This document shows positions 1 to 64,000 of a DNA stretch of 64,000 bases, one piece after another. The DNA comes from a bacterium (GTDB lineage: Bacteria > UBA8248). The notes beneath the pieces were generated by a model, which saw only the letters and a program-made list of their open reading frames with translations, ran no database searches and was not told the DNA's origin. The stretch's first letter is position 1, and each line of letters begins with the position of its first letter. The position numbers and the translations under genes are program-made. Location: the NCBI GenBank assembly GCA_965213625.1, contig CBDBZU010000004.1, positions 2,272,001 through 2,336,000 of the forward strand. The letters run 5' to 3'.

Positions 1-159
1 GCGATTCGGGCCATCGTCGCCGAGGCGCGTAAGGGTGACACCGTGGTCATCGCGGGCAAGGGGCACGAGACGTATCAGATACTGGGGACCGAGCGCACCG
101 CTTTTGATGATCGTAAAGAGGCCCGTACGGCGCTGCGCCTCGCGGGATATGAGAAATGA
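1..159 (+). CDS. murE: UDP-MurNAc-tripeptide ligase, 3' end only (truncated by window)
   Basis: Frame 1 reads ...[18 protein letters not shown]...FDDRKEAR...stop at 157-159; GKGHE..Q and FDDR are MurE C-terminal motifs; overlaps murF start. Confidence 0.9.
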
Positions 160-1571
160 TAGGGGCGGAATCGATGGCGGCAGTTTTCAGCGCAAGTGAG
201 ATCGTGGATGCGATGGGGGGGAAACTCATCCGCGGGGACGGCTCGGCCCACGCCGCTGGAGCAAGCACGGATACGCGCACGCTGGAAGCGGGTGAGCTGT
301 TCATCGCCTTGAAGGGTCCCAATTACGATGGGGCGCAGTTCCTCGCCCAGGCGGTAGAGAAAAAGGCGGCGGGCGTCGTCGTGGAGAAAGACGCGGATGT
401 ACCGGATGGCGGTGAGGTTTTCGTCGTCGAGGTCTCTGACACGCTGAGGGCCTTGGGCGATCTGGCCAGCGCGCACCGTAACTGCTTCGACATCCCCGTG
501 GTGGGAGTGACCGGCAGCAACGGGAAGACGACGACGAAGGAGATGCTCGCGGCGCTGCTCTCTGTCAGGGGCGAGACGTGCAGGAGCCAGGGGAACCTGA
601 ACAACCTGGTGGGTCTGCCGCACCAGGTTCTCCGGTTGGGTGAGGAACACGTATACGCCGTCTTCGAGATGGGAATGAGCGAGGCGGGTGAAATCAGAAG
701 GCTCGCCGAAATCGCCCGGCCCCAGGTCGCCGTCATCACGAACGTAGGGCCTGCGCACATCGAGGGTTTGGGCAGCGTGGAGGCGGTGCGCGATGCGAAG
801 GGCGAAATACTGGAAGCCATGCCCCCGGGCGGCGTTGCCGTGCTCTCGAACGAAGACTCTCACAGCCGTGTTCTGGCCGGGAGATATGAGTCGACGGGCG
901 GGCGCGTGATTCGTTTTGGTTTTTCGCAGGAAAGCGACTTCTGGGCGGATGAGGTACGCATCTCCGCAGATGGCGCGCCCTTTACGCTCTGCTGCCCGGA
1001 AGGCGAGAGGGAGATTCGGCTGAAGGCGCTCGGGCGGCATAACGTCCTGAACGCGCTGGCCGCAGCGGCGTGCGCGTCTGTGCTGGGGGTCGGTCTGGAT
1101 GAGGTGGCTGACGGGCTCTCGCGGGCCGTACTGCCGAAGATGCGATTCCAGGCGCGCGAGATACCCGGACGCAGGGGCGTCCACCTGCTGGATGATTCCT
1201 ACAACGCGAATCCCGCCTCCGTTTCCCAGGCGCTGGAGACAGCACGCGTTCTCAGTGGAGACGGGCGGTTTATATCTGTTCTCGGGGATATGGCGGAGCT
1301 GGGACCGGTCGCCGAGAGCGCGCACCGCGAAGTGGGCCGGCAAATGGCTGCTTGCGGCGTGGACCTGTTCGTGGGCGTGGGGCCGCTGATGAGGTTCGCA
1401 TCCGAGGAGGCGCGCCGCGCAGGTATGGATGGTGCCCGAGTCATGAATTTCGACACGCCGGAGCAGGCCGCTGCCTCACTGGGCGAAAAGCTCCTCTCCG
1501 GTGACTGGGTTTTGGTGAAGGGGTCGCGCTCGATGATGATGGAGCGCGTCATTGAAGGACTCGAATTCTGA
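156..1571 (+). CDS. murF: UDP-MurNAc-tripeptide--D-Ala-D-Ala ligase
   Basis: [14 protein letters not shown]-loop, [24 protein letters not shown] motifs; dcw position. Confidence 0.95.
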
Positions 1572-2656
1572 TGCTTTATTCCGCTTTCATTTCGATGAGT
1601 GAGACGATTTCGGCGCTCAACGTGTTCCGTTTCATCACGTTCAGGACGGCGATGGCGGTGCTCACGGCCCTCGTCATGTCGTTGTTGTTGGGGCCTCTCC
1701 TCATACGTTATCTGCAGAAACGTCAAATCGGCGAAGTCATCCGCGACGATGGCCCCCAGACCCACTTGGCGAAAAAAGGAACGCCGACGATGGGTGGGCT
1801 TCTCATCCTCTTGTGCGTGGCCGTGCCGGTTCTGCTCTGGAACGAACTCACAAACGGCTACATCTGGCTCGCTCTGTTCGTTCTGCTTGCCTTCGGCATC
1901 CTGGGATTCTGGGACGATTACAAGAAAGTGATGCGCAACGATAAAAACGGCGTAAGACCCTCCATGAAGTTTCTGGCCCAGGGAATCATCGGCCTGGCCG
2001 TGGGATATGCCCTGTATAGCGGAATCACGGGAGCGGATTTCAAACCCGTCGTCATGCTGCCTTTTTTCAAGAACGTGCAACCCGACATCGGGATATGGTT
2101 TGTTCCCTACGCCGCTCTCGTCATCGTTTCGACGAGCAACGCCGTGAATCTCACGGATGGCCTCGATGGCCTCGCCATCGGCCCGCTGCTGATAGCGGCG
2201 GGAGCGTATCTCGTTTTCAGCTATGTCTCGGGACATGCAGGCATTTCGAAGTATTTGCTGATTCTCCATGTTCGGGGCGCGGGAGAGCTGGCCATCGTCT
2301 GCGGCGCCATGTTCGGCGCGGGGCTTGGTTTCTTGTGGTTCAACGCATATCCGGCGCAGGTGTTCATGGGCGATGTGGGCGCGCTCTCGCTGGGCGCTCT
2401 GCTGGCCACGATAGCGCTTTCGATCAAGCAGGAACTCCTCTTGTTTCTGGTGGGCGGTTTGTTCGTCATCGAGACGCTTTCGGTCATCGTGCAGGTGGTT
2501 TCATTCAAGCTCACCGGTCGGCGCGTGTTCCGCATGGCGCCCTTGCACCATCACTACGAGGAGGAGGGTTGGTCCGAACCCAAGGTGACGGTCCGTTTCT
2601 GGATAGTGGCGGTCGTTTTGGCCCTGATGAGTTTGGCGACGCTCAAGCTGAGATGA
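1571..2656 (+). CDS. mraY: Phospho-MurNAc-pentapeptide transferase
   Basis: KKGTPTMGG, DDY, NAVNLTDGLDGLA, FMGDVG, MAPLHHHYE motifs; many TM segments. Confidence 0.97.
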   Translation: MLYSAFISMSETISALNVFRFITFRTAMAVLTALVMSLLLGPLLIRYLQKRQIGEVIRDDGPQTHLAKKGTPTMGGLLILLCVAVPVLLWNELTNGYIWLALFVLLAFGILGFWDDYKKVMRNDKNGVRPSMKFLAQGIIGLAVGYALYSGITGADFKPVVMLPFFKNVQPDIGIWFVPYAALVIVSTSNAVNLTDGLDGLAIGPLLIAAGAYLVFSYVSGHAGISKYLLILHVRGAGELAIVCGAMFGAGLGFLWFNAYPAQVFMGDVGALSLGALLATIALSIKQELLLFLVGGLFVIETLSVIVQVVSFKLTGRRVFRMAPLHHHYEEEGWSEPKVTVRFWIVAVVLALMSLATLKLR

Positions 2657-4050
2657 GGAATCTTGTTTTGGACAACAAGGCCACGGCGTGGATAGAAGCG
2701 CTGCCTGCGCGGCGAGCGCTCGTCATGGGAATGGCGAGGAGCGGAATAGCCGCGGCGGGGGCGCTGGCGCGCATGGGAGCGGATGTGGTGGCCACGGATT
2801 TGGCGGAAATCCCGGGTCTGGAAGAAAGCCTGCCATCGGGCGTGGTTCTCGAACTCGGAGGCCATAGCGAGGCGCGTTTCGAAGCGTGCGACCTGCTTGT
2901 GGTGAGTCCGGGAATTCCGGCAACGAATCGCTACATTGCACTGGCGAAGGCGTCGGGCGCCGAAGTGATCGGCGAGGTGGAACTCGCCTGCCGACTTTGC
3001 GCAGCGCCTATCGCCGCCGTCACCGGAACGAATGGCAAAACGACGGTCACCACGATGCTCGGAAGAATTCTGGAGGAAAGCGGACTTCACGCTCCAGTAG
3101 GCGGAAATATCGGAAAAGCGCTTGTGGAGGTGGTGGAAGCCGAAGGCGATGAGGCGGATTTCATCGTCGGCGAAGTGAGCAGCTTTCAACTCGAATGGGC
3201 GCCGACGATCAAGCCGAAAGTCGGCGTGATGACCAACGTGACACCCGACCATCTGGATAGGCATCCGGATATCGATGAATACGCAGCCCTCAAGGCGAGG
3301 CTGTTCGCCAACCAGGGGGAGGGAGACGCCAAGATTCTCAATGCCGAGGATCCCGTGACGGCGCGGTATATGACCCCAGGCCCGCAGAGCGTCCTGGCGT
3401 TCAGCCGAAAGGGTCGAGTGCGCCGGGGCGCTTATGTCGAAAATGGCGATGTAATATTGGCCGGTGATTACTGTGCCACCCGCGTTTGTGGTACGGACGA
3501 ACTTTTTGTCCCCGGCCTTCATAATCTGGAAAATTTTCTGGCGGCATGCGCGGCGGCTCATTTTCTGGGGGCGGACACCGAGGCGATGGCGCGCGTGGCG
3601 CGCAGCTTCAAGGGCCTGCCCCACCGCATGGAGGTCGTTGGCGAAATCGGGGACGTTCACTGGGTGAACGATTCGAAGGGAACGAACGTGGGCGCCACGG
3701 CGATGAGCCTCGAAAGTGTAGCGGGGGATGTGATTCTCATTGCCGGAGGCGTGGACAAAGGGAGCGACCTCGCGCCCTTGCGCGACGTGGTGGAGAAGAA
3801 GGTCCGGCGCCTGATTCTCATTGGCGAGGCGGCGGAGCGCTTTGGGCGTTTTTTCGATGGATGCGCGCCGATTGCCTATGCCGAATCGCTGGATGAAGCC
3901 GTGCGCATCGCAAGTGAGGAGGCGCGTGAGGGCGATACTGTTCTTCTCTCGCCCGCTTGTTCGAGTTTCGATCAGTTTCGCGATTACGCCCACCGGGGCG
4001 ACGCGTTCCGACAGATGGCGCAGGAACTGACGGGGAGGGATGCGAATTGA
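2653..4050 (+). CDS. murD: UDP-MurNAc-L-Ala--D-Glu ligase
   Basis: ATG overlapping mraY stop (ATGA); VTGTNGKTT, EVSSFQLE, DHLDRH, NDSKGTN, LLSPACSSFDQF. Confidence 0.95.
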   Translation: MRNLVLDNKATAWIEALPARRALVMGMARSGIAAAGALARMGADVVATDLAEIPGLEESLPSGVVLELGGHSEARFEACDLLVVSPGIPATNRYIALAKASGAEVIGEVELACRLCAAPIAAVTGTNGKTTVTTMLGRILEESGLHAPVGGNIGKALVEVVEAEGDEADFIVGEVSSFQLEWAPTIKPKVGVMTNVTPDHLDRHPDIDEYAALKARLFANQGEGDAKILNAEDPVTARYMTPGPQSVLAFSRKGRVRRGAYVENGDVILAGDYCATRVCGTDELFVPGLHNLENFLAACAAAHFLGADTEAMARVARSFKGLPHRMEVVGEIGDVHWVNDSKGTNVGATAMSLESVAGDVILIAGGVDKGSDLAPLRDVVEKKVRRLILIGEAAERFGRFFDGCAPIAYAESLDEAVRIASEEAREGDTVLLSPACSSFDQFRDYAHRGDAFRQMAQELTGRDAN

Positions 4051-5234
4051 TCCACAAGCGTATCGACCCCGTCATCTTTTTCGTCTCGCTGGGGCTGGTG
4101 GCTTTCGGCGTCGTCATGGTGTTCAGCGCGAGCCACATTCTCGCGCTGGACAGGTACGGCGATGCGTTCTACTTCGTGAAACGCCATGTTTTATGGGCCG
4201 TTATCGGGTTCGCCTGCATGCTGGCCATCTCACAAATGGACCCCCAGCACCTCCGCAAGATCGCATATCCCTTAATGATCGCCTTGGTTCTCGCGCTATT
4301 GATGGTGTTCGCACCGGGTATCGGGAAAGAGGCGGGCGGCGCGCGCAGGTGGCTGATGCTGGGTCCTGTTTCCTTCCAGCCGGCCGAAGCCGCAAAAGTA
4401 GGATTGGTGATATTTCTCGCGCACTTCTTGGCGCTCAAGGGCGAGCGCTTGAATCTTTGGATGTACGGATTCCTCCCGCCCGTCGGATTCGCTGGAATCA
4501 TCTTGGGTCTCATGCTGATCCAGCCGGATTTGGGTACGGCCACCCTGACCGCTGCCGTCGTCGGCGTTTTGTTGTACCTGGCGGGTGCGCGGCTGTCTCA
4601 TCTAGGCGTTTGCGCACTGGCGACGGGATTCGTCCTGGCGGGCATGGTGGTCTTCGCACCCTGGCGCATGAAGCGGATTTTCGCTTTCTGGGATCCCTTC
4701 GCCGCGGCGAAAGGAGCGGGCTATCAACTCATTCAGTCTCTGCTGGCCATCGCGAGAGGCGGCCTCCCGGGACTCGGCTTGGGCGAGGGCAAGCAAAAGC
4801 TCTTCTATCTGCCCGAACCTCATACCGATTTCATCTACGCGGTCGTGGGCGAGGAGTTGGGGCTCATCGGCGCTTTGTGCGTCGCGGCGGCGTTCGTGGT
4901 CTTGCTTTGGCGCGGGTTCCAGATAGCCGCGCGCTGCGAAGATTCCTTCAGCGCCCTGTTGGCGGCGGGCGTGACGTTCCTGGTCACGGCCCAAGGGTTT
5001 TTGAACATGGCGGTGGCGACGGGTCTTCTGCCCACAACGGGCATACCGCTGCCCCTGATCAGCCTGGGGGGTTCGTCTCTGGTGTTTACGCTCATTTCTC
5101 TGGGACTGCTGATTTCCATCGAATCGACGCATCACGCTTCCAGGCAGCCCGGGCCGGGGAGCCCGCTCGACGCGGCAATCGGGTGGATTTCGCGCACGCG
5201 CAAGCCGATCACCCGCAGGAGGGCGAACACATGA
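4047..5234 (+). CDS. ftsW: SEDS peptidoglycan polymerase FtsW
   Basis: GARRW, FQPAE, QPDLG, GYQ, LPEPHTDFI, LPTTGIPLPLISLGGSS; TTG start overlapping murD stop is inferred. Confidence 0.93.
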   Translation: MIHKRIDPVIFFVSLGLVAFGVVMVFSASHILALDRYGDAFYFVKRHVLWAVIGFACMLAISQMDPQHLRKIAYPLMIALVLALLMVFAPGIGKEAGGARRWLMLGPVSFQPAEAAKVGLVIFLAHFLALKGERLNLWMYGFLPPVGFAGIILGLMLIQPDLGTATLTAAVVGVLLYLAGARLSHLGVCALATGFVLAGMVVFAPWRMKRIFAFWDPFAAAKGAGYQLIQSLLAIARGGLPGLGLGEGKQKLFYLPEPHTDFIYAVVGEELGLIGALCVAAAFVVLLWRGFQIAARCEDSFSALLAAGVTFLVTAQGFLNMAVATGLLPTTGIPLPLISLGGSSLVFTLISLGLLISIESTHHASRQPGPGSPLDAAIGWISRTRKPITRRRANT

Positions 5235-6316
5235 GGCTTCTCGTAGCGGGCGGCGGCACGGGTGGACACCTCTACCCGGGCATTGCGGTGGCGAAAGCCT
5301 GGCTGGCGGACGGGGAGACGAACGATGTTTTGTTCGTGGGCACGGCGCGCGGGATCGAGACCAGGGTGCTGCCGCGTGAGAACCTGCCGTTTCAGGCGAT
5401 TTCCTCCGCCGGCGTGCTGGGACGCTCGATGGCCCAAAGAGCCAAGGCGTTGGCCATGGTGAGCTATGGATTCTGCCAGGCCATGGGGATTATCCGGCGC
5501 TTTCGCCCCCATGTCGTTTTGGGGGTAGGCGGCTATTCGAGCGTTCCCTCGGTCGCAGCGGCGGGCCTTTGGAGAAAGCCGATTGTCCTGATCGAGCAGA
5601 ACGTCGTTCCCGGCGTGGCGAACCGCCTGCTCTCACGTTTCGCATCCAAGGTGGCCGTGGGTCTGCCCGTGCGCGACGCCGGTTTCGCTCGCGGAAAAAT
5701 CGTCGAGACGGGCCTGCCGCTCAGGAGCGAGTTTTCGGAAAATTTCGAGCGCGGAGAGGACTCCTGGAACGGGCCCTTGAAGGTGCTCATATTCGGCGGG
5801 AGCCAGGGAGCGCGGGCTATCAACGAGGCCGTGATGGAGGCGCTGCCCCTCATGGGAGACGCACTCGGAAGAATGCGGTTTGTTCACCAGACGGGAGAGG
5901 CGGATTTCTCCCGCGTGAGTGCGGCTTATCAAGAAGTCGGCGCTCATGCGGACGTGGCGCCTTACCTGTACGACATGGCGGAGCGGTATCGCTGGGCGCA
6001 GGTATGTTTCTCGCGTGCGGGAGCGATGAGTGTGGCGGAATTATCCGCCATGTCGCTTCCCGCCGTGTTGATTCCGCTGCCCAGCGCCACCCACGGACAT
6101 CAGGAGGCGAACGCCCGCTATCTCGCCGAGCGCGAAGCGGCGCGGATGATACTTCAAGAAGACTTGAGCGGCCGGGTTCTGGCGGATATCTGGCTCGAAT
6201 ACGAGGCGGAGCGCGGAAAGCTCGTCTCCATGTCGGAGCGAACGAAAGCCCTGGCCCGCTCGAACGCCTCGGAAGCTGTGGCCGTCTTGTGCCGTCAAGA
6301 GGCGATGGCGGCGTGA
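5231..6316 (+). CDS. murG: Lipid I GlcNAc transferase
   Basis: AGGGTGGHLYPG, GVGGYSS, EQN, FGGSQGA, HQEANA; ATG at 5231 overlaps ftsW stop. Confidence 0.96.
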   Translation: MRLLVAGGGTGGHLYPGIAVAKAWLADGETNDVLFVGTARGIETRVLPRENLPFQAISSAGVLGRSMAQRAKALAMVSYGFCQAMGIIRRFRPHVVLGVGGYSSVPSVAAAGLWRKPIVLIEQNVVPGVANRLLSRFASKVAVGLPVRDAGFARGKIVETGLPLRSEFSENFERGEDSWNGPLKVLIFGGSQGARAINEAVMEALPLMGDALGRMRFVHQTGEADFSRVSAAYQEVGAHADVAPYLYDMAERYRWAQVCFSRAGAMSVAELSAMSLPAVLIPLPSATHGHQEANARYLAEREAARMILQEDLSGRVLADIWLEYEAERGKLVSMSERTKALARSNASEAVAVLCRQEAMAA

Positions 6317-6335
6317 TGAGGAAAGGAGCCCGAGA

Positions 6336-7766
6336 GTGATAGCGCGACCCTACGCCACACACGCCATGTTCAGGCACTCGAGCCGCGTTCATTTCGTGGG
6401 CATCGGCGGGACGGGCATGTGCGGCATCGCCGAGGTCTTGCTGAACCTGGGCTATGAGATCAGCGGCTCGGACATCGCGAGCAACGAGGCGATATTCAGG
6501 CTCCGCGGCCTGGGCGCGAAGGTGGTTCTGGGACACAGGAAGGAAAACGTGGTGGGAGTGGACGTTTTGGTCTACAGCTCGGCGGTTACGGGCGACAACG
6601 TGGAAGTCGCCGAAGCGCGGCGGCGGAAAATCCCCGTCATCAAGCGCGCGGAAATGTTGTCCGAACTCATGCGTATGAAATACGGCATCGGCGTAGCCGG
6701 GACGCACGGCAAGACGACCACCACGTCGTTCATCGCGGCGGCCCTGGCGGTCGGCGGCCTCGACCCCACGGTCGTCGTGGGAGGACGCATCAACGCCCTG
6801 GGTTCGAACGCGCGAATGGGAGAGGGCGAGTATCTGGTGGCGGAGGCCGATGAGAGCGACGGCACGTTCTTGAGGCTCACGCCCACCATAGCGATCGTGA
6901 CGAACATCGACGAGGAGCATCTCGATTTTTACGAGAATTACGACGCCATCAAGACCGCGTTCTTAGAGTTCGTGAACAAGGTGCCCTTCTACGGTTTTTC
7001 GGTCTTGTGCCTGGATCATCCCGCGATCCAAGAGATCATCCCCCACGTGGAGAAGCAGTTCTTCACCTACGGGTTCGGCACCCAAGCGGATTACGTGGGC
7101 GAGGAGTTTCGCTACGAAAACGGCGAGGCGGTCTTTGGCGTCAAGCGAGGTGGAGAGCGCCTCGGCGAGATTCGCCTCCTCATGCCCGGTCGCCACAACG
7201 CGGACAACGCGCTGGCCGCCGTCGCCGTCTCGATGGAACTCGACGTCTCCTTCGAGGACATCCAAAAAGGACTCCACGAGTTTGACGGCATCGGCCGTCG
7301 CCTGGAGCAGGTCGGTGAAACGTCGGGCGTCACGGTTTTCGATGACTACGGGCACCATCCCCAGGAGATTAAGGTCACGCTCCGCGCCGTTCGCGAGGCA
7401 TGGCCGGAAAACCGCCTGGTGGTGCTGTTTCAGCCGCATCGCTATACGAGAACGCATCATCTCGAAGAAGCCTTCCACACCGCCTTTTACGATGCCGACA
7501 GGGTGCTCGTCGCGCCGATATACGCCGCCGGCGAGCCGTCTATCGAGGGGGTAAGTTCGGAAAAACTCGCCGAGGGCATCAGAGCGCATGGACATAGAAG
7601 CTGTGAGGCGGCAGAGGGATTGGAGGACGCCTCGAATCGCCTGTTCGAGGAGGCGAGGAGCGGCGACATCGTTCTCACGCTGGGTGCGGGCGACGTCTGG
7701 AAGGCGGGCCGGGAGTTGCTCGAAAAACTCGAACGCAGAGACGGCGAATCAGAGGAAGCGGTATGA
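6336..7766 (+). CDS. murC: UDP-MurNAc--L-Ala ligase
   Basis: HFVGIGGTGM, AGTHGKTTTT, EADESD, DDYGHHP, FQPHRYTR. Confidence 0.97.
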   Translation: MIARPYATHAMFRHSSRVHFVGIGGTGMCGIAEVLLNLGYEISGSDIASNEAIFRLRGLGAKVVLGHRKENVVGVDVLVYSSAVTGDNVEVAEARRRKIPVIKRAEMLSELMRMKYGIGVAGTHGKTTTTSFIAAALAVGGLDPTVVVGGRINALGSNARMGEGEYLVAEADESDGTFLRLTPTIAIVTNIDEEHLDFYENYDAIKTAFLEFVNKVPFYGFSVLCLDHPAIQEIIPHVEKQFFTYGFGTQADYVGEEFRYENGEAVFGVKRGGERLGEIRLLMPGRHNADNALAAVAVSMELDVSFEDIQKGLHEFDGIGRRLEQVGETSGVTVFDDYGHHPQEIKVTLRAVREAWPENRLVVLFQPHRYTRTHHLEEAFHTAFYDADRVLVAPIYAAGEPSIEGVSSEKLAEGIRAHGHRSCEAAEGLEDASNRLFEEARSGDIVLTLGAGDVWKAGRELLEKLERRDGESEEAV

Positions 7767-8716
7767 GCATCGGGTCGGCGGAGGAAGTCATGGCGCTGGA
7801 GATGGCGGAAAAGCTCAAGGGTCTCGATTGCGAGATTCTTTACGATGAGATGCTGGCCGCGTACACCACGTATCAGGTGGGCGGCCCGGCGGACGCCCTC
7901 GCGCTGCCGAAGTCGGAAGATGAACTTGTGGCGTTGATCCAGAGATGCCGGAGCGAGGCGCTGCCGGTAACGTTATTGGGCGGCGGCGCCAATACCCTGG
8001 TGCGCGACGGAGGCGTTCGCGGCGTAGTCATTGCTTTCCCAAAGGCTTTCAGGGGAATCGAAGTGCTCGATGAGAGTACGGAGCGCGTACTGATCGAAGC
8101 ACGCGCGGGAGAGAAGATTCCGGCGCTGGTCCGCTTCGCCGCCGAGCGTGGCTGGGCGGGAACCGAATGTCTGGCGGGTGTTCCCGGCACCGTGGGAGGC
8201 GCGCTGGCTATGAACGCGGGCACCGCCGAATCATACATCGAAGACGCCGTGGAGAGTGTTCGCTGGATGCCTCTGGATGGGGAAGTTCCAGAGTGGCTCC
8301 CCGCGAGGGGCTTGCGTTTCTCGTACCGGCGCGCCGAATTGCCCGCTCCGGGCGTGGTGTTGGCCGTTCGCTTCTCGCTACGGCCGGCGCACGTCGTCAC
8401 ATTGCGGGAGCATTTGAGACGAAGCGCTGTCCAAAGACGGGAGCGTCAGCCCTGGGGTGTGCCTTGCGCCGGGTCCATATTCAAGAATCCACCCGGTGAG
8501 CGAGCAGGCGTGCTCATCGAATCGGCGGGCCTCAAAGGGATGCGCGTCGGTGGCGCGCAGGTGAGCGAGGTGCACGGGAATTTCATGGTGAATCTCGGCG
8601 GGGCCACGGCGGCGGATGTTCTGGCGCTCATCGGCGAGGTGAAAGGAACGATTCTGGAGCAAAAGGGCATCACGTTGGACCTGGAGTTGAACATCATCGG
8701 GGAGGACCCGGCGTGA
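7763..8716 (+). CDS. murB: UDP-N-acetylenolpyruvoylglucosamine reductase
   Basis: GGPAD, GVPGTVGGALAMNAG, AGSIFKNP, HGNFMVN. Confidence 0.95.
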   Translation: MSIGSAEEVMALEMAEKLKGLDCEILYDEMLAAYTTYQVGGPADALALPKSEDELVALIQRCRSEALPVTLLGGGANTLVRDGGVRGVVIAFPKAFRGIEVLDESTERVLIEARAGEKIPALVRFAAERGWAGTECLAGVPGTVGGALAMNAGTAESYIEDAVESVRWMPLDGEVPEWLPARGLRFSYRRAELPAPGVVLAVRFSLRPAHVVTLREHLRRSAVQRRERQPWGVPCAGSIFKNPPGERAGVLIESAGLKGMRVGGAQVSEVHGNFMVNLGGATAADVLALIGEVKGTILEQKGITLDLELNIIGEDPA

Positions 8717-9627
8717 GGCGTTTATCGTTCAAATTGCGAGGGAAAGCCGAGGGCCGGGAAATTTTTCTGAATCTCGCCCAAACGGCCGAATATCCTGGCA
8801 TCGTCAGGAAAAAAGTCGAGCGAGACGGCAAGAAAAGAGTCAGGCGAAAAGGCAATGAGAGTACAAGTGGACACTGGATATGGCCCGCAATCGGTTTTTT
8901 GGTTTTCGTAGAAGTGCTTCTCCTGGGTGGGCACGCTGTCCACTGGGCGAGAAACACCCGCCATTTCGAGTTGAGCAAGGTGGTTGTGCTGGGACAGCAG
9001 ACGCTTCAGGCCGAGGAAATCAGAAAACTCGTTGGAATCGAGGCGGGGATGAACATATTCGACGCCGATTTGTCGGCCGTTCGCCAGCGCGTGGCATCTC
9101 ATCCGTGGATAAAGCGCGCGAGCGTGCGCATGCGCCCGCCCCATTTCCTTCAGGTCGACATCCTCGAGCGCAAACCCGCAGCACTTATCGTGGGCCGTGA
9201 GACGCTCGTGGTGGATGAAGATGGCGTCGTGCTCGGCAAACCCGTGACGCCGCTCGCTGGATGCCTGCCCATGGTCGAGGGATTCGACTCGCGGCGTTGG
9301 CGTCCGGGCGACGTGGTTCGTGACCCGCGCCTGGCGCGCTCCATAGAGGCAGTTTTTTTCTTCCAGGATTCTCCGGTGATTCGCGGCGAGTGCATTTCCG
9401 TCCGAAATACCGGACCTGGTCAACTCCGGCTTCGCGCCTTGGAGGGAAAAGTGGAACTTATGGTCAGTGAAGAGAGGATGGAGAGTCAGGCCGGTCGGCT
9501 CCGGGCCGTTGCGGATGACGTTCTCCTCCAGGAGAAATTCGGAGCGGGTGGCCTGCAATTCGATCTGAGATTTCCCGGCAGGGTTATCCTTCGGCCGCTC
9601 ACAAAGGATGGAGGGACAACAGGATGA
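8713..9627 (+). CDS. ftsQ: Cell division protein FtsQ/DivIB
   Basis: Basic N-terminus, one TM, POTRA-like segment (HPWIKRASV...ERKP), C-terminal DLRFPG; precedes ftsA; start uncertain. Confidence 0.85.
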   Translation: MRRLSFKLRGKAEGREIFLNLAQTAEYPGIVRKKVERDGKKRVRRKGNESTSGHWIWPAIGFLVFVEVLLLGGHAVHWARNTRHFELSKVVVLGQQTLQAEEIRKLVGIEAGMNIFDADLSAVRQRVASHPWIKRASVRMRPPHFLQVDILERKPAALIVGRETLVVDEDGVVLGKPVTPLAGCLPMVEGFDSRRWRPGDVVRDPRLARSIEAVFFFQDSPVIRGECISVRNTGPGQLRLRALEGKVELMVSEERMESQAGRLRAVADDVLLQEKFGAGGLQFDLRFPGRVILRPLTKDGGTTG

Positions 9628-10865
9628 GCAAACAAGGCGACGTGCTGGTGGGTCTGGACATCGGCACCTCGAAAATCTGTGTGGTCGTGGCCGAAGTGAG
9701 CGAGGACGGTTCCCTTGAAATCGTAGGATTGGGGAAAACCGCCTCGAAAGGGCTCAACCGGGGCTCTGTGGTGAACATCGATCAGACGGTGGAGTCGGTC
9801 CAAACGGCGGTGGGAGAGGCGGAGTTCATCAGCGGCTCGCCCATTCGCTCCGCGTTCGTCGGTGTGGCGGGAGGACACATCCGCAGCTTCAACACGAACG
9901 GCATCGTAGCGATCAAGAGCAAGATCGTGACGCAAGAGGATATCGATCGCGTTGTCGAGCAGGCGCGCGCGGTCACGATGCCGACGGATCACGAAATCAT
10001 CCATGTGCTGCCGCAAGAATATATCGTCGACGATCAGGAGGGCGTCACCGAACCGGCGGGTATGGCGGGCGTTCGCCTGGAGTGCAAGGTTCACGTCGTG
10101 ACGGGGTCCATCCCTGCGATTCAGAACATCACGCGCAGTGTCGAGAGAGCGGGCCTGGTTGTCGAGCGACTGGTTCTTCAGCCCTTCGCCTCATCGCTTG
10201 CTGCGCTGAGCGAAGACGAGCGTGACCTGGGCGTGGCTGTCGTGGACATCGGAAGCGGCACATCGGACGTCGCCGTCGTCAGCGGGGGCGCGCTGCGCTA
10301 TTCGGCCGTCATCCCCGTAGGCGGCAGCCACATCACGAGGGACATGGCGATAGGATTGCGGACGCCGGACTACCAGGCGGAGCGGATCAAGCAGGAACAC
10401 GGCTGCGCCCTGGCCGCCCGGGTATCGAACGACGAGGAGATTGAAGTGCCGAGCGTGGGAGGTCGTCCGCCGCGCGTGCTGAGCCGACAGATGCTCGCCG
10501 AGATCATCGAGCCCCGGATGGAGGAGATATTAACGCTCATCCGCCGCGAGATCCAGAAAAGCGGCATGGAGGATCTCCTGCCCGCGGGCGTCGTGCTCAC
10601 GGGTGGAGCGAGCATCATCGAGGGTATTGAAGAACTGGCGGAGAATGTGCTTCAGCTTCCGGTGAGGCTGGGTATTCCCAGTGGCATTAGCGGGTTGGTG
10701 GATATGGTCAACGGACCCATGTATTCCACCGGCGTGGGCCTCGTGATGTACGCCATGAAAACGGGCGCCTCGAGACGCCGCGGTCTCGGGAACGGAGCAT
10801 CGAATGGCCCGATTCGCCAAACAACACAAAAAATCCGCCATGTTTTGGCTAGCGTATTCAAATGA
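9624..10865 (+). CDS. ftsA: Cell division protein FtsA
   Basis: GLDIGTSKI, VDIGSGTSD, VVLTGG, YSTGVGL. Confidence 0.97.
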   Translation: MSKQGDVLVGLDIGTSKICVVVAEVSEDGSLEIVGLGKTASKGLNRGSVVNIDQTVESVQTAVGEAEFISGSPIRSAFVGVAGGHIRSFNTNGIVAIKSKIVTQEDIDRVVEQARAVTMPTDHEIIHVLPQEYIVDDQEGVTEPAGMAGVRLECKVHVVTGSIPAIQNITRSVERAGLVVERLVLQPFASSLAALSEDERDLGVAVVDIGSGTSDVAVVSGGALRYSAVIPVGGSHITRDMAIGLRTPDYQAERIKQEHGCALAARVSNDEEIEVPSVGGRPPRVLSRQMLAEIIEPRMEEILTLIRREIQKSGMEDLLPAGVVLTGGASIIEGIEELAENVLQLPVRLGIPSGISGLVDMVNGPMYSTGVGLVMYAMKTGASRRRGLGNGASNGPIRQTTQKIRHVLASVFK

Positions 10866-10912
10866 TCGTGAGGGGAGGCGGGAGGCGCTTCCCGGGATCG
10901 AAGGGGGGGAGA

Positions 10913-12061
10913 ATGAGTGATACGACGTTTTTTACACTGGATCAGGAGCCGCCGTGTAGCGCGAGAATCGCGGTTGTCGGCGTAGGAGGCGGCGGCGGAA
11001 ATGCCGTCAACACCATGATCTCCGCGGGCATGGAGGGCGTTCATTTCGTTGCTGCAAACACGGACGCCCAGGTATTGGAGCGCTCTCTGGCGTCCGAGAA
11101 AATCCAACTCGGCCAGGAGTTGACGAACGGACTGGGAGCCGGCGGTAACCCCGATGTCGGTCGGAAAGCCGCCCTGGAAGACACCGAAAGTCTCTCAGAA
11201 TTCATGCAAAACCTGGAGATGGTGTTCGTCACTGCCGGCATGGGCGGTGGCACGGGTACGGGAGCCGCTCCCGTCATCGCGCGAATCGCGAAAGAGGCGG
11301 GCGTGCTGACGGTGGGCGTCGTCACCAAGCCGTTCGACTTCGAGGGGCCACGCCGGATGAATCAGGCCGACGAGGGCATCGGAGAGCTGCGCGACGCCGT
11401 GAATACGCTGATCACCATCCCCAACCAGCGTCTGCTGGGCATGGTCGAGCGTTCCACACCGATGATGGAGGCTTTCCAGAAAGCGAACAACGTCTTGTTG
11501 CAGGCGTGTAAGGGAATTGCCGATCTCATCACCACGCCCGGCCTGATCAATCTCGATTTCGCCGACGTGCGCACCATCATGCGCGACATGGGCGGTAAGG
11601 CGCTCATGGGCAGCGGCACGGGCCAAGGCGAGAATCGCGCCGTCATCGCCGCGCAAAACGCCATCAACTCACCGTTGCTCGAGGAAGGGACCATCGAGGG
11701 CTCCCGGGGCGTGCTCATCAACATCACCGGCGGTCAGGATCTCTCGCTATACGAGGTGAACGAGGCATGCAGGCTCGTGCATGAGAAAGCGCACCAGGAA
11801 GCCAACATCATTTTCGGTTCGGTGATTGACCCGAACCTGGACAACCAGATTCGCGTGACGGTAATCGCGACGGGCTTTGGACGGGAGTCTATCCGCGAAG
11901 TCCCCCCCCTGGAATCGGAAGCCACGGGCACCGAGGGCGGAAAAATATCGGTACCCGCGTATATCCGCCTGAAAAACACAAAGACGCCATCCGGTGTCCC
12001 GGATAATCTGGAGGATGACGATCTGGACGTGCCCACTTTCCTGCGCAAGCAGGTTGACTAA
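10913..12061 (+). CDS. ftsZ: Cell division protein FtsZ
   Basis: GVGGGGGNAV, GMGGGTGTG tubulin signature, NLDFADV, C-terminal DVPTFLRKQ. Confidence 0.98.
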   Translation: MSDTTFFTLDQEPPCSARIAVVGVGGGGGNAVNTMISAGMEGVHFVAANTDAQVLERSLASEKIQLGQELTNGLGAGGNPDVGRKAALEDTESLSEFMQNLEMVFVTAGMGGGTGTGAAPVIARIAKEAGVLTVGVVTKPFDFEGPRRMNQADEGIGELRDAVNTLITIPNQRLLGMVERSTPMMEAFQKANNVLLQACKGIADLITTPGLINLDFADVRTIMRDMGGKALMGSGTGQGENRAVIAAQNAINSPLLEEGTIEGSRGVLINITGGQDLSLYEVNEACRLVHEKAHQEANIIFGSVIDPNLDNQIRVTVIATGFGRESIREVPPLESEATGTEGGKISVPAYIRLKNTKTPSGVPDNLEDDDLDVPTFLRKQVD

Positions 12062-12070
12062 CCCCCCCCA

Positions 12071-12152
12071 CGTCGTCTGGCGGAGGGTGCCTCCCTCGCG
12101 CCAGACGACGCATTCCCCATGGACGCGACTGGGGGAGAGCATTCTCCCCCAG
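12071..12152. repeat. Two adjacent GC-rich hairpins after ftsZ
   Basis: CGTCGTCTGGCG...CGCCAGACGACG (12071-12110) and CTGGGGGAGA-GCAT-TCTCCCCCAG (12129-12152); no clear U-tract. Confidence 0.6.
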
Positions 12153-12280
12153 CCCCGCCTTTCTCGAGAGCACAGGCCTGTTTCTTGTGGCGTCATGGTC
12201 CTCTCTTTATAATGAGAGCGGAGCCAGGGAGTTTATGCAGAGGTGTTCGATGATTTCTCGTTGTCCGGAATGGGTTGCGA

Positions 12281-13078
12281 ATGAGTTCTTTGGAATGCCA
12301 CGAATCCGGCGGCGTTGAATTTTTCAGATCACCCTTGCTGGAAGAACCCGGTTTCGCGCGTCATGGGTTCAGCACCCGAAGGGGAGGGGTGAGCGAGGGC
12401 CGATTCCGTTCCCTCAACCTCGGGCGCGCCAAGGGTGAAGCTCCCGAAAACGTAGCGGAAAACAGAAGACGCTTCTTTGAGGCCACCGATTTTACGGCGG
12501 GACGCCTGGTGGAAGTAAAACAGGTGCACGGGCGCGACGTTCTCGTGGCCGAGCGCGTATCCCCTGGTGAAAAAGCGTGCGGCGACGCCCTGATCACAAA
12601 CGTCTCCGGCTTAGGCGTAGCGGTCCAGACGGCGGATTGCATTCCCGTGCTCATCGCAGACGCGCGGAAAACGGCCGTTGCCGTCGTGCATGCGGGACGC
12701 AAGGGGGTGGCCGGCGGCGTTTTGTCCGTGACCATCGAGCGGATGCGGGAGGAATACGGCTGCGATCCCAGGGATATGCGTGCCGCTATGGGTCCCGCCA
12801 TTTCCGGGAATCGCTACGAGGTGGGCGAGGAGTGCCTGCCGCCATTTCGCGAACGGCACCGGAACTGGAGAGAATTCGCCACGCCCCTGGGGCGGGACAA
12901 GTGGCTGCTGGACCTCCCCCTGGCGGCGAGGCTACAGTTGGCCTCGGCGGGGATTCCCGAAGACCGGATTGGCGCGCCGGGGCCTTGCACGTTTTCTGAG
13001 TCATCGAAGTTTTTCTCCTACCGCCGCGACGGGCCTCAGACGGGGCGACTGTTGTCGGTCGTCTGGATAGGAGCATGA
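12281..13078 (+). CDS. pgeF: Peptidoglycan editing factor / YfiH family
   Basis: FSTRRGGVS, SLNL, QVHG, TADCIPV, HAG, GPAI, FFSYRR; follows ftsZ. Confidence 0.92.
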   Translation: MSSLECHESGGVEFFRSPLLEEPGFARHGFSTRRGGVSEGRFRSLNLGRAKGEAPENVAENRRRFFEATDFTAGRLVEVKQVHGRDVLVAERVSPGEKACGDALITNVSGLGVAVQTADCIPVLIADARKTAVAVVHAGRKGVAGGVLSVTIERMREEYGCDPRDMRAAMGPAISGNRYEVGEECLPPFRERHRNWREFATPLGRDKWLLDLPLAARLQLASAGIPEDRIGAPGPCTFSESSKFFSYRRDGPQTGRLLSVVWIGA

Positions 13079-13791
13079 GGAATACGGTGAGTGAAGTTGG
13101 GCAGCGATACGAGATGGTAAAAGGGCGCGTGGCGGATGCGGCCATCGCCTGTGGCCGGAATCCGGATGAAATTCGCCTATTGGCCGTAAGCAAGACCCAG
13201 CCTCCCGAACGCGTGGTCGAAGCCATCGAGGCGGGCGTCGACATCATCGGGGAGAACCGGGTGCAGGAAGCCCAGCGCAAGAGGGACGAAATCGACCCGG
13301 AAATCGCGGGCAGGGCGAGATGGCACCTCATCGGCAGCCTGCAAAGGAACAAGGCCCGCGCCGTGCCCGGACTGTTCAACGTGGTGGAATCGCTCGATTC
13401 CCTCGCCCTGGCGCGCGAGTTGAACAAGCGCGCCGATAGCGCGGGGGAAGGCCCCCTGGACGTGTTCATACAGGTCAATACCGGGGAAGAAGCCCAGAAG
13501 GGAGGGGTTGCCCCGGCGGATGTGATGACGCTCATACAAGAGGCGTCTGCCCTGGAAGCCCTGCGGATGGTCGGCTTGATGTGCATCCCTCCGCTGGGCC
13601 GGGAGGCGGAGGAGAGTCGCCCCCATTTCGAGTGTTTAAGAAGATTGAGGGATGAAGCCCAGGACGCCGGCTTCGCCCACGTCAAAGAGTTGTCGATGGG
13701 AATGTCGAACGACTTTGAAATTGCGATAACCGAGGGAGCGACGCTCGTCCGCATCGGCACGGCCATATTCGGGCCGAGAGAAACGAACTGA
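13075..13791 (+). CDS. yggS: PLP homeostasis protein (YggS/PLPBP)
   Basis: AVSKT, GENRVQE, WHLIGSLQRNK, LSMGMSNDF, VRIGTAIFG. Confidence 0.95.
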   Translation: MRNTVSEVGQRYEMVKGRVADAAIACGRNPDEIRLLAVSKTQPPERVVEAIEAGVDIIGENRVQEAQRKRDEIDPEIAGRARWHLIGSLQRNKARAVPGLFNVVESLDSLALARELNKRADSAGEGPLDVFIQVNTGEEAQKGGVAPADVMTLIQEASALEALRMVGLMCIPPLGREAEESRPHFECLRRLRDEAQDAGFAHVKELSMGMSNDFEIAITEGATLVRIGTAIFGPRETN

Positions 13792-13884
13792 ACTGAATTT
13801 GAATCAGGTCAATCATTTCAGTAGGATGGGCCAGCCCCGGCGTTCGGGGCGGTTTCGAACCCACACGCGGAAGGTGCTTGGAAT

Positions 13885-14691
13885 ATGGCGGAAATCCTTG
13901 TAGTCGGTGGCGGCAACATGGGCGAGGCGCTCGCCATGGGAATGGTGAATTCCGACTATGCGAAAGTCGAAGACATCGTTATCGCGGAGCCTCTGGCCGA
14001 GCGCGCCGAATATCTCAGGCAAACATCGGGGTTCCGTGTGGTGGCCGATGGGGCGGAGGCGGCTCCCGATGCGCAAAGTGTGGTGATCGCCGTGAAGCCG
14101 CAGGTGCTGGACATCGTTCTTGGTGGACTGAAAGACGCCCTGTCGCACCGCCCGCTCCTGATTTCCGTCGCCGCAGGCGCGCCCACACGCCGGTTTACGG
14201 GAATTTTGGGCGATGAGGCGCGCATCGTCCGCGTCATGCCGAACACGCCCGCTCTTGTTGGGGAAGGCGCCGCGGGGTTGTGCGCCGGTGGAGGGGCGTC
14301 GGAGGCGGATCTATCGCAAGCGAAACAGCTTCTGGAGTCCGTGGGTAAGGCGGTTGTTCTGCCCGAGTCGTTGATGGACGCCGTGACGGGTTTGTCCGGC
14401 AGCGGTCCTGCGTACGTCTTTCAGTTCATCGAAGCTCTGGCCGACGGCGGGGTGAGGGCGGGTCTGCCGCGCGAGGATGCGATGCTGCTGGCGACCCAAA
14501 CCGTTTTGGGCTCCGCAAAGATGCTGCTCGAGACGGGGGAGCACCCGGGCCGCCTGAAGGACATGGTGGCTTCGCCCGGGGGAACGACCATCGCCGGTTT
14601 GCATGCGCTCGAAAACGGGGGGTTGCGCTCCGCCGTGATGAACGCCGTGAACGACGCCGCACGCAGGAGCGAAGAACTGGGACGTGGTTAG
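13885..14691 (+). CDS. proC: Pyrroline-5-carboxylate reductase
   Basis: GGGNMG, AVKPQ, RVMPNTP, GLSGSGPAY, VASPGGTT. Confidence 0.95.
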   Translation: MAEILVVGGGNMGEALAMGMVNSDYAKVEDIVIAEPLAERAEYLRQTSGFRVVADGAEAAPDAQSVVIAVKPQVLDIVLGGLKDALSHRPLLISVAAGAPTRRFTGILGDEARIVRVMPNTPALVGEGAAGLCAGGGASEADLSQAKQLLESVGKAVVLPESLMDAVTGLSGSGPAYVFQFIEALADGGVRAGLPREDAMLLATQTVLGSAKMLLETGEHPGRLKDMVASPGGTTIAGLHALENGGLRSAVMNAVNDAARRSEELGRG

Positions 14692-14718
14692 ACCGTTTTA
14701 TCAAACGAGGGTTCGGCA

Positions 14719-15015
14719 GTGTTCTTGATATCGAATTTCATGAACGGGATCGGCGTTATTCTGAGCTATCTGCTCACCATCTACATCTGGATTATCATCA
14801 TTCGCGCGCTCTTGTCGTGGGTGAATCCCGACCCCTACAACCCGATAGTCCAGATATTGTACCGCCTGACGGAGCCGGTGCTGGCCCCGGTGCGGCACCG
14901 GATGCCGGACATCGGAGGCATCGATGCGAGTCCGATTGTGGTGTTATTGATCATATTCTTTTTGCAAAGTTTTCTGGTACAGAGTATCTTTGACCTGGCA
15001 AGCATGCTGCGTTGA
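14719..15015 (+). CDS. yggT: YggT family membrane protein
   Basis: LLSWVNPDPYNP...LTEPVLAPVR...IDASP. Confidence 0.92.
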   Translation: MFLISNFMNGIGVILSYLLTIYIWIIIIRALLSWVNPDPYNPIVQILYRLTEPVLAPVRHRMPDIGGIDASPIVVLLIIFFLQSFLVQSIFDLASMLR

Positions 15016-15030
15016 TTTTCACCTGGGGGG

Positions 15031-15612
15031 GTGAGGATGAAGTTTACCGGCAATGACGTCCGGAGCCATAGTTTTTCGAACAAAATGAGGGGCTACGATC
15101 GGCTCGAAGTCGATGCGTTCCTGTTCAAGGTGGCCGACTGGCTGGATCAGTCGGTACGGAAGAACGAACAACTCAGCCTGCAATGCAAGGACCTCTTTGA
15201 GCAGTACAATGGTCTGAGAGAAGAACACGCTAATCTCCAGAAAATCCTCATCTCCGTGAACGAACTCAGGGACCAGGCCACGGCCAAGTCCGGTGAATTG
15301 GTGGAAAAAGCGGAAACCGACGCCGAGGGACTCATCAAAGAAGCCGAAGCCGAGGCCGAGAAGATTCGCGCGAAAGCCGAAAAGGATATTGAAAAACTGC
15401 GCGAGGAGATCGAGAGTTTAACGGAGCGGAGGGAGACACTGCTCATGGAAATGTACGAGACGTTCCTCTCCCAGATTCAGGTACTCGAAGTCCAAGGTGT
15501 CCGCATGGGAGTCGACCTCGCCCGCCTCCATGAGGAAAGCGAAGAGGACCCTGACGAAGAAACCGAAAACGTCATCAAGCTGAACCAAAAAGCGGAGGGC
15601 GATGCGTCGTGA
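15031..15612 (+). CDS. divIVA: DivIVA domain coiled-coil protein
   Basis: N-terminal F..KMRGYDRLEVDAFL motif followed by long coiled coil; ylm-cluster position. Confidence 0.85.
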   Translation: MRMKFTGNDVRSHSFSNKMRGYDRLEVDAFLFKVADWLDQSVRKNEQLSLQCKDLFEQYNGLREEHANLQKILISVNELRDQATAKSGELVEKAETDAEGLIKEAEAEAEKIRAKAEKDIEKLREEIESLTERRETLLMEMYETFLSQIQVLEVQGVRMGVDLARLHEESEEDPDEETENVIKLNQKAEGDAS

Positions 15613-15902
15613 TCGGCCTCCGCGAGGAGGCGGACGGCGTCAGCTTTGAGGTTCGGGTCCAACCGCGCTCATCCAAAACGGAAATCACCGGAGTTCAAGA
15701 CGGCGCCCTGAGGGTGCGGCTGACGGCGCCGCCCGTGGACGGAGCCGCCAACAAGCAGTGCATCGAGTTGCTCTCCCGTAAAATGAAGATACCGAAGCGC
15801 GACATACGCATCGCCTCGGGCGCGGGCGCGCGCAGGAAGCGCCTGAAAGTCTTTGGCATGGGCATCGAAGAGGCGAAGAATATTCTGAGGGCCATGGCGT
15901 AA
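15609..15902 (+). CDS. yggU: DUF167/UPF0235 protein
   Basis: VRVQPRSSK, APPVDGAAN, I.SG...R.K. Confidence 0.9.
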   Translation: MIGLREEADGVSFEVRVQPRSSKTEITGVQDGALRVRLTAPPVDGAANKQCIELLSRKMKIPKRDIRIASGAGARRKRLKVFGMGIEEAKNILRAMA

Positions 15903-15925
15903 GTAGCCACGCGTTCGCACGAAGC

Positions 15926-17002
15926 ATGAACGAGAGAATCCGAATGGGCGGAACGAAAGAAATTGAGGGAAATTTTCACAGCATAGCGTTTCGAGGGGGC
16001 GCGCTCGTTCTTCTCGATCAGCGGAAACTGCCCCGCGAAGAGGTGTATCTCGAATGCCGCACGGAAAAGGAAGTGGCCGAGGCGGTCAAGACCATGGTGG
16101 TGCGCGGCGCGCCCGCCATCGGGATAGCGGCTGCTTATGGCATCGCCCTGGCCGCCGCCCGCCACGCGGGTTCAGGCGACGATGCGCAGCGCGAGGCGCT
16201 CGAGCGGGCGGCCCGGACCCTGGGCGCCACGCGCCCCACGGCGGTCAATCTCTTCTGGGCGATTGAAAAAATGATGGCGCACGTCGACGAAAGCGACTCG
16301 GCGCCCGAAGCGCTGGCCGAAGAACTCCTCCGCCTGGCGAAGGAAATGCACGAGGAGGACGTGGAAAATTGCCGCCGGATAGGCGACTTGGGCGCAGTTC
16401 TATTGCCGGAGGGGAGCAGCGTCCTCACCCACTGCAACGCAGGCGCGCTTGCGACCGCCGGCTACGGCACGGCGGGCGGCGTGATACGCAGCGGCTTCCG
16501 GGACGGACGGGTGCGGGAGGTGTTCGTGGACGAGACGAGACCCTTCCTGCAGGGCGCGCGCCTCACCGCCTGGGAGTTGAGCCGCGACGGCATTCCGGTC
16601 GTGCTCATCACCGACAACATGGCCGCGCATTGCATGAGCCTGGGGAGAATCGACGCTATAGTGGTAGGCGCGGACCGCGTGGCCGCAAATGGGGACGTCG
16701 CCAATAAAATCGGAACCTATGGCCTCGCGGTGCTCGCCAGGGAGCACGGGGTGCCCTTTTATGTGGCGGCGCCGACGAGCACCGTCGACATGGAGGCGAA
16801 AAGCGGCGCGGACATACCCATCGAGGAGCGGCCCGAGGAGGAAGTTCGCTCCTTCGGCGGCCAACCCGTCGCGCCCGAGGGGGTAAGCGTTTTCAACCCC
16901 GCTTTCGACGTGACGCCCGCGCGTTTCGTGGACGCCCTCGTGACGGAGCGGGGGGTGGTGCGCCTCGCAGAAGGGGAGACTCTCGACTCGATACCGGGTT
17001 GA
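15926..17002 (+). CDS. mtnA: S-methyl-5-thioribose-1-phosphate isomerase
   Basis: LLDQRKLP, VRGAPAIG, RPTAVNL, LTHCNAGALAT, ETRP.LQGARLT, ANKIGT, NPAFDVT. Confidence 0.96.
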   Translation: MNERIRMGGTKEIEGNFHSIAFRGGALVLLDQRKLPREEVYLECRTEKEVAEAVKTMVVRGAPAIGIAAAYGIALAAARHAGSGDDAQREALERAARTLGATRPTAVNLFWAIEKMMAHVDESDSAPEALAEELLRLAKEMHEEDVENCRRIGDLGAVLLPEGSSVLTHCNAGALATAGYGTAGGVIRSGFRDGRVREVFVDETRPFLQGARLTAWELSRDGIPVVLITDNMAAHCMSLGRIDAIVVGADRVAANGDVANKIGTYGLAVLAREHGVPFYVAAPTSTVDMEAKSGADIPIEERPEEEVRSFGGQPVAPEGVSVFNPAFDVTPARFVDALVTERGVVRLAEGETLDSIPG

Positions 17003-17064
17003 GCGGTATTCAGTGCAACGGAAGTCAGGTTTGCCGTTTCAAGGCGAGATGTAGACTGCTCGTG

Positions 17065-17094
17065 TTGACTTCCGGCACGCGTGCGGGCTATAAA
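17065..17094 (+). promoter_or_regulatory. Sigma70-type promoter for tRNA-Asp
   Basis: TTGACT (17065-17070), 18-bp spacer, TATAAA (17089-17094), 40 bp upstream of the tRNA. Confidence 0.65.
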
Positions 17095-17133
17095 CCGACA
17101 TTCTTCGGGCGGCTTTGAAGAGCTTTTTTCATG

Positions 17134-17211
17134 GGGGCTGTAGCGAAGTTTGGTTATCGCGCTGGCCTGTCAAGCCAGAGATCGCGGGTTCGAGTCCCGT
17201 CAGCCCCGCCA
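17134..17211 (+). tRNA. tRNA-Asp (GTC)
   Basis: Acceptor GGGGCTG/CAGCCCC, anticodon arm CTGGC-CTGTCAA-GCCAG, T-loop TTCGAGT, discriminator G plus encoded CCA. Confidence 0.97.
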
Positions 17212-17524
17212 CCTTCAACTCCGCTCAGAATCTTCGCCTTTCAAGACTATACAGGCGAATATGCCGCTCATTCTCATGCCGACGTCAGAATTCGGGCGAG
17301 CTTTGGTTTTCGGCGGGGTGTTGGTGTATAGTAAATTTTAATGTATTCAATTTATTTTATTGATAGATGAATTTTCGCTTTCCTACATCATAAGCGAATC
17401 TCTCATGATTTACCGGCGTATGGTTTGATCTGTGTCGATGGTATGTCGACGCCGTAAAGCTTTGCGTCTTTTTGCAACTCCTTGGGTCGTCTCAAGGAAG
17501 TCTTCTATTTCGAGGAGAAACGGA

Positions 17525-18514
17525 ATGAAAAGGTTTGTTGGTTTCGCACTGGCCGCCGCGTTCGTAGTGGGTACGTTCGTGGTGGTCGCACCGGCCGAAT
17601 CGGCGACGCTGCGAATCGGCGCGCACCGCTCCATGTGGGGTTCTTTCGAGATTATCGCCGACCGCATGGGTTACTGGAAGAAAGAAGGGCTGAAGTACAA
17701 GGTAGGTCACTTCAAGCAGGGCAAACTGATGCGCAACGCCATCATCCAGGACAACCTGGATACAGGCACCACGGGTTTCTCGCCCTTCACCACGGCGATC
17801 TCCAAGGGCGCGCGTGTGACGGCCATCGGCGTGACGGCGAACATCTGTGAAGCCATCAACATCATCGTGCCCGTGAAGTCGAAGGCGAAAAGCCTCAAGG
17901 ACCTCAAAGGCTCGGTGTTCGCCAACAAGAAAGGCACGAGCACGGACTTCTCCTTCCAGGCCTTCGTCCTTCCCGCGTATGGCATGAAAAGCTCCGATTT
18001 TCCGCTCCTGAGCGTCCGCGCCACCGAGCGCATCGCCGCGCTGATCTCCGGCGCCGCCCAGGCGGGCATGGTAGGCGAGCCGCAGGGTGAAATCGCCCGT
18101 GAGGCCGGATACGTCCGCTATCTGGAAAATCTGTGCGCATACGACAACCCGAGCATGATGCACGTGGGCAACCCCCAGACCATGAAGAAACACCCCGACC
18201 TCTACTACAAATACTTCCGGGGCTGGCTGAAGGCCCACAAGTTGCTGAAAGAAGACCCTGCGAAGTACGCCAAGGTCTATACCAAAGCGTTGCTGGAAGT
18301 CGGCGACAAGGCCAAAGAGAGCACCACGCTCAAGGTCGTGAAGAAGATCAAATCCGAGCTTTTCCTGAGCGATCGCGTGAAGAATTACCTGAACAAGATG
18401 GGCGACAAGCAAATCGAGTTCGGCTGGATCAAGAGCCGCCCCGATTTCAGAAAGAGCCCGTGGCTGGATGACTCCATCCTCCGCAAGGCCGCGAAGGACA
18501 TCGGCTTCAACTAG
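17525..18514 (+). CDS. NitT/TauT-type ABC substrate-binding protein, copy 1
   Basis: Signal peptide ending AESA; SLKDLKG..FANKKGTSTD motif typical of SsuA/TauA/THI5-like; AGGAG RBS. Confidence 0.8.
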   Translation: MKRFVGFALAAAFVVGTFVVVAPAESATLRIGAHRSMWGSFEIIADRMGYWKKEGLKYKVGHFKQGKLMRNAIIQDNLDTGTTGFSPFTTAISKGARVTAIGVTANICEAINIIVPVKSKAKSLKDLKGSVFANKKGTSTDFSFQAFVLPAYGMKSSDFPLLSVRATERIAALISGAAQAGMVGEPQGEIAREAGYVRYLENLCAYDNPSMMHVGNPQTMKKHPDLYYKYFRGWLKAHKLLKEDPAKYAKVYTKALLEVGDKAKESTTLKVVKKIKSELFLSDRVKNYLNKMGDKQIEFGWIKSRPDFRKSPWLDDSILRKAAKDIGFN

Positions 18515-18540
18515 GCGACACGTACGCAAGACGCAAAACG

Positions 18541-18579
18541 AAAGCCCCCGGGAGTATCCGATCCCGGGGGCTTTTTTTT
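18541..18579 (+). terminator. Intrinsic terminator
   Basis: AAAGCCCCCGGGA...TCCCGGGGGCTTTTTTTT. Confidence 0.9.
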
Positions 18580-18823
18580 GAATCCTCACTGCATGTTGTA
18601 TTTTTCCCGTAATTTGTATAATAAATATAATATCTACATGAATCTGGAACTTGTTTGGGGCTGAATCTCTCTTTTCACAGTTTGAGAGGGGGGCATCGAA
18701 CCAATGGCGGATGGGTTTCCGGCGTCGGGGATATCCTTGCGCCGCAATCCTTGTGTTTTCCTGTAACGTGTAACGCTTTTGTCTATCCATGGAAGTCTTC
18801 ATTCACTCGAAGGAGGAGCAAGC

Positions 18824-19813
18824 ATGAAAAAACTTGTTGGTTTCATACTGGCCGCCGCGTTCGTAGTGGGTACGTTCGTGGTGGTTGCGCCCGCCGAATC
18901 GGCGACGCTGCGCATCGGCGCGCACCGGGCCCTGATGGGGTCTTTCGAGGTCGTCGCCCACCGCATGGACTACTGGAAGAAAGAGGGCTTAAAGTACACG
19001 ATGAGCCACTTCAAGCAGGGCAAACTGATGCGCAACGCCATCATCCAGGACAACCTGGATACAGGCACCACGGGCTTCTCTCCCTTCACCACGGCGATTT
19101 CCAAAGGCGCCAGGATAACGGCCATCGGGGTGACGGCGAACATCTGCGGCATGGTCGCCATTATCGTGCCCGCGAAATCGAAGGCCAAGAGCCTGAAGGA
19201 CCTCAAGGGTTCGGTGTTCGCCAACAAGAAGGGCACGAGCACGGACTTCGCGTTTCAGTTCTACGTCGTTCCCGCACATGGCCTGAAACGCTCGGATTTC
19301 CCGCTTCTGAGTGTCCGCACCACAGAGCGCATCGCCGCGCTGGTATCCGGCGCCGCCCAGGCGGCCATGGTCGGAGAGCCGCAGGGTGAAATCGCCCGGG
19401 AGCAGGGCCTGATTCGCTATCTCGAGGATCTGTGCAAATACGACAACACGAGAATGATGCACGTGGGCAACCCCCAGACCATCAAGAAGCACCCCGAGCT
19501 CTATTACAAGTACTTCAGGGGCTGGCTGAAGGCGCACCAGTTGCTCAAGAATGACCCCGAGACCTACGCCAAGGTCTACACCAGGGCGCTGCAGGAAGTC
19601 GGCGACAAAGCCAAGGAGAGCACCACTCTCAAGGTCGTTAAAAAGCTCAAGACGGAGGTTTTCCTGAGCGACGAGGTGAAGAAATACCTGAACGACATGG
19701 GCGACAAGCAGATCCAGCTCGGCTGGATCAAGAGCCGCCCCGACTTCACCAAGAGTCCGCACCTGGATGACTCCATCCTCCGCAGGGCCGCGAAGGACAT
19801 CGGCTTCAACTAG
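18824..19813 (+). CDS. NitT/TauT-type ABC substrate-binding protein, copy 2
   Basis: Same 990-bp length and collinear high similarity to 17525-18514; GGAGG RBS. Confidence 0.8.
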   Translation: MKKLVGFILAAAFVVGTFVVVAPAESATLRIGAHRALMGSFEVVAHRMDYWKKEGLKYTMSHFKQGKLMRNAIIQDNLDTGTTGFSPFTTAISKGARITAIGVTANICGMVAIIVPAKSKAKSLKDLKGSVFANKKGTSTDFAFQFYVVPAHGLKRSDFPLLSVRTTERIAALVSGAAQAAMVGEPQGEIAREQGLIRYLEDLCKYDNTRMMHVGNPQTIKKHPELYYKYFRGWLKAHQLLKNDPETYAKVYTRALQEVGDKAKESTTLKVVKKLKTEVFLSDEVKKYLNDMGDKQIQLGWIKSRPDFTKSPHLDDSILRRAAKDIGFN

Positions 19814-19832
19814 GCGGACAGACAAGACGCAA

Positions 19833-19872
19833 CAGAAAACCCCCGGGGGCGCGAGGCCCCGGGGGTTTCTTG
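19833..19872 (+). terminator. Intrinsic terminator
   Basis: AAACCCCCGGGG-loop-CCCCGGGGGTTTCTT. Confidence 0.8.
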
Positions 19873-19903
19873 TTGCCGGAGCCGGGTGATCACGCCCTGG
19901 AGC

Positions 19904-20046
19904 GGGTTGTTGAAAACGCCTTCCTCGGTCGGGGTCGCGGTATTGGCAGCAGGGAGGACAGGTCGTGACCTGTCCCTACGGGGTCGCCTCCCGCCGTCAT
20001 TCCGGCAGTGCCCGATTCCGAGTGAGGAGAGGTGTTTCAACAACCC
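19904..20046. mobile_element. Putative MITE with IS1182-like terminal inverted repeats
   Basis: GGGTTGTTGAAA (19904-19915) / TTTCAACAACCC (20035-20046) perfect 12-bp IR resembling the IS ends at 32354 and 33873; no transposase inside. Confidence 0.55.
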
Positions 20047-20187
20047 CATGTAGAGGGTTTGTAGGGAGAGGCCCCCGTGCCTGTCCGAGGCTCCCGGACC
20101 TGTTCTTGCAATGCGCAACCACGGAGATGGAAATATCCAATACGGGCGTCCATAGAGGTTCAGGGCGGCCACGGGGGCTACCCCTAC
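19956..20187. repeat. GTAG-type REP palindrome cluster
   Basis: GGACAGGTCGTGACCTGTCCCTAC (19956-19979), GTAGGGAGAGGCCCCCGTGCCTGTCC (20061-20086) and inverted partner ending CCCCTAC (20163-20187). Confidence 0.7.
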
Positions 20188-20285
20188 GGAGTCCCCCTCT
20201 GCCTTTTGAAACCAGTCCCCCTCAGGGGGCTATTTCCTGCATCTGTAGGTAGACGGCGCGTGCAGGACTCATCCTTCCGAGACAT

Positions 20286-20318
20286 AAAAAAACCGGGCGC
20301 GACTCTCGCCGCGCCCGG
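20286..20318 (-). terminator. Intrinsic terminator of the ABC ATPase-permease operon
   Basis: Minus strand CCGGGCGCG...CGCGCCCGG followed by T7. Confidence 0.85.
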
Positions 20319-20347
20319 CTGTTAAACGTTTGTCGTTATTGGCTTGA

Positions 20348-21274
20348 TTACACCTTCTTGTCCTGCGCGCCCATCGCTTCCATCATGCCCCAGCGGATGA
20401 CGGTGCGGCTCTCGATGGGCTGGAAGAGCACCTTCTCCAGCACGAAGCCGAACAAGCCGAGGACGGAAAGTGCGACCATCATGAATGCGATGTCGAGGTA
20501 TTCCTGCGCGTCGAAAATGCCGGCGGAAAGCCCCCAGCGGATTCCCGCAAACGCCTCCGCCCCCACGCCCGCGCGCCAGGCGCGCGCCAGCCCGATGCGA
20601 AGACCGCTCAGAATCATGGGTAGCGAGCCGGGCAGGACGACGGTTCGGAAAATCCTCATCTTGTCCGCGTTCATCGATTGGGCCGCGCGTATCCACACCG
20701 GGTTCACGGTTTTCACGCCCGTCCAGACCGCCATGGCGATGGGCAGGAACGAAGCGAAGGCCGTGATGACGATGACCGTCTGATCCCCGATGCCCGACCA
20801 GATGACGACGATAGGCGTCCAAGCGATGGCCGGAATCGGCAGCAATACGGAGAGAAGCGGCACGAAGAACGATTCCCAGAAAGCGAAGCGTCCCATCAAG
20901 ATTCCCACGATGGTGCCCACGATGGCGGCGATGAAGAACGAGAACGGAAGGCGCCACGCGGTGTTGAGCGTATGGAGCAGAATCGGGCTCTCAAAAAGTT
21001 TCCAGACCTGATCCATGATTCCCAGGTTCGGGTTCTCGGCCAATGCCCGGAACAAGGGGTCCGTCACCAGTTCCCATGCCCTGAAGACAATCGCGTCCAC
21101 GGTCGGGAAGAGCCTGCCCTGATTCCCCTGGGCCTGCATGGCGGCGACCTGCCAGATGGCCAGAATGACGATAAAGGGGTAAATCGGCCTCAGCTTCACC
21201 CAAAACGGCGATCTTATTTCTTTTTTCTTCTCGTCCAACGATGGAGGAACAGGCGTTGCCTCGGATGTCTGCAT
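20348..21274 (-). CDS. NitT/TauT ABC permease
   Basis: PIPAIAWTP, EAA-like loop RAAQSMNAD...VVLPGSLPMILSGLRIG. Confidence 0.9.
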   Translation of the reverse strand: MQTSEATPVPPSLDEKKKEIRSPFWVKLRPIYPFIVILAIWQVAAMQAQGNQGRLFPTVDAIVFRAWELVTDPLFRALAENPNLGIMDQVWKLFESPILLHTLNTAWRLPFSFFIAAIVGTIVGILMGRFAFWESFFVPLLSVLLPIPAIAWTPIVVIWSGIGDQTVIVITAFASFLPIAMAVWTGVKTVNPVWIRAAQSMNADKMRIFRTVVLPGSLPMILSGLRIGLARAWRAGVGAEAFAGIRWGLSAGIFDAQEYLDIAFMMVALSVLGLFGFVLEKVLFQPIESRTVIRWGMMEAMGAQDKKV

Positions 21275-21287
21275 GGATAATTCCTCT

Positions 21288-22034
21288 CTAAAAATCGCGA
21301 ATCAAATCGTTCACGTGTTTTTGCAGTTTGATGAACTCGGGCGCGAGATCGTCGCGGGGCCTGGGTAGATCGACTCTCACGATCTCGCGGATTCTCCCCG
21401 GATTCGGTACAAACACGACGATCCGGTTCCCGAGGTAGACGGCTTCGCTCAGGTTGTGCGTGACATAGAGAATCGTCTTTTTCGTCTTCTGCCATACGTC
21501 GACGGTCAACTCCTGCAGCTCTTCGCGCGTCTGGGCGTCGAGCGCGCCGAAGGGCTCGTCCATCAGGAGAATTTGCGGGTCGAACGCCATGGCTCTCGCC
21601 ACCGCCACGCGCTGACGCATGCCGCCCGAGAGATTGTGGGGAAAGAAGTCCGCAAATTCCTCGAGGCGAACGAGGCGAAGGAACTCGAACGCGAGTTCTC
21701 TGCGCTCCTTCTCGGGCATGTTTCTGATCTCGAGGCCGTATTCCACGTTCTGTCTGGCCGTGCGCCACGGGAATAGGGCGTATTCCTGAAAAACGACGCC
21801 CTTGTCGTAGTCCTGGGTGAGCGTTTTTCCGTCCATGGTGATTGTGCCCGCGGTAATCTCGACGAAGCCGGCGAGCATGTTGAGCAGCGTCGTCTTTCCG
21901 CAGCCCGAAAGCCCCACGAGGCAGATGAATTCGCCGTCCTCGATATTGAGGTTCACGCCCTCGAGAGCGTGCACACGTCTTTCAGGCGTGTCATAGACTT
22001 TTCTCAAGTTTTGAATCGATATTTTGGTGACCAT
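21288..22034 (-). CDS. NitT/TauT ABC ATP-binding protein
   Basis: GLSGCGKTT Walker A, VFQEYALFPW, LSGGMRQR, LLMDEPFGALD, VTH. Confidence 0.95.
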   Translation of the reverse strand: MVTKISIQNLRKVYDTPERRVHALEGVNLNIEDGEFICLVGLSGCGKTTLLNMLAGFVEITAGTITMDGKTLTQDYDKGVVFQEYALFPWRTARQNVEYGLEIRNMPEKERRELAFEFLRLVRLEEFADFFPHNLSGGMRQRVAVARAMAFDPQILLMDEPFGALDAQTREELQELTVDVWQKTKKTILYVTHNLSEAVYLGNRIVVFVPNPGRIREIVRVDLPRPRDDLAPEFIKLQKHVNDLIRDF

Positions 22035-22328
22035 AAATAATAGTATTCCCAAAATGATGAAAGACTTAGCCTTTCAGGTGAATTGAAAATTGAAATCGAA
22101 ACGAAGCAGGGTGATTCTAGCAAATACGTGACGAGAGAGAAACCGCAATTATACTTTCAAGATGTTTTGTAATAATCTCTTGTGCGCTCATCTGTGTTGA
22201 TGAGTGGCTCTCAGCCGAAAAACATTGATATTACTTGAGATTTGGGTGAATCCCAAGTCATGTGAGCACTAGTATGCTCCGCATGCCGAGGTGGACCTCG
22301 GGGGCGGGAATACTGGAAAGGGTTTTTG

Positions 22329-23552
22329 ATGGATGGTCGACTTCCGCTGGAGGGGTTAAGGATACTGGCGGTGGAGCAATTCGGCGCGGGGCCGCTGGCC
22401 TCGCAACTGTTGGCGGATATGGGGGCCGAGGTCTTGAAAATCGAGGACCACGCCGTGGGCGGCGATTCCGCGCGGCCCGTCCCCCCGTACGCCCTGCCGG
22501 ATAACGACAGCTATTATTTTCAATCCTTCAACCGCAACAAGAAGAGCGTCGCGCTCAGGATTCGCACGCCCGAGGGCAAGGCGATATTGCGCAGACTCGT
22601 GCCGAAAGCGGATGCGCTCTATGCGAATTGCCGGGGCGATGCGCCCGAAAAACTCGAATTAACATATAAGCACTTAAGCCCCTACAACGAGAAGATCGTG
22701 TGCTGTTTCCTCTCGGGCTACGGGATGACCGGCCCCAGAGCGCCCGAACCGGCCTATGACTACCTCATGCAGGCCTACGCGGGCATCATGGACCTGACGG
22801 GAGAGCCCGACGGCCCCCCCACCAAGGCGGGCGTGAGTTTTGTGGATTTCTCGGGCGGATTCATATCGCTCGTGGGCCTGCTGGCCGCGCTGTGGGAGGC
22901 GAGCCGCACCGGAAAGGGAAGGGACGTCGACGTGGCGCTCATGGACGGCGCTTTGGTGCAGCTTGCGTACATGGCCACCTGGGCGCTCAATTGCGGCTAC
23001 GTGCCGCAAAAATTCTCCCGAAGCGCGCACCCCTCGATGGTGCCCGCGCAGAATTTCGAGACCAAAAACGGCTGGATAAGCGTGCTTTGCCTGAAACAGA
23101 GTTTCTTCCCCATTCTTGTCGAGCGTATGGGGTTGCCGACGCTGGCCGAGGACCCGCGCTTCAAGCTGGCGCAGGATCGATTCGAGAACCGGGAAGTTCT
23201 GTTGGATATTCTCGAAAGGGCGTTTCAGGAAAAGACGAACGCGGAGTGGACCGACCTGCTTCAGGGCCACGTGCCCTTCGCGCCGGTGAACACCGTGGCG
23301 CAGGCGATGGAAGACCCCCAGATTCTGGCGCGGGACATGATAGTCGAGATGGAACACCCCGCGGCGGGGACCATGAAGGTACTGGGGCCTCCCATTAGAC
23401 TGCCAGGCGCGGATATGAAGTACAAGCGGGCGCCCTATCTGGGCGAGCACACGAGAGAGGTTCTGGGTGACCTGCTCGGTATGGAGGATGCCGAACTCGA
23501 GGATTTGAGAGAGAAGAATATCGTGTCCTGGAGCGCCCCGAGCGAGGGGTAG
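22329..23552 (+). CDS. Class III CoA-transferase (CaiB/BaiF family)
   Basis: PLEGLRI, AGP...LADMGAEVLKIE, NRNKKS, SGYG..GP, conserved Asp in SFVDFSGG, APYLGEH. Confidence 0.92.
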   Translation: MDGRLPLEGLRILAVEQFGAGPLASQLLADMGAEVLKIEDHAVGGDSARPVPPYALPDNDSYYFQSFNRNKKSVALRIRTPEGKAILRRLVPKADALYANCRGDAPEKLELTYKHLSPYNEKIVCCFLSGYGMTGPRAPEPAYDYLMQAYAGIMDLTGEPDGPPTKAGVSFVDFSGGFISLVGLLAALWEASRTGKGRDVDVALMDGALVQLAYMATWALNCGYVPQKFSRSAHPSMVPAQNFETKNGWISVLCLKQSFFPILVERMGLPTLAEDPRFKLAQDRFENREVLLDILERAFQEKTNAEWTDLLQGHVPFAPVNTVAQAMEDPQILARDMIVEMEHPAAGTMKVLGPPIRLPGADMKYKRAPYLGEHTREVLGDLLGMEDAELEDLREKNIVSWSAPSEG

Positions 23553-23609
23553 CGCGCAGGACTGAACGAGAATATTCCGGGTTTCATACACATTTTTGGA
23601 GGAGAGCTC

Positions 23610-24038
23610 ATGACGGATTTGCCCGTACCGCAAGTCGTAAATTCCCTGGACGTAGACGAGGACAAGGCCTATGAGCCGCCTTATGACATTCGCTGGGGCG
23701 TGAACCAGGAGACGACGGGGACGGATACCATCACGATGGGGAGAACCATTATCCCGCCCAGAGGGCGCAATGCGCTGCACTACCACAAGAACTGCGACAC
23801 CACGATTTACGTGGTGAAAGGCCCCATCAACATCTACTGGAAAGATGGGGAAGAGATTGAAAGAAAAGAAATACCCGTCGGCCATTTCGTCTATTTCCCC
23901 TGCGGTTGCATTCACGGGCAGGAAAACCCGAGCACGGACGGACCGGCGGAGTTGATTTTCACCTACGGCGGAATGCCCAATAAGGAAGCGGCGGGCACGA
24001 CGTTCGTGGACGATCCCAGAGACCCGCTGAGAGACTAG
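23610..24038 (+). CDS. Cupin domain protein
   Basis: Motif 1 HYH, motif 2 [16 protein letters not shown]; GGAGG RBS. Confidence 0.85.
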
Positions 24039-24094
24039 CTTTTCGCTTTTCGAGGGTGCGCACCATCCACCCGTCATTGCCCGAGAATGAGGAG

Positions 24095-24991
24095 ATGAGC
24101 ACGCGAATGTTTTCCCCACGAATCCTTGTTTGTCTGCTCCTCATCTGTTTCCTGGGCGTTACCCTCTCGTTTGCAGAAGCGCAGCAGGTCCGCAAGAAAA
24201 TATCCGGTTTCGACGGTGCCACTTTGGTGCACGTGCCCCCGGGCTGGTTCGTGATGGGCAGCAAATCCGGCGACAAGGACGAGCGTCCGCCCCGTAAAAT
24301 CTTTGTGCCGGGTTTCTGGATCGACGAGACCGAGGCGACGGCGGAGCGCTTTGCGCGCTTCGTCTCACAAACGGGCTACAAGACGACGGCCGAGAAGCGG
24401 AAATGGTCCTGGACGTGGGACGCTTCTCTCAGGAAGGGGAAGGGCGGCTGGCGAAAGACGAAGGACGCGAATTGGCGTCGGCCTGAAGGCCCGAAATCAA
24501 ACTGGAAAAGCGTTCCGAAACAGCCGGTCTCCCACGTGAGCTGGCCCGATGCCGAGGCTTATTGTCAGTGGGCCGGAAGGCGTCTTCCCACCGAGGCGGA
24601 ATGGGAGCGAGCGGCGCGCGGCGGGGACGGAAGACGCTACCCCTGGGGGAAGGCGCGCGACGCGATGAGAGGCAACCTCAAAGGTGGGAAGGACGGGTTC
24701 CCCGGCGTCGCCCCCGTGGGCCGTTTCCCGAAAGGCGCGAGCCCGTTCGGCGCGCTTGACATGTCGGGCAACGTCTGGGAGTGGGTGGCCGACCGCTATG
24801 GTTCGAGAGCCTATCAGAAAATGGCCGAACGCGACCCGCACGGGCCTGCAAAGGGAAAAACGAGAGTCGTACGCGGCGCGTCCTGGGGCAGTCCGGTCGC
24901 CTGGGCTACGGCGCACAACCGCTACCACCGCACTCCCGATTATACGAACAACAAGATCGGCTTTCGCTGCGCCACGGGCGAGGGTGGTTGA
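24095..24991 (+). CDS. Secreted SUMF1/FGE-sulfatase domain protein
   Basis: Signal peptide; [47 protein letters not shown]; start may be 24107. Confidence 0.9.
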
Positions 24992-25118
24992 TAGGGCCGA
25001 ATTAAATGACACGCTGAGCCCAAGAGACGAGCGAACGCTGACTACGCTCAGCGGAGGACTCTCAATTCGTCAGGATTTTATAAGGTAAATCAAGCGAAGT
25101 TCAGGTCCGTTTCTCCGT

Positions 25119-25367
25119 TCACTTCGACGTTCTTTCAATCAGAGCTTCCAGCGCCCTCATGCTTTCGCGGTGGCGGGTGTCCAGAGCGGCCATGGTTTCT
25201 TCATGTTGCTTGTCTCTGGCTGCGGAAGCGCGGTTCATCTGTTTCAGCCCATATAGAATGAGAAAACATTGAACGCTGCCCACGACTAGTGAAATCAAGG
25301 CGTGAATAGCCGAAATCCAGAGGCCAATACGTGATAGTTCGAGCGTCGCTAATTCAAACGGCGTCAT
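25119..25367 (-). CDS. Small membrane-anchored coiled-coil hypothetical protein
   Basis: AGGAG RBS; hydrophobic segment then coiled coil; paralogous to 35264-35596. Confidence 0.7.
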   Translation of the reverse strand: MTPFELATLELSRIGLWISAIHALISLVVGSVQCFLILYGLKQMNRASAARDKQHEETMAALDTRHRESMRALEALIERTSK

Positions 25368-25558
25368 CTTTTCCTCTCCTTGGTTTCAATCAGGAGTGGA
25401 GTCACCTCTCGAATATGATACAGGGGAGCGGGAAAAGCAACTTTCGGCATCTATCAAGTCATGCCGTTCATTCGGGATATGTAGTGGTCTTCATCAACGT
25501 AAGTCGTGAATGAGCCTGTCCGATTCGACGACTGGCTTTCCGTTTTCGAAGCGAGAAC

Positions 25559-26530
25559 TTAGTTCGTCGGCGCGGGCGGCACGACGAGCACGCCGTGCGC
25601 CCCGTTGCCCACGCGGATTTTCCCGATGATGCGGTGTTCTCTGGCGTCTATCACGAACAATTCTTTGGAATCGCGGTTCGTCACGTAGGCAAGCGCGCCG
25701 TCGGGCGTGAAGGCGATGAGGTCGGGCCGGATACCCTGCTTCACGCTGGCGACGCGCTTTTGCGCGGGCAGGGAGAAGACGGATACGCGGTTTTTGTGCG
25801 GGAGGGTGACGTAGAGGAATTTTCCGTCCGGCGTGATGAGGGCGTCGTGCGGCTCACCGGATAGCTTGACGGTCCGGATGATGTCGAGCGTGTCAAGATC
25901 CACCACGCTGTAGGAGTTGCGCTCCCCGTTCATGACGTATAGATGCTTGCCGTCGCGCGTGACGTCGATGCCCTCGATGTAGTGGCCCGCCTCAATTTGT
26001 TTGATCGGTTTTCTCGTCTCGAGATCGACGACGGAGACGTCCTCGCTCAACTCGTTCGCCACGAAGGCCCGGCGGCCGTCGGGGCTCAGCTTGATGTTCA
26101 CCGGGTTGTTGCCCCCGTGCTTGATCAAGCCGATGATCTTCCGGGCCGCGACGTCCAGGATCGTCACGTTGTCCGAATAGGTGTTCACGAAATAGGCGCG
26201 CGCGCCGTCTGGGGAGAACACGAGGTTGTAGGGGTCGCGGCCTGCGCGCACGCGGCGGACGAACTTGAGGGTATGCGTGTCGAAAATGCGCACGAATGCG
26301 CTGCCGTCGTTGATGACGTAGGCGTGGCGTCCATCGGGTGCGAGCGAGAGTCGGTTCGCCTTCCTGCCCGCGGGGATGGTCTTGATGACCTCGTGCGTAT
26401 CGCGCGAGATGACGCTCAGCGTGCCGTCGCGCGTGTTCGTGACGAGAATCCGCTCTCCCGAAGCGAGCGCAAGCGCGGGAGCCGAGAGTAAAAGAGCGAA
26501 AATGACGAGTGAGAGAGTGAAGTAGCGCAT
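25559..26530 (-). CDS. Secreted YVTN-type beta-propeller protein
   Basis: Signal peptide; about 7 repeats of SPDG..AYVxN...VSVVD (ILVTN, YVIN, YFVN, FVAN, YVMN, YVTN). Confidence 0.88.
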   Translation of the reverse strand: MRYFTLSLVIFALLLSAPALALASGERILVTNTRDGTLSVISRDTHEVIKTIPAGRKANRLSLAPDGRHAYVINDGSAFVRIFDTHTLKFVRRVRAGRDPYNLVFSPDGARAYFVNTYSDNVTILDVAARKIIGLIKHGGNNPVNIKLSPDGRRAFVANELSEDVSVVDLETRKPIKQIEAGHYIEGIDVTRDGKHLYVMNGERNSYSVVDLDTLDIIRTVKLSGEPHDALITPDGKFLYVTLPHKNRVSVFSLPAQKRVASVKQGIRPDLIAFTPDGALAYVTNRDSKELFVIDAREHRIIGKIRVGNGAHGVLVVPPAPTN

Positions 26531-26541
26531 TTTGGAAGAAC

Positions 26542-26979
26542 CTACCGGCCTTGTTGCTTCAAAAACGCCTCTTTCGCCTTGGGGTCGAAACGGCAATTGC
26601 ACAACTTGCGTATCAGGGCCACCAAATCATGAATCTCCTGATTTGTAAACACGTTGCCCCACGGCGGCATGATGGGGGAGAGGTCGCTCGCCCCGCCTCC
26701 GTGGGTGATGGTGCGCACCATGTCCTCGTCCGAGAACTGCGCCATGTCCTTGCCGTCGGTGAGATTTCGGGGACTCACGGGCAGCTTCTTGGTGTTGTTC
26801 ACTCCCTTTCCGTCTCCCTTGGGGCCGTGGCACTGGGTGCAGTACCAGCGGAAATTCTCCGCGGCGCTCACGCGGCTTGCGGGCTCCTCCGCGCCTGCAA
26901 GCAGGGGCGTGCCCACCGCGACGGCGATGATGCAAGCGGATATGAACATTCCACTGAAGAGACGTGATGAACGCTTCAT
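26542..26979 (-). CDS. Monoheme cytochrome c
   Basis: Signal peptide, CTQCH, PRNLT, distal MPPW; ATG overlaps upstream stop. Confidence 0.88.
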   Translation of the reverse strand: MKRSSRLFSGMFISACIIAVAVGTPLLAGAEEPASRVSAAENFRWYCTQCHGPKGDGKGVNNTKKLPVSPRNLTDGKDMAQFSDEDMVRTITHGGGASDLSPIMPPWGNVFTNQEIHDLVALIRKLCNCRFDPKAKEAFLKQQGR

Positions 26980-27695
26980 TTGAAGCTCGCGATGTAGGCG
27001 GCGAGCGCGATGAAATCCTTCTCGCTCAGCCGGGTGAACGGCTTGTCCCCGTATACCGGCATTCTGCCGTTTGGGTTGTAGCGCGCAGGTTTCTTCAGAA
27101 AGGCCACGATGAAATCGGGGTTCAGCCTGTGTCCCGCATCCTTGAAGTGGGGCGCGCTGTGGCCGCCCACCTCGATGGGCGTCCGGTAGACCGTCTTTCG
27201 AATCGCGACCATGTGGCAGGAATAACACGGCTGTTTTTTCTGGAACAGGATTCTCGCCCGCCTGAGCACTTTTCGGGGAACTTTCTTCCAGCGCGTGACG
27301 ACGCCCACAGGCATCTCGGGGTCCTTCAGGTTTTCCAGATAAGCTGCGACCTTGGCCGCATCCATTACTGTAAGGACGGGATGCGGATATTTGCCCCGCT
27401 TCATTGTGCCGTAGACGACGCCTCGGAAAGATTCAGGTTTCGCGAGCCATTTCGCCAGAAAACCGGGGCGGAACTTGCTGCCCGCATACCAGAGCGTGGG
27501 GCCTTTAATCGCGTGGCGCGCAGGCGGGGGTATCCTGGTTTCAGGGCCTTTGCGGGTGTGGCAGCTTCCGCAGTTGTTGCGCTCGAAAAGGGATTTCCCT
27601 TCCGCTACATCCTCGCCATGAGCAGGAACGGACATCAGCAGGAGAGATAAAACTCCCGCGAACGCGAGGGGAAAAATCTTTATCATGCGCTTCAT
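26976..27695 (-). CDS. Diheme cytochrome c
   Basis: Signal peptide; CGSCH and CYSCH; GPTL/APHF and C-terminal RMP. Confidence 0.88.
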   Translation of the reverse strand: MKRMIKIFPLAFAGVLSLLLMSVPAHGEDVAEGKSLFERNNCGSCHTRKGPETRIPPPARHAIKGPTLWYAGSKFRPGFLAKWLAKPESFRGVVYGTMKRGKYPHPVLTVMDAAKVAAYLENLKDPEMPVGVVTRWKKVPRKVLRRARILFQKKQPCYSCHMVAIRKTVYRTPIEVGGHSAPHFKDAGHRLNPDFIVAFLKKPARYNPNGRMPVYGDKPFTRLSEKDFIALAAYIASFK

Positions 27696-27761
27696 GCGGA
27701 TGGTCCTTGATCCATTTGAATCGTCTCGGGCGGTCGCGAGGTGGAGTTTGCCGAAAAAGCT

Positions 27762-28838
27762 TTATTTCGGCAACTCGGGGGCCTTGACTGCCGGGAGATC
27801 GCCCGTGAGCGCGCCCATGAAGACGATCAGGTCCGCTTTTTCGGCCTTCGTGAGCTTCAAGGGCTTCATGTCCGGGTCGAGATTGGGGTTCGGGTGGCCG
27901 CCCTCCTCGTAGAAATCGACGACTTCCTCCAGCGTGGCGAAGCGGCCGTCGTGCATATAAGGCGCCGTCTGGGTGATGTGGCGAAGCGTGGGCGTCTTGA
28001 ACTTGCCCCTGTCCTTTATTTTCCTGGTGATCGCCTCTCGCCCGAGTTGCAGGGGCTTCTTGTCCATCCCGACGCCCAGGTTGTGGAACTTATCGTCCGT
28101 GAAGGGCGCGCTGAACTCATCCACCAGGTGGCATTTCACGCAATTGCCCTTTTTCATGAAAACCTCGAATCCCCTGATCGCCTTGGGCGAAAGCGCGGAC
28201 TCATCGCCTCCGTATTTCCAGCGGTCGAAGGGGGAATTCCCCGAGAGCAGGGTGCGCTCGAAGGTGGCGATGGCCTGCACCACGCGCTCGAGACTGACGT
28301 CTGGACTACCGAACGCCTCTTTGAACCGCGCACGGTATTCGGGGATTGCGCCGAGCGTGCGGATGATTTTTTCCTCGGTCGAGGCCATTTCGCCCGGATG
28401 GAGGATGGGCCCCTTGGCCTGTTCCTCGAGGCTCTTCGCGCGTCCGTCCCAGAACTGGGACTCGTTATAAGCGGCGTTGATGACCGTGGGGACGTTCCTG
28501 AGCGTGAGCCTGCCGTCAAAGCCCGTTCCGTACTGGCGCGCGTTCGAGTATCCGCGCCGGGGCATGTGGCATGTCGCGCAGGAGACCTTCCCGTCGCCCG
28601 AGATGCGTTTTTCAAAATACAGCATCTTGCCGAGTTCGATCTTGGGCCGCGTCATGGGGTTGTCATCGGGCACGGGCACGTCGTCGAGACCCAGGGGCGG
28701 TTCCGGGGGGAGTTCCTCCTGTTCCTGCGCGCGCTTATCCTGCGCTTGCGCCGGCGACGCAACCAGCCACACGAGCGCCGCTATCAGGAGAGGCGGCGCT
28801 GCAAGTCGCGCGAGCTGATATATGGACTTTCTCTTCAA
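27762..28838 (-). CDS. Diheme cytochrome c peroxidase / MauG family
   Basis: LGKMLYFEKRIS, SCATCH, RNVPTV.N, QFWDGRA, CVKCH, FKTPTLR, TAPYMHDG. Confidence 0.92.
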   Translation of the reverse strand: MKRKSIYQLARLAAPPLLIAALVWLVASPAQAQDKRAQEQEELPPEPPLGLDDVPVPDDNPMTRPKIELGKMLYFEKRISGDGKVSCATCHMPRRGYSNARQYGTGFDGRLTLRNVPTVINAAYNESQFWDGRAKSLEEQAKGPILHPGEMASTEEKIIRTLGAIPEYRARFKEAFGSPDVSLERVVQAIATFERTLLSGNSPFDRWKYGGDESALSPKAIRGFEVFMKKGNCVKCHLVDEFSAPFTDDKFHNLGVGMDKKPLQLGREAITRKIKDRGKFKTPTLRHITQTAPYMHDGRFATLEEVVDFYEEGGHPNPNLDPDMKPLKLTKAEKADLIVFMGALTGDLPAVKAPELPK

Positions 28839-28875
28839 GGCGGAGCACCGTCCATGGCGGATAGGGCTTTGTGCT

Positions 28876-29268
28876 TTATGACCTTTTCAGCAGCTCGATG
28901 CTGACGCCATCGGGCGCCTCGATGAAGGCGATCTGTGTCGTCGGGTTGAATTGTACCGGTTCGACGGTGAATTTCACGCCCTTTTGCTTGAGGTCGTCGC
29001 AATAGGCCTGAAAATCGCCTGCGATCTGGAAGGCGAAATGATCCGTCCCCCATTCGAGGCCGCCCTTGGCTCCGGCGCTCTCGCCCGTTCGCTCACCGCG
29101 GACGATGACCGTGGCGCCGTTGAATCTTACGGGAATCTGAGGCGCGCCCTTGAACACGACGCCCTCTCCGCGCGCGCCGCCCAGATTCTCGACGAACCAG
29201 TTCACGCTCGCCTCCGGGTCTTTGCTGATGACGTGCACGTGATCGAATACGATGTCGGCTGAACTCAT
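28876..29268 (-). CDS. VOC/glyoxalase family protein
   Basis: FDHVH, DHFAF, AFIEAPDGVSIEL; AGGAG RBS. Confidence 0.88.
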   Translation of the reverse strand: MSSADIVFDHVHVISKDPEASVNWFVENLGGARGEGVVFKGAPQIPVRFNGATVIVRGERTGESAGAKGGLEWGTDHFAFQIAGDFQAYCDDLKQKGVKFTVEPVQFNPTTQIAFIEAPDGVSIELLKRS

Positions 29269-29379
29269 TTCATGACTCCTGTCTCTTTTGACCATTTCAG
29301 GTCGTTTTTATCGATTAGCCTTCCCGGGACGCGCGATAAGAATCGCGCGCGCCGAATTCATCCAGCTGCTCATTGTTAT

Positions 29380-30030
29380 TTAACCTTCCCAGGTGACGTC
29401 CCCGAATTCATCAGGCGCAGGTCTTCCTGCGGCCCGGAAACCGGCGACTTCCGCCTTGCTCTGCGCGACGGTGCTGTTCGCCCCGTGGCCGGGGTAGAGA
29501 ACGGTATCATCCGGCAGGGCGAAAACCTTGTTCTCGATGGAATCGAGCGACGTGAGCAATTGCCCGTGGTTCCAGGTCTTTCCGGGGCCGCCGGGGAAAA
29601 TCGTATCCCCGCAAACGCAGTGGCCCGGGTAGAGGAACATCAGCATGCCCTTGCAGTGGCCGGGCGTGTGGATGGCCTTGAGGGTGATTTCGCCGAAAGT
29701 TATCTCTTCGCCGTCCGCGATGGTGAAATCGGGGCTGATGCCGAACTCTTTGGCGTCCTCGGCGTGCTGGCCCAGGGGCGCGCCCGTGCTGCTTCGCACT
29801 TCATCGAGCGCGTCGATGTGGTCGCCGTGGCAATGGGTCTGTAGAATGTACCTGGGCGTGGCGCCTTCGCACGCGGCGAGAATCGGCTCGGCGGAATGGG
29901 AAGTGTCGATGATGACGCACTCTTTCGTCGCCTTGCACGTCAGCACGTACACGTTGTTGCTGTAGGGGCCGATGTTGAGTTTTTGAAAATCGAGTGCGGG
30001 AAGGTCCACTCTCTGGTCGAATTCACCCAT
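29380..30030 (-). CDS. Metallo-beta-lactamase fold hydrolase (glyoxalase II-like)
   Basis: THCHGDH, HTPGH, GDTIF, YPGHG. Confidence 0.9.
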   Translation of the reverse strand: MGEFDQRVDLPALDFQKLNIGPYSNNVYVLTCKATKECVIIDTSHSAEPILAACEGATPRYILQTHCHGDHIDALDEVRSSTGAPLGQHAEDAKEFGISPDFTIADGEEITFGEITLKAIHTPGHCKGMLMFLYPGHCVCGDTIFPGGPGKTWNHGQLLTSLDSIENKVFALPDDTVLYPGHGANSTVAQSKAEVAGFRAAGRPAPDEFGDVTWEG

Positions 30031-30126
30031 GTCGTTTTCTCTCCTTTGTCTGGTGAAGACCTGTGTTCATGAAGACGAGGTGACAGGAAACTTTACTGCC
30101 TTATCCGGGCAGACCACAACTGCAAG

Positions 30127-30813
30127 GTGAGAATTTTCGTGGACAAACCCTTCGTATACGCGAACCTGGCGATGACGCTCGACGGGAAAATCGCAGGCCG
30201 CGACCGCGCGGATTTCTCCTTAGGATCCAAAGCGGATCGCCTGGAGATGGATCGCTTGAGAGTGGGTGCGGACGCCGTGATATGGGGCGGCGAGACGCTC
30301 AGGACGGCGCGCCACCCCGCGCGGGTGCGCGAGGAATCCCTGGTCCGCGAGCGCGTGGAACGCGGCCTGCCGCCGCACCCGGCGAACGCCGTGATCACGA
30401 AAAGCGGCGATTTCCCGAAAAATTTGCCGTGGTTCGAGACGGATGAGATTGAGCGGTTCATATTCACCGCGCCTGAGGGTGCGCGCAGCTTAGAAGAAGC
30501 CCACACGGGAAACGCGCGAATCGTGGTTCTGGACGAGGCGGAATCCCTCGCCGGACAGGTGCTGGGCCACCTGGGGGAGTGCGGGATGAAGCGCGTGCTT
30601 CTTGAGGGCGGTGGTTCCCTGGTATGGGAGTTCGCCCGGCATATCGATGTGTTTCACGTGACGCTCACCCCCTGGCTGGCGGGGGGCGCATCCGCACCGA
30701 CGCTCATGGACGGGCTAGGTTTTCCCTCGAGTGAGTTTCTGGGGCTCGCGCTCGAGGAGGCACGCAGAGAAGGGGATGAGCTGTTCCTGCGCTACAAGGC
30801 GAAGGATGTGTGA
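30127..30813 (+). CDS. RibD C-terminal/DHFR-like reductase
   Basis: PFVYANLAMTLDGKIA, DAVIWGGET, VLLEGGGSL. Confidence 0.85.
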   Translation: MRIFVDKPFVYANLAMTLDGKIAGRDRADFSLGSKADRLEMDRLRVGADAVIWGGETLRTARHPARVREESLVRERVERGLPPHPANAVITKSGDFPKNLPWFETDEIERFIFTAPEGARSLEEAHTGNARIVVLDEAESLAGQVLGHLGECGMKRVLLEGGGSLVWEFARHIDVFHVTLTPWLAGGASAPTLMDGLGFPSSEFLGLALEEARREGDELFLRYKAKDV

Positions 30814-30843
30814 CGGCGGTGGTCAATTTCGAGTGAGGGGTTT

Positions 30844-31171
30844 GTAGGGACAGGCTCCAGTGCCTGTCCGAGGCCTCCGTGCCTGTCCTGAGCAGGGATA
30901 ACCACAGGGGGAGAAGGCAACCCAAAAAGGTTGTCCCTCTGCATTTTCAAGGGTCCTCTCTCGGGTCGCCGCCCGTCCCTGCAAGGAAACCACAAGACTA
31001 TCTTTTCCGATCGCGTCCGACCTCCGCCCATCATTCCGTATTCGTGGTGTAGGGGTCGCATATATGCGACCCGCCTTTTTCGCCGTCCGGAATACGGGTC
31101 GCATGATATGCGACCCCTACAATAAAAACCTCGAATAGCGACCGTAGGGACAGGTCGCGACCTGTCCCTAC
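30844..31171. repeat. GTAG-type REP palindrome cluster
   Basis: GTAGGGACAGGCTCCAGTGCCTGTCC (30844-30869); inverted pair GTAGGGGTCGCATATATGCGACCC (31049-31072) / GGGTCGCATGATATGCGACCCCTAC (31096-31120); perfect palindrome GTAGGGACAGGTCGCGACCTGTCCCTAC (31144-31171). Confidence 0.8.
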
Positions 31172-31332
31172 CATAAATCCTGCAACCCTCATTCTGTGGT
31201 CTTTTCCACCAACCCCCCACCGCGCGGATTGAACCACCACCGCGCCGTGTGGTACTCATGGAAGTCTAAAAATCATGTTCTCATGACATTCCAACGGTTG
31301 CATTGCGATGATGTCGCCGGGAGGAGGAAGCC

Positions 31333-32322
31333 GTGGCCACCAGGGCGAAGCGAAGATCGGCAAAACCGAAAAGGTTGACGAAAAAGGACTTGAACGCGAT
31401 GTACCGCAACATGCTGCGGATCCGCCGCTTCGAGGAGAAGACGGACGAGTTCTTCATGGCGGGCCGGGTGAAGGGTGCGGTTCACGTGAGTATCGGGCAG
31501 GAGGCGTGCTCGGTCGGCGTCTGCACGGCCTTGAACGATGAGGACGCCATTTTGACCACCCACCGGGGCCACGGGCACTCCATCGCCAAGGGCACCCGGA
31601 TGCCCGAGATGATGGCCGAGTTGCTCGGCAAGTCCACGGGCCTCTGCAAGGCGCGCGGCGGCTCCATGCACATTGCCGACATCTCGAAGGGCCACTACGG
31701 CGCGCACTCCATCGTGGGGGCGAACATGCCGATGGCGACGGGCATGGGCCTCGCCTATCAACTGGAAGGAACGGGCCGGGTGGCGGTGGTCTTCTTCGGC
31801 GACGGCGCCTCGAACCAGGGCAGTTTTCATGAGTCGATGAACCTGTGCGCCATCTGGAAGCTGCCGGTCATCTTCTTCTGCGAGAACAACCACTACGCGG
31901 TGAGCTACCACGTGGAGCGCTCCACGTCCGTCAAGGACATCAGCGTGCGCGCGCAGGGCTACAACGCCCCCGGCGTGACGGTGGACGGCATGGACGTGGT
32001 GGCCGTCTACGAGGCGACGGCCGAGGCCGTGCGCAGGGCGCGCGAGGGCGGCGGCCCGAGCCTCATCGAGGCGAAGACCTACCGCTTCTTCGGACATTCG
32101 CGGGGCGACCCCCAGTTCGGCCCCTACCGCACGAAGGAAGAGGTGGACGAGTGGAGGAAGCGCGATCCGCTTACCATCGCGGCGAAGATGCTCAAAATGA
32201 CGGAAGCGCAGAAAAAGGCGCACTTAAAAGCCGTGGACGATGAGTTGAACGGGGCCATCGACTTTGCGGAGCAAAGCCCCGAAGCGACGCTCGAATCCGC
32301 ACTCGAGGACGTATACGCGTAG
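31333..32322 (+). CDS. TPP-dependent 2-oxoacid/acetoin dehydrogenase E1 alpha
   Basis: IGQEA, THRGHGH, GGSMH, GDGA...ENNHY TPP motif, TYRFFGHS. Confidence 0.92.
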   Translation: MATRAKRRSAKPKRLTKKDLNAMYRNMLRIRRFEEKTDEFFMAGRVKGAVHVSIGQEACSVGVCTALNDEDAILTTHRGHGHSIAKGTRMPEMMAELLGKSTGLCKARGGSMHIADISKGHYGAHSIVGANMPMATGMGLAYQLEGTGRVAVVFFGDGASNQGSFHESMNLCAIWKLPVIFFCENNHYAVSYHVERSTSVKDISVRAQGYNAPGVTVDGMDVVAVYEATAEAVRRAREGGGPSLIEAKTYRFFGHSRGDPQFGPYRTKEEVDEWRKRDPLTIAAKMLKMTEAQKKAHLKAVDDELNGAIDFAEQSPEATLESALEDVYA

Positions 32323-32353
32323 CAAAGGGAATGGTGGAATCACTCCCCCTCAA

Positions 32354-33873
32354 GGGGCTGTTGAAAAAGCCCCGGCATTGTGATTGGGTGTAATGACACT
32401 ATCTCGCCCGAGATGGGAGTTCCCTCGATGATAGGCAGCAAGGGGCGCGAGCAGATGGATTTGTTCGTGGCCGGTTCGCTGGAACGGCTGATCCCCGAGG
32501 ATCACGTCCTGATGCGCGTGGACCACGTACTGGATTTGAGCTGGCTACGGGAGGAGGTGGCGGATTGCTATTGCGCGGATAACGGTCGTCCGGGGATCGA
32601 CCCGGAGGTGGCGCTCCGCTTGATGCTGGCGGGTATGTTGCTGGGCTACGTTCACGACCGTCGCCTGCTTCGCGAGGCGCGTGCGCACCTGGCGATCCGG
32701 TGGTTCATCGGGTACGGGCTGCACGAGGAGTTGCCGCATCATTCGAGCCTGACGCGGATACGTCAGCGCTGGGGGGAGGCACGGTTCAAGGAGATATTCC
32801 GTCGCACGGTGCAGGCTTGCCTGGAGGCGAATGTGGCGAAGGGGGAAGTGGTGCACGTGGACGCCTCGTTGATACGCGCGGACGTGAGCTGGGAGAGCCT
32901 GGCGGCGCACCACGCGGAGAAGGTGATTCAGGAGAATCCCGTCGATGATGAGGTCGGGAAGAAGGGAGGAGGCCGCGGTGGCGGGGGTCCGGTGAGCCGG
33001 ACGGACCCGGACGCGCGGCTTGCGCGCAAGAGCGCGCGGGCGGGGTTCGAGCCGAGCTACAAGCAGCACGCGGCGGTGGACGATGAGCGGGGTGTTGTTC
33101 TCGACGTGTCGGTGACGGAGGGGACGCGGAACGAGCGTGAGATGATGGCGTCCCATATAGAGGCGGTAAGCGAGTTGTCGGGCCGCACGCCGGAGATGGT
33201 GACGGCGGATTCGGGGTACGCGTACTCGAAGGTTTATGGCGAATTGGAGCGGCGGGGCGTGGAAGCGCTGATACCAGCGAAGAAGGAACCCAGCCAGAGC
33301 CGTGTTCCGCTGCAGTTGTTCCACTACGACGCGCGCAACGAGGTGGTGAAGTGTCCGGGAGGCAAGACGCTGCGCCCCCGGCAGGCGACGGAGCGGGGGC
33401 GCTCCTATGTATCGAAGACGCGGGATTGCGCGGGCTGCGCGCTCAGGCCCGATTGTCTGTCGAAGTCGCGCACGAGCAGGACGGTGTTGATTCCGCACGC
33501 GTATCCGGCGCTGTTGCGCGCGCGTCGGTGGCATGCGCGCTGGGGGCAGGAGGAGAAGCGTCTCTATGGCCGCCACCGTTGGCGCTCGGAGGGCTACCAC
33601 GGCGAGGCGAAGAGCCGGCACGGACTGGGGCGGGCGGTGCGCCGGGGCCTTGCGAACATGCGGATCCAGTCCTACCTGACGGCGATAGCGGTGAACCTCA
33701 AGCGGCTGGCCGCCGCTTTTGCGGCGCGTATATTCGCCTTGTGGACGGCCTGTGCCGCCCGGAGACGCCGGCTGCGCGCACATGGCGCCCTCACGCGCCG
33801 ATTGGGCTGCCTCCCCGCCGCCGCGTGAGCCGCCAAAACGCCCGCTTCCAACACCGGGTTTTTCAACAGACCC
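32354..33873 (+). mobile_element. IS1182-family insertion sequence
   Basis: IRs GGGGCTGTTGAAAAA / TTTTTCAACAGACCC; 5-bp target duplication CTCAA at 32349-32353 and 33874-33878. Confidence 0.92.
32428..33828 (+). CDS. IS1182-family DDE transposase
   Basis: IPEDH, GRPGIDP, PHHSSL, VDAS, RTDPDA, TADSGY, CPGG...C..C..R..C, R..SE...GEAK..HGL, NLKRL. Confidence 0.9.
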   Translation: MIGSKGREQMDLFVAGSLERLIPEDHVLMRVDHVLDLSWLREEVADCYCADNGRPGIDPEVALRLMLAGMLLGYVHDRRLLREARAHLAIRWFIGYGLHEELPHHSSLTRIRQRWGEARFKEIFRRTVQACLEANVAKGEVVHVDASLIRADVSWESLAAHHAEKVIQENPVDDEVGKKGGGRGGGGPVSRTDPDARLARKSARAGFEPSYKQHAAVDDERGVVLDVSVTEGTRNEREMMASHIEAVSELSGRTPEMVTADSGYAYSKVYGELERRGVEALIPAKKEPSQSRVPLQLFHYDARNEVVKCPGGKTLRPRQATERGRSYVSKTRDCAGCALRPDCLSKSRTSRTVLIPHAYPALLRARRWHARWGQEEKRLYGRHRWRSEGYHGEAKSRHGLGRAVRRGLANMRIQSYLTAIAVNLKRLAAAFAARIFALWTACAARRRRLRAHGALTRRLGCLPAAA

Positions 33874-33916
33874 CTCAAGGGGGGAGTGAAAAAAGCCCAA
33901 GCAGGAGAGAAATGAC

Positions 33917-34897
33917 ATGCGAGAGATTACTTTTGTGGATGCGTTGACCGAGGCCCATCACGAGGAGATGGAGCGCGATGAGCGCGTGATCGTCATGGGC
34001 GAGGACGTGGAGCTTGCCTACGTTTTCGGCGTGACGAAGGGGCTGGCCGAGAAATTCGGGCGGGACCGCGTGCGCGATACGCCCATCAGCGAACTCGGCA
34101 TCGTGGGCGCGGGCGTGGGCGCGGCCATGGCGGGATACCGGCCCATCGTCGAGATCATGTTCATGGACTTCATCATGCTGGCGATGGACCCGCTCATCAA
34201 CCAGGCGGCGAAGCTGCGCTACATGCTGGGCGGGCAGTTGAGCGTGCCGCTCGTGGTGCGCACCCCCGGCGGCGGCGGCGTGCAGTACGGCCCCACGCAC
34301 AGCCAGTGCCTGGAAGCCTGGTTCATGCAGATACCGGGCATCAAGGTGGCGGCGCCGAGCGACCCCGCGGACGCCAAGGGTCTTATGTGCGCCGCGATCC
34401 GCGACGACAACCCCGTGCTCATGGTGGAGCACAAGATGCTCTACAAGATGAAGGGCCCCGTGCCCGAGGGCGAGCACGTCACCCCCTTCGGTCAGGCCGC
34501 CGTGAAGCGCGAGGGCACGGACATCACCCTCATCGGCGTGGGCTACCAGGTGCACAACTGCCTGGCGGCGGCGGATGAACTCGCGAAAGAGGGGGTCAGC
34601 GCCGAAGTGGTCGACCCCAGGACGCTGGCCCCGCTCGATACCGGGACGCTCGCCGAATCGGTCCGCAAGACGAACCGCTGCATCATCGTCGAGGAAGGGC
34701 ACCTGAGGAGCGGCGTGGGTTCGGAGATTTCCGCGGCCGTTCAGGAAGAGGCCTTCGATTACCTCGACGCCCCCATCGGCCGCGTGGCCGCCCTCGATGC
34801 GCCCATCCCCTTCGAGCCCCGCCTCGAGGATTTCGTGCTCCCCAACACGGCGAACGTCGTCGACGCCGCGAAGAAGGCGCTGGGGGTTAGTGTGTAA
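33917..34897 (+). CDS. TPP-dependent dehydrogenase E1 beta
   Basis: MGEDV, DTPISE, RPIVEIMF.DF, NQAAK, HSQ, VDPRTLAPLD. Confidence 0.93.
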   Translation: MREITFVDALTEAHHEEMERDERVIVMGEDVELAYVFGVTKGLAEKFGRDRVRDTPISELGIVGAGVGAAMAGYRPIVEIMFMDFIMLAMDPLINQAAKLRYMLGGQLSVPLVVRTPGGGGVQYGPTHSQCLEAWFMQIPGIKVAAPSDPADAKGLMCAAIRDDNPVLMVEHKMLYKMKGPVPEGEHVTPFGQAAVKREGTDITLIGVGYQVHNCLAAADELAKEGVSAEVVDPRTLAPLDTGTLAESVRKTNRCIIVEEGHLRSGVGSEISAAVQEEAFDYLDAPIGRVAALDAPIPFEPRLEDFVLPNTANVVDAAKKALGVSV

Positions 34898-35093
34898 AAG
34901 GGCTTCGTCCGAGAAATTTGTGGAAAGCTCTGAAGTCTGTGGTGGGTTCATTTCTTTTCAACGGACTCAAACGCTTTTGAGAGAAATGGCGCGCCCGTAG
35001 GAATACCAGCCAGATGAATACCAACCTCGAATCATCGGTAAAGACTCACTCCAAAGTCATGGCCGAAGCGTAAGAATCTGAGTTTCTGGAAGG

Positions 35094-35153
35094 GTAGGGA
35101 CAGGTCGAGACCTGTCCTTTTGCAGGACAACCACTGGTGGGGGGTATCCCTAC
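35094..35153. repeat. GTAG-type REP
   Basis: GTAGGGACAGGTCGAGACCTGTCC (35094-35117) with degenerate partner ending CCCTAC (35153). Confidence 0.7.
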
Positions 35154-35263
35154 GAAGGCGAGGGAGCCGGGCAGTTGCCGGAATGGGTCGTTTTGACTTT
35201 TCAAGCGCCTTGAGTGACATTGAAAAGCAAGCTGCTCCACGAGGACAGACAGGAGAGAACCGA

Positions 35264-35596
35264 ATGACGGAATACGAAGCCGCAAGCCTCGCCGTGCAAC
35301 ATTCTGCCCTCGCCTTGCAACAAGCCGCCATATGGGTTGCCGCCGCAGTCGGGGCCGCGCAATGCAGCCTCATCGGAATTGGCCTCTACATCATGCGGCA
35401 GGCCTCGAAGCAACGCGACGCCCTGCACAGGGAAACCATGGCGTCGCTGAACGCTCAGCGAGAGGCGCAAAGCGAACAGCACCGGGAAACCATGAAGGCG
35501 CTGGAAGGCCAACACAAGGCGCTGGAAAACCAGAGCGAAGCGCTCCGGGAACTCATCCGGCGTACGTCTGCGCCATCCGCGCAGGAGGACGGGTGA
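35264..35596 (+). CDS. Small membrane-anchored coiled-coil hypothetical protein
   Basis: AGGAG RBS; paralogous to 25119-25367 (QC.LI..GL..M..AS..RD..H.ETM...LI.RTS). Confidence 0.7.
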   Translation: MTEYEAASLAVQHSALALQQAAIWVAAAVGAAQCSLIGIGLYIMRQASKQRDALHRETMASLNAQREAQSEQHRETMKALEGQHKALENQSEALRELIRRTSAPSAQEDG

Positions 35597-35897
35597 AGTG
35601 AGAATCACCGCCTCCTCCGTCTTTTCTCTTTCATTACCCTAGCTTCCCAGAGCGCGTGCATTTTTTTATGCAAAATGAAGAACTGCTCTGCGCGCTCACG
35701 TGCGGAGGCGAAGCCGGTGCGGTGGTAGAGGATGTGTCAAAGGGAGCGGTTTTCGAGATGTTTGTTTCTGGTCTTGAAGTCATGTATAATTTTCTCATCA
35801 TCGGCAATTCATAAGGTATTGTGGGTTTTGCGGCTCCTGCCGTGGACCGACAATTCAAGCCAGCGGGAATGCCCAATCTACAGAGGAGATTGGAGCA

Positions 35898-37667
35898 ATG
35901 TCCTCACGCCGAGCCCTGATCGATGTCGCCCTAGGCAATGAACCTGCGGAACTCGCCATCACGAATGGCCGCGTCGTCAATGTACATACCCGTGAAATCT
36001 ATAGCGCCGGGGTTGCGATCAAGGGTGACCGGATAGCGGCGGTCGGCGACATCGATTACGCGATCGGTGAGAACACGGAAGTGATCGACGCTGAGAACCG
36101 CTATGTAACACCCGGCCTGGTCGACGGCCACCTCCACATGTATCACTCCTACCTGGGCGTGAACGAGTTCGTCGAGGGGATGCTGCGGCATGGCGTCACC
36201 GCCTACGCAGACGGCTTCTATGGCCAGGGGATCGTCGGTGGTCGGGAAGCGATCCGGTTTTTCAAGGATGCGTTAGAAGCCACCCCGCTCAGGCTTATAT
36301 TCCTGGTCCCTACTCTCGCGCACCTGCAGAACCGCGAACTCGGCCTCGAGCCCACACCAGGCATCAGCATCGAAGAGATGAACGAGATGCTCGACTGGGA
36401 AAACTGCGTGGGTCTGGAGGAGCCGCCGTTCCTGCCGGTCTGTGAGAAGTGGGAAGATTACCTGGACCTCTTCGACCGGTGCCTGGAGCAGCGCAAAACG
36501 ATTACGGGGCATGCCGCCGGCGCCAGTTGGCGCCAGATGCAGGCATACGCCGCGGTCGGGACCAGTACCGACCACGAGTCCATTGCGACCGACGAGGCGG
36601 TCGACAAGACCCGGGCCGGCTTTCGCCTGCTCATGCGTCTCGGGTCAGGCGCGATTGACGTGCCCGAACTCGTCAAGGCGTATCTTGAGCACAAGGTCGA
36701 CCCGAGAGCGCTTGCCATGTGCGCCGATCTCGCTTCGCCGGAGAAACTGCTGCGCGAAGGCGGAGTCGATGCAAATATCCGCGTGGCCGTTCGAAATGGC
36801 GTGCCGCCTGTAATCGCGGTTCAGATGGCGACCATCAATGTCGCCGAGGCCTTCTATTTGCAGAGGGACATGGGGGCGGTCGCTCCAGGCCGCTACGCCG
36901 ACATCCTGCTCGTCGACGACCTGGTCACATTTGATATCTCCCGCGTATTCGTCGGCGGGGAGACCGTAGTCCGGGACGGCGAGTTCCTGGCGGACCTGAC
37001 CCCCATCGAGTATCCAGGCAACTTCCGCGGGACGGTCAGGATCGAGCGTGAGATCGCCCCTGTTGCTCTCGAACCTCGGACCGATGAGGAGGGCCCGGTG
37101 ACCGTTCGGGTGATCGGCGTGACGGACGGCAGCCTCGTAACCGATGACGGAAGGGCGGTCCTCGACGTTAAAGATGGCGTGATTCAGCCGGATCTCGACA
37201 ACGACGTCCTGCCGCTGACGATGGCCGATCGGTTCGGCAAGGGAGGGGGGCGCATCGGCAACGGCTTCGTGCGCGGCTTCGGGCTGAAGCGCGGGGCGAT
37301 TGCGTCGACCGTCAACGCCGTCTGCGAGAATCTGGTTGCGGTCGGTGCGAGCACGTCCGATATGGCGTTCGCCATGAACAAGCTCGCCGAGATCGGCGGC
37401 GGAAAGATAGTCGTTGCCGATGGCGAGATCCTCGCGCTGGTGGAGTTGCCCCTTCTCGGGCTTTTGTCCGAAGAACCGACGCAGACGGTTACTGCGAAGT
37501 TCGATAAGGCGTTCGACGCCATACGTGAACTCGGGTGCGATCTCGCGAGTCCGTTCTCGCAGCTTGAGTTCAGCTTCGCCTGCGGCGAAATCGGCGACCT
37601 GCGGCTTTCCGACGAAGGGTTGTTGCGGGTTGACCCGCCGGAGATGGTGTCGTTGGTCGTAGATTGA
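35898..37667 (+). CDS. Adenine deaminase-family amidohydrolase (divergent)
   Basis: PGLVDGHLH, GH, TDHE, QMATIN.A, APGRYADI, GFGLKRGAIAST; length and domain layout of Ade. Confidence 0.82.
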   Translation: MSSRRALIDVALGNEPAELAITNGRVVNVHTREIYSAGVAIKGDRIAAVGDIDYAIGENTEVIDAENRYVTPGLVDGHLHMYHSYLGVNEFVEGMLRHGVTAYADGFYGQGIVGGREAIRFFKDALEATPLRLIFLVPTLAHLQNRELGLEPTPGISIEEMNEMLDWENCVGLEEPPFLPVCEKWEDYLDLFDRCLEQRKTITGHAAGASWRQMQAYAAVGTSTDHESIATDEAVDKTRAGFRLLMRLGSGAIDVPELVKAYLEHKVDPRALAMCADLASPEKLLREGGVDANIRVAVRNGVPPVIAVQMATINVAEAFYLQRDMGAVAPGRYADILLVDDLVTFDISRVFVGGETVVRDGEFLADLTPIEYPGNFRGTVRIEREIAPVALEPRTDEEGPVTVRVIGVTDGSLVTDDGRAVLDVKDGVIQPDLDNDVLPLTMADRFGKGGGRIGNGFVRGFGLKRGAIASTVNAVCENLVAVGASTSDMAFAMNKLAEIGGGKIVVADGEILALVELPLLGLLSEEPTQTVTAKFDKAFDAIRELGCDLASPFSQLEFSFACGEIGDLRLSDEGLLRVDPPEMVSLVVD

Positions 37668-37695
37668 CGCAAACCGGAAACAAGAGGGAGAGATC

Positions 37696-38457
37696 ATGAG
37701 TGACGGAAAGCTGGCGGGCCGCGTTGCAATCGTGACCGGTGGATCGCGGGGGCTTGGACAGGCGATTGCGTGGGAATTCGCGAATGAGGGCGCCGACGTG
37801 GCCGTGGTCGGCCGAGACGAAGACGCCCTCTCTGAAACGATTGACGGCATCGAGCAGCGCGGCGGAAAGGCCGTCGCCATTGCGGCGGAACTCCGTGAAG
37901 TCGCCTCGATTCCAGGGGTCTTCGACAAAGCCGAGAGCGAACTCGGCGAGTCGACGATCCTTGTCAACAGTGCGGGCGTACAGGAGGATCGTCCTGCGCT
38001 CGATGTCACCGAGGAGCAGTATGACGAAGTAGCCGACACAAACATGAAGGCGCTGTTCTTCTGCTGCCAGGAGGCCGGCAAGCGGTGGATCGATCGCAAG
38101 AGCGGCGGACGCATCATCAACCTCGGCTCTATTTTCGCCGTCGTCGGGATGCCCAATTTCTCGGTCTATTGTTCAACAAAAGGGGGCGTGCTGCTGCTGT
38201 CCAAAGCGCTCGCGATCGAGTGGGGGCCACACGGAATCAACGTCAACCTGATCGGCCCCTGCGCCACGATGACAGACATGGTAAGGCCGCTGTTCGACGA
38301 CCCCGATTTCAAGGCGGCTTACATGCCGCGGGTGCCCGCAGGCGCCCTTCCAGATCCCCTGGACATCGGCAGGGCAGCCGTCTTCCTGGCCTCGGACGAC
38401 GCTCGGATGATCCATGGACACCATCTACTCGTCGACTCCGGCTATACGACCAACTAA
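37696..38457 (+). CDS. Short-chain dehydrogenase/reductase
   Basis: TGGSRGLG, NSAG, YCSTK catalytic motif. Confidence 0.93.
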   Translation: MSDGKLAGRVAIVTGGSRGLGQAIAWEFANEGADVAVVGRDEDALSETIDGIEQRGGKAVAIAAELREVASIPGVFDKAESELGESTILVNSAGVQEDRPALDVTEEQYDEVADTNMKALFFCCQEAGKRWIDRKSGGRIINLGSIFAVVGMPNFSVYCSTKGGVLLLSKALAIEWGPHGINVNLIGPCATMTDMVRPLFDDPDFKAAYMPRVPAGALPDPLDIGRAAVFLASDDARMIHGHHLLVDSGYTTN

Positions 38458-38476
38458 TCGAGGTTCGGGGGGGGCT

Positions 38477-39580
38477 GTGACCCTGGTGACTGACCAAAGC
38501 GATACACCAGGCGGTCCTATAGCAGTCGACCAACCCGGGAACGGTCCCGAACAGGTAACGACCTGGGCCGTCGGCGCTTTGGAGCGTACGCGTGGTCTGC
38601 TGCGTCACGAGGTGCAGCTGCTGCTCGCCCTCGTCCTCCTCTACCTCGGGTTTTCGATCATAGAACCCGACATCTTTATCTCTATCAGGACCATCGAGAA
38701 TCTCGCCAGACAGGCGGGCGTCCTGCTGGTCGCCAGCGTCGGGCAGATGCTGGTGCTCGTCGTGGGCGGGTTCGACATCTCGGTCGGAGCTACCGCGGGA
38801 CTCGCATCCACGGCGCTCGCACTGCTCGTTGACGATTTCGGGTTGTACGGGGCCGTTACGGCGGCGTTGGCGCTCGGAGCCCTTGTCGGCTCCGTCAACG
38901 GTCTTGTGATCGCGTACTTGAGGGTCAATCCCTTCGTGGCTACATTGGCGATGCTGACATTCCTGACCGGGTTGTCAAACGAACTGAGCAGCGGCGCTTC
39001 GGTTCCGATTACCGACCGGGGTGTGAGCGCGTTCGGGGCGGACGAGTGGGGGCCGCTGCCGGGGACAATGGGTGTTGGACTGGTAGTCGTATTCATTGCA
39101 TACCTGCTTCTCAACCGCCTCAGGGCGGGTCTCTACATCTATGCGATCGGGGGGGGGCGCGAGACGGCGCGTCTGTCGGGGATTTCGGTCGCCCGTTACG
39201 AAGTTCTCGCCTATGCGATGTGCGGCTTTTTTGCGGCCGTCGCCGGGGTCATGCTCGCATCCAGGGTCACGCTGGGACAGGCAAGCCTCGGGGCTGGCCT
39301 GGAGCTTGAATCCATCGCCGCGGCGGTGATCGGGGGCGCCGCGATCGGCGGCGGAGTCGGCCGGCTGCTTGGCGCTGCGATGGGGGTGGGGATCCTGACG
39401 GTTCTCACCAGCGGTCTCGAGATCGTCGGTGTTTCGGAGTTCGCGCGCCAGATGGTTACCGGCGTCGTGCTGGTTGTAGCGGTCGCCTTCAACCAACGAG
39501 GACGGCTGGGTGAATGGGCGATCTTCAAGCAAGCGAAATTACTGCTCCGCGGCCGCGGCGTACGGCCCCGCGGTCCTTGA
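38477..39580 (+). CDS. Ribose/monosaccharide-type (CUT2) ABC permease
   Basis: GGFDISVG, PFVATL, YAIGG..ETARLSGI, ELESIAAAVIGG; start uncertain. Confidence 0.9.
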   Translation: MTLVTDQSDTPGGPIAVDQPGNGPEQVTTWAVGALERTRGLLRHEVQLLLALVLLYLGFSIIEPDIFISIRTIENLARQAGVLLVASVGQMLVLVVGGFDISVGATAGLASTALALLVDDFGLYGAVTAALALGALVGSVNGLVIAYLRVNPFVATLAMLTFLTGLSNELSSGASVPITDRGVSAFGADEWGPLPGTMGVGLVVVFIAYLLLNRLRAGLYIYAIGGGRETARLSGISVARYEVLAYAMCGFFAAVAGVMLASRVTLGQASLGAGLELESIAAAVIGGAAIGGGVGRLLGAAMGVGILTVLTSGLEIVGVSEFARQMVTGVVLVVAVAFNQRGRLGEWAIFKQAKLLLRGRGVRPRGP

Positions 39581-39616
39581 CGCAACATATCGTTTCCACT
39601 GCCAAAGGAGAACACC

Positions 39617-40738
39617 ATGCGTATGAAATATTTGATTGCCATGCTGAGTCTCGTCACGTTGATGCTTATGTTCTGGGGAGGGAGCGAGGTGAGCGCCCAG
39701 GCCATCAAGATCAGCCCAAAAGATGCGGCCTATGCGAAGTATCAGGCGCTTTCGACGGCGAAGAAGTTGCATTCGAATCTTCCCTGCACGGTTTCTCCTA
39801 CCCCGAAGGAAGCCGCTGCGTACCGCGCGCCAAAGGCGAAGCGCAGGTACACGATCGGCTTCATGGAGCCCACGCTGGCGGGACACTATTACCAGGCAGG
39901 CTCCAGCGGCGCGGTCAAGGCCGCCAAAGAGGCGGGCGTGAAGCTCGAGTTCGTTTCGGCGGGCACCGGATACGCGTCGCCCGAGCAGCAGTTCAAACAG
40001 GCCGAGCGTCTCCTGCTGAAAGGCGTGGACGCAGTCGCCGTCATCCCGACCGATATCCAAGGCGGTGTCGCAATCACCAACCTTTTCCTCCGCGAGAAAA
40101 TTCCGGTCGTGATCGTGGCCACCGAGTCCAGCTCGCCGGATGCATACATGGTGATGCAGGACGACTACCAGATGGGCCGAGATTCGGCTGACCTGCTGGT
40201 GAAAGAGACCGGCCCGAATGCCGGGAAGGGCATCGTGATCGCCGGGCCGGCCAACGCCACCTGGTCGGCCAAGCGGGCGGCTGGTTTCGCGGATCGGGTG
40301 AAAGAAAAATACCCGGGCGTCAAGATCGCCGTCTCGGCGACGCAGAATGTCGATCCCGCCCAAGGGCTGAAATCATTCGAGAACGCGGTTCAGGCCCATC
40401 CTGATATCAAATGGGTGTATTCGGTCTTTAACCTGCTGCTCGATCCCGACTCGCTGCCGGCGCGGTACAAGAAGGTGGCTTTCGTCACGAATGGCCTGGA
40501 CCCTGCCTCCATTCAGGATTTGAAAGAGGGTCAATACTCGACGATCATCGGCATCACACCGACTCCGATGGGTTACCAGGGGGTCGGTCACGCCGTGTCG
40601 ATCCTGAATGGCGATCAGAACGTGCCCGCCCTGGTGTGCATCCCGCTGACGCGGTACACCGCAAAAGACATGCCGCCCGACAAAACGGCGGTGACGCTGG
40701 AGCTTATCCAGAAAGGGTTTGAGGTCTCGGCTAAATAA
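39617..40738 (+). CDS. Sugar-type ABC substrate-binding protein
   Basis: Signal peptide; KGVDAVAV.P, KIPVV, QDDYQMG, R..GF, HPDI; operon context. Confidence 0.85.
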   Translation: MRMKYLIAMLSLVTLMLMFWGGSEVSAQAIKISPKDAAYAKYQALSTAKKLHSNLPCTVSPTPKEAAAYRAPKAKRRYTIGFMEPTLAGHYYQAGSSGAVKAAKEAGVKLEFVSAGTGYASPEQQFKQAERLLLKGVDAVAVIPTDIQGGVAITNLFLREKIPVVIVATESSSPDAYMVMQDDYQMGRDSADLLVKETGPNAGKGIVIAGPANATWSAKRAAGFADRVKEKYPGVKIAVSATQNVDPAQGLKSFENAVQAHPDIKWVYSVFNLLLDPDSLPARYKKVAFVTNGLDPASIQDLKEGQYSTIIGITPTPMGYQGVGHAVSILNGDQNVPALVCIPLTRYTAKDMPPDKTAVTLELIQKGFEVSAK

Positions 40739-40784
40739 TGACCAACCAGCAGCGCTTCGCTCGCGAGCCTGGTGGTCGCAGAGG

Positions 40785-42323
40785 ATGGAATTGCTGAATT
40801 CCCCGGTCGAAAAACGTCGCGTTCCCGCCATCGGGATGCAGAACGTCACCAAAACGTTCCCCGGCGTAAGGGCTCTGGACCGCGTCAGTTTTGATGTCGA
40901 CCACGGTGAGATACACGCGCTTGTCGGGGAGAACGGGTCGGGAAAGTCCACACTTTTGAAGCTGATGGTGGGCGCTTTCCCGATGGATTCCGGGCAGATC
41001 CGCATCAACGGGGATGAGGTGCGGCTGCGCTCACCGCGTGAAGCCAGGAAACGATACGGCATCAAGTTGATGCCGCAGGATGTCGAACTGTGCGGGCAAC
41101 TGATTACCGGCCGCAACATCATGCTGGGCCTCGAGGGGGCGCTGGTCGACCGGAACAGGCTGTCGCGCCGCGAGCGATCCATGACGACGGAAGTCCTCCG
41201 CCTGATCGGCGCTCACGTGGATCCCCTGGTCTTGGGGGAGGATTTAAGCACACCGGAGGCTCGGTTTATCCAGATCGCCCACGCGCTCTTGCCTCCGGTG
41301 AACGTGGTCCTTTGCGACGAGCCGACGGCGGTGCTCTCCGCAGTGGATGCCGAGGCGCTACTGGCCACCCTGACCCGGATTCGGAGCGAGGCGGGTACGG
41401 CCATTGTGTATGTCAGCCACCGGATCGGTGAGGTCCTCCAGATAGCCGACCGCATCACTATACTGCGCGATGGCCTCAGCGTCGGTACGTTTCGACGCGA
41501 CGAGATCGACCGGCAACAAATCATTGAACTGATGACCAAGTCCGCGCGCGCCGGCAAGCAAGGGGCGCCGGCTCAAGACGCTGCCCGGAGCGCAGCGAAA
41601 GGAGGCAAGCTGGCGGTTAAGTCGCTCAGGCTCGGTCGAAGCTTTTCAGACGTTTCGTTCGAAGTAGAGGCGGGACAAATTGTGGGAATCGCCGGAGCCC
41701 AGGGTGCGGGATTCGGCCCGCTGCTCGCTACAATCGCGGGCCGTACTAAATACGACGCCGGCTCAATCGAACTGGATGGGGTCTCCATTCCGCCCGGATC
41801 GACCACGAATGCGTACAGACATGGGGTCGCGCTGGTCCCTGCCGACCGGCGGAAAGCGGGCATCGTTCCATCACTCACGGTTCGGGAGAACATCGCCTTG
41901 CCTGTTTCAGGCTCGCTGGGGCGATACGGTTTCCGGCTTCGACGGACCGAGCGAGAGACGAGCCGAAAGAGCGCTGAGATATTCGATATCAGGGGAGCCG
42001 GGTTGAACACCCTGGCCGGGAACCTGAGCGGCGGCAACCAGCAGAAACTGGCGATTGCCCGATCCCTTCAGGGGGCTCCCAAGTTTCTTCTCCTCGAAGA
42101 ACCCACGCAAGGCATCGATATCGGTGCCAAGTCCGAGATCCGCCATTACATCAGCAGGCTCGTCCGTGACGAAGGAATGGGCGCGTTGGTTGCAAGCTCC
42201 GAGTTTGAAGATCTCATCGGCTTTTCGGACGTCCTCCATGTGATGCGCCTGGGCCGGGTCGTCGCGACGTTCGACGGGAAGACGGCGACCTACTCGGATA
42301 TCCTTCACGCAGCGCTCCCGTAG
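40785..42323 (+). CDS. CUT2 ABC ATP-binding protein (double domain)
   Basis: KTFPGVRAL, GENGSGKST, DEPT, YVSH, LSGGNQQK, EEPTQGIDIG. Confidence 0.93.
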   Translation: MELLNSPVEKRRVPAIGMQNVTKTFPGVRALDRVSFDVDHGEIHALVGENGSGKSTLLKLMVGAFPMDSGQIRINGDEVRLRSPREARKRYGIKLMPQDVELCGQLITGRNIMLGLEGALVDRNRLSRRERSMTTEVLRLIGAHVDPLVLGEDLSTPEARFIQIAHALLPPVNVVLCDEPTAVLSAVDAEALLATLTRIRSEAGTAIVYVSHRIGEVLQIADRITILRDGLSVGTFRRDEIDRQQIIELMTKSARAGKQGAPAQDAARSAAKGGKLAVKSLRLGRSFSDVSFEVEAGQIVGIAGAQGAGFGPLLATIAGRTKYDAGSIELDGVSIPPGSTTNAYRHGVALVPADRRKAGIVPSLTVRENIALPVSGSLGRYGFRLRRTERETSRKSAEIFDIRGAGLNTLAGNLSGGNQQKLAIARSLQGAPKFLLLEEPTQGIDIGAKSEIRHYISRLVRDEGMGALVASSEFEDLIGFSDVLHVMRLGRVVATFDGKTATYSDILHAALP

Positions 42324-42866
42324 GCGTCGTCACTGAGGTTGCAGCGAACGGCGCCGGATTGGCGCGCAACCTCGCCGGGGCATCCTGTTCATGGAGCGAC
42401 CGCAATCCCTCGTGTCTGATCTTCATCGTGCGATTGCAACGCGCAGCGCCTTGCGCCACATGCGGCCTGTTTTTATGTAGCTCAGTCTTCTTCATCGAAA
42501 GACGGCATCCGCATTTCCCCGCATTTGCTGTGTCCAAGTTTCCGCCCGGATGGAGCACAATCCCGCGCGGGAAAGAAAGCGTTTCCGGCGACTTAAGGAG
42601 GAGAGGAGATGGAAAAGGCGATTCGGCATCCTTCGGGATTGTTCTTCTCTCCGGTCGGAATCGAGCCGGGCGCTCCCCGGAATCGAAGGGTAGGGAATAA
42701 CCGAAAAAAGCAGAAAACAAATCGATAAAATTAGATAAATTCACGGGGTTTTTCGATAAATAGCCGAAAATTAAAAGCGGCGATATGCCATAATTGCGCT
42801 TGGAAAAACCGGCGGAAAAACGGGGGGCGTACGCCCCCGAACCGATGGCGCAAGAGGAGGCGCAAG

Positions 42867-43310
42867 ATGGGTCTGGTGAGCATCAACCATACGAGTTTCA
42901 CGGTGTCGGATGCCGAGGCGATAGCCGCGTGGTACTGCGAAATGCTTGATTTTACTATCGTTTCGGTCGATACCCGGCCCCAGGACTACAGCGAGGAGGT
43001 GACGGGCATCGCAGGCGCCGACCTGCGCATCGTCTACATCAAAGGCGGGGGCTACCACATCGAGCTGGTGGAGTACGTGGGCGCGCCGGGTGTGAAGATA
43101 GACACGGCAACGAACAACGTGGGCAGCGCGCACATCGCCTATAACGTCAATGATCTCAATGGGATGTACGAGGCGTTGGCACCAAAGGGAGTGAGGTTCG
43201 TCTCCGAACCCGTGCCCGTCACGCAAGGCCCCAACACGGGGGGATTCGTCGTATACATCGAGGACCCGGACGGCAACACGCTCGAACTCATCGAGAGGCC
43301 GGGCACGTAA
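42867..43310 (+). CDS. VOC family protein
   Basis: INHTSF, IELVEY, AHIAY, YIEDPDGNTLEL; GAGG RBS. Confidence 0.9.
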   Translation: MGLVSINHTSFTVSDAEAIAAWYCEMLDFTIVSVDTRPQDYSEEVTGIAGADLRIVYIKGGGYHIELVEYVGAPGVKIDTATNNVGSAHIAYNVNDLNGMYEALAPKGVRFVSEPVPVTQGPNTGGFVVYIEDPDGNTLELIERPGT

Positions 43311-43321
43311 GGTAAGCCAAA

Positions 43322-44029
43322 TCAGAGCGTTACGCTCTCCCCCGGCTCCAGGACGATGACTTCCGTATCCAGGCCGCGCTTGCGCACCTCTTGGGTGAAG
43401 GCCTCGGGCGTTCCCGTCAAGTGGGGCAGGCTCGAGTGGTGGATGGGCACGACGCGCTTCGCTCCCAGCAGCTCGCACGCCAGCGCCGCCTGGCGCGCGC
43501 CCATGGTGGCCCTGTCGCCTATGGGCAGGCAGCACAGGTCGGGCGCGTAGAGTTCGGCGATGATGCGCATATCGCCGAAAACGGCCGTATCCCCCGCGTG
43601 GTAAAGGCGTTTGCCGTCCTCGAAGGTGAGAATCAGACCGCAGGGCTCGCCCGTATACTTGAGTTCCGGGCCGTAGGCGCCGCCATGAAAGGCGTGGGTG
43701 AGGGTGAGCTGAACGCCGCCGAAATCGACCGTGCCGTCCTTTCCCATGGGGGTGGCGTGAGAGCCCAAATCGTGTTCGGCGCCGATGGTACGGATGAGGT
43801 CCATATGGCCCGCCACGGGGCATGGATTCGCCTCGAAAACGGGGATGACGTCGCCCGTATGGTCGAAATGGCCGTGCGTGAGGCAGATCAAGTCCGCTTT
43901 TTGCGGTGTTTTGAGTTCAGGCGGGCAAACGGGGTTTTTCTCGAGCCAGGGGTCGATGTAGATGCGCTTGCCGCCGTCTGTTTTGATGAAAAACGTCGAT
44001 TGCCCATGAAATATCAGCGTTGCGCCCAT
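43322..44029 (-). CDS. Metal-dependent hydrolase, MBL fold (UPF0173-like)
   Basis: IDPW, THGHFDH, YHAGDT, LPIGD..TM, VPIH. Confidence 0.9.
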   Translation of the reverse strand: MGATLIFHGQSTFFIKTDGGKRIYIDPWLEKNPVCPPELKTPQKADLICLTHGHFDHTGDVIPVFEANPCPVAGHMDLIRTIGAEHDLGSHATPMGKDGTVDFGGVQLTLTHAFHGGAYGPELKYTGEPCGLILTFEDGKRLYHAGDTAVFGDMRIIAELYAPDLCCLPIGDRATMGARQAALACELLGAKRVVPIHHSSLPHLTGTPEAFTQEVRKRGLDTEVIVLEPGESVTL

Positions 44030-44070
44030 GTTTCGAATCACCTCCTAAGTTGTTGATGTATTGGGGGAAT

Positions 44071-44961
44071 CTATAGATGCTCGTCAAACCAGGCCTTCGT
44101 TTCCTTCAAGGCCGTCTCGAAGAGTTCCGGGTTGTTCACCTGGTAGACGTCGTTGTGGCGGCCCTTGGGAAGCATGACGATCTTTTTCGGCTCTCCGCAG
44201 GCCGCATAGCAGGCGTGCGCTTCTGAGGGAGGAACCATGACGTCTTCTTCCCCGTAGATGAACAGGACGGGCCTGGGCGAGATTTTGCCGGCCACCCATT
44301 CGGGGCGATAGCGAAAACACGCCTCCACGCTTTCGAGATCGAGTTCGAGCACCTCTTCGGAGCCGTGTTCCTCCAGTGTCATCGGGGGTTTGGGATTATC
44401 CGGGTCGTCGCTGTAAATGTCATGGCGGATGATGGTTTCCCGCTCGTTGGTGGTGACGCGCCTCCGGGCGGCTTCCCGTATCCGGGACTGGAAGGCGAGC
44501 CATTCATACGGCCTTCTCAATGTTTTCAGCCAGCGTTCGCCGTCGTGCACCCCCACGGTGGAAACGGTCGCCTTCACCCGGTCATCGAAAGCCGCGGCCC
44601 AGATAGCGTGAGCGCCCCCAAAACTCGTGCCGTACAGGCCGATTCGCTCACTGTCCACGCCTTCTACGGTTTGCAGAAAGGTGATTCCGTCGTAGGTGTC
44701 CTGGGCCTGCTCAAGCGGGCGGTGACGTCCGCGAGCACCCTCGCTCACGCCGTAGCCGCGATAATCGGGCGCCAGGGTGAAAAACCCCGCTTTGCTCAAG
44801 TGGATGGGCATGTCGATTGTGGCCAGGTTCTTTCGGCCGCTGTATCCCGTAACGCAGACGACCCCTGGCCGAGGCGGGTCGCCGGGTTTCCAGTCGTCCG
44901 GGCGATACAGATGCGCGGCGATTTTGTGGCCATCACTGAAATAGGCGATGTCTTCGTGCAT
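44071..44961 (-). CDS. Alpha/beta hydrolase
   Basis: DYRGYGVSEG, nucleophile elbow GTSFG, Asp in EEDVMV, His in GRHND. Confidence 0.9.
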   Translation of the reverse strand: MHEDIAYFSDGHKIAAHLYRPDDWKPGDPPRPGVVCVTGYSGRKNLATIDMPIHLSKAGFFTLAPDYRGYGVSEGARGRHRPLEQAQDTYDGITFLQTVEGVDSERIGLYGTSFGGAHAIWAAAFDDRVKATVSTVGVHDGERWLKTLRRPYEWLAFQSRIREAARRRVTTNERETIIRHDIYSDDPDNPKPPMTLEEHGSEEVLELDLESVEACFRYRPEWVAGKISPRPVLFIYGEEDVMVPPSEAHACYAACGEPKKIVMLPKGRHNDVYQVNNPELFETALKETKAWFDEHL

Positions 44962-45171
44962 TTGAGTTTCCTTTTTAATGTATTAAATTACAATTGATTA
45001 GAGAATACCGGGTTTTTGACACCCAGGGCTACTGCTGATAGGAGTAAGAAGGCATACAATACACGGTCTTTCTCGAATTTCCGAGAAACTGGTGCCCCTG
45101 GAAAAGCCGCATGGGAAGTGTGTCACGGATAGTTTGGCGCCGCTGCTTGTAGAGGAGATACTGATTCAATC

Positions 45172-46497
45172 ATGTCTCGTCAAAAAGTTTTCATCATCCT
45201 GGCCGTTCTGGTTCTTATAGTAGGCTTAGCGATCACGAAGTTGCTGATCGAGAATCGACCAGAACCCGAGACAGTGACTCCCACCGCACCACGCAGATTC
45301 GTCAGAACCATGCTTTTGAAAAAACAGGACAAAACCTTCTGGGTCAAGGGGTTCGGAACAGTCCGTCCCAAAACGGAGATTTCCATCGTGCCTGAAGTGT
45401 CCGGGAAAGTGGTCAAGCGTTCACCTGGGTTCAGGACCGGCGGCTTCATCAAGAAAGGGGATGTGCTTTTCCGAATCGACCCTGCGGATTACAAACTCGC
45501 CATCGAGCGGCGAAAAGCGGAAATCGCGCAACTCAGAGCCGATATCGCTAGGTTGAGACAGGAGGAGCAGAACCACCAGGCCGATCTGAATATCACTGAA
45601 CGCCATATGGAGTTAGTTGCTCAGGAAATGGAACGCAACGAAAGATTGCGTAGACAAGGCGTTATTTCTTCCGGTCAATATGATCAGTCTCAACAGAGTT
45701 TTCTCAGGCAGGAGAGAACTGTTCAGTCGATTAGGAACATGCTGGCGCTATTGCCCGTTCAGTTGAGACAGAAACGCGCGGCTTTGAGTGCGAACCAATC
45801 GGAACTGAAAAGAGCTACCCTGCAATTGTCTCGCACCAAAATATTGGCTCCTTTCGATTCTCGCGTGCGAGAGACGAGTTTGGACGTGGGGGATTTCGCC
45901 AGTGCGGGTAAATCAGTCGGAAAAATTTATGATGTTTCCGTGCTCGAAGTTCCTGTTTCCCTGCCGGTGGAGGATGCGCGCTGGGCGTTTCGCCGTATTC
46001 GGGAAGTATCCTTTCCCCGTAGCCAGGAAGAGGTAAAGCCTTTTTTCCCCGCTGCCAGGGTATCCTGGAGTCAGTTCGGCAAAAAGTTTGAATGGAGAGG
46101 ACGGGTGTCTCTCGTGGATTCCGGGCTGGATGAGTCCACGCGCGCGCTCACACTTGTAGTTGAAATTTCTGAACCCATGAAAAATTGGGAATCTGGAGAG
46201 CATCCTCCCCTTTTTGTGGGGATGTTCGTTGAAGTGAAAATCGAAGGTGTCACGATGCCAGGCGTGTTCGTCATTCCGCGCACCGCATTGCGTGAACGGG
46301 ACCACGTTTATTTGTTGGACGAGGGGAAATTAAGGATTCAAAAAGTGGAAGTCATTCGAAAAGCTCAGGATGGCGTCGTGATCAGAAATGGAGTGAGTGA
46401 AAACGCCCGTATCATTCTTTCCGCAGTCCCCGAGCCCGTTTCCGGCATGATACTCAACGAACAAAACGGGATTCCTGGCGGGGCATCCACGCAATGA
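45172..46497 (+). CDS. RND efflux periplasmic adaptor
   Basis: N-terminal TM, PEVSGKV, coiled-coil hairpin, ILAPFDS, GMFVEV. Confidence 0.9.
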   Translation: MSRQKVFIILAVLVLIVGLAITKLLIENRPEPETVTPTAPRRFVRTMLLKKQDKTFWVKGFGTVRPKTEISIVPEVSGKVVKRSPGFRTGGFIKKGDVLFRIDPADYKLAIERRKAEIAQLRADIARLRQEEQNHQADLNITERHMELVAQEMERNERLRRQGVISSGQYDQSQQSFLRQERTVQSIRNMLALLPVQLRQKRAALSANQSELKRATLQLSRTKILAPFDSRVRETSLDVGDFASAGKSVGKIYDVSVLEVPVSLPVEDARWAFRRIREVSFPRSQEEVKPFFPAARVSWSQFGKKFEWRGRVSLVDSGLDESTRALTLVVEISEPMKNWESGEHPPLFVGMFVEVKIEGVTMPGVFVIPRTALRERDHVYLLDEGKLRIQKVEVIRKAQDGVVIRNGVSENARIILSAVPEPVSGMILNEQNGIPGGASTQ

Positions 46498-49400
46498 AGC
46501 AAATTCTGGCTTGGTCTGCACGCCATACCGTTTTCGCCAATCTTTTGATGGTGATAATGATAATCATCGGCGTTTTCGCCGTTTTTCAAATCCGCAGCGA
46601 ACTGATCCCTCAATTCGCCCTAGATCGGGTTAGCGTCAAAGTAACGTGGGAGGGCGCGAGTCCTATGGAGGTGGAAGAGGGAGTTTGCATCAAAATCGAA
46701 GAAGCCTTGACCGGTGTCGAGGGGGTAAAAAAAATCACTTCGGTTGCCTATGAAGGGCGATGTGAAATTGCAGCGGAACTGCATGCTTGGATCAAGAGTT
46801 CCAGGGATTTGATGGAAGATATTAGAAGCGAAATCGACCGCATCAAGACATTGCCAGAGGATATAGAAAGGCCAATCGTTTCGGAAGTGAAGCGGATACT
46901 TCAGGTAATTGACATCTCTTTGTTTGGCAATGTTTCGGAAGAAGTCCTGAAACGAAAAGCCACGGAGATCAAAGATGAATTGCTGGAAATACCCAACATT
47001 TCCAAGGTGGTTTTGAGCGGCTTGAGAGATTGGGAAATTTCAATCGAAGTTTCAGAAGAGATGTTGCGCCGCTTTGGGCTCACTTTTGAGCGAGTTGGAA
47101 ATATCATTCGCAAGAATGTGCTGGAACTCTCGGGTGGGGATATCCGTTCAGCGGAGCGAAGAATCAGAATCAGGACATTGGGGAAGCGTTACACGGGCCT
47201 GGAATTCGAGCGGCTTGAAATACTCACCCAAAAAGACGGCACCATTTTGAGGCTGGGTGATATTGCTCGAGTGGTCGACGCTTTTGAAGAAAGCGATAGA
47301 ACGGGCCGGTTTGATGGGAAGCCGGCTGCGCTCATCACGGTGTATAGAACCGATGAGGAAGATTCGCTTTCGATTTCTAAAGCAGCAGTTGGATACGTTA
47401 AGAAAAAGCGCGAGGTATTACCTGAAGGGTTGGATTTGGTCCATTGGGCGGATACCTCGCGTTTGATACAGGACCGGCTCGATCTTTTAATGAGAAACGG
47501 GCGCGTCGGACTCGTTTTGGTTTTCTTCTCCATGTGGTTGTTTTTGAACATCCGTCTTTCATTTTGGGTGGCCATGGGAATTCCCGTATCCCTGTTGACG
47601 GCACTCGGTTTTTTGAATTTCACCGGTGGTACTCTCAACATGCTTTCGATGTTCGCCTTCATCATGGTTTTGGGGATACTGGTCGACGATGCAATTGTAG
47701 TGGCTGAAAATATCTATTCTCATATGGAAAGAGGGAAGAATCGCGTCCAGGCCGCTATTGACGGTTGTTATGAAGTAGTTCTGCCGGTTATCGCCACTGT
47801 CGTGACATCTATTGTGGCTTTCGCTCCCTTGCTTATGGTGGAAGGAACTGTCGGGAAATTCATGGCGGTGCTTCCGGCGGCAATCATCGCAGCCTTAATT
47901 GCTTCTCTTATCGAGTCATTATTCATTCTGCCGGCTCATTTGGGACATTGGGTGAGGTCGCCCAGGTCGGGTGGAATATCAGCGCGCGTGAGGAAAGCCA
48001 TCGATAGTGCAATCAACTGGCTTATCTATCGATTTTATGCGCCGATTCTGAGATTTTGCCTCAACGCCAGATATCTGGTCATCTCACTGGCTATGGTGGT
48101 TTTTATGGTGACGGTAGGTTTGGCCGTGGGTGGGCATGTGAGATTTTTGTTTTTCCCAAAACTCGATTCCGATTGGGTGGAAGCCAGAATTCTGTTCCCT
48201 CCAGGAACCCCGATTCGGCAAACGCGAAACGCTGCGCAAAGGATTGAGCAGGCAGCCGTTGCTCTTGATGAGGTTTTTCGTTCGAAAACGGGTGAGCCGA
48301 TCGTGAATCATATATTCACGACACTGGGCGAGCAATTTGGCCAAAACCGCGAGCGTGTCGCGGGGGGCAGCCATATGGCGCATCTGATTGTGGAGTTGCT
48401 GCCCTCGGAGGCCAGAGGAATCAGTGGGGAGGAAATTACAAATCGCTGGCGCGAAAATACAGGAAAAATTCCGGATGTATTGAGCCTAACTTTCGGTTCC
48501 GGGAGAGCCGGCCCGCCTGGCGGTAAACCTATCGATGTGCAGTTCTATGGTGATGACATCGAGACATTGAGAAGTGTATCCACGGAATTCAAGCGGGAGT
48601 TAACAAAATATCCTGGTATATATGACATTCAAGATGACTTCAGGCCCGGAAAGCTTGAATTCAGAACATCATTGAAGCCACAGGCGCGGGTGCTTGGCGT
48701 GAGCCTCGATGACTTGGGGCGTCAGTTGCGCGCGCGCTTTTTCGGGCTGCAAGTCATGCGTCTGCAACGCGGTCGGGATGATGTGAAGGTCAAACTTCGT
48801 TATCCGCCCGAGGAGAGGCGATCTGTCGAAGACATCAGGAAAATGAGGGTCAGGACGGCATCAGGGGCCGAAATCCCTTTCCATGAGGTGGCGGAAGTCG
48901 AGATGGTTCAAGGGCTTGATGAAATCAGGCGTGTGTCCAGAGCAAGGGCGATCAACGTAACGGCCGAAATCGACCAAAACCGCGCCAATCCCACCGAGGT
49001 TCTGAACGACTTGAATGCGAATTTCTTCCCGAAGTTCCTGAACCGCCATAACGGAGTAGGGGTTAGATTCGAAGGTCAGGCAAAAGAAACGCAAGAGTCA
49101 TTCAACAGTCTGTTTCGCGCCTTTGCGCTTGCGATTGCCGTTATTTTTGCGATTCTGGCCACTCTGTTCAGAAGCTATTTCCAGCCCTTGATAGTCATGA
49201 GCGCGATTCCGTTTGGGATTGTTGGCGCAATTTGGGGGCATATAATCCTAGGGTACGATATCTCCATATTGAGTATGTTTGGAATCTTGGCGCTTACCGG
49301 GGTTGTGGTGAATGACTCTTTGGTTCTTTTGGATTTCGCAAATCGGAGTATCAAAGACGGAATGCCGATAGAAGATGCGCTACAGCAGGCTGGTGTCGCA

Positions 49401-49682
49401 AGATGGAGAGCGATTGTTCTAACGACTTTGACGACCGCCGCAGGGTTGGGGCCGATGTTGTTCGAGAAAAGTTTTCAGGCGCAATTCTTGATTCCCATGG
49501 CGATTAGTCTGTGTTTCGGGCTGCTTTTCTCCACGGTGATAACGCTTATTCTGGTTCCTGTAATTTCTTTGATAGGCAACGATGTGGGGCGATTCTGGTG
49601 GCGGATATGGACGGGAAAATGGGTTACGAGAGAAGAAGTGGATGTACATTCTCCGCAGAAAGAAAGAGAAATCCACGCCTGA
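46494..49682 (+). CDS. RND efflux permease (AcrB/AcrD/AcrF family)
   Basis: 1062 aa; GILVDDAIVVAEN, GVVVNDS, R.RAIVLTTLTT. Confidence 0.93.
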   Translation: MKQILAWSARHTVFANLLMVIMIIIGVFAVFQIRSELIPQFALDRVSVKVTWEGASPMEVEEGVCIKIEEALTGVEGVKKITSVAYEGRCEIAAELHAWIKSSRDLMEDIRSEIDRIKTLPEDIERPIVSEVKRILQVIDISLFGNVSEEVLKRKATEIKDELLEIPNISKVVLSGLRDWEISIEVSEEMLRRFGLTFERVGNIIRKNVLELSGGDIRSAERRIRIRTLGKRYTGLEFERLEILTQKDGTILRLGDIARVVDAFEESDRTGRFDGKPAALITVYRTDEEDSLSISKAAVGYVKKKREVLPEGLDLVHWADTSRLIQDRLDLLMRNGRVGLVLVFFSMWLFLNIRLSFWVAMGIPVSLLTALGFLNFTGGTLNMLSMFAFIMVLGILVDDAIVVAENIYSHMERGKNRVQAAIDGCYEVVLPVIATVVTSIVAFAPLLMVEGTVGKFMAVLPAAIIAALIASLIESLFILPAHLGHWVRSPRSGGISARVRKAIDSAINWLIYRFYAPILRFCLNARYLVISLAMVVFMVTVGLAVGGHVRFLFFPKLDSDWVEARILFPPGTPIRQTRNAAQRIEQAAVALDEVFRSKTGEPIVNHIFTTLGEQFGQNRERVAGGSHMAHLIVELLPSEARGISGEEITNRWRENTGKIPDVLSLTFGSGRAGPPGGKPIDVQFYGDDIETLRSVSTEFKRELTKYPGIYDIQDDFRPGKLEFRTSLKPQARVLGVSLDDLGRQLRARFFGLQVMRLQRGRDDVKVKLRYPPEERRSVEDIRKMRVRTASGAEIPFHEVAEVEMVQGLDEIRRVSRARAINVTAEIDQNRANPTEVLNDLNANFFPKFLNRHNGVGVRFEGQAKETQESFNSLFRAFALAIAVIFAILATLFRSYFQPLIVMSAIPFGIVGAIWGHIILGYDISILSMFGILALTGVVVNDSLVLLDFANRSIKDGMPIEDALQQAGVARWRAIVLTTLTTAAGLGPMLFEKSFQAQFLIPMAISLCFGLLFSTVITLILVPVISLIGNDVGRFWWRIWTGKWVTREEVDVHSPQKEREIHA

Positions 49683-49810
49683 TATTATGCTTCATAGTTT
49701 TATCGAATTGAACTACTTGCGGGAATGTATTTATTCAATTCCCCCAAAAGTTTGCTTTCTATTATTGATTGTAATCTCGAATACGAATGAGTTTAGGAGA
49801 ACAAGATTTT

Positions 49811-50911
49811 ATGTCCTCAGAAATTGATGTGCGCTACGGTGAAGAGGTAGGAGACAAGATGGAAGCGGTCGTGATGACCGCACCTGAAAATTTGGAAATA
49901 CAGTCCGTTCCCGTTCCGGAACCGGGCATCGGGGAAGTGCTCGTAAAAGTGGAATGCACCACGATTTGTGGTACAGACATAGAGATCATCAAAGGCGGTC
50001 ACCTCCCCAACTGGCCGCCCCGGTTTCCGGCCATCCTGGGGCATGAATGGTCGGGCAGAATCGTTGCGATGGGCCCGATGACTGAGGGTTTCGGTCTCGG
50101 TATGGGTGATGCCGTGGCTGGGACGAGCCATGCTGGATGCGGCGCCTGTCGCATGTGCCTCATAGGCCGTTATAATCTCTGTTATAATTACGGGAATACA
50201 GTCACTGGACACAGGCAGTACGGGCATATCACGCAAGGCTCGTATGCGGAGTATGTCGTCAACAACATACGTGCGTTGCACAAAATGCCCGAGGGAATGT
50301 CGCTTGAGTATGGGTCGGCCGTGGACCCTGCTGCTTGCGGGCTCTGGACGGCGAAGCGTGCTGGGATCAATCCTGGCGATACGGTCGTGATATTGGGTTC
50401 CGGACCCATCGGTGTTTTTGCATATGAATCCGTCAAGGCGATGGGCGCAGGACGCATAATCGTTGTGGGCGGTGGCAGGAGGCTCGAGATTCTAGAGGAA
50501 CAAGGCGCCGAAGTTGTCAGTTACCGAGATGGCGGTGTGCCGGAACGGATAGATGAGATGACCCGCGGGAAAAAAGCCAACGTCGTGCTGGAGACGGCTG
50601 GAACCACGGATAGCTTCAAATGGAGTGTGGATTGCGGCGGCAAAGGCGCGCGAGTCGCCATTACCGGCATACCGGACAACATTCCTGATATGGCATGGAA
50701 GCGCGTCGTGCTCGAGGAAATGGATATTTTTGGTGTTCGGGCAAATCCCAACTGTGGAGATGAAGTATTATCACTCATTCAAGCCGGCAGGATGAATGTG
50801 GACCCATATATTACTCATCGGTTCCCCCTCAGAGAATACCAAGAAGCGCACGATACGTTTGTGGCTCGAAAAGATGGCGCTTTGTTGGTGAACCTGACTC
50901 CTGGAGCATAA
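49811..50911 (+). CDS. Zn-dependent medium-chain alcohol/polyol dehydrogenase
   Basis: ICGTD, GHE, CGACRMC...NLC structural Zn site, GSGPIG, ITHRFPL. Confidence 0.92.
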   Translation: MSSEIDVRYGEEVGDKMEAVVMTAPENLEIQSVPVPEPGIGEVLVKVECTTICGTDIEIIKGGHLPNWPPRFPAILGHEWSGRIVAMGPMTEGFGLGMGDAVAGTSHAGCGACRMCLIGRYNLCYNYGNTVTGHRQYGHITQGSYAEYVVNNIRALHKMPEGMSLEYGSAVDPAACGLWTAKRAGINPGDTVVILGSGPIGVFAYESVKAMGAGRIIVVGGGRRLEILEEQGAEVVSYRDGGVPERIDEMTRGKKANVVLETAGTTDSFKWSVDCGGKGARVAITGIPDNIPDMAWKRVVLEEMDIFGVRANPNCGDEVLSLIQAGRMNVDPYITHRFPLREYQEAHDTFVARKDGALLVNLTPGA

Positions 50912-50916
50912 CGACA

Positions 50917-51318
50917 ATGTCTCAAGGCGAGATGAAATATGGCGCGAAGATGATTGCGGAGGCGAAGCTCGAAACCGTTCCGAATCCATCAATGCAGCGC
51001 GATTACGTTGTAGATTTCACCATTCCCGAATTCACTTGTCTTTGCCCGCTCAGTAATTTTCCCGACTTCGCCACAATTCGCATCAAATACGTTCCTGGTG
51101 AAATGATAGTGGAGTTGAAATCCTTAAAACTCTACATCAATAATTACAGGGACCGGGAAATATTTCATGAACAGGTGGTCAGCACCATCCTTGACGACTT
51201 GGTTGAGGTTTGCGCGCCGAAATGGGTGTGGATTGAAGGTGATTTTAACGTTAGAGGAAATATCAAAACGAAAATTCGAGCCACGCATGGTGTGAGACCA
51301 CCAGATATTCCGGAATAG
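50917..51318 (+). CDS. queF: 7-cyano-7-deazaguanine reductase (short type)
   Basis: PEFTCLCP...PDFA, QueF motif ELKSLKLY, HE, FNVRG. Confidence 0.93.
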   Translation: MSQGEMKYGAKMIAEAKLETVPNPSMQRDYVVDFTIPEFTCLCPLSNFPDFATIRIKYVPGEMIVELKSLKLYINNYRDREIFHEQVVSTILDDLVEVCAPKWVWIEGDFNVRGNIKTKIRATHGVRPPDIPE

Positions 51319-51423
51319 ACGAATCGCTGATCAAATTGTAACGTTGCTCGGTGCAAAACAACTAACTTATAGTACTTAACATTAAACCCGATGAATTAAG
51401 CCATATTTCTCAATGAGGTGGAA

Positions 51424-53673
51424 ATGACAGACTATAAAGTCGCGGGCATGGGCCTTACACGAATCGATGCACCTGACAAAGTAGCTGGCAGTGCAAAATA
51501 TGCGGCTGACGTTCCATCGAGCCGTTCACTCATCGGTCTAGTCTTGGGTAGTCCGCATCCGTATGCGAAGGTACTGAGCGTAGATGCAAGTGAGGCGCGC
51601 AAGGTGCCTGGCGTCCGGGCAGTCGTGACGCGAGATGACGCCCCCCGCATTCGATTCGGCGCCAACATCAAAGATCAGAGTTGGTTTGCGCAGGATGGCT
51701 TTGTTCGATATGGCGGAGAACCTGTGGCTGCTGTGGCCGCCGAAGATATGGATGCCGCTCAAGCGGCAATTGAATCGATTCAGGTGGACTATGAAGTTTT
51801 AGAGCCAGTGGTAAACGGCTTGGACAGCCGGGCAGGCGAGGGTCTTGCCGTCCACGAAGATTGGCAAGATTTGGGGCTTGGCCCGAATGCAGACAAAAAC
51901 ATTATCGCCCGATTTGAAAAAGAAATTGGAAATGTCGACGCCGGATACAAAGACGCAGATCGCATTTTTGAGCACACATTTTCTACACCATTCGTACATG
52001 CCGGCTATATTGAGCCTCACGCTTGCGTTGCCGAGGCAGGTGCAGACGGAAAAGTCACAATCTGGACAACCACGCAGGATGCATGGTCCATCCGGGCGGA
52101 CGTGGCTGAGGCGCTTGGCCTCCCGGCAACTCATGTTCGAGTCATTCCTACTGAAATCGGCGGTGGGTTTGGCGCTAAGCTAAAGAGTACTTATGAGCAC
52201 CTAGCCGCTCTTTTGGCTTTGAAAACTGACCAGTCCGTGCGCATGGAGATGACGCGCGAAGAAGATCATATCGGGGTGAATCCGAGACACCCGCATTTCA
52301 TTACGATACGCACAGCGGTGAAGAATGACGGTACGTTTGTCGCTCGGGAGCTTGATGTCACGATGGATCATGGCGCCTATGGCCGAGGCGCACCGTTTCA
52401 ATGCAGTAGCAAGATGCTGATGGGTTCATGCTCGTATCGTATCCCCAACGTTAGGATTCGTGCTTGTACGGTATATACCAATGGCCCCGTTTGTGGTCCC
52501 GTGCGTGCTCCCAGCGGTCCCCAGTACCACTTTGCCACTGAAGTGCAGATGGACATCATCGCGCGCGAGATGGGGATTGACCCACTCGAGATAAGGAGAA
52601 TAAATTCCCTTCGGCCCGGAGATGAGACGCTGGCTGGGAAGGAGCCGGCTCCATCCATGCGTAGTGTGCTTGACTCAACAGCCGTGGAAGGCATGTGGGG
52701 AAAGAAAATTGAGGCTAACGGAGAGCTTGAGGGAGATGGCTGGAAGCTCGGCCGCGGCATTGCTTGCGGATATTGGCCCGGGCCCGGGGAGGCGTCTAGT
52801 TGCACGGTCCGCCTGAATCAAGACGGCACCGTACAAGTGGTAGCGGGAACGGTGAACCTTACGGGTATGAGCACTTCCATATGCCAACTTGCCGCAGAGG
52901 AATTGGGCGTTAGTTTGGATGAAGTGCGGTACACGAACGGAGATACGGATTCGGTTCCCGAATCATCGGCGGCGTCAGGCAGTAAGGCGACGCGCGCGGT
53001 TGGAATGGCAACTTTGAGTGCCGCCCGTGATTTGCGGAACAAAATCTTGAATGTGGCGAGTATAAAACTCGAAGCCGCTGCGGATGATCTGGTTTTGGAA
53101 GATGGACAAGTCAAAGTGGCTTCAGCGCCCGACCGAGCTATGTCTCTTGCACAGGTGGCCAAGGCGGCGCCTGAAATTCAGGGATTTTTAATCGGACAAG
53201 GTGAAAGCGCAAAGCCTCCCCCATGTCCGATACATACCGGACAGGTGGCGGATGTAGCCGTGAATCCGGAGCTTGGTGAGGTCAGGGTTTTGCGCCTTAC
53301 ATGCGTGCAGGACGTGGGATTTGCCATAAACCCATTGTCCGTGGTGGGACAAATTGAAGGCGCCATGCTCCAGGGACTCGGATTGGCCCTCATGGAAGAG
53401 CAGCCCAGGCGCCCGGATGGTAATTTGCACGGCGATACCTTCCATGAATATCTGATACCTACCAGCATGGATATGCCTGAATTGAATGCCGTTTTGTATG
53501 ATAACCCGGCCGAGGGTACGCCCTATGGGATGCGAGGCGTGGGTGAACCGCCCATTGTGGCGACTGCGGCGGCGATTGTGAATGCCATTCAAGACGCTGT
53601 TGGTACACCAGTTTTCTCATTACCTGTTGGCCCGCATCATATTCGAGAGGCTCTGGCTACGAACAGCGTATAA
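51424..53673 (+). CDS. Xanthine dehydrogenase-family molybdopterin-binding large subunit
   Basis: KVAGSAKY..D, SPHP, IEPH, GGGFG, GDTD, QIEG, GVGEPP. Confidence 0.92.
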   Translation: MTDYKVAGMGLTRIDAPDKVAGSAKYAADVPSSRSLIGLVLGSPHPYAKVLSVDASEARKVPGVRAVVTRDDAPRIRFGANIKDQSWFAQDGFVRYGGEPVAAVAAEDMDAAQAAIESIQVDYEVLEPVVNGLDSRAGEGLAVHEDWQDLGLGPNADKNIIARFEKEIGNVDAGYKDADRIFEHTFSTPFVHAGYIEPHACVAEAGADGKVTIWTTTQDAWSIRADVAEALGLPATHVRVIPTEIGGGFGAKLKSTYEHLAALLALKTDQSVRMEMTREEDHIGVNPRHPHFITIRTAVKNDGTFVARELDVTMDHGAYGRGAPFQCSSKMLMGSCSYRIPNVRIRACTVYTNGPVCGPVRAPSGPQYHFATEVQMDIIAREMGIDPLEIRRINSLRPGDETLAGKEPAPSMRSVLDSTAVEGMWGKKIEANGELEGDGWKLGRGIACGYWPGPGEASSCTVRLNQDGTVQVVAGTVNLTGMSTSICQLAAEELGVSLDEVRYTNGDTDSVPESSAASGSKATRAVGMATLSAARDLRNKILNVASIKLEAAADDLVLEDGQVKVASAPDRAMSLAQVAKAAPEIQGFLIGQGESAKPPPCPIHTGQVADVAVNPELGEVRVLRLTCVQDVGFAINPLSVVGQIEGAMLQGLGLALMEEQPRRPDGNLHGDTFHEYLIPTSMDMPELNAVLYDNPAEGTPYGMRGVGEPPIVATAAAIVNAIQDAVGTPVFSLPVGPHHIREALATNSV

Positions 53674-53704
53674 ATCACACCCGACACTTTTCAAGGAGAA
53701 TCCA

Positions 53705-54370
53705 ATGCCTGTGGACGAAGGAACAAGTTTGCCGGATAGTTTGGGCGTGACCGATGAGATGATGGCATGTCCTTTACCAAGGTTGCCTTTCGTCGATCCT
53801 GACAATGTTCCCGACGAACTCAAGGAAGAACTCGCTCCGCTCTACGATTGGTCGAAACGGATGTGGGGCACTGTCCCACGCTTTTTACAGCTTTTGGGAA
53901 ATTCACCCCCTACTGTGGAAGGATGGATGTTGCTCGACCAGAAGCTCCGTACGAATCGATTAAAAACGGAGTCCGATTACATTCGACTCATGGAACTGGT
54001 CATCGTCAAAACGGCCATTTTGACAGAGTGCAACAACTGAATCGGGCACAATGTGGAGCTCGGTCGAGCTCTGGGTCTTACGCAGGATCAAATCAACATG
54101 TTGGAAGGCGATGATTGGAATGAAAGTGATTTGTTCGATGACAAGGAGAAAGCCGTTATCCGTTGGGCGGATGAAGTATCGAAGTTCAGGGCGAAGAATA
54201 ATGACTTCGCATTCAATGAGATGAAAAAATATTTCTCCAATCGGCAGATCGTGGAACTCACTTTTATTTGTGGGATGTGGCATCTTTCGGGAAGACTGGC
54301 CGAGGCGCTCCACCTGGTTGTGGAACCACCGGGAGGGCGCATCGAATTTCAGGCAGAAGACATGGCGTAA
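53705..54370 (+). CDS. AhpD/carboxymuconolactone decarboxylase family protein with in-frame UGA (probable selenocysteine)
   Basis: ORFs ending 54040 and starting 54053 share a frame; read-through gives ELVIVKTAILTEC-N-N-U-IGHNVELGRALG; AAGGAG RBS before ATG 53705; 221 aa. Confidence 0.85.
54041..54075 (+). promoter_or_regulatory. Putative bacterial SECIS element
   Basis: GAGCTC-GGTC-GAGCTC hairpin (54056-54071); apical loop starts with G, 21 nt after the UGA. Confidence 0.65.
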
Positions 54371-54605
54371 ACACAAGCTTCATCGCCAAATACATTTGTT
54401 GAGCGATCCTTGCGTTGTGTCGTTTTGGCTTAATGTACGCGTGCGCATACAAATCATGTCCAACATTTGCTCATCTGAAATTCATCTTTCCGGCTTCCAT
54501 TTTCGTTTTTTCGACTAACTATTTCATCCGCCCATGATATGAAACATGTTTTGAACAATGCATTTTTATCGGTTGAAAAATAAGGATATATACATAAAAA
54601 AAGAA

Positions 54606-54633
54606 TTGCTTTTTTTGAAGATTTTTGTATACT
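54606..54633 (+). promoter_or_regulatory. Sigma70-type promoter upstream of acidic peptide ORF
   Basis: TTGCTT, 16-bp spacer, TATACT, with A-rich upstream tract. Confidence 0.55.
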
Positions 54634-54691
54634 CCCCCGCTTTGTGATGTCGCCTGAATCAAACCCAGGCTAATTCGTTTCGAGCCGCCCA

Positions 54692-54874
54692 ATGAATGAG
54701 GAAGAAATGCTCGAGTTCAATGAAAGTGTTGCTGTCTTGGATCAAGAGTTTTTCGCTGAGTCTGGCGATGTTTTGCCAACGGATGTGGACTATGATGTGT
54801 CTGATGACGGTGCAAGTGACGATTTCTCCTTTTTAAGTGACGGCGAAGGAGGCAATGCTCCTGCTGCTTATTAG
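54692..54874 (+). CDS. Small highly acidic hypothetical peptide (60 aa)
   Basis: 18 Asp/Glu, no Lys/Arg/His; between a promoter and a terminator; start may be the second Met (54707). Confidence 0.55.
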   Translation: MNEEEMLEFNESVAVLDQEFFAESGDVLPTDVDYDVSDDGASDDFSFLSDGEGGNAPAAY

Positions 54875-54898
54875 CATCCAACAGGAGAAAATGATTCA

Positions 54899-54931
54899 GC
54901 GCCCGGTAGAGATTTCAGCCGGGCGTTTTTT
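54899..54931 (+). terminator. Intrinsic terminator
   Basis: GCGCCCGG...CCGGGCG followed by T6. Confidence 0.8.
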
Positions 54932-54986
54932 GTCCTGAAATATCTGTAATATGGAATTTACTTCATAACTATTGGAAGAAATTGTG

Positions 54987-55832
54987 ATGGCGACAGACGA
55001 ACTGACGATTCATCATGAAGACTTGCGTGGCCGCATTCTCTCAGCGGATTCGATGACCTATTTTGACGAAAGGGTTGGAGAATGGGACGTTCTCATTGGA
55101 GGCTCTTACGCCGCACGCATGACGATGGCGTGGGCAATGCGCCTGGGTGCGAGGGCAATCATTGCCCATGCGGCAGGAGTAGGGAAGGATGATGCAGGGA
55201 TAAGCGGTCTCCGGTTGGCCCAGGAATATCATGTCCCTGCATTGGCATGTGAGACAATGTCCGCAAGACTCGCCGTTGGAGTATCCGTTTATGAAGGCGA
55301 AGTCGGCCATGCGAATCAAGTGGCCCAAAGTCTCGGTGTTGAAATCGGTCAATCCATTGCTGAAGCTTCGAAAATTTTGCTCGATGCCGATGTGGGCCGG
55401 GAAGTGATTGTGGAGGAAAGCCTGGATGATAGAATTTATGAGCTAGAGCATTTGCCTGATGGTAATATACGCGCTTCATGGGGAATTCCCGTCCTGCGTT
55501 CTATCCAGGAACCAAGGCCCCAAGATGTTTTTATCCAAGCCTCGCATTGCGGACTCACTCTCGTACCGCATGTCATGAAGCTTAATTTAAAGGGTGTTAT
55601 TGCCAATGATGCAGGACGGGGGAAAGATGACTCCGGCACCGCATCTTTCCCCTACCTGGCGCGGGAGGGGATTGCGGTGGCGGCGGTCGGAGCCATGAGC
55701 GCGCGCATAGGTGATGTGATGAGCACCTGGCAGGAAGGCGTTATTTCATGCATGAACGAAGTAGCCGAAAAGCGTGGAGTGCGAGGAGGCATGAAGACGC
55801 GAGAGGCTGCTCTCGTCATGCTAAATGGTTAG
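54987..55832 (+). CDS. Hypothetical protein with two homologous domains
   Basis: HAAGVGKDDAGISG...MSARLAVG / NDAGRGKDDSGTAS...MSARIGD internal duplication. Confidence 0.8.
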   Translation: MATDELTIHHEDLRGRILSADSMTYFDERVGEWDVLIGGSYAARMTMAWAMRLGARAIIAHAAGVGKDDAGISGLRLAQEYHVPALACETMSARLAVGVSVYEGEVGHANQVAQSLGVEIGQSIAEASKILLDADVGREVIVEESLDDRIYELEHLPDGNIRASWGIPVLRSIQEPRPQDVFIQASHCGLTLVPHVMKLNLKGVIANDAGRGKDDSGTASFPYLAREGIAVAAVGAMSARIGDVMSTWQEGVISCMNEVAEKRGVRGGMKTREAALVMLNG

Positions 55833-55852
55833 GGTTTTATTCGAAATTGTCC

Positions 55853-55928
55853 TGGTGGAGGTGAGGGGATTCGAACCCCTGACCTCGTGGGTGCGATCCA
55901 CGCGCTCTCCCATCTGAGCTACACCCCC
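55853..55928 (-). tRNA. tRNA-Ala (CGC)
   Basis: Minus strand GGGGGTG/CACCTCC acceptor with G3-U70, anticodon loop ATCGCAC, TTCGAAT T-loop, ACCA end. Confidence 0.96.
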
Positions 55929-55941
55929 ACAAAGGAACTTG

Positions 55942-55970
55942 AAGGTAGGCGAAGGAGCTTCGGGTGTCAA
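55942..55970 (-). promoter_or_regulatory. Sigma70-type promoter for tRNA-Ala
   Basis: Minus strand TTGACA, 17-bp spacer, TACCTT. Confidence 0.75.
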
Positions 55971-55980
55971 GTGAAATAGG

Positions 55981-56375
55981 GAGAGCCGGTGAAGTGCTCC
56001 CCCTAGGAGACTTCACCGGCTCTCGACCTGCCGCAGAGTCCGCCCGTTTCCCCCGCAGCAGGGAATCATATTCGAATTAGTGGGAGCCAAGGACTCAACC
56101 ACCGAGGTGTATTGTCCCCGGCTCCCGATCCTGCTGCAGAGTCCGCCCGTTTCCCCCGCAGCAGGGAATCATATTCGAATTAGTGGGAGCCAAGGACTCA
56201 ACCACCGAGGTGTATTGTCCCCGGCTCCCGATCCTGCTGCAGAGTCCGCCCGTTTCCCCCGCAGCAAGAGAATCTATTAAAAATCCGTTTTGGTGAGAGT
56301 CGGGGGACAACCCTCCGAGGATTCTCCCCCGACTCTCGTCCCGTCGCAGAGTCCGCCCGTTTCCCCCACGACGGG
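55981..56375 (-). ncRNA. Array of four two-hairpin structured RNA units (103-107 bp period), unknown family
   Basis: Invariant 20-mer AGAGTCCGCCCGTTTCCCCC at 56035, 56138, 56241, 56348, each enclosed by an 8-bp stem; compensatory changes; A-C mismatches on plus become G-U on minus. Repeat is certain, RNA function is inferred. Confidence 0.7.
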
Positions 56376-56384
56376 TAAATTAGT

Positions 56385-59300
56385 TCAAGAACATCCACTC
56401 GTCGCGCCACATGTCATACATTTGAGGCACGTGCCGTTTCGCACTAAAGTGAACAAACCACAATCGCTGCATGCTTCACCCTCATACCCTTTTGCCCGCG
56501 CTTCTTCGATACGTGAATCGAGGGTGGAACTTGCTTCTGTTAAGGGTGTCATCGAAGTTTGGGTGGATTCTTTTTCATAATTCAAACTTATACGGTCGCT
56601 GCGCGGTGCGCTCGCATCCGGTCCCGGGAATACGGTTTGAATTTCATCTTTTTCCTCAGTGTCGAATTCCGGGATCTCATCTTGGGGACGCCCAATGGTG
56701 TCACTTCTCAAATCCTCCGACACGACTTGCGCAAGGTCGTGGCGTCCGAGATATGAAACTGCCAGTTCACGGAAGATGTAATCGATGATGGATGTGCTCA
56801 TCTTGATGTGGGGGTTACCGGAGACCATTCCCCCGGGCTCGAAGCGTGTGAAGACGAAGGCATCCACGAATTCGTCCAACGGAACGCCGTGCTGGAGCCC
56901 CAGCGAAATCGCGATGGCGAAACAGTTCATGAGGCTTCTGAAGGCAGCGCCTTCTTTGTGCATATCTATGAAAATTTCGCCGATAGAGCCGTCCTCGTAC
57001 TCACCGGTTCTAAGATACACTTTGTGTCCACCGATAACGGCTTTTTGCGTGTATCCGCCACGGCGGGTAGGTAACTTGCGTCTTCTGGATTGGTAAATGA
57101 TCCGGCGCACAATCTGCTGAGCAACGTGCACGGGAGCACTTTGGGAAGCTGGTTCTTCTTCACCGATATCACTGAAGAGTTCCGCTTCACTTTGCGCGGA
57201 AAGTGGTTGGCTTAGTTTCGAGCCATCGCGGTAAATCGCAATTGCTTTGGTCATTCGCAGCCATGACTCATGGTAGATGTCCAAAATGTCTTGAATTGTT
57301 GATTCCGCAGGCATGTTGATGGTTTTGCTGATGGCGCCTGATATGAAAGGCTGCGCCGCCGCCATCATGCGAACGTGCGCCATCGGGCTGATGAAGCGCT
57401 TGCCTTCTCGCCCGCATTTGCTCGCGCAATCAAAAACGGCTAGATGCTCTTCTTTCAGGTGGGGGGCGCCCTCAAGCGTCATTTTCCCGCAAACATAATC
57501 ATTCGCTTCGCTGATTTGCTCTGGAGTGAAACCAATGGCTTCGAGCAAATTCAGGTTCCAGTCGGCTATTTGCGCTTCATTAAGATTCAATTGTTCACGA
57601 CAGAAGTCTTCACCAAGGGAGTATTTGTTAAATGCGAACTGGATTTCAAACGCCCCTTCAAGTGCGGCTTCCACCTTTTCGAGGGCTTTGCTGGTAAACC
57701 CTTTTGCATGTAGAGATTCTGGATTGATATGAGGCGCATTCGTGAGGGTGCCCCGCCCTCTGCAATAGGCGACGATTTCGCGGATTTCTTCATCGTCATA
57801 GCCCAGGTGCCGCAAGGCAAGAGGAACGGACTGGTTGATGATCTTGAAATAACCGCCTCCGGCCAGTTTTTTGAATTTCACCAATGCAAAATCTGGCTCG
57901 ATTCCCGTTGTGTCGCAATCCATTACCAGGCCAATAGTGCCTGTTGGCGCGATGACAGTGGCTTGCGCATTCCGGTAGCCGTTTCGATAGCCAATGGCCA
58001 ACGCGTCATCCCACGCTTCACGCGCCGCTTGGAGAAGATAATCGGGGCAGATTTCCCCAGCAATTCCTTTAGGCGCCTTCGAGAGCATTTCGTATTCTGT
58101 TTCAGGCACTGAATAAGCTGCGCGGCGATGGTTTCTCAATACCCGCAGCATATGTTCCTGGTTGTCCTGATACCTGACGAAAGCTCCCAGTTCTCCTGCC
58201 ATTTCGGCACTTGTAGCGTACGAGCAGCCCGTCATGATAGACGTGAGAGCGCCGCACCACGCTTCCGCTTCCGGAGAATCGTAAGGGATGCCGAGAACCA
58301 TGAGCGCAGTGCCGAGATTGGCGTATCCAATTCCCAAGGTACGATACTCAAATGAGCGTTTGGCTATTTCGGGGCTGGGGAATTGCGCCATGAGCACCGA
58401 AATTTCAAGGACAACCGTCAGCAGGCGAATCACATGGCGATAGTCTTCTATCTGGAAATGATTCTGTTCTGTATCCAGGAATTTCATGAGATTCATCGAC
58501 GCCAGATTGCATGCGGTGTCATCCAGGAACATGTATTCCGAGCAGGGATTAGAACCATTGATACGTCCATCAGTGGAGCACGTGTGCCAATCGTTGATGG
58601 TCGTGTCGAATTGAAGGCCAGGGTCTGCGCAACACCACGCCGCATATCCAATCTGATCCCAAAGTTCTTTCGAACTGACGGAGTCGGCGATTTCACCATC
58701 GGTGCGTCGAATCAAGTTCCAATCCGTATTTTTTTCGGTGGCATTCATGAAATCATCTGAAATACGTATCGAATTGTTCGAGTTTTGCCCGGACACCGAA
58801 GTGTAGGCCTCGCCTTCCCAATTCGTGTCGAATTCCTCGAACTCGATCTCGGTGATGCCTTGCTGCGCGAGTTGAAGGGTTCGATGAATGTAATTATCCG
58901 GAACACCGGCGAGCCTTGCGGCGCGTATTGCTTTGACGAGCGATGGGTTCTTGTCCGGCTGATGGAGGTTGCCGTTGAGGCCTAGGTTCTTTCCTTCCAG
59001 GCAAGCCGCGAGAATGGCGTTCATGTGCCGGCTGCACATCTTGCTGCCCGATACCAGGGCGGCCACTTTCTGTTCTTCATGCACCTTCCAGTTAATGAAT
59101 TCCTCGATGTCGGGATGATCGATGTTTAACGTGACCATTTTCGCCGCGCGTCGCGTCGTGCCGCCCGACTTGATGGCGCCCGCTGCGCGGTCCCCAATCT
59201 TAAGGAAACTCATCAGGCCGGAACTTCTTCCGCCACCCGAAAGCGACTCCCCTTCCGCCCTCAAGCTCGCGAAATTCGTACCGGTACCTGAGCCGTATTT

Positions 59301-59975
59301 GAAGATGCGCGCCTCGCGCGTCCATAAATCCATGATCCCGCCCTCGTTGACGAGATCATCTTTTACAGATTGGATGAAGCACGCGTGCGGCTGGGGACGT
59401 TCATAGGCGTTGGTGGAGCGGAGGATTTCTCCGGTTTCCGGGTCGCAATAGAAATGGCCCTGAGCGGGACGCGTAATGCCGTAAGCCCAGTGGAGGCCGG
59501 TATTGAACCACTGCGGCGAGTTGGGAGCCGCCATCTGGCTCGCAAGAATGTATAGAAGCTCATCATAGAACGCCTTGGCGTCCTCTTCCGAATGAAAATA
59601 GCCGTGCTTCCAGCCCCAATACGTCCAGCATCCCGCCAGGCGATGGAAAACGTCCCGTGCGTCTCGCTCGCTGCCGTATTTCTCGTCCTCTGGGAGGGAT
59701 TCGAGTTTTTCCGTGTCCGGCTCCGAACATTGCAGCCACTCGGGTACGCCTTCTTCGGGAATTTTTTTCAGATGGGTGGGGACGCCGGCTTTACGAAAAT
59801 ATTTTTGCGCCAGAATGTCGACGGCCACCTGAGACCAGTTCTCCGGCGCCATGATATCCTTCGCTTCGAAGACGACCGAGCCGTCCGGGTTGACGATGCG
59901 AGAGGTGCGCGGCGCGAAACCGACCTCGCCGTACGTGTCATCTCCGGCCCGGGTGAAACGCCTCGTAAACTCCAC
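56385..59975 (-). CDS. nrdJ: Vitamin B12-dependent (class II) ribonucleotide reductase
   Basis: [29 protein letters not shown] thiyl motif, [28 protein letters not shown]-terminal domain with CxxC..CxxC.GCS; no ATP cone. Confidence 0.96.
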
Positions 59976-60012
59976 TCCCTGTCTCCTTCGTTCTGGGCGT
60001 CCCGCTGTGCCG

Positions 60013-60081
60013 GGGACATATTTAGTATGCCGAAATCAAACCGCAACACTAAATGTAGTATGCTTTGTCCCCGTCTGTCAA
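60013..60081 (-). promoter_or_regulatory. nrdJ promoter with tandem NrdR boxes
   Basis: ACACTAAATGTAGTAT (60046-60061) fits acaCwAtATaTwGtgt; weaker box at 60013-60028; minus-strand TTGACA (60081-60076), 18 bp, TACATT overlapping the strong box. Confidence 0.7.
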
Positions 60082-60116
60082 TACTTTAAAATCGGATATA
60101 CACAAAATATATGAAC

Positions 60117-60160
60117 TTACCCACACCTTATCCCCAAATGTTGTGCTTTCATGTGGATAA
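60117..60160. promoter_or_regulatory. Three DnaA-box-like 9-mers
   Basis: TTACCCACA (60117), TTATCCCCA (60128), TGTGGATAA (60152, perfect reverse TTATCCACA). Confidence 0.6.
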
Positions 60161-60719
60161 GCGGCGCAAGGAGGATAATGAGGGCCGAAACACCGCCCCG
60201 ATCCGCACCTGCAGCCTCGTTATCCGGGGCGGCGGCGCGCCCGAAGGGGTGCGCGGGAGCACCCGAATCACGGTAACGTGGCCGACATTCAGGGGTGTCT
60301 CCATCGCGAAAAATCACCCGCAAACATGCCCCGGATGTGCCCGGAAAAACACAGGAAATTTATCGAATAACCCCGTGAATTTATCTATATTTATCGTATT
60401 TTTCAGAATTGATTGGCTCTGGTTCGCCGTCCCGATTCCGCGCTGATGACTCCACACTCCCGGATATTCTGATTGCGCGAAAAGAGATTCTTCAAACGAG
60501 CCGACCTCCCTGTCGCGCGACCCGCGGTTTCAAGAGCGAAGACAGCGCGTCGAGCAGGGGTATGGTGCACCACCGCAGAATCCGCACTTGCGGGGAAATG
60601 CGCGCTTCCCGGCTGAGGCGGGTCTCATCGGCTCGCTCAACGAAGGGCAGCCTGCGCTCATCCACCGCGCGCATCGACAGTCGGCGAATCACGTCGCAGA
60701 CGGAGTGGCCCATGCCCCC

Positions 60720-64000
<3,281 letters not shown>

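Follow-up and report, generated by a model that had tools for sequence, protein, structure and literature searches.

A tandem array of structured RNA modules in the nrdJ 3′ untranslated region of one Nitrospinota family

What is the hairpin-rich, repeated stretch that separates nrdJ from a tRNA-Ala gene in a member of the Nitrospinota? Within the 64,000-nt window (the whole stretch of DNA analysed here), the open reading frame upstream of it matches the Pfam families Ribonuc_red_lgC (1.2e-123), Ribonuc_red_2_N (9.7e-45) and TSCPD (4.6e-11). The stretch itself is the 3′ untranslated region of this gene and holds four tandem units on the minus strand (55973-56378), each composed of a hairpin B, a short linker and a hairpin A, and following one another at spacings of 103, 103 and 107 nt (Table 1). 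A first-pass annotation had placed four minus-strand units from 10 nt past the nrdJ stop codon onward, and this holds to the base, with the first hairpin B starting at the tenth base after the stop (56375) and the fourth hairpin A ending at 55981. The tRNA-Ala(CGC) gene beyond was not taken as part of the element.

All units share one plan. Hairpin B consists of a covarying 8-bp outer stem, a sequence-conserved wobble stem GGGG/CUCU (pairs G-U, G-C, G-U and G-C) and a 12-nt loop whose last eight bases, CGGGCGGA, are invariant. After a linker of 2-3 nt with C as its final base, hairpin A follows with a covarying 12-bp lower stem, a middle that varies in both sequence and length, and an apex of the YUNR type, conserved as CCU-NGG-RGG; an AU-rich spacer closes each module of ~90-105 nt. 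MFE folds and RNAalifold thus give hairpin B a 12-bp stem and a 12-nt loop, which corrects the earlier picture of an 8-bp stem around an invariant 20-nt loop: the 20-nt string does occur exactly four times in the window, always on the minus strand (0.01 expected), but eight of its 20 bases are paired as the inner stem.

Table 1 Features of the nrdJ array and its flanks (positions within the window; bit scores are from covariance model R1)
Feature	Position	Strand	Description	Basis or score
nrdJ, class II (B12-dependent) ribonucleotide reductase	56385-59975	-	1196-aa ORF; C-terminal zinc-ribbon tail	
Unit 1, whole	56287-56378	-		102.6 bits
Unit 1, hairpin B	56340-56375	-	8-bp variable outer stem, inner stem GGGG/CUCU, 12-nt loop ending CGGGCGGA	
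Unit 1, hairpin A	56295-56337	-	43 nt; apex CCU-CGG-AGG, then ACCAAAA	Inverted repeat and folds
Unit 2, whole	56177-56271	-		78.6 bits
Unit 2, hairpin B	56233-56268	-		Sequence and folds
Unit 2, hairpin A	56185-56229	-	45 nt, middle type	
Unit 3, whole	56074-56168	-		81.1 bits
Unit 3, hairpin B	56130-56165	-		Sequence and folds
Unit 3, hairpin A	56082-56126	-	Same sequence as unit 2 hairpin A	
Unit 4, whole	55973-56065	-		96.7 bits
Unit 4, hairpin B	56027-56062	-		Sequence and folds
Unit 4, hairpin A	55981-56024	-	44 nt, last type; U-rich tail CCUAUUUCACUU at 55969-55980	Inverted repeat
Exact 103-bp-period tract	56033-56266	.	Recent middle-unit duplication	131-nt exact repeat
TTGACA, 17 nt, TACCTT before tRNA	55942-55970	-	Putative tRNA promoter	Read from sequence
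tRNA-Ala(CGC)	55853-55928	-	Usual neighbour downstream of the array	

Is it the RNA that has been conserved here, or the DNA? Across 89 distinct units, standard pairs occupy 97.7% of the 2571 pair cells on the nrdJ-sense strand, as compared to 82.7% on the opposite strand and 44-55% in slid controls. Compensatory changes were found at 23 of the 29 pairs (365 cells), and none of 500 shuffles matched any of these measures. G-U combinations fill 393 cells and A-C combinations only eight; the array therefore reads as RNA in the nrdJ sense. Folding of the 420-nt array gave −235.4 kcal/mol (z −12.1) in this sense and −177.9 kcal/mol (z −8.6) on the opposite strand. Unpaired positions are similarly constrained: CGGGCGGA is identical in 89/89 units, a GGA in the B loop (columns 27-29) is likewise invariant (89/89), the two G-U pairs of the inner stem are kept in 69 and 87 of the 89 units, and the C, C and U of the hairpin A apex are each present in 85. 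At column 83, the third position of a potential GGA in that apex, 30 units have A and 52 have G. That the array is a selected RNA structure in the nrdJ sense, as had been proposed from the window's own four units, is hence confirmed.

These strand-specific counts also bear on the notion that the array is a feature of the DNA, be it a mobile or dispersed repeat, a palindrome bound by a protein or a CRISPR-like array. Tandem direct repeats with palindromic cores and a recent exact duplication would be expected of such a feature, but the surplus of G-U over A-C cells speaks for RNA, viral contigs held no match to the array, and 37 carrier genomes each have it at one locus and nowhere else. We give this reading practically no credence. 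A CRISPR array was already doubted in the first-pass annotation, rightly so, as the B repeats are separated not by unique, unrelated spacers but by conserved hairpins that have homologues in the other units and in other genomes. Its suggestion of a structured mobile repeat, by comparison, fails: the genome has no other copy, and every carrier has a single tandem locus, located after nrdJ in all 34 cases examined. Dispersed repeats of the REP/BIME or MITE kind are rejected on the same grounds, the window's genome having its four copies at one locus.

Nor does the motif belong to a family that we could recognise. Rfam 15 (4227 models) was scanned permissively over 55700-56700 and at gathering scores over the whole window. 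The former returned only the tRNA, picked up via the tmRNA model from the same clan, and two junk matches to mir-7558 (E 0.36 and 0.52), and the latter only two tRNAs, in line with the initial impression of an unrecognised motif. ARAGORN and the Rfam tRNA model match the true tRNA alone, which rejects a tRNA-like element; descent from tRNA-Ala is not supported either, for in local alignments of units to it 48, 437 and 452 of 500 shuffles did as well or better. The part of the literature accessible to us contained no report on this element or on non-coding RNA in Nitrospinaceae.

To define its distribution, a covariance model built from the units was searched against 51 Nitrospinota genomes, the window's own included. 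Thirty-seven of the 51 carry one to four tandem copies, and these fall within a single family (36 of 41 genomes, plus the window's own). In each of the 34 carrier genomes whose locus was examined, the array follows nrdJ immediately; counted by locus, the nrdJ 3′ end is upstream on the same strand in 94/94 (34 genomes), at a gap of 10-31 nt except for seven loci from three genomes. Among carriers, identity of the NrdJ C-terminus goes down to 67%. The array is absent from 86 nrdJ 3′ flanks of other lineages, and in the sister family nrdJ is present with ordinary 3′ ends unrelated to the array. Within the window's genome, we found one chance match with three mismatches besides the four copies, and a model search at E up to 1 added only a 26-bit, opposite-strand echo of hairpin A. 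We are thus highly confident that this is a new structured RNA of one to four tandem modules, ~90-105 nt each, confined to the nrdJ 3′ untranslated region of a single Nitrospinota family.

Searches further afield gave nothing that resembles it. When 185,579 species were scanned, 20 of the 49 loci retrieved lay outside Nitrospinota (in Actinomycetota, Acidobacteriota, Gemmatimonadota and Desulfobacterota); these are single matches with one to five of the eight stem pairs and no hairpin A, and were rejected as chance or coding sequence. Two further loci (L006 and L032) are chance matches. A metagenome scan with the NrdJ C-terminus retrieved nothing but relatives (49-59% identity), all of which lack the motif, and so added specificity and no new diversity. 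A permissive scan for other CGGGCGGA hairpins allowed too many offsets to be informative.

How did the copies arise? The two middle units of the window are a recent exact duplication: positions 56033-56163 and 56136-56266 are identical over 131 nt at an offset of 103, which bears out the exact 103-bp duplication initially described. That the array changes by duplication is likewise supported by the placement of units 2 and 3 as sister copies (support 100/98). Within the genus, units otherwise cluster by position, with a middle clade of 14 rows (99/96) and a last clade of 20 rows (100/98), so that, judged by their clustering, units are positional orthologues across a genus. Unit types have been distinct since before the genus radiated, and the sameness of their loops is therefore not due to recent homogenisation.

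At its downstream end, the array appears to coincide with the end of the message. At least five T within the 12 nt after hairpin A were found behind the last unit in 26 of 33 arrays and behind only six of 56 inner units. This suggests that transcription continues from nrdJ into the array, which begins 10 nt past the stop codon, and stops at the last hairpin A, and that hairpin A of unit 4 with its U-rich tail probably acts as the nrdJ terminator, albeit a consensus scan of 55700-56600 called neither a terminator nor a promoter. The tRNA gene, which follows the array at 28 of 34 loci (one locus for each genome), presumably has its own promoter: TTGACA is preserved in relatives, while the second hexamer, TACCTT, has only 3/6 consensus matches, which is why the scan rejected this site. 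Apart from the tRNA, no conserved neighbouring gene was found across the 34 loci; in the window, a convergent ORF follows it, leaving no downstream gene available for regulation.

RNA libraries are consistent with a joint transcript. Sponge metatranscriptome contigs from two studies, representing a relative 88-95% alike, cover the array, and two of them join the nrdJ 3′ end to unit 1 (56332-56750, X2 record 16; 56321-56510, X1 record 8). These are assembled contigs, devoid of strand and end information, with DNA carry-over possible and with breaks at the repeated B hairpin that look assembler-made. Depth was 45-75 over the array and 34 at the nrdJ end, values that cannot rank parts of a transcript. 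The contigs cover neither 55700-55801 nor most of nrdJ upstream of 56770, and of two further runs, X5 contained the tRNA alone and X7 the tRNA with one short piece of nrdJ.

Could the array then be a passive 3′ stabiliser or terminator, whose stacked hairpins keep 3′ exonucleases off the long nrdJ mRNA and act as an insulator for the tRNA gene? The hairpins are indeed very stable (−49 to −70 kcal/mol per ~97-nt unit window), start immediately past the stop codon and end in a U-rich tail, and conservation of the loops might be a by-product, due for instance to folding kinetics or to duplications that have spread recently. Such a role, however, has no need of eight invariant loop bases, wobble pairs and an apex kept across genera whose NrdJ is 67-74% identical. 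The old separation of unit types and the ordinary nrdJ 3′ ends of the sister family argue in the same direction, and we regard a purely passive array as improbable.

Instead, we tentatively favour an RNA that is transcribed together with nrdJ and is multivalent, its invariant G-rich loops binding a single partner in trans, possibly after processing into sRNAs of ~90-105 nt. This reading draws on the structure and strand statistics, the invariant loop, the single locus after nrdJ, selection on each copy, the read-through, the RNA-library contigs and the RNases encoded in the genome (RNase E/G, 1e-105; RNase III, 3e-35). The modules would be multivalent recognition sites for a single, invariant trans-acting partner, displayed on G-rich loops, and their amount would follow the transcription of nrdJ. 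RNase E/G could plausibly cut in the AU-rich spacers, and cleavage there would release stable RNAs with a hairpin at both ends, i.e. sibling sRNAs or decoys derived from the 3′ UTR. Through its loops, the released RNA might titrate a C-rich RNA or base-pair with it, or else bind a protein from an unknown family, and the outcome would be to couple another process to deoxynucleotide demand. As to processing into sRNAs, we purely infer it.

Searches for familiar candidates brought up no partner. The window's genome (96.6% complete) yielded no match to CsrA (PF02599), for which the control search succeeded in three named genomes, nor to Hfq (PF17209), ProQ (PF04352) or RRM proteins; the usual sRNA and sponge machinery is thus missing. 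A set of 6977 crude translation starts showed no enrichment for loop-complementary sites (equalled by 16-17 of the 40 shuffled seeds), and 11-mer complements occurred genome-wide at about chance level. The only two 12-mer complements lie inside the coding sequence of L11 (the best) and on a small contig (C2). Pairing of the loop with the genome's tRNAs or tmRNA was equalled by 42% of shuffled loops, and the best duplex of the array with the nrdJ mRNA or its 5′ UTR was unremarkable (−14.5 kcal/mol). Eight loop bases are complementary to what we take to be a universally conserved stretch of the 16S rRNA decoding site; this candidate was rejected, since an 8-mer match in rRNA is expected by chance (~0.9 by our own estimate).

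The lack of enrichment at translation starts would suit an element that acts only in cis, in which a dedicated RNA-binding protein of unknown family reads the B loop, the wobble stem and the A apex and sets the half-life or 3′ processing of the nrdJ mRNA, more modules meaning more avidity and no RNA being targeted in trans. So would the strict link to one gene and the absence of B-like hairpins elsewhere in the genome. The 2-3 nt linker, the conserved inner stem and the second conserved loop suggest a rigid module whose shape is read along with its sequence; indeed, conservation of linker length, inner-stem sequence and a second loop is no less in keeping with a rigid module that binds a protein or ligand than with an sRNA seed. 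Yet the four RNA-binding families searched offered no candidate, the tRNA is the only conserved neighbour, and protein-bound regulatory sites are rare in bacterial 3′ UTRs. A cis-only element is, on balance, unlikely, though a serious contender.

Could the ligand be small? Ribonucleotide reductase genes are riboswitch targets in other bacteria, and each B/A pair might bind a metabolite linked to deoxynucleotides or cobalamin and alter the fate of the mRNA; invariant unpaired bases on a covarying scaffold, the fixed geometry between helices and the tandem arrangement are all features one would look for. Against this, the array is 3′ of its gene, with no gene downstream to regulate and a putative promoter of its own on the tRNA. 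The module has neither a multi-helix junction nor a conserved internal loop, the middle of hairpin A is variable, and up to four copies would be unusual for aptamers. No alternative pairing with the terminator arm convinced us in a by-eye check, and Rfam gave no match. In a search for tertiary covariation, the highest mutual information was that of helix pairs and the remainder tracked unit type, none of it touching the invariant B loop. We rate riboswitch-like modules as distinctly improbable. A shade more doubtful still is the wider proposition that each B/A module is a 3′-UTR sensor, tandem riboswitch-like or gated by a partner, that acts from the 3′ end of the nrdJ message to determine its fate; were it true, sensor modules in a 3′ UTR reading a deoxynucleotide or cobalamin signal would be a regulatory layout undescribed in bacteria.

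Returning to a trans-acting RNA, one lead emerged post hoc. The second-best of ~7000 start regions was that of smc, with a leader in the 139-nt rnc-smc spacer that bears three CCGCCC boxes; it is one of 35 such 70-nt windows genome-wide, and one of only two without cover by a long open frame. The box at the smc ribosome-binding site is kept as CGCC[CT]G in 28 of 30 family members and is missing in 4/4 sister-family genomes. Mean duplex energy between loop and leader was −16.0, versus −11.0 ± 1.9 for shuffled loops, with 9 of 500 shuffles reaching −16.0; the leaders compared are, however, mutually related. In two genera (g2 and g5), the complement is down to 5-6 bp with the loop still invariant, and one genome of family f3 has the box and lacks the array. 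Pairing of released modules, via the GGGCGG core of the loop, with the CCGCCC boxes of the rnc-smc leader is a weakened lead that we consider very doubtful; if true, chromosome condensation would be linked to the supply of deoxynucleotides.

In the ocean, nitrite is oxidised mainly by Nitrospinaceae, a group that is barely tractable and whose RNA biology is, to our knowledge, almost unexplored. Ribonucleotide reductase controls entry into DNA synthesis, and the RNA module behind its gene is as well conserved as many riboswitches. The array is unusual both in its place, a 3′ UTR, and in its form, one to four diverged tandem copies, each kept by selection. The partner of its loop would reveal a new RNA-binding protein, an sRNA circuit responding to deoxynucleotide demand, or a new ligand-binding fold. 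Meanwhile, the motif marks the family cleanly and could readily be proposed as a new entry in Rfam.

Among known systems, the closest in form are LhrC1-4 of Listeria and the NsiR1 array of Nostoc, tandem homologous units of ~100 nt with two hairpins each, a short conserved motif in more than one loop, including that of the 3′ hairpin, and a copy number that varies among relatives. The nrdJ array likewise consists of homologous tandem units with a common conserved loop motif. LhrC/NsiR1-type units, however, each have their own promoter and terminator, and their motifs are C/U-rich and pair with ribosome-binding sites, whereas the nrdJ array has no promoter-like site (55700-56600) and no U-rich tail on 50 of 56 inner units, so that it looks like one 3′ UTR; its loops are G-rich, and there is no relation in sequence or Rfam. 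In origin, it is reminiscent of the enterobacterial 3′-UTR-derived sRNAs CpxQ, SdhX and NarS, which come from an mRNA 3′ end, use the parent's terminator, have levels tied to the parent promoter and are conserved just upstream of the terminator hairpin. Those are single-copy and Hfq-dependent, in contrast to an array of one to four copies, with putative processing, in a genome without an Hfq or ProQ gene. CsrB/RsmZ protein sponges similarly line up serial hairpins with the same short G-rich loop motif. In the nrdJ array, GGA is invariant in the B loop and occurs at the A apex of only about one unit in three (30/89). The genome lacks a CsrA gene, and the array is a gene's 3′ UTR rather than a free-standing sRNA gene. 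Finally, intrinsic terminators and REP/BIME arrays share GC-rich hairpins right after a stop codon, the last with a U-rich tail; REP/BIME elements, though, are dispersed in hundreds of copies and terminators do not keep invariant loops, while the nrdJ array occupies a single locus.

The four units of the array follow one another at a spacing of 103, 103 and 107 nt on the minus strand of the window, between nrdJ and tRNA-Ala, with hairpin B of unit 1 beginning at the 10th base past the nrdJ stop codon, as the first-pass annotation had stated. The 20-nt string singled out there occurs in four exact copies in the window against 0.01 expected, and the exact duplication described for the middle units corresponds to a 131-nt exact repeat at an offset of 103. 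The proposed form of hairpin B, an 8-bp stem around a 20-nt loop, held as regards the hairpin itself and required revision in its dimensions: single-sequence folds and RNAalifold add four pairs, GGGG with CUCU (G-U, G-C, G-U, G-C), giving a 12-bp stem and a 12-nt loop. Conservation was counted on 89 distinct units (alignment A2). Eight pairs of the outer stem of hairpin B covary (at one of them, UA in 51 units, CG in 34 and UG in 4), while the inner stem is kept as sequence, two pairs being G-C in 89/89 and the other two G-U in 69/89 and 87/89. In the loop, four variable bases, for the most part G-A-A/C-A, precede CGGGCGGA, which is unchanged in 89/89. A linker of 2-3 nt, its final base C in 77/89, leads to hairpin A, whose 12-bp lower stem covaries yet keeps a 5′ strand rich in purines, whose middle differs between units in both sequence and length, and whose apex is CCU-NGG-RGG (C, C and U each in 85/89), which we take to match the YUNR loop pattern.

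Coordinates of the features discussed (positions in the window unless a genome, contig or locus is named)
Feature	Coordinates	Strand	Remarks
nrdJ, class II B12-dependent ribonucleotide reductase	56385..59975	-	Pfam Ribonuc_red_lgC 1.2e-123, Ribonuc_red_2_N 9.7e-45, TSCPD 4.6e-11
Hairpin A of unit 4, end	55981	-	
tRNA-Ala(CGC)	55853-55928	-	same strand as nrdJ
286-aa ORF	54972-55832	+	convergent with tRNA
Region upstream of nrdJ	60030-60170	-	TTGACA-type promoter region
RNA-library contig, run X2 record 16	56332-56750		nrdJ 3′ end joined to unit 1
RNA-library contig, run X1 record 8	56321-56510		nrdJ 3′ end joined to unit 1
rnc-smc spacer (L211)	G000:C4:3883630-3883768		139 nt
Unit in relative G029	L030:1603-1675		43 bits vs 75-87 for neighbours

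Units gathered from relatives were aligned with MAFFT (A1, 83 distinct units), and a covariance model of 92 positions and 29 pairs (R1) served to realign 109 matches, among which 89 are distinct (A2). In A2, which is fitted to the model and so biased toward structure, 97.7% of 2571 cells hold standard pairs vs 86.6% in shuffles, both sides have changed at 23 of the 29 pairs (365 cells), and none of 500 shuffles attains any of five measures; pairing falls to 44-55% once the 3′ partner is shifted by 1-3 columns. The MAFFT alignment made without the model shows compensatory changes at 20 of 26 RNAalifold pairs. Among the distinct units, 393 G-U cells stand against 8 A-C cells, so that pairing at this level is a property of the nrdJ-sense strand, whereas 82.7% of cells would pair on the opposite one. 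The folding energy of the 420-nt array is -235.4 kcal/mol (z -12.1) when read in the sense of nrdJ vs -177.9 (z -8.6) for the opposite strand. Compensatory changes, wobble imbalance and fold z-scores together bear out the initial claim of selection: the array has been under selection as an RNA structure, read in the sense of nrdJ. Set beside these data, a repeat at the DNA level, exact middle duplication included, is hardly credible.

Searching the window's own genome (G000; 4.15 Mb, 96.6% complete) with the model returned the four units at 78.6-102.6 bits and no further copies at E up to 1, except an echo of hairpin A on the opposite strand at 26 bits; a 20-mer search added one match with 3 mismatches, attributed to chance. 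Across 51 Nitrospinota genomes, 37 had matches, all in family f1 (36/41 plus the own genome), and the nine genomes of other families had none (f2 0/1, f3 0/1, f4 0/7). In every one of these 37 carriers all copies stand in tandem at a single locus, which contradicts the structured mobile repeat considered earlier. Copy numbers, lower bounds since contig ends truncate some of the arrays, were 1 in 5, 2 in 9, 3 in 18 and 4 in 5 genomes. The f1 genomes without a match (G017, G018, G024, G027 and G031) are all fragmented (280-560 contigs), and searches of G018 and G027 did not recover the 3′ end of nrdJ either. When 185,579 species, each represented by a single genome, were scanned with an exact pattern, 49 loci emerged, 29 of which have 7-8/8 pairs of the B stem plus hairpin A; by title these are 11 Nitrospinota/Nitrospinaceae/Nitrospinae, 2 'Candidatus Tectomicrobia' and 16 'bacterium' MAGs. 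The remaining 20 loci, most of them from Actinomycetota, were rejected (1-5/8 stem pairs, hairpin A absent). Viral contigs scanned for the motif gave 0 matches.

The 3′ end of nrdJ lies upstream on the same strand in 94/94 loci holding a unit, a set drawn from 34 carrier genomes (those other than G032, G063 and G065). The gap to the array measures 10-31 nt except at 7 loci in 3 genomes (102, 288 and 401 nt), and in a set of 34 loci with one locus for each genome, tRNA-Ala lies downstream in 28, with contig ends explaining two of the six exceptions. In translation, NrdJ ends in a cysteine-rich zinc-ribbon tail; its C-terminal identity drops to 67% while the B loop stays unchanged. Sister family f4 has nrdJ in 6/6 genomes searched, with the same zinc-ribbon ending and 40-47% identity across the main C-terminal match; the 3′ flanks there are unrelated, and no tRNA was found inside the loci examined. 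Run on 86 nrdJ 3′ flanks from other lineages (80 metagenomic, at 49-59% identity, and 6 from f4), the model gave no match save one of 21.8 bits, >1 kb downstream.

NrdJ is ~1196 aa long in the window's family vs 934-992-aa open frames in f4 (loci L118-L130), part of the extra length coming from a low-complexity linker that precedes the zinc ribbon at the C-terminus. Around the promoter region upstream of nrdJ lie several AT-rich palindromes, which presumably resemble NrdR operator boxes; no riboswitch was matched in the 744 nt that separate nrdJ from the pyruvate carboxylase gene. The 286-aa ORF has two similar halves and sub-threshold Pfam matches only (DUF1805, IMS), and is kept downstream of the array in genus g1 at 77-96% identity.

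In a maximum-likelihood tree of the 89 units, built on few columns and with many forks open, units of genus g1 group by position rather than by genome (middle clade, 14 rows, 99/96 support; last clade, 20 rows, 100/98), indicating that unit types are older than the genus and that each has been retained. The window's units 2 and 3 are sisters (100/98), pointing to a recent duplication. In G016, G002 and G013 (loci L012, L019 and L020), a middle unit lacks hairpin B and keeps a decaying or diverging hairpin A; this natural 'B deletion' could be used to probe the contribution of B. Conversely, one G029 unit has hairpin B intact and hairpin A disrupted.

After hairpin A, inner units mostly continue with ACCA (24/56) and an AU-rich spacer, and last units with a U-rich tail (26/33 last vs 6/56 inner units have ≥5 T among the 12 nt). 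This concentration suggests transcription continuing from nrdJ through the array, with termination at the last hairpin A. A simple consensus scan of 55700-56600 called neither terminator nor promoter, which counts against that reading; the window's tail, CCUAUUUCACUU, falls below the terminator threshold, and in a TTGACA-17-TACCTT preceding the tRNA the second hexamer matches at 3/6 positions only. In sponge metatranscriptomes from two studies, assembled contigs of a relative, 88-95% alike, span the array, and two join it to nrdJ; this shows the array to be present in RNA libraries and contiguous with nrdJ, in contigs that are strand-blind and end-less and with DNA carry-over possible. Contig breaks coincide with the repeated B hairpin, as expected from an assembler. 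An array serving as passive stabiliser and terminator, to which the tails of last units would belong, is unlikely beside a loop so strictly kept.

That invariance implies an invariant partner. The motif is invariably tied to nrdJ and, being absent elsewhere in G000, does not represent one of several regulon sites. Copies are retained individually, suggesting that dosage or multivalency matters, and the fixed linker, the conserved wobble stem and the conservation of a second loop point to a module that is rigid. Ligand sensing by such modules appears quite unlikely. The AU-rich spacers are the array's sole long single-stranded stretches, and G000 encodes RNase E/G and RNase III, with rnc directly upstream of smc. 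Our tentatively preferred reading is a multivalent RNA: the array would be transcribed together with nrdJ, its G-rich loops may bind a single trans-acting partner (an RNA or a protein), and cutting, probably at the spacers, would yield stable RNAs hairpin-closed at both ends. A purely cis-acting stability element bound by protein is less likely; it would sit with the tie to nrdJ. Of Hfq, ProQ, CsrA and RRM proteins none was detected in G000.

Searches for an RNA partner of the loop gave little. Against tRNAs and tmRNA, shuffled loops pair equally well in 42%; nrdJ mRNA itself offered nothing notable; 11-mer loop complements occur genome-wide at about chance level, the best within the L11 coding sequence; and 6977 crude start regions showed no enrichment at translation starts. 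The longest complements in G000 are one in the L11 gene and one on the small unplaced contig C2 (2731 nt), where 12 nt at about position 139 lie within an apparent coding sequence. The rnc-smc spacer carries three boxes of sequence CCGCCC, complementary to the core of the invariant loop, within 70 nt before smc; one of them sits in the loop of a CTACC/GGTAG hairpin and another at the ribosome-binding site. Conservation of the boxes extends across the family. Among 35 three-CCGCCC windows in G000, it is one of only 2 uncovered by a long open frame, and the box at the ribosome-binding site is kept in 28/30 family members. The box is absent from 4/4 f4 genomes and present in an array-less f3 genome; genera g2 and g5 have only 5-6 bp of the complement left, with the loop the same, which weakens the lead. 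As a post-hoc candidate, the smc leader is very unlikely to be the partner.

Rfam 15 gave no match to the array, and the part of the literature covered described neither an element of this kind nor non-coding RNA in Nitrospina. We class the array as a new RNA family among conserved modular bacterial non-coding RNAs. Its closest forms are tandem sibling sRNAs (LhrC, NsiR1), 3′-UTR-derived sRNAs and CsrB-type sponges. It differs from the first in being without per-unit promoters, from the second in a host without detected Hfq or ProQ, and from the third in a host without detected CsrA. Several diverged copies standing side by side in the 3′ UTR of a ribonucleotide reductase make it unusual.
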